A program made the position numbers and the translations under genes. A model generated the notes under the pieces. That model did not search any database and was not told the DNA's origin. It worked only from the letters and a program-made list of their open reading frames with translations. From positions 2,670,001 to 2,702,000 of the forward strand of contig JAIZWK010000001.1 in the NCBI GenBank assembly GCA_021498095.1: a stretch of DNA of 32,000 nucleotides, read 5' to 3'. Positions 1-32,000 of this stretch are shown one piece after another. This stretch comes from Candidatus Harpocratesius repetitus (lineage in GTDB: Archaea > Asgardarchaeota > Lokiarchaeia > Sigyniarchaeales > Promethearchaeaceae). Position 1 is the first letter of the stretch. Every line of letters starts with the position of its first letter.

Positions 1-1
1 T

Positions 2-1969
2 TTTTTTAGGTGCTAAATTGGAAAGAACAACAATTTGGGTGCCAATTAATTCTTCAGCTTTATAGGTTTTTCCAATACCTGCAACTATTGTTCGAAGGGA
101 TTCTTCACCTAAATCGACTTGAAGTTTTATTAAATGAGATGTATCAGGAACTTTTTCAGCATCAACAATCGTGCCTGTTCGAAGATCTAATTTGGAAAAA
201 TCTTTATAATCAATTACAGGTTTTGCTGAAGATGATGCCTTATTTTCCGAAGAGGATTGAACTCCATGAATTGTATCTAATTTAGTTTGTAGTTCTTTAA
301 TATCCAATTTTTGAAATAATGGTTTTGCTGGTGGAATTTTCCTACCTGCTTCAACTTTTAATTCTGAGGCTGAATCCCAAGAAATTGATTTAATTGATTC
401 CTTACTTCCCAAAGCTTGAAGGATTTTTTCTCCAATATTAGGAATAAATGGAGAAAGAAGAATTGATAGAGTTCGAACCATTTGTGCAGCTAAATAAAAG
501 GTGTGTCCTGCTTTTGTTTTATCTGTCTTGATTATTTTCCAAGGTGCTTTATTGTTAATATAGACATTTCCTACGCGCGCAATCTTAATTATTTCGTTCA
601 GTGCTTCCTTCAAGTGAAAATGTTCTAAAAGATCTCCAACCTTACTTGGTGCAGATTTGATAGTATCAATTAAAATCTGATCTTCTTCATCAATATCTTC
701 TGAATTGGGGCCATCTGGGATTTGTGAATCATATCGTTTGGTAATAAAGGATAAAGTGCGGTGTATGAAGTTTCCTATAATATCGTTAAGTTCAAGAACA
801 TCATTTCCAAATTGACTCCATAAAAAGTTAGAATCTTGTTTTTCAGGACGATTTCTGAGTAGAGAATAACGCCAATATTCGACTGGGGCAATTTCTAGCG
901 CTTCATTTATCCAAATTCCAACCTTACGTGATTTTGAAAACTTCTGATTTTCATAATTCAAAAATTCAGTGGAAGAGACATTAAATGGCATTGTAAACTG
1001 CTCTTCTGGAGGTAAATCTTTGTTATATGCTACTAACAAACCTGGAAAGATAATTAAATGGAAAATGATATTGTCTTTTCCAATAAAATAAACAGAACGA
1101 GTGTCTGGATCATGCCAAAATTTATCGAACAAGGTGGAATCTTTTTTAATTTCTTCCGCCCATTCTTTTACTGCTGATATATAACCAAGTACTGCCTCAA
1201 ACCAAACATAGATGCTTTTATCTTTAGCATCTTTAAAGGGTGCAGGAATTCCCCATTCTAAATCGCGTGTAATTGCTCGGCTTGGTAACCCTTCTTTTAG
1301 AAAGTTTAAAGACATTGTACGCGCATTAGCAGGAATATATTTGTTATTTTCAACAAAATTACGGATTCCATCTTCACATTTATTAAAATCTAAATACCAA
1401 TGAGTAGTTTCACGTTTTATTGGTGTCTTATGGCAATGTTTGCATTTGGGATCAATTAAATCTTCAGGTTCCAGAAGTTTTCCACAAGCATCGCATTGAT
1501 CACCTCGAGCATATTCAGAACCACAGTGTGGGCATATTCCAACGACGAATCTATCAGGCAAATAAAGTTTATCATGTTCGCAATAAAATACCTCTTGCGT
1601 CTTTGTCGAGACGAATCCATTCTTTTCTACTTGTCGATAAAAATCTTGAGTAAACTTAATATGGATAGGGTTATGTGTCTGAGTGTAATTATCATATGAA
1701 ATTTGCCATTTTTCAAAAAGATCTTTGATGATTTGGTGATTTTTTTGTGCAAGTTTTTCTGGCGTAGTGTTTTGTTCAATTGCAGAAACAGCTACTGGTG
1801 TTCCATGCACATCAGAACCAGACACAAAAACCACATCATCTCCTTTTAAGCGACAATAACGGGCAAAAACATCACTGGAAAGAACCGAACCAATCAAATT
1901 GCCAAGATGAGGGATTGCATTTACGTAAGGCCAGGCTGATGTGATCACCCATTTGCGTTTTTTACTCAT
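2..1969 (-). CDS. metG: Methionine--tRNA ligase with C-terminal tRNA-binding (Trbp111/EMAP-like) domain; 3' end truncated by the window edge
   Basis: Manual translation from the ATG at 1969: MSKKRKWVITSAWPYVNAIPHLGNLIGS (HIGH-like HLGN), zinc knuckles CEHD...CPHC...CDAC...CKQC, KMSKS-like KFSKS, and C-terminal IDYKDFSKLDLRTGTIVDAEKVPDTSHLIKLQVDLG...RTIVAGI. Frame checked at the start and near the 3' end (codon 301-299 is in phase). Absent from the ORF track because its stop codon lies outside the window. Confidence 0.97.
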   Translation of the reverse strand, partial: MSKKRKWVITSAWPYVNAIPHLGNLIGSVLSSDVFARYCRLKGDDVVFVSGSDVHGTPVAVSAIEQNTTPEKLAQKNHQIIKDLFEKWQISYDNYTQTHNPIHIKFTQDFYRQVEKNGFVSTKTQEVFYCEHDKLYLPDRFVVGICPHCGSEYARGDQCDACGKLLEPEDLIDPKCKHCHKTPIKRETTHWYLDFNKCEDGIRNFVENNKYIPANARTMSLNFLKEGLPSRAITRDLEWGIPAPFKDAKDKSIYVWFEAVLGYISAVKEWAEEIKKDSTLFDKFWHDPDTRSVYFIGKDNIIFHLIIFPGLLVAYNKDLPPEEQFTMPFNVSSTEFLNYENQKFSKSRKVGIWINEALEIAPVEYWRYSLLRNRPEKQDSNFLWSQFGNDVLELNDIIGNFIHRTLSFITKRYDSQIPDGPNSEDIDEEDQILIDTIKSAPSKVGDLLEHFHLKEALNEIIKIARVGNVYINNKAPWKIIKTDKTKAGHTFYLAAQMVRTLSILLSPFIPNIGEKILQALGSKESIKSISWDSASELKVEAGRKIPPAKPLFQKLDIKELQTKLDTIHGVQSSSENKASSSAKPVIDYKDFSKLDLRTGTIVDAEKVPDTSHLIKLQVDLGEESLRTIVAGIGKTYKAEELIGTQIVVLSNLAPKK

Positions 1970-2011
1970 ATCACTAAATATTGAAGCGCTATTTTCAAAT
2001 CTTTGGGTATT

Positions 2012-3028
2012 TTATTTTTGCTTTAATTCATCAGCTTCCAATGTTTTTAGCCAATCTAAAGTTCGTTTTAAGCCTTCTTGATAACTAATTTCTGGAGTCC
2101 AACCAAGCACTCTTTCTGTTTTCTCAATAGAAAAATTCAATCGAGATCCCAGATTTTTTACTGTATAGGTTGTCAATAAAGGTCGAGTCTCCTTTTTCGT
2201 TAATTTCCACCACCATTCCATAAATTGCGCAATTCCCATAGCTAGAAAATAGGGTATATGAGTTTTTGGAGGTTTAACTCCTAAACCTTCGGCTAAATCG
2301 GCGCATAACTGTTGAAAAGTTACCATTTCTCCATCATGGCATAAGAAACCTTCTCCTACGGCTTTTGGATTGGAACTTAAAATCATTAGTAGATCTATGA
2401 GATTATCGATATAAGCAGGCCATGTATGTGCATTTTTTCGCCAAAACATCATCTCCTTCTTGATAATTGCATCTGCGGTTAATGGAATAAAAGTCTGATC
2501 TCCTTTTCCATAAACCCAGCAAGCATAAACCATAGTTACAGGTAATTGATATTCATGATAATATTTCCAAGCTATTTTTTCGGATTCAATCTTAGTATCT
2601 GGATAGAGTTCACCCCATGGTGTTAACGGAAAAGTCTCGTCAATAAGAACATCTTCAATTGGACCAAAGACATCGTTAGTACTGAGATATACCAGTCTTT
2701 GAATTCCTGCTTTAACTGCAGCTTTACATAAATTTTCCATCCCTTGAATGTTCACGGCTTCAAATAATTCACGTGGTGCCCAATCTGTTACAACTCCTGC
2801 ACAGTGAAATATAATATCTACTCCGTTACAAGCACGTTCTAGCGATTCATAATCTGTCATATCTCCAATTATTATTTCAACACCCATAGATTCAAGTTCT
2901 TTACGTTTAAGACTGGAGCTTCGAACCAAAGCACGGACATGAGATTTATTTTGTAGATTCTTTTGAATTAAATGTGAACCGATAAATCCTGTAGCTCCGG
3001 TGATTAAAATTAGTTGGGGTTCACTCAT
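2012..3028 (-). CDS. NAD-dependent epimerase/dehydratase (extended SDR, 3-beta-HSD/OleD-like)
   Basis: TGATGFIG Rossmann motif, HCAG, YLST, and catalytic YxxxK (YPDTK). Substrate cannot be determined from sequence. Confidence 0.88.
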   Translation of the reverse strand: MSEPQLILITGATGFIGSHLIQKNLQNKSHVRALVRSSSLKRKELESMGVEIIIGDMTDYESLERACNGVDIIFHCAGVVTDWAPRELFEAVNIQGMENLCKAAVKAGIQRLVYLSTNDVFGPIEDVLIDETFPLTPWGELYPDTKIESEKIAWKYYHEYQLPVTMVYACWVYGKGDQTFIPLTADAIIKKEMMFWRKNAHTWPAYIDNLIDLLMILSSNPKAVGEGFLCHDGEMVTFQQLCADLAEGLGVKPPKTHIPYFLAMGIAQFMEWWWKLTKKETRPLLTTYTVKNLGSRLNFSIEKTERVLGWTPEISYQEGLKRTLDWLKTLEADELKQK

Positions 3029-3188
3029 GGTTGAAGTTGAGAAAAATTCTTTAAAAAATTTCTGATTTGAACAATTTTTTATGAATTCTTACTTAAAATT
3101 TACTTAAAATTGGATAGGAACGGTGTAAAAAGTAAAAATCTTTTGATTATAGTAACAAATTTATAAATACTTTTGTAACGATTAAAAA

Positions 3189-4382
3189 TTATATTATTTT
3201 TCTACCACAATTTTCGCATGTTTTCGATTTTTTATACATTTTCTCCAAACATTTTATATGATAATGAGCATTACAGTGTGAACATCTAAATATAGAACTC
3301 TTTTTTTCTTCTTTATTAAATAAAGGTTTATTACAATAAGCACAATCAAGAGATTCAATTTGAGGAGAAATTTCTTTAACTTTTATCATTTTTACAACAA
3401 ATTTTGCTTTGTCTTCTGCAGAGACCAAAAATTTTCGACTACGAATACCCTTTAAAATATACATAGGAACTTTTAATAAAGTATAACAATAGGGACATCG
3501 GAATAGATTTGCTCCTTCGTCTGTTTTATCCGTCCAAGTTCCTGCACATGATAAATGCATTGGAATTCCGCAATGTGGACAGAATCTTCCAGAAACTTTG
3601 AGTGATTTATGAGTAATGGGAGATTTCTTTGAAAAACAAATTTGACAACGGAGCATACTTAATGGATCTTTCATCTGTATTATTTCGTCGTTTGTTGGTT
3701 TCCGTAGATCTTGAGCTATTTCCATCAATGAATCACTAGTATTAGAACTTGATTGGGGTATTAGATGCGCTTCTTTTAACTTGTCTTTTTGTTTTGCATA
3801 AGAAATTATTTTTTCATAGTAGTCTTTCTTAGATGTGAAAATATTTATTTCTCCATTAAGTTTTTCCATAAACTGGGAGAAATTGATTGTTCTTGATGCG
3901 TTTTCCTTTTTTTTTGAAGTAAAAATGAATAAGTCAACATATATATTCAACCCTTCAATAATTTTAACCAGTTTTTCCATTTCAACGGACATTGGAATTT
4001 GTCTTAATCCAGTTATTATTATTATTCTACTTTTTTGTCCACCTATTAATTGAATTTGTGATCGAATAAAATTAACGGCATGTTCTAATGCAAAATAAAG
4101 TTCTTCGCCATTTCCTTCTGGTTTGTGGGTTTTTAAGAATTTTTGTGACATTAATTGTTTTAAAATTGATTGTGAATCGCGGCTTAATTGGGCTAAAATT
4201 TGAGTTTTATTACTGAATAAATATATACTTAAAAATTCCTTTGGAAAGAACTTAAACTTCATTTGAATGAATTTTTGAACACCTTTCAAAGCAACTTGAA
4301 ATCTTGATGGTCGGAAATCATTATCTTTCATATTTTCAGTACAATCGACCAAGAGAATCCAATTTGTAATCATTTCATTCAT
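3189..4382 (-). CDS. vWA domain (Rpn10/Ssl1-like, degenerate MIDAS) fused to two C4HC3 RING/PHD-like zinc fingers
   Basis: N-terminus ILLVDCTENMKDNDFRPSRFQ...KPEGNGELYFALEHA...RIIIITG...VDLFIF. Two C-x2-C-x16/18-C-x2-C-x4-H-x2-C-x10/16-C-x2-C motifs (CQIC..CPHC..H..C..CPYC and CAYC..CSHC..H..C..CENC). Confidence 0.8.
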   Translation of the reverse strand: MNEMITNWILLVDCTENMKDNDFRPSRFQVALKGVQKFIQMKFKFFPKEFLSIYLFSNKTQILAQLSRDSQSILKQLMSQKFLKTHKPEGNGEELYFALEHAVNFIRSQIQLIGGQKSRIIIITGLRQIPMSVEMEKLVKIIEGLNIYVDLFIFTSKKKENASRTINFSQFMEKLNGEINIFTSKKDYYEKIISYAKQKDKLKEAHLIPQSSSNTSDSLMEIAQDLRKPTNDEIIQMKDPLSMLRCQICFSKKSPITHKSLKVSGRFCPHCGIPMHLSCAGTWTDKTDEGANLFRCPYCYTLLKVPMYILKGIRSRKFLVSAEDKAKFVVKMIKVKEISPQIESLDCAYCNKPLFNKEEKKSSIFRCSHCNAHYHIKCLEKMYKKSKTCENCGRKII

Positions 4383-4535
4383 GAATCAGTTCCGACCTAT
4401 TATTACAAACATTGATAGATGTTAAAAATATTGAAAATACCCACGTAAAAGTTTGCTGGTAAAAGCATCTTTTTTATGAATAATTCTGAGAAATTAATCA
4501 TTAAAATTAAATACTTTTTTGAGTATTAAATTGTT

Positions 4536-6617
4536 ATGCGGATGCATACTAATTGTAAGATAAAAATTGTTATTTGTTTGTTAATTTTAACTGGAATTAT
4601 AGGAAATTTTCATCACCAGATGATTATTAGTGATTCTAGTGCATTTATTAATGAAAATTCATCTGTAAATAAAATAAGTTTCAATAAAGTTTCCAATTTT
4701 GATATTTTGAAGGAAGAAATGGTTAATTATGTTGCTGATAATAATAACTTTGATCAATTATCCAATTATTCTATATGGCTTAGAGTTCATGAATCTACCT
4801 CGCAAGTAGAAGGGATTATGAACGTTTCGTATTATAATGCCGATCCTGTATCATTTTCTGCAATTCCATTCCATCTTTTTGTTTTAGGGATGGCATACAA
4901 TTTAAGACCAGGAAATATTGAAATTATTTCTGTTAGAAATTACTCCATAAATCAAGAATTAATGAATTATACAGTAAATTCAGAGAAGCAGATACTTTGG
5001 GTAAATTTAATCAATCCGCTTGAATCAGGCTCAAGGCAATCATTTTCAATACATTTTATCACAACTTTACCAGATGGAGGTATCGATCGCAGTAGTGATT
5101 CCGGTTCTGATTTAGACCAATCTCGAATCTTTAAATTTGCAGTGGCTTATCCAATGCCTTGTGTTTGGGATGAAAAGGACGGTTGGAATCTGGATCCATA
5201 TTTAGATATTGGAGATCCTATGTATACTGATATGGGATGCTACAATTTAGCAGTTCAAGTTCCTACTGGTTTCGTTGTCGCTGCCACAGGAGCATTAACT
5301 TCAGAAATTAATAATGGAAGTGAAAAAGTATTTTATTATGACCCAATGCTTCCAGTACGTGAAATTACATTTTCTGCTTCCCGTTATTTTCAGACAGAAA
5401 GTGAAATTTATAATGGAATTAATATTACGACTTATTTTCTTCCAAAAGATGCTTATTTATGGGAAGATAATGCGATAGATACAGCAGTTGGTGCAATTCG
5501 TTTGTATTCTACAAGTGTTGGAACTTACCTCTATCCAACTTTTAATGTAGTGGAAGAATATACTCACTACGGAGGTATGGAACATCCACTGCAAGTATAT
5601 ATAACAGAATCTGCTAATCTGTATTATAAACCAGTTCGTATCTTGAAATTGATAATCGCGCATGAGACTGCTCACCAGTGGTTTTACCATTTAGTAGGTA
5701 ATGATCAAGTTGATGCTGGTTATTTAGATGAACAATGGGCTTGTTGGTTGGAAGATTTCTATATGAACAGTATATATCCTGATGAAGATTACCTCCATTT
5801 TACGAATGAAGTTAATACAACACGAAAATATAATTATATTAATGATTATGATACTTCCGGTAGAATAAACCAATCAATTTATTCATCAGGAGATACATAT
5901 TGGGATTTAGCGTACAGCAAAGCTCCGATAATATTGGAGAAATTACGCCAATATTTAGGGAACACTACTTTTTTCCTTGGTGTTCAAAAGTATTTTCAAG
6001 ATAATTGCTTTAAATTTGCTTGGTTAAGCGACATGAAGTTAGCTTTTGAATCAGCTGCTGGAAAAGATTTGAGTTGGTTCTTTAATCAATGGTATAATAA
6101 TGATTTTCTTCCGAATTATCAATTATCAAATGTAATTTATGACAAAGAAACTAATCTTCTCAATTTTACCGTATCTGATTCAAATCAAGAACGAAATCCG
6201 TATGTATATGCTCAAAATATATCATTAGGATTTTTTGTTTCAACTGGTGAAATAATCTCTTCAATACCTATTTTTGTAAATGGTACATCAAATTTCTCAA
6301 TATCATATCAAGGAAGTATTGAAAAATTAGGTTTTGATTACGGTGAACTTGGATTGGCAGAGCAATCTGATGGATCCCAGTTTAAAGTTTTCTATTCTCT
6401 CACAATTCAAACTATTGAACCAGATAATTCAGATACAACTTCTTCTTCAGATGATGATTCTTCGACAGATGATGATTCTTCGACAGATGATGATTCTTCG
6501 ACAGATGACGATTCTTCATCAAATAAATCGAAAATTTCAGGTTATTCTTCTACATTTTTATCTGTTTCAATAGTTTTAGGGCTAATATTTCTTAGAAAAC
6601 GCTTAAAACCTCAATAA
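4536..6617 (+). CDS. Secreted, membrane-anchored M1 family (gluzincin) aminopeptidase
   Basis: N-terminal hydrophobic signal; GGMEH (GxMEN-like) motif; HETAH followed 18 residues later by E (LDE); YSK catalytic-Tyr motif; many N-x-S/T sequons; Ser/Asp-rich linker; C-terminal ISGY-TM-RKR tail. Confidence 0.92.
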   Translation: MRMHTNCKIKIVICLLILTGIIGNFHHQMIISDSSAFINENSSVNKISFNKVSNFDILKEEMVNYVADNNNFDQLSNYSIWLRVHESTSQVEGIMNVSYYNADPVSFSAIPFHLFVLGMAYNLRPGNIEIISVRNYSINQELMNYTVNSEKQILWVNLINPLESGSRQSFSIHFITTLPDGGIDRSSDSGSDLDQSRIFKFAVAYPMPCVWDEKDGWNLDPYLDIGDPMYTDMGCYNLAVQVPTGFVVAATGALTSEINNGSEKVFYYDPMLPVREITFSASRYFQTESEIYNGINITTYFLPKDAYLWEDNAIDTAVGAIRLYSTSVGTYLYPTFNVVEEYTHYGGMEHPLQVYITESANLYYKPVRILKLIIAHETAHQWFYHLVGNDQVDAGYLDEQWACWLEDFYMNSIYPDEDYLHFTNEVNTTRKYNYINDYDTSGRINQSIYSSGDTYWDLAYSKAPIILEKLRQYLGNTTFFLGVQKYFQDNCFKFAWLSDMKLAFESAAGKDLSWFFNQWYNNDFLPNYQLSNVIYDKETNLLNFTVSDSNQERNPYVYAQNISLGFFVSTGEIISSIPIFVNGTSNFSISYQGSIEKLGFDYGELGLAEQSDGSQFKVFYSLTIQTIEPDNSDTTSSSDDDSSTDDDSSTDDDSSTDDDSSSNKSKISGYSSTFLSVSIVLGLIFLRKRLKPQ
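6450..6521 (+). repeat. In-frame 18-bp tandem repeat encoding DDDSST (3 perfect copies plus 1 degenerate)
   Basis: gatgatgattcttcgaca at 6450-6467, 6468-6485 and 6486-6503; gatgacgattcttcatca at 6504-6521. Confidence 0.97.
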
Positions 6618-6620
6618 AAC

Positions 6621-6628
6621 TTTTTTTT
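6621..6628 (+). terminator. Oligo-T tract after the M1 peptidase stop codon; probable archaeal intrinsic terminator
   Basis: T8 run starting 4 nt after the TAA at 6615-6617. Oligo-T tracts are the established archaeal terminator signal. Confidence 0.55.
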
Positions 6629-6633
6629 CTATT

Positions 6634-6658
6634 CAGTCTTTAAGGTTATGTTCTAAAC
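6634..6658 (+). repeat. Terminal inverted repeat (left) of the IS
   Basis: cagtctttaaggttatgttctaaac; pairs with 8073-8097 with 3 mismatches. Confidence 0.92.
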
Positions 6659-8002
6659 TTCAAAGAACAACCTCCTTTTTTCTTTTTGTAAAGACCACAC
6701 ATTTTCTTTAGTATTTTCAAGCATCTCCCTCTCGATCACCTCAGTTAAGCTTGATTGATAAACATTTAAACTCGTTTCCCATAATTTAGTGTGACATTTG
6801 ATTTGTTGTTTGCGGTAAAATTGCCAACAGTTAAAAATATATGCTCTCAGATATATCTGAGCTAATTGTGGGAAGGGATAGTGATTTCGGAATGATTCAT
6901 GGATAGAATTAAGCATGCGAAATCCAGTTTCTTCGAACCATCTTTTTTTATAAGTTCTGGAGAGCCAGCGGCTCCATCGAGCTAAATTCTTTCGAGGATG
7001 AAGAGTGGTAAAAACCTTCAATTTCTTCAACCGCTTCATCAAGCGCAAGTTTTTTCTGCGGAATTGCTCACGAACCTGCAAAGCTGATTTACTTCGATGT
7101 GCAGTTAATACTAAATTCACATAAACGGAGCTCGGCCAAGGTTTGGTCTTTGGACTCTGTGCGAACAGATATTTTTCACATAATCCCTTTTTACCATACA
7201 AAAATTCCTTGAAAAGCCTCTTAACTTTATGGAATTTTTTAGCAGGAATTAAAACGGGAAGTTTTTGATCTTTTAATTCTTTGATAAGCGAAGCGCGGTA
7301 GAATTCGCGGTCCATTAGCGCATAACTGAAGTTAAATCCTTGAAATTTGAGCCATTTTGCGGAAAGTCCAATATGTTTTGCACGGTATTGTTTGTGGCGA
7401 AGGAGTCGGAATTCTGAAAACAGAGTCATACCACATCCTTGAATTGCTATGCCTTGAAACAAACGGGCTTTACGAGTTCCCGGTTGTTTATGAGTTCCAA
7501 CTTCAAAAGGCGGTCTAGGTTTTCCATAGTACGGATACTCTGTGTTGTCGACCAGCAACCGCATTTTTGACCCATCAATCGAATGACTTCGAATCTTTTG
7601 ATTCACATGGTTTAAAAGGTTTCCGAAGATAAAGTGAATATCTTTCTCAGATAATAGCCTAAAGAATTTATCAACATCAGTCTGATGAGGGACTAACCGT
7701 CTCTTACGAACTCCATCGCGAAAGTCCTTCAATTTAAGATTAAATTTCTTTCGGTAGTGCTTAGAAAGTTTTTTGTTAAGATAATTTGAAGCATATTCGA
7801 TGGATCTCTTGCTGGCTAAAGCGTATAGTTTGACTAAAATGAAATCACAATAGGTATACAGTCTTGGACGAAATTTCTGAGCGATTTCCGATCGACCCAC
7901 CAACTTGTTAACATAAGATTTAAATTCTCCACGGAGAAATAAATTTATAGGGAAAGGTGGGAGGGACGATTGGGGAATCGTCGTTTCTGTAAAAGAACTC
8001 AT
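6653..8002 (-). CDS. DDE transposase, ISH3/IS4-like
   Basis: Catalytic triad context LVDNTEYPYYG, LMDREFY and YKKRWFEETGFR (YxxRWxxE). Highly basic protein; stop codon TAG lies inside the left TIR. Confidence 0.92.
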   Translation of the reverse strand: MSSFTETTIPQSSLPPFPINLFLRGEFKSYVNKLVGRSEIAQKFRPRLYTYCDFILVKLYALASKRSIEYASNYLNKKLSKHYRKKFNLKLKDFRDGVRKRRLVPHQTDVDKFFRLLSEKDIHFIFGNLLNHVNQKIRSHSIDGSKMRLLVDNTEYPYYGKPRPPFEVGTHKQPGTRKARLFQGIAIQGCGMTLFSEFRLLRHKQYRAKHIGLSAKWLKFQGFNFSYALMDREFYRASLIKELKDQKLPVLIPAKKFHKVKRLFKEFLYGKKGLCEKYLFAQSPKTKPWPSSVYVNLVLTAHRSKSALQVREQFRRKNLRLMKRLKKLKVFTTLHPRKNLARWSRWLSRTYKKRWFEETGFRMLNSIHESFRNHYPFPQLAQIYLRAYIFNCWQFYRKQQIKCHTKLWETSLNVYQSSLTEVIEREMLENTKENVWSLQKEKRRLFFEV

Positions 8003-8072
8003 AATCTATCAAATAAATTTTCTCCTTTCCCTTCAAAACTGTTTCGGTCTTCGCTTATTGTCGTATTGATTC

Positions 8073-8097
8073 GTTTAGATTATAACCTTGAAGACTG
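8073..8097 (-). repeat. Terminal inverted repeat (right) of the IS
   Basis: gtttagattataaccttgaagactg, followed directly by the duplicated target TCTATT. Confidence 0.92.
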
Positions 8098-8438
8098 TCT
8101 ATTTTTATTTTTAATATCATTAATCATTATTTATCTGAAATAATCTCGGCAATTGCACTTAATAATTCCAATTTTGAAAAGGGTCTAGAATAAGCAGATC
8201 TAAGAAGCGTCTCTCCGGATAAATGAAAATTTTACTAAATATTGTATCCAAAAACCAAATAATCACTCCTAATGAAAGGATTCCGATGTGATTTTTCGTA
8301 ATATGCATACACACTCCCATTACCTAATAGGTTTGATCTATATATGAGTTTCGAAGAGAATAGAACTTAAAAAATACGTTTCAAAAAAGGGAGATTTTCA
8401 TCCCATATCGCTTTTTATAGTCATACTCTTTAATATTA

Positions 8439-9371
8439 TTGATTCGCATGAGTCGATCTATTCATAAGTATTTTATTGGTTTGAGCCTGCTGGCTTTATT
8501 AGTTTTTTCCATTCATCCTATTTCCGCATCAGCAGCCTCAGATAAAAATATTAGCATTCAAAATGATTACATTGCTTTGAAAATTACAGGCGGCCAAAAT
8601 GTACCACAGTATTCTTTTTGGGCTGTAAACAATAATGACACAAAATATCAAGTAAAATTCAACAGATTATTCGAAGTTGTTGATGAAAATGATAATGGTG
8701 TATATGATAAAGGAACAGATAGTATGGTTCCACGTTCAAATGAAGCGCTACCATCATTCACCTGGGATTTTTCAGACATTGTAGATGAAAATGGAATAAT
8801 AAAGTTCAATATTACAAGCGTTAACGGAGAATTCATGATCCAATTCCGAAATTACCTCGATTCAAATAAAGCAGAGTTAAAATTTGATATAATTATTGAT
8901 AATTATAGCTTCGTAAATGATGAGCCAAATGTATTACTAGTTTTGGGATTTCATTTAATGGGAGATAAAGAACCTGTAGTTCTAGCACAAAATACTGTTA
9001 AATTCGGATCTGATGGTTATTTTGGTAGTGCTCCAAGTGCCACTATTGTTAACTCTTCTTCTTCAAATTCGACTAGCAATATTCCTGAGACTACCATTCC
9101 AAATGCTGCAAATACATTAGATGATAATTCTACTTCAGAAGAGACTACAATTGGTGTAAAAATGAGTGAAGCCGATGAAGAAGGTAATCCTATGGCATTT
9201 TTAGCATTTGAACATTTTAATGGTCGATTAGAATATGATCCAACAATAGGCTTAGCAGATGATAGTACTAATTCTGAATTATTATCAGTTCCTGGATATC
9301 CCATGTTGGGTTTTACTTTGATTGTATTAACTGGTGTCTTTTTCTTAATAATGAAGAAATTCAAAAGATAA
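8439..9371 (+). CDS. Secreted surface protein of unknown function with C-terminal VPGY-TM-basic sorting tail (Loki-CTERM/PGF-CTERM-like); likely start is the ATG at 8448
   Basis: Signal peptide (KYFIGLSLLALLVFSIHPISASA), beta-rich body, Ser/Thr/Asn-rich insert, and C-terminal VPGYPMLGFTLIVLTGVFFLIMKKFKR. Confidence 0.85.
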   Translation: MIRMSRSIHKYFIGLSLLALLVFSIHPISASAASDKNISIQNDYIALKITGGQNVPQYSFWAVNNNDTKYQVKFNRLFEVVDENDNGVYDKGTDSMVPRSNEALPSFTWDFSDIVDENGIIKFNITSVNGEFMIQFRNYLDSNKAELKFDIIIDNYSFVNDEPNVLLVLGFHLMGDKEPVVLAQNTVKFGSDGYFGSAPSATIVNSSSSNSTSNIPETTIPNAANTLDDNSTSEETTIGVKMSEADEEGNPMAFLAFEHFNGRLEYDPTIGLADDSTNSELLSVPGYPMLGFTLIVLTGVFFLIMKKFKR

Positions 9372-9392
9372 TAATTATAGAGACGATGGTTT

Positions 9393-9440
9393 TTTTCCAT
9401 TTTTTTCCTACATTTTTCCATTTTTTTCCTACATTTTTCC
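9393..9440 (+). repeat. 21-bp pyrimidine-rich tandem repeat (2 perfect copies plus a partial) downstream of the surface-protein gene; probable multiple terminator
   Basis: ttttccatttttttcctacat at 9393-9413 and 9414-9434, then ttttcc followed by a T7 tract. Confidence 0.85.
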
Positions 9441-9521
9441 TTTTTTTCGGTAAATCAATCATATCAGCATGCAAGAACTGTTATTAAGAAAAATTTTTAT
9501 TTTGGATAGTTAAATATATAT

Positions 9522-10955
9522 ATGGAACAATCACCTCAAAATATTTCGACAAATCAATCTCTAAATACTAATAAAGAATCAAAAAATCCCGTACCGTTGA
9601 AATTGAACCTTGGTTTTTCGATCGGGGAAATTCCTGATATGATTGCATACCAAGGATTTTCATTTCTTATTTTCACTTTCTATTCAGTAGTAATTCAGCT
9701 GGATATTTCAAAAATAACTGTTGTTTTTATAATTTGGTCGATTATAAATGCATTTAATGATCCAATCTTAGGTGCTTTATCAGATAAAACCAGAACGACA
9801 AAATTAACAGGTGGAAGACGGCGTCCTTGGATAGTTTCTATGATTTTGCCTTTACCTCTGGTAATGGTATTTTTATTTACACCAATTCAGACATCTCCGA
9901 TTGCCACTGCCATTTATATGGCAATGATTATGATTCTTTTTGATACATTTTACACGACATATTCGCTGAATCATACATCACTTTATCCAGAAATGTTTCA
10001 AGCAAATGCTGCACGTGAGCAAGTCGGTTTTACACGTCGAACAATAATGATTGTTGGATTGTTAATTGCTTTTGTTCTTCCAGGAGTTATTATTGATAAT
10101 TTAGTAGGAACAGATCAAACCACTAAAAATCAATATATTTTATGTGGAGCAGTATTTGGTATTTTAATATTCATTTTCATGCTAATTCATATTAAATATG
10201 GAATAAAGGAGCCCAAATTAGAGGAAATGAAACTCCGACAAGCTTTTTCTTTAAAAGAATCGCTTAAACACACTTTAACAAATAAAGATTTCTTATTAAT
10301 TGTATTCTGCTCTACTATGAATTGGTACGTATTTGGACTTATTCCAATGATATTACCTATCTATGCCAGTGCTAATTTTCAATTGGATCAAAGTTCTTTT
10401 GAAACAAGTCTACTTTTAATTGTAGCATTTTTGTCTTCAGTGCCAGGAGTATTTTTCTGGTCTAAAATAGATGGTAAATTTGGGAGTCGGAAGGCATTTA
10501 TGTTCTCTCATCTTTTATGGATTGCTTCTTTTATTCCTTTATTATTTATCCAGTCCTATCCACTTTGCTTGATAAACATGGTTTTCATCGGTTTTGGGTT
10601 AGGAGGTGCACCATATTTTATTGATCGGAATATTTCAAATATTGCAGATCAAGATGAATTATTTACGAAACAGAGGAGAGAAGCATCATTTTATGGTGTT
10701 CACGCAATATTCATCCGTTTGGCAGGAATTTTACAGATATTGAGTATCAATATCATTTTTTCATATAATGGGTGGGAGCAAGTATCATTAGATAATCCCA
10801 CATATGAGCAGAAATTAGGATTACGATTGTTAATGTCTATTTTCCCTGCAATTGCACTATTAATCGGCTTATTTTTCTTGTGGAAATTTCCTTTAACAAA
10901 AGAAAAAGTAAAGAAGAATCAAGAGCAAAGAAAAACTCTCAAAATTGGAGAATAA
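9522..10955 (+). CDS. MFS transporter, GPH/MelB-like sugar:cation symporter
   Basis: About 12 hydrophobic segments; NDPILGALSDKTRTT...GRRRPW motif; ADQDE...REASFYG motif typical of the GPH family. Confidence 0.9.
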   Translation: MEQSPQNISTNQSLNTNKESKNPVPLKLNLGFSIGEIPDMIAYQGFSFLIFTFYSVVIQLDISKITVVFIIWSIINAFNDPILGALSDKTRTTKLTGGRRRPWIVSMILPLPLVMVFLFTPIQTSPIATAIYMAMIMILFDTFYTTYSLNHTSLYPEMFQANAAREQVGFTRRTIMIVGLLIAFVLPGVIIDNLVGTDQTTKNQYILCGAVFGILIFIFMLIHIKYGIKEPKLEEMKLRQAFSLKESLKHTLTNKDFLLIVFCSTMNWYVFGLIPMILPIYASANFQLDQSSFETSLLLIVAFLSSVPGVFFWSKIDGKFGSRKAFMFSHLLWIASFIPLLFIQSYPLCLINMVFIGFGLGGAPYFIDRNISNIADQDELFTKQRREASFYGVHAIFIRLAGILQILSINIIFSYNGWEQVSLDNPTYEQKLGLRLLMSIFPAIALLIGLFFLWKFPLTKEKVKKNQEQRKTLKIGE

Positions 10956-10982
10956 AGAGAAATCAAACGGAGATTAAAAAGA

Positions 10983-12125
10983 ATGGCAGATAAAATTAAA
11001 ATGGGAATAATAGGATTAGGTCGTATCAGTACCCTTCATTTAGAAGCTTATCGTGAGAAACATGGTTTAAATGCAGAGCTGGTTGCAATTTGTGATAAAA
11101 ACAAAAAAAGATTAAAAGAAATCTCCGATGAATTTAATATTCCAGAAGAAAATTGTTTTACTGATTATGAAGATTTGTTAAAGTTTAATCAAGTGGATGC
11201 TGTTGAAATTCTTTTACCCCATAATCTTCATGAAAAGGTAACAATAGCGGCAGCAAAAGCAGGAAAACATATTTCTCTTCAAAAAGTCCCTGCCATGACA
11301 CTAAGTCAAATGGATCATATGATAAATGCTACCCGAGAAAATAAAGTTCAATTTCGAGTATTTGAAAATTTTCGGTTTCATGAGCCCTATGTAAAAGCCA
11401 TGAAAATGATTGAAGAAGGTGTAATTGGAGAAACTACTAGAATCGATTACCGAATGTATGCTGGCTATCAAACTTTGGGTGGATGGGAAGTTCCTATGAA
11501 ATCTAATTTATGGAGATTAACTGAGAAAGCAAATTATAAATCACCTACGATTTTTGATGATGGTTATCATAAACATTCAGTTATTTCTTGGATGCTTCAA
11601 GAGCCAATTGAGTCGATTATTGCTTGGGTTGGAAAATACCAAATAAAATTAGGTGGTCTTCCAACTCCCATTTTTTGGGATAGTCCATCAAATATAACTT
11701 ATATATGTAAAAATAAATCTCATTACGCAACTTGGAGTCAACATCTTCAAGATTTTTTCCCAATGCATACAGATTATTATAATTGCGACGAATATATGGA
11801 TATAATCGGTGAAAAAGGTGCAATTTTCATTCCTGGTTGCACAGGAAGTTGGTTTAAAACATGTGAAGTAGGTCCTGGAAAGGAAGGTATTCATTGGTGC
11901 ACTGAAGATGGAAAATGGCACAGTGATACTTCTATGAATTCAGATTGGCAACAATCATTCATAAATTGCTCAAAACACTTTATTGAAAGTTTGCGCACAG
12001 ATAAAACTCCACAATTAACTCCTGAAGATGCACGTTACATCCTCCAAATTGCTTTAGCAGCGGTAAAATCCAGCAGAGAACATTATAGGGAGGTAAAATT
12101 GAAAGAAATAAAGGATGGAATTTAA
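10983..12125 (+). CDS. Gfo/Idh/MocA family oxidoreductase
   Basis: IGLGRIS nucleotide-binding start, DAVEILLPHNLH, QKVP at the usual EKP position, ENFRF, and DDGYH. Confidence 0.9.
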   Translation: MADKIKMGIIGLGRISTLHLEAYREKHGLNAELVAICDKNKKRLKEISDEFNIPEENCFTDYEDLLKFNQVDAVEILLPHNLHEKVTIAAAKAGKHISLQKVPAMTLSQMDHMINATRENKVQFRVFENFRFHEPYVKAMKMIEEGVIGETTRIDYRMYAGYQTLGGWEVPMKSNLWRLTEKANYKSPTIFDDGYHKHSVISWMLQEPIESIIAWVGKYQIKLGGLPTPIFWDSPSNITYICKNKSHYATWSQHLQDFFPMHTDYYNCDEYMDIIGEKGAIFIPGCTGSWFKTCEVGPGKEGIHWCTEDGKWHSDTSMNSDWQQSFINCSKHFIESLRTDKTPQLTPEDARYILQIALAAVKSSREHYREVKLKEIKDGI

Positions 12126-12202
12126 TCAGTGGATAAAAACAATTTTTTTTGCAATCATTTAATAATTTAGTAGTTTACTACATTTAGCACATTTAGTGTT
12201 AG

Positions 12203-13900
12203 TTAATTAATTTTTCTATGTGTATTTTCAAAAATTGCACCAAATTTAGCACTTGATACAATTCTCGGATATAAAAATAGAAAACCCTTGTTATTCTTTA
12301 TAGGAGGGCGTTTCCATTTTGCTTTTCTCTCTTCTAATTCTTGTTCTGAAATAAGAATATTCAATTTTCTGTTTGGAATGTCAATTTCTATTTGATCACC
12401 ATCTTTAACCAAAGCAATAGGTCCTCCTTCATATGCTTCAGGACATACATGCCCAATACATGGCCCTCGGCTTGCACCACTATATCTACCATCTGTAATC
12501 ATTGCTACTGAATCTCCTAATCCCATTCCAATTAATAACGCAGCTGGAATTGACATTTCTCTCATACCAGGCGATCCTTTAGGACCTTCATAAATTATAA
12601 CTAAAATATCTCCCGGATTGACTTTTTTTGACAATAAAGCATCTCGTACTTCTTCTTCAGAATGAAAAACTTTTGCAATCCCTGTATATTTTAGCATTTT
12701 GGGGTGAACCCCGCTTTCTTTGACAATACAACCTTCTGGTGCTAGATTTCCTTTCAATACTGCAATTCCTCCATGATCAGAAATTGGATTATTTAAAGGT
12801 GCAATAAGTGAAGACGATTGTGACTTTTCACTCTGTGATTGGGTATAAATAGATATATTCTCTTTGAGTGTCGTACCAAGAATAGTAAGACAATTAAGAT
12901 GAAGTAAAGGAGATAATTCTTTTAAAATGGCCATGATGCCTCCAGATTCATGAAACTTTGTTATAGTTAATGGAGATGAAGGTTTTAATTTTATCAATAA
13001 TGGGGTTTCATCTGAAAAATTACCTATTTTAAAATGATCCCAATCAATATCAAGTTCATGTGCAAATGCCAAGCTATGAAGAACCAAGTTGGAAGAACCA
13101 CCTATTGCTAAAGCCAACCGAATGGCATTTTCAAGAGATTTTATGTTAACAATTCTAGTTATTGTAATTTGCTTTTTTATCAAATCCATTATTATGTTTC
13201 CAATTTTTGAAGTCAATTCCAACTGTTCTTGACTTAGAGCTGTAATTAACGCAGAATTGGGGATGGACAAGCCCAGAGCTTCAATCATAGATGCCATAGT
13301 GTTTGCGGTTCCCATCATATTACACGCTCCAGCAGAACAAGTATTTTCAATTATTAAGTTTAGGTCATTTTCACTTAAATCACCTACATTCCATCTACCT
13401 ATAGCCTCTTTGATATCAGAAGTAACAAATTCACCCAATTTAGGAATGTTACAAGGTTTCATAATCCCTCCAGTAAAAAATACGGTTGGTAAATTACATC
13501 TAATGGCTCCCATTAACATACCTGGAATAATTTTATCACATGATGCAATACAGATTAAAGCATCAAATCCTTGTGCCATTACTTGAGCTTCAACTGAAGC
13601 TGCAATTAATTCTCGGGAAGGTAATACATATTTACTTCGATCTCCATTATTTGCAATTCCATCACAAATACCTATTGTATTAAATTGCATAGGAGTTCCA
13701 CCTGCTTTTTTTACTGAAGAAGCAATTAAATTTCCAAGTTTTTGCAGATGAACATGACCCGGATTCATAGTGTTATATGAATTAGCAATTGCAATTAATG
13801 GTTTTTGCAGATCTGAAGGAGAATATCCGCATCCATGATAAAGTGCGCGTTTATATGCATTTTCAGGTATTAATTTTATAGGCATTTTGATGGTCGCCAA
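12203..13900 (-). CDS. ilvD: Dihydroxy-acid dehydratase family (IlvD/Edd) Fe-S dehydratase; start at TTG 13900 or ATG 13885
   Basis: [47 protein letters not shown] and TDGRYSGA motifs. The family is secure; the exact substrate is not. Confidence 0.85.
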
Positions 13901-13979
13901 AATTCTTTATTATAGAATAATGTTTAGTAGTGATTCACCTTATTAGTAATAAAATTAAAATAATAAATGCTAGCTTATT

Positions 13980-15893
13980 TTGGAGATGAGATATTTGAGT
14001 AAGAACCCAATAAAAACGCCTTCAATATCATCTAAAGAATCAAAAACAGAAAGTAAAAAAATAAACACTGTTAAACCTGTAAAAACTGGTGGAGAATTAA
14101 TTGTTGAGTATTTAATCCAAGAAGGTGTTCCTTATGTGTTTGGAATTCCCGGTCATGGATCCTTAGGTCTTACAGATGCTTTTTACCGGAACAAAGAAAA
14201 GATCAAAGTTATCCAACCAAAACAAGAAATGGCAGGCGTTCATATGGCTGTGGGCTATTTTCGAGTTTGTGGAAAACCATTAGCAGTATTCACAAGTATT
14301 GGCCCTGGTGGAATTAATACTGCTATTGGATTAGCCGATGCTTTCGTTGATTCGATGCCTGTGTTAGTAATCACTGGAGATACTCATGTTCACATGCGTG
14401 GAGTAGGAGTATTACAAGAAATTGAGCGAAAAAAAGATAGTAATTTTCCTAAAATTTTAGAACCGATCGTTAAACGGCAGTTTGAATTAGCTCATGTTAA
14501 TCAGATCCCAAAAGTAATGCAACGTGCATTTAATTTCATGATGACAGGGCGTCGTGGTCCTGTACATATCGATCTTCCAATGGATATTCAATGTGCCCCA
14601 TGCAATCTATTATTACCAAAGCCAATTAAACGTAGAACTACGGCTCGTCAACGGGGTGATTCTCAATTAATCAAAGAAGCAGCCTCAATGTTGATGAAAG
14701 CAAAAAGACCTGTTTTATGGATGGGAGGAGGTGTCGTTTCTTCTGAAGCATTTAATGAAGTTAAATTACTGGCAGAATTCATTGGAATGCCCGTTTTGGC
14801 TTCAATGATGGCTCAAGATGCCTTTCCTAACGATCATCCTTTATTTGCCTATTCAACTGGTTCAAAAGGAACTAAATGCGGAATCCATATTTCTCGGTCT
14901 GCAGATGTCGTATTAGCTCTTGGAACACGATTTGCAGATGAATCTACTTGCTCATATAAAAAAGGAATCGCTTGGAACTTTGGTCCAAATGAAAATGACA
15001 CACGTCTTATTCAAGTAGATATAGACCCTCATGAAATTGGGAAGAATTATCCTGTTGATATTGGAATTCTTGGTGATATTAAAGCAGTTGTTGCGGAATT
15101 ACTTACATACTTGAAGAATAATTTTAAAGCGAAAGATTACGAAAAAACGGAATATTTTGCTGAGCTTCAAAAGTATCGAGACGAATGGAAACAATTTATA
15201 AACGAATGGGCGAAACCAGAAATTGAACCTGTTATGATTTCCTGCGTATTGAAGGAGCTGCGCGCATTTCTTAATAGAGATGCTATTGTAGTTACTTCTT
15301 CTGGAAATGTTCAAGCGCAGATCATCCAAGAATTCGAATTTTATGAACCTCATACAAATATCACTGCAGGTGGTTTTTCTACTATGGGATTTGCGTTACC
15401 TGCTGCAATTGGAGCTAAATTAGCCGCTTCAGACAAACAAATCGTCGCATTAGCGGGTGATGGAGATTTTATGATGACAATGCAAGAATTACATACAGCA
15501 AAACAACTGAACTTAAATATCGTGATTATAATTTTGAATAACTCCGGTTGGATGGCGATCACCGATTTGCAACGCGCTGTATATGGTTTTGATAGATCTT
15601 ATGCCACAGAATTCTATGATCAAGATGGAAATATATATTCTCCAAATTTTTCAAAAATTGCTGAAGGATTTCACATTTGGAATACTAGAATCTCCAAGAA
15701 TTCTCAAATTGAACCAGCTTTAAAAGAAGCATTTGAACAAAAAGGTCCTGCAGTCATTGAAATAATTGTGAATAGAGATCCAAAATATAGTGGAAGCCCT
15801 GCTTGGGGTTGGTGGGATGTGCCCATTCCTGCTTATTTGGAGGATAAACGTAATAAATATGAAAAAGAAATTCTTGAAGAATCGTTGAACTAA
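13980..15893 (+). CDS. Thiamine pyrophosphate-dependent enzyme (ALS fold) with IolD-like signatures
   Basis: FGIPGHG, catalytic E in KQEMAG, SIGPG, GTRFAD, TPP motif GDGDFMMT...IIILNN, and C-terminal WWDVP. Likely start is the ATG at 13986. Confidence 0.88.
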   Translation: MEMRYLSKNPIKTPSISSKESKTESKKINTVKPVKTGGELIVEYLIQEGVPYVFGIPGHGSLGLTDAFYRNKEKIKVIQPKQEMAGVHMAVGYFRVCGKPLAVFTSIGPGGINTAIGLADAFVDSMPVLVITGDTHVHMRGVGVLQEIERKKDSNFPKILEPIVKRQFELAHVNQIPKVMQRAFNFMMTGRRGPVHIDLPMDIQCAPCNLLLPKPIKRRTTARQRGDSQLIKEAASMLMKAKRPVLWMGGGVVSSEAFNEVKLLAEFIGMPVLASMMAQDAFPNDHPLFAYSTGSKGTKCGIHISRSADVVLALGTRFADESTCSYKKGIAWNFGPNENDTRLIQVDIDPHEIGKNYPVDIGILGDIKAVVAELLTYLKNNFKAKDYEKTEYFAELQKYRDEWKQFINEWAKPEIEPVMISCVLKELRAFLNRDAIVVTSSGNVQAQIIQEFEFYEPHTNITAGGFSTMGFALPAAIGAKLAASDKQIVALAGDGDFMMTMQELHTAKQLNLNIVIIILNNSGWMAITDLQRAVYGFDRSYATEFYDQDGNIYSPNFSKIAEGFHIWNTRISKNSQIEPALKEAFEQKGPAVIEIIVNRDPKYSGSPAWGWWDVPIPAYLEDKRNKYEKEILEESLN

Positions 15894-16063
15894 TAAAACA
15901 GTTCTTTTTTTTCATAAGATTTCACTTTAATCTTTAATCTCTACGTTGCTCATTGGTAAAATATGATTAAAATGGATGATGAAGAAGTATATGAAAGTTA
16001 AGATAATGGAAATGGAAAAAAAGATAAAAAATAGACACGATATTTGAAATAACTTATCTAAAA

Positions 16064-17260
16064 TTATTTTTGGTAAGATTTCCAAACTTCTTCTAAATCA
16101 GGTCTGCGAATTGTTTCTTTGATATACTCGGCATATTCTTCGCCGGTTACACCTGTATCTCGACCGGTAATTTTCTTTTTACGTTCAAATTGAGCACAAA
16201 TATCTAAAGCCATTTCCAATTTCTTCGCTTTTTCTACAAAACCAATGTGGTTTAATAATAATGCAGTTGCTTTGATGATACTTGAAGGATCAGCATATTT
16301 TTCTCGACCTTCTTTAATCATTTTCAATGCAGAACCGTGAATGGCTTCAAACATTGCGTAACGTTTTCCAATGTTGGCACTACCAGCGGTTCCAACACCA
16401 CCCTGAATTTGACCACCTTCATCAGTGATAATATCACCATAAAGATTTGGAGCAACAAATACTCGGAATTGACTCTGACGGGCAGGATCAATCAATTTTG
16501 CAGTGGCAATGTCGATATACCAGTCGTCCCATTCAACTTGTGGATATTCTTTTGCGATTCTTTCAGCCATATCCAAGAATTTTCCATCTGTTGCTTTAAC
16601 TACATTTGCTTTTGTTATGACTGAAACTTTATTTATATTATTTTTAGCTGCATAATCAAATGCTAAACGGATAATTCGCTCTGCTCCTGGAGAGGTGATT
16701 ACTTTAAAGTCAATGGCTAAATCTTCATTAACATTTACACCTTTTGAACCTAAAACATAAGCACCTTCAGTATTTTCCCGGAAGAACATCCAATCGATAT
16801 TCTTTTCAGGTACTTTCACAGGACGCACATTTGCAAATAAATCTAAAGCACGACGCATGGCAACATTTGCACTTTCAATGTTTGGCCAAGGACTTCCTTT
16901 CCATGGAGTTGTTGTTGGACCTTTTAAAATAACATGACATTTCTTAATTTCTTCCAAAACATCATCAGGAATAGCTTTCATTACTTTTGCTCGATTTTCA
17001 ATGGTTAAACCTTCAATTTTGCGGATTTCGATTTTTCCACTTTTGATTTCTTCATCAAGCAAGAATTTTAGAATTTCAGAAGCGTGAGCTGTAATTGCAG
17101 GTCCAATTCCATCTCCACCACAAACACCAATTATAATTGGTTTTAATTTAGAATAATCGATCCAATCTCCTTCTTCTTTCATTTTTTTTACTCGAGCAAG
17201 TTGATCTCGGACCAATTCTTCGAAATGTTTAACGGCATTTTGAATTTCTTCTTCAGACAT
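16064..17260 (-). CDS. icd: Isocitrate/isopropylmalate dehydrogenase family protein; probably isocitrate dehydrogenase given its neighbours
   Basis: GGDGIGP, LKGPTTTP, FRENTEG, TKANVVK, DIATAKL, PNLYGDIITDE and FEAIHGSA motifs. Sits beside aconitase and ATP-citrate lyase. Confidence 0.8.
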   Translation of the reverse strand: MSEEEIQNAVKHFEELVRDQLARVKKMKEEGDWIDYSKLKPIIIGVCGGDGIGPAITAHASEILKFLLDEEIKSGKIEIRKIEGLTIENRAKVMKAIPDDVLEEIKKCHVILKGPTTTPWKGSPWPNIESANVAMRRALDLFANVRPVKVPEKNIDWMFFRENTEGAYVLGSKGVNVNEDLAIDFKVITSPGAERIIRLAFDYAAKNNINKVSVITKANVVKATDGKFLDMAERIAKEYPQVEWDDWYIDIATAKLIDPARQSQFRVFVAPNLYGDIITDEGGQIQGGVGTAGSANIGKRYAMFEAIHGSALKMIKEGREKYADPSSIIKATALLLNHIGFVEKAKKLEMALDICAQFERKKKITGRDTGVTGEEYAEYIKETIRRPDLEEVWKSYQK

Positions 17261-17350
17261 ATTTTATCACGGTTTTTTACTGATTGAAAAAAAATAGGTT
17301 ATTTATTAAAAAAAGAAAAATAATAGAGAGTTTTATTATATTATAATTAA

Positions 17351-19189
17351 TTAATCCCGGTAGAACAAGATTTCATCCCAAGGTTGTCGATATAATCGGG
17401 TTCGAAGGCGTTTTTGGTCAAATATATGTCCCATCATACCAATTGATCTACCCAATACAAACAACCCATTTAATGCCTCACTATTAAGTATATCTTGCTT
17501 TTCTTCTTCAGTAAAGCCAAGATTCTCTAATAGATCGAGGAAACAGATTCCAATACATCCATCTACGTTCAAAATTAAATTATTTCGTTTTGAAGTAGTC
17601 AATTTCTCAACTTCTAAAGCATAATCTAAGTATGGATGGGTGGGAAAATTGGAATTTACAAATTTTTTGAGTAATTGGACTCGAACATCAGGGTTTTGCA
17701 CAGATTTAATTCGGTGTCCAATTCCAGGGATATTTTTCTTTTCTACTTTCTTCATGTAATTTATGAATTCCATCGGGGTCATACCCTTATCCTTAGCCAT
17801 TTTGAAATATTTGGCACCGTCACTAATTGCACCGCCAAATCGAGGTCCAATGGTTAAAATTCCAGCAGCTAAGGAAGACATTAAATCTTTTCCTGCACGA
17901 GCCGTAACAATAGCATTATGAGCTCCAGAAACTGCAGGTCCATGATCAGCTGTTAGTTTAATTACCATTTCAATGTATTCTTGAGCATAATCAGGTAATT
18001 CTTTTTTGAACCAAAGCATACCAATAATGTATCCGATAGATTTCTTTTCAGTAATGATTTTATCTAATCCTTTACCATTATAGAGTGGAACATCTCCTCT
18101 ATCATCTGTAATAGTACAAACCATGTCTGTTGGGCGTCGAACTAATCCTTCTTTTACTGCTTGAGCAAAATCCATTGGGATTTTTGGAGGTTCAAATTCT
18201 TCAACAGGATCAATTTTTCCTTCTGCTTTTAATTTTTCAAATGTTTCACGAATCTTATCTCCCAATGTATCATATGTATCAGGAACAATTGCTCCAGCAG
18301 TTTTAAGCGCTGAATTTTTTGCATCAGCTGTTTCTTTATCGCTACCAGCCATTGCACCAGCATGACCAAATTGAAGTCCTTTAGGTAAGATTTTTGCAGC
18401 AGTTCCAGTAACCCAGATAACTAAAGGTTTTGTTATTTTTCCTTCTTTTAACGCATCCACAATCTTATATTCATCTGTACCACCAATTTCTCCTAAACAA
18501 ACAAGCATTTTGATTTTTGGATTATGTTCATAACGTAACAGATGATCAATTAAAGATGCGCCAGGATAACGATCTCCACCAATAGCAATACTTTCATAAA
18601 TTCCATCAGAATTCTGGGAAATCATAAAATTCATTTCATTACTCATACCACCAGATTTTGAAACAAATCCTACTGACCCTGGACGATACAATTTAGAAAG
18701 AATTACGTTTTCAATTGTACCCGCAGTATTTCCAATTCTAAAAGCACCGGCACGAATTCCTCCTACAGTAGCAGGCCCAATTATCCATTTACCCCGTTCT
18801 CGAGCAATTTTTCCTAAAATACGACTTTGTCTTTCAGGAATTCCTTCAGCAATGATAGCAACGGTTTTGATTGAATCGAGCTCTAAAGCTTCTTTACTGG
18901 TTTCAAAAGCAGATCTGAATGAAGCAAAGTTTACAACTACACTTGCATTAGGATGCTTTTGTGCAGCTAAAGAAAGATCTTTATAAACAGGTATGATAAT
19001 TTCATGTGTGCCAAAGAAAACTTTGTGATATGCAATATAATCAGTCTGAGTGGGACGAATAACTGCTGCCACACTTGGAGTTTTCCGTTTGCAAACATAA
19101 TCAAAATCAATCATTCGTTGGATCGCACGGGTTTGAAATCCATAGACAATGGCTTGAGTATTCTCATCAAATAATTCGTATTCTTCCAT
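17351..19189 (-). CDS. aclA: ATP-citrate lyase large (alpha) subunit: CoA-binding, phospho-His and citryl-CoA lyase domains
   Basis: DFDYVCKRKTPSVAA, IIGPATVGGI, SKSGGMSNE, phospho-His loop QFGHAGA, ADHGPAVSGAHN, GPRFGGA, IPGIGHRIKS, LNVDG and RSIGMMGH..DQKR motifs; 612 aa. Confidence 0.95.
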   Translation of the reverse strand: MEEYELFDENTQAIVYGFQTRAIQRMIDFDYVCKRKTPSVAAVIRPTQTDYIAYHKVFFGTHEIIIPVYKDLSLAAQKHPNASVVVNFASFRSAFETSKEALELDSIKTVAIIAEGIPERQSRILGKIARERGKWIIGPATVGGIRAGAFRIGNTAGTIENVILSKLYRPGSVGFVSKSGGMSNEMNFMISQNSDGIYESIAIGGDRYPGASLIDHLLRYEHNPKIKMLVCLGEIGGTDEYKIVDALKEGKITKPLVIWVTGTAAKILPKGLQFGHAGAMAGSDKETADAKNSALKTAGAIVPDTYDTLGDKIRETFEKLKAEGKIDPVEEFEPPKIPMDFAQAVKEGLVRRPTDMVCTITDDRGDVPLYNGKGLDKIITEKKSIGYIIGMLWFKKELPDYAQEYIEMVIKLTADHGPAVSGAHNAIVTARAGKDLMSSLAAGILTIGPRFGGAISDGAKYFKMAKDKGMTPMEFINYMKKVEKKNIPGIGHRIKSVQNPDVRVQLLKKFVNSNFPTHPYLDYALEVEKLTTSKRNNLILNVDGCIGICFLDLLENLGFTEEEKQDILNSEALNGLFVLGRSIGMMGHIFDQKRLRTRLYRQPWDEILFYRD

Positions 19190-19190
19190 T

Positions 19191-20474
19191 TTAGTTTCCT
19201 CCTTTCAATGCAATCGGCACTATTCGTGTCAATGGTGTATATCGATCATATACTTCAATTGGTATGTCTAATTCTTTTCCAATATCTTTCATCATTTGTA
19301 AACCTTCTTTTTCATATGGACCACCTCGACGAACGTAAATTTTTACATTCGCCTTTTTCAAAGCATCAACTTTTTTGCGAAATGCATTTACAATTCCAGC
19401 AAAAGTTGCTTTAACATTGGTGAAGTTTGCAATACCACCAGCAATGAAAAGATATTTAGGTTTACCTTCAGGGTCTGGATTACGAGTCATTAGATCAATA
19501 ACCGTTTCTGCATAGATTTCAGTATGCTCTAATGAAGGATTACCGGAATATTCTCCATAATTGCTTAATTCATTTCCGAATCCAAGGTCAGCAATAGTAT
19601 CAGTAAAAATAACCGATGCACCTCCTCCGGAAAGAAGGGTCCAGATATGCCCATTTGGATTAATTATTCTTAATTTTAAAGAAGCACCTGTTTTTTCATC
19701 CAATTCAGCTATTTTTTGTTCTTCAGGTGTTAATTCTTGCCCGAATCCTCCAGGAAATTCAATAGGGTTTTCTGGATTGCCCCATGTATCTGGATGCAAG
19801 AAATAAGCTGTATTATCTAAACGAGATTTCAAATCTAAAGGTACTATTTGTTTATCTTCAGAAATTGCAAATGGATTAATTTCCAAGAAAGCAAAATCTT
19901 GATCTTGATAAACATGTAGTAATCCTTTAATGAATTTCTCGACTAAATCGGATAGATCGCCCAAATCTGGTAATTTCCCTTTAAAATCGAAATTATCAAT
20001 ATCGGCATCAAAAGGAACGGGAATATGAGCAACTTTATCCCAATTTTCTTCTACGAAGATTCCTCCTTCAACTGAGAAATGAATGATATCGTGATCTCTA
20101 TCTGATGTTATTGAAACATAATATTCTGTTTTATGAGGAACAAATGGTTCAACTAATAATCTTTTTAAAACGCCTTTTTTTCCACGAATTTCAAATGTTT
20201 TTCCAAGTTTTTCGGCTGCAAATTGTTTTAATTGGTCAAAATTTCCATCCAATAACAACAAATTTGCTTTCCCGCGTTTACCAAACAGCTGATCAGGTTT
20301 TGCTACCAATCGATCAGTTTTCAACCAGGGCTGCTTTTCAGCTAGAGCATCAATATCGGTTTCCGGAGTAAGGATTGCTAATTTATTATGAAATTTAAAT
20401 TCCGGAAAATACTTTGGGAGCTGGCTTGCAATAAGCTTTTTTCCATCATATTCATAAATTGGTTTTTGTGCCAT
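19191..20474 (-). CDS. aclB: ATP-citrate lyase small (beta) subunit: ATP-grasp and citrate-binding domains
   Basis: [51 protein letters not shown], citrate-binding loop GGIANFT (which distinguishes it from succinyl-CoA synthetase beta) and VRRGGP motifs; 427 aa. Confidence 0.95.
   Translation of the reverse strand: [427 protein letters not shown]
19198..19202 (-). promoter_or_regulatory. Shine-Dalgarno GGAGG for aclA inside the last codons of aclB (probable translational coupling)
   Basis: Minus strand reads gga gga aac TAA a ATG. GGAGG is 8 nt before the aclA start, and only 1 nt separates the two genes. Confidence 0.7.
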
Positions 20475-20558
20475 TGTAGGTCTACTTGTTTTATTTATTT
20501 CTTTTTCTGATTTGTAAGTTGAAAAATAAAAAAATTATAAAAGACATTTGGAAAAAAA

Positions 20559-22499
20559 TTATTTTAATTTTGAGCTTACGTAGGTAAGTTTTCCACCAGC
20601 TAAGATTATTTCTCTGTCTCGCTCTGAAAGATCATAAGTGACAGGAATCTCAATATTTTGAGTAAGATTTTTCACGATAATAGGCTTTGAACCTTCCTTT
20701 AATGCTGTAGCAATACTCAAAATAGCCAGTTTATCTCCTTGGTTAATTTTATCGTAATCATCTGGATTTTCAAAAGTTAATGGAACTATTCCAAAATTTA
20801 CTAAATTGTCCCTATGAATTCGAGCAAAAGATTTAGCAATTTTAAATTTAATACCTAAGTACATAGGAGCCAATGCCGCGTGTTCACGACTTGATCCTTG
20901 TCCATAATTTTCTGCAGCAATAATTGCACCACCTTTATTTTCTTTTGCTTTCATTGCGCGTCCATAAAAATCAGGATCAATTTGCTCAAAAACATGCTTA
21001 CTGATTTCTGGCAAATTTGAGCGTAAAGGTAGTATTTTTGCACCAGCAGGCATAATATGATCAGTTGTAATATTATCTTCTACCTTCATTACTACTTCAA
21101 CTTCTTCAAAATTTTCTGGAAGTGGTTCAAATTCAGGTAAAGGTGCAATATTTGGACCTCTAATAATCTCAATTTCTGAACCATCAGTCGGTGGTTCTAA
21201 GATCATGGAATCATCAATATGAATCTCGTCAGGAAAAGTGAACGTAGGGTATGTTCCTAATTTTTTTGGATCGGTAAATTCACCAAAAACAGCTGCAGCT
21301 ACAGCCACTTCAGGACTGGTAAGGTAAGCATTAGCTGTTTTATTACCTGTTCGACCGAAGAAATTTCGATTAAAAGTTCTTACAACGGTAGCATTTGTCT
21401 TTGGAGCAAATCCCATTCCTATACATGGTCCACAAGCTGATTCTAAAATTCGAGCTCCAGATGAAACAATATTTGCCAAAGCACCATCTCGAGCAATTTG
21501 TTCCAATACTTGACGTGATCCAGGTGCTATTCCCAAAACGGTATGAGGTGCAATTTTTTTACCTTTCAATAAAGCAGCAACTGTCTCCAAATCTTTTAAG
21601 GAAGAATTTGTACAAGACCCAATCGCAACTTGATCAACTTTCATACCAATTAATTCTGATAATGGTACGACATTTCCAGGTGAGTGAGGCTTTGCTACTA
21701 AAGGTTCAATTGCAGATAAATCAATTTCAATTATTTCGTCATAATCTTCGTCAGAACCAGCAGGAATTTCAACCCATTGATCTTCTCGACCTTCTAACTT
21801 TAAGAATTGGCGAGTTACTTCATCACTTGGAAAGATAGAAGTCGTTGCACCCGTTTCAGCACCCATGTTTGTAATAGTTGCTCGTTCAGGTACGCTTAAA
21901 GTTTTAATTCCTGGGCCAAAATATTCGAGTATTTTACCCACTCCTCCTTTGACGCTAATTCTACGTAGAACTTCCAAAATAACATCTTTGGCAGTTACAT
22001 ATTCTTGAAGTTGGCCCGTTAATTTAATTCCAACAATTTTGGGTGTTTTAAGGTAAAATAAACCTCCACCCATCGCAACAGCAACGTCTAATCCACCTAC
22101 TCCTATGGCAATTTGACCCATTCCACCTGCAGTAGGTGTGTGGGAATCAGACCCGACCAATGTTTTCCCAGGTCGTGCAAAACGTTCTAAAAAGACTTGG
22201 TGGCAAATTCCATTCCCAGGTCGGGAAAATTTAATGCCAAATTTGGCAGCAACAGATTGTAAATAACGATGGTCATCTGGATTTTTAAAATCAGTTTGTA
22301 AGGTATTATGATCAACAAAAGAAACAGATAATTCAGTTTTAACGCGATCCAATTTCATTGCTTCAAATTGCAAATAAGCCATAGTTCCGGTCGCATCTTG
22401 TGTTAACGTTTGATCAATTTTAATGCCTATTTCTTTCCCAATTTCAAAAGTTCCTTCGACCATATGATCTTGAAGTATTTTTTTCGCGATTGAGCCCAT
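20559..22499 (-). CDS. acnA: Aconitate hydratase (about 640-aa type)
   Basis: TQDATG, VDHN, GNGICHQ, GSDSHT, IGSCTN, ACGPCIG (three Fe-S cysteines), NRNF, TDHI and YGQGSSREHA motifs. Confidence 0.93.
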   Translation of the reverse strand: MGSIAKKILQDHMVEGTFEIGKEIGIKIDQTLTQDATGTMAYLQFEAMKLDRVKTELSVSFVDHNTLQTDFKNPDDHRYLQSVAAKFGIKFSRPGNGICHQVFLERFARPGKTLVGSDSHTPTAGGMGQIAIGVGGLDVAVAMGGGLFYLKTPKIVGIKLTGQLQEYVTAKDVILEVLRRISVKGGVGKILEYFGPGIKTLSVPERATITNMGAETGATTSIFPSDEVTRQFLKLEGREDQWVEIPAGSDEDYDEIIEIDLSAIEPLVAKPHSPGNVVPLSELIGMKVDQVAIGSCTNSSLKDLETVAALLKGKKIAPHTVLGIAPGSRQVLEQIARDGALANIVSSGARILESACGPCIGMGFAPKTNATVVRTFNRNFFGRTGNKTANAYLTSPEVAVAAAVFGEFTDPKKLGTYPTFTFPDEIHIDDSMILEPPTDGSEIEIIRGPNIAPLPEFEPLPENFEEVEVVMKVEDNITTDHIMPAGAKILPLRSNLPEISKHVFEQIDPDFYGRAMKAKENKGGAIIAAENYGQGSSREHAALAPMYLGIKFKIAKSFARIHRDNLVNFGIVPLTFENPDDYDKINQGDKLAILSIATALKEGSKPIIVKNLTQNIEIPVTYDLSERDREIILAGGKLTYVSSKLK

Positions 22500-22528
22500 T
22501 TTTTTTGATCATCTCAAAAATTGAAAAT

Positions 22529-22547
22529 GTAGGGCAATGGTCCCTAC
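22529..22547. promoter_or_regulatory. GC-rich dyad GTAGGG-N7-CCCTAC upstream of aconitase; candidate operator or 5'-UTR hairpin
   Basis: Perfect 6-bp inverted repeat in an otherwise very AT-rich intergenic region, 30-48 nt upstream of the ATG. A TATA-like TTTATATT on the minus strand lies at about 22563-22556. Confidence 0.4.
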
Positions 22548-22679
22548 TTGATATAATATAAAGAAGATCAATTTTTAAAATTTCACTTACTCGATTTCAA
22601 GATCACAAATTATAAGATGATATTTTGGTTTCATGTTAGATAATATAATGAAATTTGCTCATTATTTCTGATTCGAGGA

Positions 22680-23378
22680 TCATTTTTCAGAATTTAGGGG
22701 GATGTTATCAATGCAGTGCTTCCCGAACATTTTTGGATTATTATGAATTTCTTCTAGAAATGAAGTGTCGTAGACCGAGTTCCATTGCGGCACGGAAATA
22801 CCGATACTAGTGGGAGGATATACTTCGATGCGCTGAATAGAGGAATTATGAAATAGGCTGTTGGGCAACGAGCGCAGATTTTTCGAATTATAAAAACAGA
22901 GTGTACGAAAAACGGGTAGATGTTCAAATAAATCAGGTAATTTTGAAACAAGGGGTAAATAAAGATAGAGCGCTCTGAGTTTGGGATGGCAAGTAAAAAA
23001 ATCGGCCCGAAACGAAATCAGATTGTAAAGAATCAAGGTAACGGTTTCTAATTGGGCCAAATGGTTAATCCATTCGGGCAGTTCGGTAAGAAACTGGTCT
23101 TCCAAATAGAGATGTTCAGTAGTGGGAAATAAATCGGGAAAGTGGGTTAAATGAGCCCAGATTTTATTTGTTGGAGTACGGTGAATACCAGCCAGATATA
23201 GCATATTAAAATATTTGAAATTAAAATCGGGGCCAAACACACCGTTTGTTTTCATGTATGGAGGATCTTGGGGATCAAAATCGACATTGGGGTCTTCCCA
23301 CATTACTTTCAAGCGCTGCAGAAAGCGGGCTTGGTCTGATGTGAGTTCAAGATAGGGAATGCGAAGAGTTTTAATCAA
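22680..23378 (-). CDS. Leucine-rich repeat protein (about 4 degenerate LRRs)
   Basis: HLYLEDQFLTELPEWINHLAQLETVTL, KLRALYLYLPLVSKLPDLF and TLCFYNSKNLRSLPNSL units. TTG start; many G/C-ending codons. Confidence 0.72.
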   Translation of the reverse strand: MIKTLRIPYLELTSDQARFLQRLKVMWEDPNVDFDPQDPPYMKTNGVFGPDFNFKYFNMLYLAGIHRTPTNKIWAHLTHFPDLFPTTEHLYLEDQFLTELPEWINHLAQLETVTLILYNLISFRADFFTCHPKLRALYLYLPLVSKLPDLFEHLPVFRTLCFYNSKNLRSLPNSLFHNSSIQRIEVYPPTSIGISVPQWNSVYDTSFLEEIHNNPKMFGKHCIDNIPLNSEK

Positions 23379-23532
23379 AAACTAAAATTATCCAAAATTT
23401 CGAAAAAAAGGTATTGTAATCAAAATAATGGTTAGATTATCGAAAAAAATATACCTTTACATGAAAAAATTCGTATGTTGTAAAAAATAATTTTAGCAAA
23501 AATTTGAAAAAAAAGATAACAAATTTATTAAT

Positions 23533-24456
23533 TTATTTTCCAAAAAGTTTTCGTTTTCCTTTAGTTTTGGGCATTTTTTTAGCAATATCTTGCTCGAATA
23601 AATTATCTAGATAAAAATTTACATGAAACCTGTGATATAAAATTTGCGCAATTAAATGAAGACCGTAGTCTGAAATTTGATTTGGAAATTCTCTTTCTGC
23701 TGCTGATTTTAAATCTTCAAGGTAAATTAATTTTGGTTTGTATTCATGAATTTTTCCCAATTTACGATAATAACGTCTATCTAACCTTTCCCATTCTTGG
23801 AAAATTTCGTAGATCTTGTTTGCGTACTTAAAAAGTGTTTCTAAGGCATCCCTCATAACTTCAATTTGCATTTCAGGATCTAGAATATCAAGTGCTTTCT
23901 CAATTAGTTCTTTTTCAAATTTAAACGGTATAGATTCCCAAGAAATGTTTTTAACTTTATTTTCTGTAGTGATCACTAAAGCTTGATCTGTTTTTCCCAT
24001 CAATTGGGATTCATCTTGCATTTCACTGAAGAGAAATGGATTTCTAATTTCATTTGGTAAAATTTGATTGAAAAAATGATTTAAATACATTGCTTGATTT
24101 AGAGATGAATCTTGATGAGATAAAATAATTATAGGAGTTTCTATGATTACAGCATGGAAAAGCAATAAAGTTATTTCTTCACCGTATTTTTCGAGTATCT
24201 GTGTTAATAATAATTTTTGTGATTTTCGATTAATTTTTTTTGAAATATCTGCGATCATATCGATGATTTCATAACCCACAACTTTTAATGAAGGTGAAAT
24301 AAACGCGACAAAAGAATGTTCACAGCAAACTCCAGAATCAATCTGCACTTTCTTCAGAGATTTTGAATCTTTTTCAAAAATGAAGCGTGGAAGTTTCACT
24401 TTCTTTTGAGTATGACAAGTAGGGCATTCTAAATTTAACCATATTTCTTCGCTCAT
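23533..24456 (-). CDS. Hypothetical protein: N-terminal CxxC...CxH zinc-binding module plus a possible DENN-like alpha/beta core
   Basis: ECPTCHTQKKV...CCEHSFVAFI...GYEIID at the N-terminus; LLFHAVIIETPIIILS...L segment. The ORF is secure; the domain call is tentative. Confidence 0.6.
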   Translation of the reverse strand: MSEEIWLNLECPTCHTQKKVKLPRFIFEKDSKSLKKVQIDSGVCCEHSFVAFISPSLKVVGYEIIDMIADISKKINRKSQKLLLTQILEKYGEEITLLLFHAVIIETPIIILSHQDSSLNQAMYLNHFFNQILPNEIRNPFLFSEMQDESQLMGKTDQALVITTENKVKNISWESIPFKFEKELIEKALDILDPEMQIEVMRDALETLFKYANKIYEIFQEWERLDRRYYRKLGKIHEYKPKLIYLEDLKSAAEREFPNQISDYGLHLIAQILYHRFHVNFYLDNLFEQDIAKKMPKTKGKRKLFGK

Positions 24457-24673
24457 TTGATTTTCACATCTTTAGTTATTAATATTTAGATTCTTAAAAA
24501 TTGTGGTATTTTTGAGAAGATATTATTGTTATCAAAAATATTCTCTGAATTTCAAAATATATATCATTGTAAATGATACATTTTCTCAGAGGCAATTAAT
24601 ATTAACTAAATTTAAAAAAAAGAATTCAAAATTTTTTTAAATGGTCAGAAGTATTTTTAAAAGATGATGAAAA

Positions 24674-26104
24674 ATGAAGTTTAAAGAAATTATAAATTCT
24701 TGGAGCACTAAAAAACGTATTTTGGTGTTAATTAGCTTTATTTTCTCTTTTTCAACGTTAGCTTTAGTAATATGGGTTATGTTATTGCATCGAAATATGG
24801 ATCTTTTTAAATGGAATCCAGCTCAAAATAATATATTCATTTTTATTTGCTTAATTGCTGGTTTAATCCCTATAGGTTTTATAACGGATTTTTTTATTAG
24901 AGCATTAAAAGTAAGTTCACCAAAAAAAATTCCAGGAAAATACATCTATGCTCTGGTTTTAATTGGAATAATTTTGCCTAGTGCATATTTAGTTTATTTA
25001 TCACCATACAAACATGTAGGAGATAAAGCACCTGAATTGATGATTATTGATCAACCAGGATCCAGTGGATTTCCTAATTTAGCGGTTATATTTTATACCC
25101 AAAAAGGAACAATAAATTGGGTTAGATATGGAACAACTACTGATATGAATAATCGAATAGACGAAAATAGCAAATCAAAGACTCACGCTTTTGTACTAGC
25201 TGATTTGACTCCGGATACTCTTTACTTTTACCAAATCAATGGAGAAGGCACTATTTATAATTTTACATATTTTCCTTCATCAATAGAAAATTTACGTTTT
25301 GGTATTAGCTCTGATGCTCATATTGGATTAGAAGAAGCGAATCGAACCGCTACAATTAATATTTTAAAACAAATGATTAATCCAGCTAATCATTTTAGTG
25401 CGTTTTTCTGTTTGGGTGATATTGTCGATATGGGAAACGATGATTCAATGTATAAAGAACAAATCGATCTATTTTCCCAATACACCACATTAATCCCATA
25501 TCGAAACGTAGTTGGAAATCATGATGCATGGTTTGGTGGTATTGAATTTTGGAAAGAATATTTCTATCCATCTCAAACTCCTAATAATTCTAGTGATTCT
25601 CAATTATGGCATCAATTTGATTTTGGAACAAATATTCATATATTCACATTAGATTTAGAATGGGGAACTGAAACTTATACAAAAGAGCAGCAAACATGGT
25701 TTGAAAACAAGCTTAAAGCACTTGATCCAGATGATTGGATTATCGTTATGAACCATGCATATTATTATGCATCCAGTACTGAATATCAAGGCGTCCCTTG
25801 GTATGATAATCCTGATATGATTAATACCTTTCAAGCGCTTTTCAAACAATATGGTGTAGATATGGTGTTTTCAGGGCACGATCATCAAATGGAACATATC
25901 GATCAAGAAGGTGTGAATTATTTTATCGTTGGAGCGATGGGAGGTCCCCATGATCTTGATCCAACTTATTATTCACAAAATTCAATGTTTTTTGATAATA
26001 CACATTTCGGATTTGCTGATGTGCAATTCAACAATGGAAATGTAACTGTCTCTTTTAGAACTCCTGAAAACGTTCTTCTTTATAATGTAACTATCTCTAA
26101 ATAG
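24674..26104 (+). CDS. Membrane-anchored metallophosphoesterase (purple acid phosphatase-like, with FN3-like domain)
   Basis: Three N-terminal TM segments; H..VLADLTPDTLYFYQI FN3-like motif; the five calcineurin-fold motifs SDAH, GDIVD, GNHD, MNH and GHDH. Confidence 0.9.
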   Translation: MKFKEIINSWSTKKRILVLISFIFSFSTLALVIWVMLLHRNMDLFKWNPAQNNIFIFICLIAGLIPIGFITDFFIRALKVSSPKKIPGKYIYALVLIGIILPSAYLVYLSPYKHVGDKAPELMIIDQPGSSGFPNLAVIFYTQKGTINWVRYGTTTDMNNRIDENSKSKTHAFVLADLTPDTLYFYQINGEGTIYNFTYFPSSIENLRFGISSDAHIGLEEANRTATINILKQMINPANHFSAFFCLGDIVDMGNDDSMYKEQIDLFSQYTTLIPYRNVVGNHDAWFGGIEFWKEYFYPSQTPNNSSDSQLWHQFDFGTNIHIFTLDLEWGTETYTKEQQTWFENKLKALDPDDWIIVMNHAYYYASSTEYQGVPWYDNPDMINTFQALFKQYGVDMVFSGHDHQMEHIDQEGVNYFIVGAMGGPHDLDPTYYSQNSMFFDNTHFGFADVQFNNGNVTVSFRTPENVLLYNVTISK

Positions 26105-26242
26105 TTACTATTTTTTATTTTCTTTTATATTTACAGATTATTTTCAAAAGCGGCTTATGAAATTGTATTTTGAAGAATTGTTAAAAATAGAATTTGATGA
26201 AAGAATTTTTATTTTTCACGAAATTGTTGCTTTTGGTTTATT

Positions 26243-27055
26243 ATGAAAATCAATCATTCCCATTCAAATTTAAATCAAATTAAGCTTTTTGAATCACTTT
26301 CTATGAATGCATGGCCCGCCTTAACTACTTTAATTGTGGATGGATGGATCGTTCGATTCGCTAATGGTTATACAAAAAGATCCAATTCTATAACTCCACT
26401 TTACCAAGGATCTCTGCATTTTCAGGAAAAACTAAAATTTTGTAAAAATTTGTATGAACAACAATCACTCCCCTTAATATTTAAATTAACACCTTTAGCA
26501 AGTAATTTAGCAATAGACCAAAATCTTGATTCACTTGGATTCTCAGTAATTGATAAATCGAGTGTACAAATGTTATCAATATCAAAATCTTCTCAAATAT
26601 TTCAAAATTATAAAAATTCTAAGAATTTTTCTTCTTTACCAATAATTTCTGAAGATTGGAAAAAAGAGTTTATATTTTTTCAAAATTTAAATCCAAGTTT
26701 TAGAACAACTATGGATAAAATGCTTCAATCTATTAAACCTCTTCACTGGTTTTATATATTATATGAAAATATAGATGATAATAAATCAAAAGCGAAATCT
26801 GCTGTTGCATGCAGTATTGGTGTACTACAGATGGGATATTATGGAATTTTTGATGTTGTAGTGCACCCCAAATATCGAAGAAGAGGATTTGGTAGAAAAT
26901 TAATGCTAAATATGCTTGCACATGCACAAAATCAAAATGCTCATACAGTATTTCTCCAAGTTGTTAAAAATAATAAAGCAGCATGGAATCTCTATGCAGA
27001 ACTTGGATTTAAAGAGATTTATGAATATTGGTATCGAAAAAGTATGAATAAATAA
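26243..27055 (+). CDS. GNAT family N-acetyltransferase
   Basis: VVVHPKYRRRGFGRKL acetyl-CoA motif A; LQVVKNNKAAWNLYAELGF motif B; N-terminal NAWPA...DGWIVRFANGYTKRSNS. Confidence 0.9.
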   Translation: MKINHSHSNLNQIKLFESLSMNAWPALTTLIVDGWIVRFANGYTKRSNSITPLYQGSLHFQEKLKFCKNLYEQQSLPLIFKLTPLASNLAIDQNLDSLGFSVIDKSSVQMLSISKSSQIFQNYKNSKNFSSLPIISEDWKKEFIFFQNLNPSFRTTMDKMLQSIKPLHWFYILYENIDDNKSKAKSAVACSIGVLQMGYYGIFDVVVHPKYRRRGFGRKLMLNMLAHAQNQNAHTVFLQVVKNNKAAWNLYAELGFKEIYEYWYRKSMNK

Positions 27056-27110
27056 TTAATTCAAAAAGAAAAAAAAAGATTCACTATCAATCGCTTAGCA
27101 TTAAATTCTT

Positions 27111-28511
27111 TTAATTAATAGTGGAGTTTTTAAAATCATTTTGGGATTTTTCTCGTGCCCAATCAAAATCAATAAGCACATATTTATTGGTATAAAAATA
27201 AACGCCGACTAAAATAAGACTTACTACTGGTCCCCAAATAATATTTCCAATCTTGAAAGTTTTCTCTCCAATTGTCATATCTCCAAATAAATAAAGTTGA
27301 CCTAGTAAAAAGACACCAAACGCTTGAGATATATTTAATATTATACTGGGATAACCTACATACAAACCTGCTTTTTGAACTTTTGTTTGTCGTTCATCAT
27401 CTTCTGCTAAATCCGCATACATAATATATGGGAAGAGATACCAGCCCCCAATCACAAAAGCATAGGTCCCAACTAATATTAATCCCAATAAAAGAGTGTT
27501 TTTTACAGGAATTAATCCTATTAAAGAAAGAGGCATAAAAATTATACCAAATAAGAAAACTCGTTTAATACTCTTAGTTTTTCCATGAACTGAAATCGAT
27601 CGTTTCCAATAACCTAAAAAGAACATTATACCAAGAACTAAGAAACCAGACACAATTATTTTTTGAATTGTATCTAAAAAGAGAACTTCTTCTAAATATT
27701 TAAGAATTACTGTTCCTGCCATTACCCAGCCAATTGAAGCAAATCCTTGCATAAAAACAACAAGTTGATATTTTCTATTTTTTAATACAATTTTAAAATT
27801 CTCAATTAAGTTGGGTTTTTCAACTTTACGAGGTTCAGTGGGCATAAAAATTGCACTAAAATATATGCTAATAAGAAAGATTACTCCAAAACTAATTACA
27901 CCCCAAAAATAAGCAGGTGGGATATTATTTGGATCTTCAGCAATCTTATCTTTAAAATCAGTCAAAATCAACATGGCAAAAAGAGTCTGAATGATCTGCC
28001 CTGTAATATTAAAAATATTTTGAATTTGAGAACATTTTGGGCGATCATGAACATTAAATTGCTCTGCCATCCAAGCTTGGTAAGGAGTCGTTACAGCATA
28101 TGAGATTTCAAAGAGAGTATTCCAAAGAAGAAGCCATCCTAAAAGTGTTTGATCTGAAGGATTGTCTAAAAATAATTGGGGAATTAAAAGACAAATAAAA
28201 GAAATTACCAATACAGGTGCAAGCAAAAAAACATAAGGTTTTCGACCGCCTATTTTTTTAATATAAGTAACATCGCTTACCCAACCAAAAAAGGGTTGAG
28301 AAAATGCGATTGCAATATATCCTAAAGTGATTCGATTCGTAACTTTTGTTTCATCTAATCCAAATCCTGTGGTGTATAAGGTAAATAAGGCAAACCCAAT
28401 TAAACCTAATAGAAGCGAGGAGCCAATGCGTGGAAATGCAAATAGAAGCATTTTTTTTGTAGGTGAATCAGGTATTTTATTCTCTAATTCTGCAAAATTA
28501 TTTGATTCCAT
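27111..28511 (-). CDS. MFS transporter (GPH/MFS_2-like)
   Basis: About 12 TM segments; QPFFGWVSD...GGRKPY, PYQAWMAE and ADLAEDDE...AGLYVG motifs. Confidence 0.88.
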   Translation of the reverse strand: MESNNFAELENKIPDSPTKKMLLFAFPRIGSSLLLGLIGFALFTLYTTGFGLDETKVTNRITLGYIAIAFSQPFFGWVSDVTYIKKIGGRKPYVFLLAPVLVISFICLLIPQLFLDNPSDQTLLGWLLLWNTLFEISYAVTTPYQAWMAEQFNVHDRPKCSQIQNIFNITGQIIQTLFAMLILTDFKDKIAEDPNNIPPAYFWGVISFGVIFLISIYFSAIFMPTEPRKVEKPNLIENFKIVLKNRKYQLVVFMQGFASIGWVMAGTVILKYLEEVLFLDTIQKIIVSGFLVLGIMFFLGYWKRSISVHGKTKSIKRVFLFGIIFMPLSLIGLIPVKNTLLLGLILVGTYAFVIGGWYLFPYIMYADLAEDDERQTKVQKAGLYVGYPSIILNISQAFGVFLLGQLYLFGDMTIGEKTFKIGNIIWGPVVSLILVGVYFYTNKYVLIDFDWAREKSQNDFKNSTIN

Positions 28512-28598
28512 GTTTTTATAATTAGATCAAATAATTATAAAAAACTTAATAAAAAAAACAATGATTACGATATTGTTAAAAAAAAATCAATATAGTAA

Positions 28599-29036
28599 TT
28601 AGATTGATGAATTTCCTTCTTTTTTCTCTATGAATGATTGGAATATTCTATGTAAAATAAATCCAAAATAACCTGCAATTCCTCCACAAAATCCTCCTAT
28701 TATAAGAAGGAATGAAATTAACAACCATCCTATATAAAAATTGCCAAGAAATAATCCTGTGAAGTAATTTGAAAGGTTAACTGAGTCATTCTTAATAAAA
28801 TTGATAAGATAATAACTTCCCCAACCCAGTATTGTGCTTAATGCTATAGAATAAAAAGCTTTAGAACCTTTTTTAAACCACCATCCTCCAAAAATGCACG
28901 GAATGACAAAAATTTGCCAAAATGGGACGAATGTAGAAATCCAGATAAGAAAACTGATAGCTAAAATTAACAAAAAGGAATAAAGCAAATTCTTTGATTC
29001 TACTTGTGTTGGGGATGAACTTTGTATTGAATTCAT
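28599..29036 (-). CDS. Small integral membrane protein (about 4 TM), unknown function
   Basis: 145-aa hydrophobic ORF starting 3 nt after the acylase stop; GGFCGGIAGYFG glycine-rich helix. Confidence 0.75.
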   Translation of the reverse strand: MNSIQSSSPTQVESKNLLYSFLLILAISFLIWISTFVPFWQIFVIPCIFGGWWFKKGSKAFYSIALSTILGWGSYYLINFIKNDSVNLSNYFTGLFLGNFYIGWLLISFLLIIGGFCGGIAGYFGFILHRIFQSFIEKKEGNSSI

Positions 29037-29039
29037 ATT

Positions 29040-31667
29040 TTATACCTCCTTTTTAAAATAAATTCTAGATTCAATCAAATTGGAAGGAAATGATTGAAAA
29101 TCAGTAATTAAATAGTAGTTTTGATGATAATCTCCATTAAGAAACAAAGTTAATTGATCACTATAATGTTTTGATCCAATTATACCACGCTCTCCTGATG
29201 GAATTACTGATATGCTCTGATTTAAATTTCCCCAATCACATATCCATCGTTCAGATGCACCTCCATGACTGGTTGCTACTGATACATGACCATTTTTCCA
29301 TATATTTCCATAAGATGGATTTATCGTATCCGCAGAACCGTTAGCAGGAATAGGTCCCACACCAAAACCTGGTATATTAGTTAGATGATTAAAAATATTC
29401 TGATGTAAATTTCCCCAATTCCATTCATCAAAATTCCCAGTATTAAAAAATGAATGAAGTGCATTAACTGTTCGATGAAATGCAGTTTGAATAGTATCTT
29501 GAACAGATTCAGTATTACTTGTTGATACATTATCGAACCAAGCATCTAAGAAGGAATTTTTTAGAAGATATTCAATTAATGCGTCTGAAATGTAGGGAAT
29601 GAAATCCTTTAAATCCCATTCATTTAATTCATCTTGAAATATCTGTTCTTTTAAAATTTCAATCCATAATTTAAAAACGCTTGGTTCCCATCGAGCTAAA
29701 TTCATTTGATAATCCCAATTGTTCATATCATTTAGTATCTGAACTTCTTCATTAGTCAAATCAGCGCTATTTTTTATAGTTTCAAGAAGAATAGGTAGAG
29801 TTTTTTCTGCTTTTATACTATATGTATCCAATTGAATAGCTTTCATATCATTTATGGTAAGATTTGTGGCATTCTCTAATAATTGATTAATTCGACGGGC
29901 GCGATAGCCGTTAGAATAATATGTTTGAAATGTTTGATTTGAATGAGCGTTCATATAATCAGGTCCTGCAACAATCTGATTGGCAGAAGCAAGGTAATGT
30001 TGATTAGGATTAATAGTCTCAGGTAATTCAGCAAATGGTAGCCAACCAATCCATTTCCCTTCTCCTGCACTCCCATTATATGGAAATACTCCTTTTCCAA
30101 AGCGTTTATCATCTAAAAGAGAATCGTCTCGAATTGGCACCTTACCAGTCGGACGAATTGCAATATTTCCATATATATCTGCATATATATGATTTTGAGA
30201 AGGTAACCAGAAATTCTGTGAAGCAGCATTAAAATCTGCCCGATTTTTTGCATGAGAATATTCATAGAATGCTTTCAATTCCCATGTTACGTTATGAGCT
30301 ATCCAACGACAAGCGATAATATTATTTGATTTTATGGAATCTAGTATTGAATCAGTAATAAAATCTGAAAATACAGGGCCTTCTTCGGTAAGTTTAATTT
30401 TATATTTTATTGTTCTACCTTCTTTTGTATCAATTGTATAATTAATATATTTGTATGGTGTGATTTTTCCATCTTGAATATAATGGGTTTCATTTACAGA
30501 AGTATAATAATACCAATCCATACTATCAAAATAAGTATTTGTGAATCCCCATGAAACAAATTGATTTTGGCCGACTAATGGATAGGGTACACCTGGCAAA
30601 AAGAAACCCCAAATATTAAATGGATTGTCAGATGCAGAAATCACCAAATGGGCTTGATACCAGATTCCTGGTAGATTCCACTCAAGATGCATATCATTAC
30701 AAATAATTGGATAACCAGAGGCGCTCTTATTCCCATCAATTACCCAATTATTCGATCCCAATATAGCACCTAACTCTGAACGAGTCTGCTCTTGTGGAAA
30801 TTGCGATAATTTGTAGTAGAGAGCATTTATAGATGATGAAAGAGGAATACTATCGTTTAAATTGGAAAATGTTTGATTCAGATGTATGAACTCATAAGTA
30901 GAAAAATTTCCATAATTCGGACAAACAGGTATCTGATAAGGTCGGGGAGATCCCAAAAAGAAATTATATGCTTCAATTCCCATTTTCTCGACGATTACTA
31001 AATGATACAAATCTTCTAAACTCCACGTAAGGTCTTCAGCCATATATTTTCCCATACTGATTGTATCGATTACGGTCCAATGTTCCATATTTATGTCCAA
31101 TAATTGAAATTCTAATGGTAAAGTAGGTGTATTATCGATATAATAATTAACTCCATCCGCAAATCTTTCTAATTCTTGCAAAATCGTATTTATTTTAGGA
31201 TCAGTGTTTGCTCCTTGAACTAACGCTTTGTATGTTTTTACAGAATAATAATCTTTCAACATTGCTAAATTATATTTATCAATTTCTAGTAAATCTTCTC
31301 CCAGTATTGCACTCATATTTCCACGTGTAAGTGAACGTGCCATTTGCATCATGAACAGTCTATCTTGAGCCATACAGTATCCCAAAGCAAACATTACATC
31401 ATTTTCAACTCTCCCAAAAATATGTGGAATGCCGTAATTGTCTCTATAAACCGTAACTTGATCTTCTAATGAAGAATCAGAAATTATCATAGTATCTTCT
31501 ATTTCCATGGGTATTTCCCAAATACTTTGCCCTGGAAAAAATAATTTACCCATTGGGGCTAATCCAAGCAATGGCACCGAAAAAAAACCAATTATTAGAG
31601 CTAAAATCCCTAATACAACACTACCTCTTATTAAATCTGTTTTTTGCATAATTATCTGCTTTTCCAT
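29040..31667 (-). CDS. Penicillin acylase family (S45, Ntn-hydrolase) amidase, membrane-anchored
   Basis: N-terminal TM; VYRDNYGIPHIFG, FALGYCMAQDRLFMM; nucleophile GSNNW (Ser305, codon 30755-30753); NDMHL, GFTN, QNHIYAD, ASANQ and PSGERG motifs; many N-glycosylation sequons. Confidence 0.94.
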   Translation of the reverse strand: MEKQIIMQKTDLIRGSVVLGILALIIGFFSVPLLGLAPMGKLFFPGQSIWEIPMEIEDTMIISDSSLEDQVTVYRDNYGIPHIFGRVENDVMFALGYCMAQDRLFMMQMARSLTRGNMSAILGEDLLEIDKYNLAMLKDYYSVKTYKALVQGANTDPKINTILQELERFADGVNYYIDNTPTLPLEFQLLDINMEHWTVIDTISMGKYMAEDLTWSLEDLYHLVIVEKMGIEAYNFFLGSPRPYQIPVCPNYGNFSTYEFIHLNQTFSNLNDSIPLSSSINALYYKLSQFPQEQTRSELGAILGSNNWVIDGNKSASGYPIICNDMHLEWNLPGIWYQAHLVISASDNPFNIWGFFLPGVPYPLVGQNQFVSWGFTNTYFDSMDWYYYTSVNETHYIQDGKITPYKYINYTIDTKEGRTIKYKIKLTEEGPVFSDFITDSILDSIKSNNIIACRWIAHNVTWELKAFYEYSHAKNRADFNAASQNFWLPSQNHIYADIYGNIAIRPTGKVPIRDDSLLDDKRFGKGVFPYNGSAGEGKWIGWLPFAELPETINPNQHYLASANQIVAGPDYMNAHSNQTFQTYYSNGYRARRINQLLENATNLTINDMKAIQLDTYSIKAEKTLPILLETIKNSADLTNEEVQILNDMNNWDYQMNLARWEPSVFKLWIEILKEQIFQDELNEWDLKDFIPYISDALIEYLLKNSFLDAWFDNVSTSNTESVQDTIQTAFHRTVNALHSFFNTGNFDEWNWGNLHQNIFNHLTNIPGFGVGPIPANGSADTINPSYGNIWKNGHVSVATSHGGASERWICDWGNLNQSISVIPSGERGIIGSKHYSDQLTLFLNGDYHQNYYLITDFQSFPSNLIESRIYFKKEV

Positions 31668-32000
31668 TTTTTTTTGTTTAGTTTGAGCATTTAAATTAAG
31701 TATATTTAATCAAATAATTAATAAAGATTGCTCTTTGGAATTAAAAATATTTTAAATTTAAGAGGTTCTAGCAACTTCTTTATTTTTGACAGAATTCCCA
31801 TTTTAATCCTTCATTTTCCGACAATAATCAAATTTATCCAAGAATTATTTCAGTCGGCAAAGATGAACTTTAAAAAATATAATTATGGGTTGATTTTTGA
31901 CTATTTTTAATCAAATTATAGTTGAAAATGATAAAAAAAGTTCTAAATTTTTGATCGACAAATTTCAAATTTGGATGGAATATTGGTAAATGCGTAAATT

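Follow-up and report, generated by a model that had tools for sequence, protein, structure and literature searches.

ATP-citrate lyase (ACL) working as a citrate synthase is not a new idea, as earlier work on other anaerobes has demonstrated or proposed it. In Desulfobacter postgatei the enzyme was shown to form citrate and ATP within the citric acid cycle (Moller, Schauder, Fuchs, Thauer 1987, Arch Microbiol 148:202, as cited in PMC12137691). There, as may also be the case in Candidatus Harpocratesius repetitus, ACL replaces citrate synthase (CS) and the thioester energy is conserved by substrate-level phosphorylation; however, D. postgatei is a sulfate reducer with a complete oxidative cycle, whereas our host is a fermentative archaeon with ACL, aconitase and isocitrate dehydrogenase (IDH) only. 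The same three enzymes, and no others of the cycle, are found in the archaea ANME-1 and ANME-2c, for which a partial oxidative TCA branch has been described, with ACL proposed to be ATP-producing and to make 2-oxoglutarate (Chadwick et al. 2022, PMC9012536). These organisms belong to another phylum and are methanotrophs with the Wood-Ljungdahl pathway, whereas the present host is a peptide fermenter in whose genome CODH/ACS was not found. Conservation of the gene cluster and the swap between IDH types are described in the present work.

Two other systems share enzymes with this locus. The reductive TCA (rTCA) cycle of Chlorobium and Campylobacterota uses a two-subunit AclBA, aconitase and an NADP-IDH able to carboxylate, but the host is devoid of the OGOR, succinyl-CoA synthetase (SCS) and fumarate reductase of that cycle. 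Similarly to the cytosolic ACLY and IDH1 of eukaryotes, which act in reductive glutamine metabolism, the host could carry out the three reactions leading from 2-oxoglutarate to acetyl-CoA, and its ACL is of a eukaryote-like sequence type; the host, however, has no compartments, its ACL is split into AclB and AclA, and the reductive use is hypothetical there. Published trees group eukaryotic ACL with DPANN and Thermoplasmatota and not with Asgard archaea (PMC11976288). The presence of ACL in Asgard archaea has already been published, and a complete autotrophic rTCA cycle has been claimed for Lokiarchaeia (bioRxiv 10.1101/385732). ACL and citrate go unmentioned in the main text of the MK-D1 paper, as do citrate and the TCA cycle in the Lokiarchaeum ossiferum and Nerearchaeum papers. 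The arrangement examined here is real and conserved: only three citric acid cycle steps have been kept, with ACL in the place of CS, and these would reversibly connect acetyl-CoA and oxaloacetate with 2-oxoglutarate.

Gene cluster and encoded enzymes

The window, the whole 32,000-nucleotide stretch of DNA that was analysed, contains a minus-strand cluster running from 22499 to 16064, in which all four genes are intact. Spacers and upstream region were inspected by eye.

22500..22679, minus strand: acn upstream region, likely promoter by inference only; AT-rich, with a TATA-like TTTATATTATAT some 60 nt ahead of the ATG
20559..22499, minus strand: acn, fused-type aconitate hydratase, 646 aa; NF005558 equivalog, Pfam Aconitase and Aconitase_C
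20475..20558, minus strand: acn-aclB spacer, 84 nt, T-rich; T7 straight after the stop, more T5-T7 runs and a TTTATAAT box
19191..20474, minus strand: aclB, ATP-citrate lyase beta subunit, 427 aa; ATP-grasp and citrate-binding domains
17351..19189, minus strand: aclA, ATP-citrate lyase alpha subunit, 612 aa; CoA-binding, phosphohistidine domain and citryl-CoA lyase module
17261..17350, minus strand: aclA-icd spacer, 90 nt, T-rich; T5, T7 and T8 runs
16064..17260, minus strand: icd, homodimeric-type isocitrate dehydrogenase, predicted NADP-dependent, 398 aa; Iso_dh family

The open reading frame coordinates match exactly the original prediction of four co-oriented genes separated by gaps of 84, 1 and 90 nt, and the gene content agrees with its statement that the window holds no CS or other rTCA gene, as no TCA gene beyond these four was found in the window. 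The cluster lies next to biosynthetic genes (ilvB-like, ilvD), and within it no regulator gene was detected. The four genes may be co-transcribed; clear coupling is limited to the aclB-aclA pair, aclA starting 1 nt past the aclB stop. The acn-aclB spacer, which measures 0-35 nt in relatives versus 84 nt in the host, may harbor a partial terminator or an internal promoter.

The acn product scores 965 bits against the aconitate hydratase equivalog NF005558 (cut-off 612) and is 91% identical to its same-genus ortholog, with saturated dS and a dN/dS of about 0.03. AclB carries the Citrate_synth_N ATP-grasp and Citrate_bind domains (PF24948, 220 bits against a cut-off of 83; PF16114, 250 bits), and scores 443 bits against the Methanothrix ACL subunit 6hxi_A, 334 against human ACLY and 192 against Chlorobium AclB. 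AclA is composed of the Pfam domains CoA_binding and Ligase_CoA and a C-terminal Citrate_synt module, and, with 837 bits to 6hxi_B and 760 to human ACLY, is much closer to these two than to Chlorobium ACL, where it scores 431. The Methanothrix soehngenii/concilii enzyme (PDB 6hxi, 6znw) is the closest solved homolog, sharing both the subunit split and the catalytic residues: when aligned to 6hxi_B, AclA retains the phospho-His loop QFGHAGA, and it also retains DHGPAVSGAHN, GIGHRIKS and, in NVDGCIG, the catalytic Asp that is Ala in an otherwise identical 6znw chain. By these features AclBA is a two-subunit ATP-citrate lyase (EC 2.3.3.8) with every catalytic motif intact. Comparison of the cluster with a same-genus genome gives dN/dS values of about 0.02-0.03 with saturated dS, and the module is under strong purifying selection.

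The icd product scores 220 bits against Iso_dh and falls under all NCBIfam equivalog cut-offs (top match NF006673, 252 bits versus a cut-off of 509), and its clade is divergent; its closest solved relatives are IDHs. Its motif ESANVAMRR has the IDH-type Asn, where the LeuB-like paralog of the same genome reads ESAILKMRQ; Ser-x-Asn before VAxR is what we take to be the IDH-type substrate motif (S113/N115 of E. coli IDH), with Leu in IPMDH. A Lys occupies the position of an Asp in the LeuB-like paralog, and the N-terminal extension of about 40 aa is conserved. By motif and synteny the protein is IDH-like, and it is predicted to be NADP-type. Its orthologs are encoded after aclA in many genomes. 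An IDH function is also argued for by the fact that the slot after aclA holds a monomeric IDH (PF03971) in other genomes, namely G007, G010, G011 and some Thermoplasmatota loci; in MK-D1 and L. ossiferum, two cultured organisms that also have the acn-aclBA-IDH module, the monomeric enzyme (1239 bits) substitutes the dimeric icd in place.

Cycle enzymes of the host and its relatives

The host genome is closed, consisting of a single contig of 4.36 Mb that is 93.6% complete by markers. Genome-wide searches found no Si-citrate synthase, CODH/ACS, GOGAT or Ldh-type MDH. For SCS, only AclB passes ATP-grasp_2, and the SucC and SucD of relatives match only AclBA and ACD-like genes in tblastn; no fumarate reductase or Sdh occurs in the genome, where NadB (657 bits, cut-off 629) alone represents the FAD_binding_2 family with a full protein. 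Intact KorAB 2-oxoglutarate oxidoreductase is likewise absent from it: the sole KorB-like gene is an orphan with a 34-residue korA remnant upstream, and the three further OFORs have their highest scores with PorA/VorA. Since SCS, fumarate reductase, CODH/ACS, intact KorAB and Si-citrate synthase are absent, an ordinary rTCA cycle is excluded, and the premise of the original prediction holds for the whole genome. The genome has no other route to 2-oxoglutarate, being without CS, intact KorA, SCS, Frd/Sdh, GOGAT and CODH/ACS.

The absence of CS holds for the Si-type and has to be qualified for the Re-type by one HMGL/LeuA-family protein, which stays under all NCBIfam cut-offs and whose homologues are named just 'LeuA family' or carry misannotations. 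As LeuCD-like and LeuB-like genes are present in the genome, an isopropylmalate or citramalate synthase would be the simpler reading of this protein, but since it is without assignment a role as Re-citrate synthase is conceivable.

At loci from other genomes (Asgard and Thermoplasmatota), aclA is immediately followed by an IDH gene in 34 of the 52 cases that could be scored and aclB is immediately preceded by acn in 17 of 53, while the complete four-gene arrangement is found in 10 of 47. G002, a genome of the same genus, has no icd after aclA. The four-gene arrangement is no chance juxtaposition. The original prediction is supported in part and is not refuted, the cluster being syntenic in relatives; its placing of the DNA among Asgard archaea is correct. 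In relatives aclBA adjoins sucCD, the other ATP-dependent rTCA enzyme.

Within the host's own family CS and ACL behave as alternatives. ACL only is present in the host and in G002, G004, G007, G010 and G011, and CS only in G003, G005 and G008, while G001 has ACL together with a decayed CS; no CS remnant is found in the host at the site syntenic to this pseudogene. Orthologous aconitase is retained in the CS-only relatives G005 and G008. An in-place swap of aclBA for CS was considered and rejected, as in CS-only relatives CS lies elsewhere, without adjoining acn or IDH. A class-wide anti-correlation is not supported: a hand tally gives about 80 genomes with ACL, 35 with CS and 17-18 with both, versus about 20 to be expected under independence. 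Co-occurrence in at least 17 genomes of the class, one of which encodes the two enzymes on the two arms of one divergent cluster, indicates that they are not simply redundant; ancestrally, ACL may have been the cleaving enzyme.

Possible uses of the module

We tentatively favor, at a probability somewhat short of even, that ACL works as an ATP-conserving citrate synthase supplying 2-oxoglutarate and glutamate in an oxidative 'horseshoe' branch. The four genes would form a self-contained bridge near thermodynamic equilibrium (acetyl-CoA + oxaloacetate + ADP + Pi <-> citrate <-> isocitrate <-> 2-oxoglutarate + CO2 + NADPH) in a heterotrophic, peptide-fermenting Lokiarchaeon that would have lost CS and the remaining cycle. 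ACL would replace CS, keeping the thioester energy as ATP, and aconitase and the NADP-type IDH would deliver 2-oxoglutarate to the glutamate/transamination hub, along with NADPH, while the presumed origin of oxaloacetate is aspartate, or PEP via GTP-PEPCK. This use is favored by the identity and conservation of the module, by the lack of another route to 2-oxoglutarate, by the alternation of CS and ACL in the family, where CS-only relatives retain the aconitase, by the biosynthetic neighbours, by the D. postgatei and ANME precedents and by Methanothrix ACL being the nearest solved homolog. The genomes of the class that have both CS and ACL speak against it, as does the LeuA-family protein if it is a Re-citrate synthase. 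Running ACL toward citrate requires a relatively high oxaloacetate level, and peptide fermenters are able to take up glutamate from outside, which makes an anabolic need for the module uncertain. From sequence, the citrate-forming use and the reductive one, both proposed originally, cannot be told apart.

The reductive use is possible, though we consider it doubtful. Glutamate would be converted to 2-oxoglutarate by GDH, then to isocitrate by NADPH-dependent carboxylation through IDH, to citrate, and by ACL, at the cost of ATP, to acetyl-CoA and oxaloacetate, the latter giving PEP or pyruvate and a second acetyl-CoA, with two acetate as end product; the balance would be redox-neutral up to citrate, with one ferredoxin-linked H2 and about 1 ATP per glutamate. 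Some support for this use comes from searches of the host genome, in which none of the classical routes of glutamate fermentation turned up (no glutamate mutase E, and no HgdAB above cut-off), and the loss of the oxidative exit via OGOR/SCS, the predicted NADP-type of the IDH, and relatives in which aclBA lies beside sucCD or CS is also kept are consistent with it. However, it leaves unexplained the CS/ACL exclusivity in the host's family and the decay of CS beside ACL, no experimental precedent was found for prokaryotic fermenters, the cluster neighbours are biosynthetic and the ATP used by ACL halves the yield. That the module is the organism's only breakdown route for the glutamate carbon skeleton, through reductive carboxylation of 2-oxoglutarate and subsequent cleavage by ACL, is similarly doubtful; if true, this would be a new, hitherto undescribed route of glutamate fermentation, present in syntrophic Asgard archaea and having its reaction sequence and eukaryote-like ACL type in common with cytosolic reductive glutamine metabolism.

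Supply-dependent use in both directions, by which the module would balance the glutamate pool against the aspartate and acetyl-CoA pools in an amino-acid-scavenging cell, is a good deal less probable. With ACL instead of CS every step is near equilibrium, aminotransferases and GDH join both ends of the module, and both a source and a sink of oxaloacetate are present; yet this proposal is unfalsifiable from sequence, and the cluster has no visible regulator gene. Catabolism of imported citrate or isocitrate, brought to mind by a CitMHS citrate-transporter gene between sucCD and aclBA in one sister genus, is very improbable, as neither cluster nor window has such a transporter and the family members elsewhere in the host genome are only 23-26% identical. 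Equally improbable is that the module belongs to a complete autotrophic rTCA cycle, a reading that relatives such as G004 with sdhA-korBA beside sucCD-aclBA-icd might suggest, or else is a decaying relic: barring unrecognised analogues, the former is already refuted for a genome without SCS, Frd, KorA and Ldh-type MDH, and the latter is at odds with catalytic motifs that are all intact and with the strength of purifying selection.

This closed genome, in which a bridge of three enzymes is all that is left of the cycle, corrects the published view that the presence of ACL marks an autotrophic rTCA cycle in Lokiarchaeia. The CS pseudogene, the korA remnant and the in-place swap of IDH type make this comparison a clear case of pathway erosion. 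Since the module also occurs in the cultured MK-D1 and L. ossiferum, the direction of flux is directly testable, and it bears on the handling of acetyl-CoA, citrate and glutamate in the archaeal host lineage of eukaryotes.

Gene cluster and predicted enzyme function

The four co-oriented genes originally noted as encoding aconitase, the two subunits of ATP-citrate lyase (ACL) and isocitrate dehydrogenase (IDH), with gaps of 84, 1 and 90 nt, agree with the ORF coordinates, listed here in window positions together with the neighbours of icd:

acn, 22499..20559, minus strand: 646 aa; aconitate hydratase equivalog NF005558, 965 bits (cut-off 612)
aclB, 20474..19191, minus strand: 427 aa; ACL-specific ATP-grasp and citrate-binding domains
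aclA, 19189..17351, minus strand: 612 aa; CoA-binding and CoA-ligase domains, C-terminal citrate-synthase-like module
icd, 17260..16064, minus strand: 398 aa; Iso_dh family, under all NCBIfam equivalog cut-offs
ilvD and ilvB-like TPP enzyme (TTG start, 637 aa), 12203-15893: divergent neighbours of icd

No other TCA enzyme gene had been noticed in the window and none occurs among the remaining ORFs, which encode MetRS, an epimerase, a VWA protein, an M1 peptidase, two MFS transporters, a GFO/IDH/MocA oxidoreductase, IlvD and the IlvB-like enzyme, a phosphoesterase, a GNAT protein, a penicillin-amidase homolog and several family-less products. The aclB and aclA genes, 1 nt apart, are certainly coupled; several T5-T8 runs and TATA-like boxes occur in both the 84-nt and the 90-nt spacer and may represent archaeal terminators plus internal promoters, or no more than AT-rich spacer sequence. 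Immediately upstream of acn lie two Pfam-less ORFs of 232 and 307 aa (window 22680-23378 and 23533-24456, minus strand). The latter also adjoins acn in the same-genus genome G002 (65% identity), where the ilvD/ilvB-like pair directly abuts aclA.

The cluster enzymes look functional as judged from their sequences. End-to-end alignment of AclA gives 837 bits with the Methanothrix ACL 6hxi_B and 760 bits with human ACLY, whereas Chlorobium AclA reaches only 431 bits. The phosphohistidine loop QFGHAGA is kept, as are both His motifs in the citryl-CoA lyase module and the lyase Asp in NVDGCIG, which is Ala in 6znw, a protein otherwise identical to 6hxi. AclB follows the same pattern in its comparison with known ACLs. 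Against G002, the acn, aclB and aclA products are 91-94% identical, with saturated synonymous sites and dN/dS of ~0.02-0.03. The closest solved relatives of the icd product are IDHs, and we predict an NADP-IDH since it carries ESANVAMRR (ESAILKMRQ in the LeuB-like paralog of the genome) and Lys or Arg in place of the paralog's NAD-type Asp in the cofactor loop; the meaning of these motifs is presumed from E. coli IDH and Thermus IPMDH. Its charged, helix-like N-terminal extension of ~40 aa (window 17141-17260) is conserved across all aligned Asgard icd orthologs and absent from the LeuB-like paralog.

Gene order among relatives

The proposed check of synteny across Asgard genomes bore out the ACL-IDH linkage in particular. 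Among 15 relatives from the order, G021 and G036 share the acn-aclB-aclA-icd order, and in the family-level relatives Promethearchaeum syntrophicum MK-D1 and Lokiarchaeum ossiferum, as in G007, acn-aclB-aclA is followed by a 748-aa monomeric IDH (PF03971, 1239 bits). Elsewhere, sdhA-korB-korA diverges from sucC-sucD-aclB-aclA-icd (G004 and G009), CS-acn, with the citrate synthase (CS) gene, diverges from sucCD-aclBA-icd (G031), or the order is sucCD-CitMHS-aclBA-icd (G032, one sister genus). The CitMHS-family citrate transporter gene of G032 (L046:6148-7587) suggests that this lineage may exchange citrate.

A wider set comprised 69 loci, one genome per species, from several Asgard phyla, Thermoplasmatota and a few bacterial-labelled MAGs. 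An IDH gene directly follows aclA in 34 of the 52 scorable loci, six of these being monomeric; acn immediately precedes aclB in 17/53, and the full four-gene form occurs in 10/47. That two unrelated IDH types replace each other at this position strongly indicates selection on the slot for IDH function and a joint role of ACL and IDH. Four loci labelled Nanopelagicaceae, Anaerolineae or 'bacterium' (L093, L127, L149, L150) have the same order and AclA 52-76% identical to the Asgard protein; they probably represent archaeal contigs that were binned wrongly, or lateral transfer.

Within the host genus the arrangement is in flux. G002 lacks icd behind acn-aclBA, and its monomeric IDH is encoded on a different contig. 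G001 has ACL and a CS broken into two out-of-frame fragments (L070, G001:C264, 1621-2551; residues 45-132 and 385-432, with ~230 nt deleted between them); the syntenic site of the host genome holds no CS trace.

Cycle enzymes in the host genome

The host genome is a single 4.36-Mb contig of ~32% GC; its nearest named homolog comes from Candidatus Harpocratesius sp., and the host is an Asgard archaeon. CS, 2-oxoglutarate oxidoreductase (OGOR), fumarate reductase and succinyl-CoA synthetase (SCS) were sought genome-wide, and the premise of the non-canonical uses originally proposed held, in that no complete reductive TCA (rTCA) set and no Si-type CS were recognised. Pfam Citrate_synt matches AclA alone, and tblastn with a relative's CS gave no match. 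Only AclB passes ATP-grasp_2, and searches with the relatives' SucC and SucD returned no ortholog; the sole full-length FAD_binding_2 protein is L-aspartate oxidase. The 2-oxoacid oxidoreductases are three four-subunit enzymes scoring best as PorA/VorA and three of indolepyruvate type. An intact-looking korB, 51% identical to G004 KorB, lies at G000:C1:1465231-1466073 (L055:7223-8092, minus strand); the stretch upstream (to L055:8600) holds nothing but 34 residues that match the C-terminus of KorA, directly before korB, and ahead of them a small rubredoxin ORF. The korA gene thus looks to have been lost by recent deletion. Without SCS, fumarate reductase and korA, this genome cannot support an ordinary rTCA cycle. 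CdhC, Ldh-type MDH, the PYC/OAD carboxyltransferase and GOGAT were not found in it either. One LeuA-family (HMGL) protein, under all cut-offs, may still be a Re-citrate synthase; given the LeuCD-like and LeuB-like genes of the host, it is more simply read as an isopropylmalate or citramalate synthase.

Direction of flux and significance

With ACL in place of CS all three steps lie near equilibrium, and sequence therefore cannot fix their direction. Tentatively, at slightly less than even confidence, we favour the oxidative direction, in which ACL would act as a citrate-forming, ATP-conserving enzyme. Counted for it are the family's genomes, which carry either ACL or CS, the single one with both having a decayed CS; the orthologous aconitase kept by the CS-only relatives G005 and G008; the biosynthetic neighbouring genes; and the lack of another route to 2-oxoglutarate in the host.

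The reductive direction, from glutamate through IDH and ACL to two acetate, is judged rather unlikely. In its favour, GDH, PEPCK, POR and ACD are encoded and would complete this route with ~1 net ATP, while glutamate mutase, a bona fide 2-hydroxyglutaryl-CoA dehydratase and an OGOR/SCS exit are lacking. Also for it, the frequent sucCD-aclBA-icd arm links the two ATP-dependent rTCA enzymes, and no fewer than 17 of the 138 genomes of the class (hand tally) keep both CS and ACL, so that the two are not simply redundant. Condition-dependent operation in both directions is improbable, and citrate uptake and an rTCA or relic reading share the small remainder. A 1468-aa open frame at G000:C1:4120284-4120490 (L077) resembles the HGD-D dehydratase family solely through a match, below threshold, to that family's C-terminal end.

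Precedents for ACL-made citrate are Desulfobacter postgatei, shown biochemically (Moller 1987, cited in PMC12137691), and ANME-1/2c, where the ATP-producing direction was inferred from genomes (PMC9012536). ACL in Asgard archaea has already been published (bioRxiv 10.1101/2022.10.25.513756; PMC11976288), and the Harpocratesius genome paper tabulated TCA genes across Asgard genomes, leaving the cluster undiscussed (PMC8813620). A 2018 preprint (10.1101/385732) took ACL, OGOR and IDH in Lokiarchaeia to mean an autotrophic rTCA, a reading that fails for the host genome, from which cycle enzymes are missing. New here are the genome-wide exclusion of rTCA, the exchange of IDH types, and the CS pseudogene and korA remnant, which document how the cycle was eroded step by step until a minimal bridge was left; an experimental route is opened through cultured relatives.
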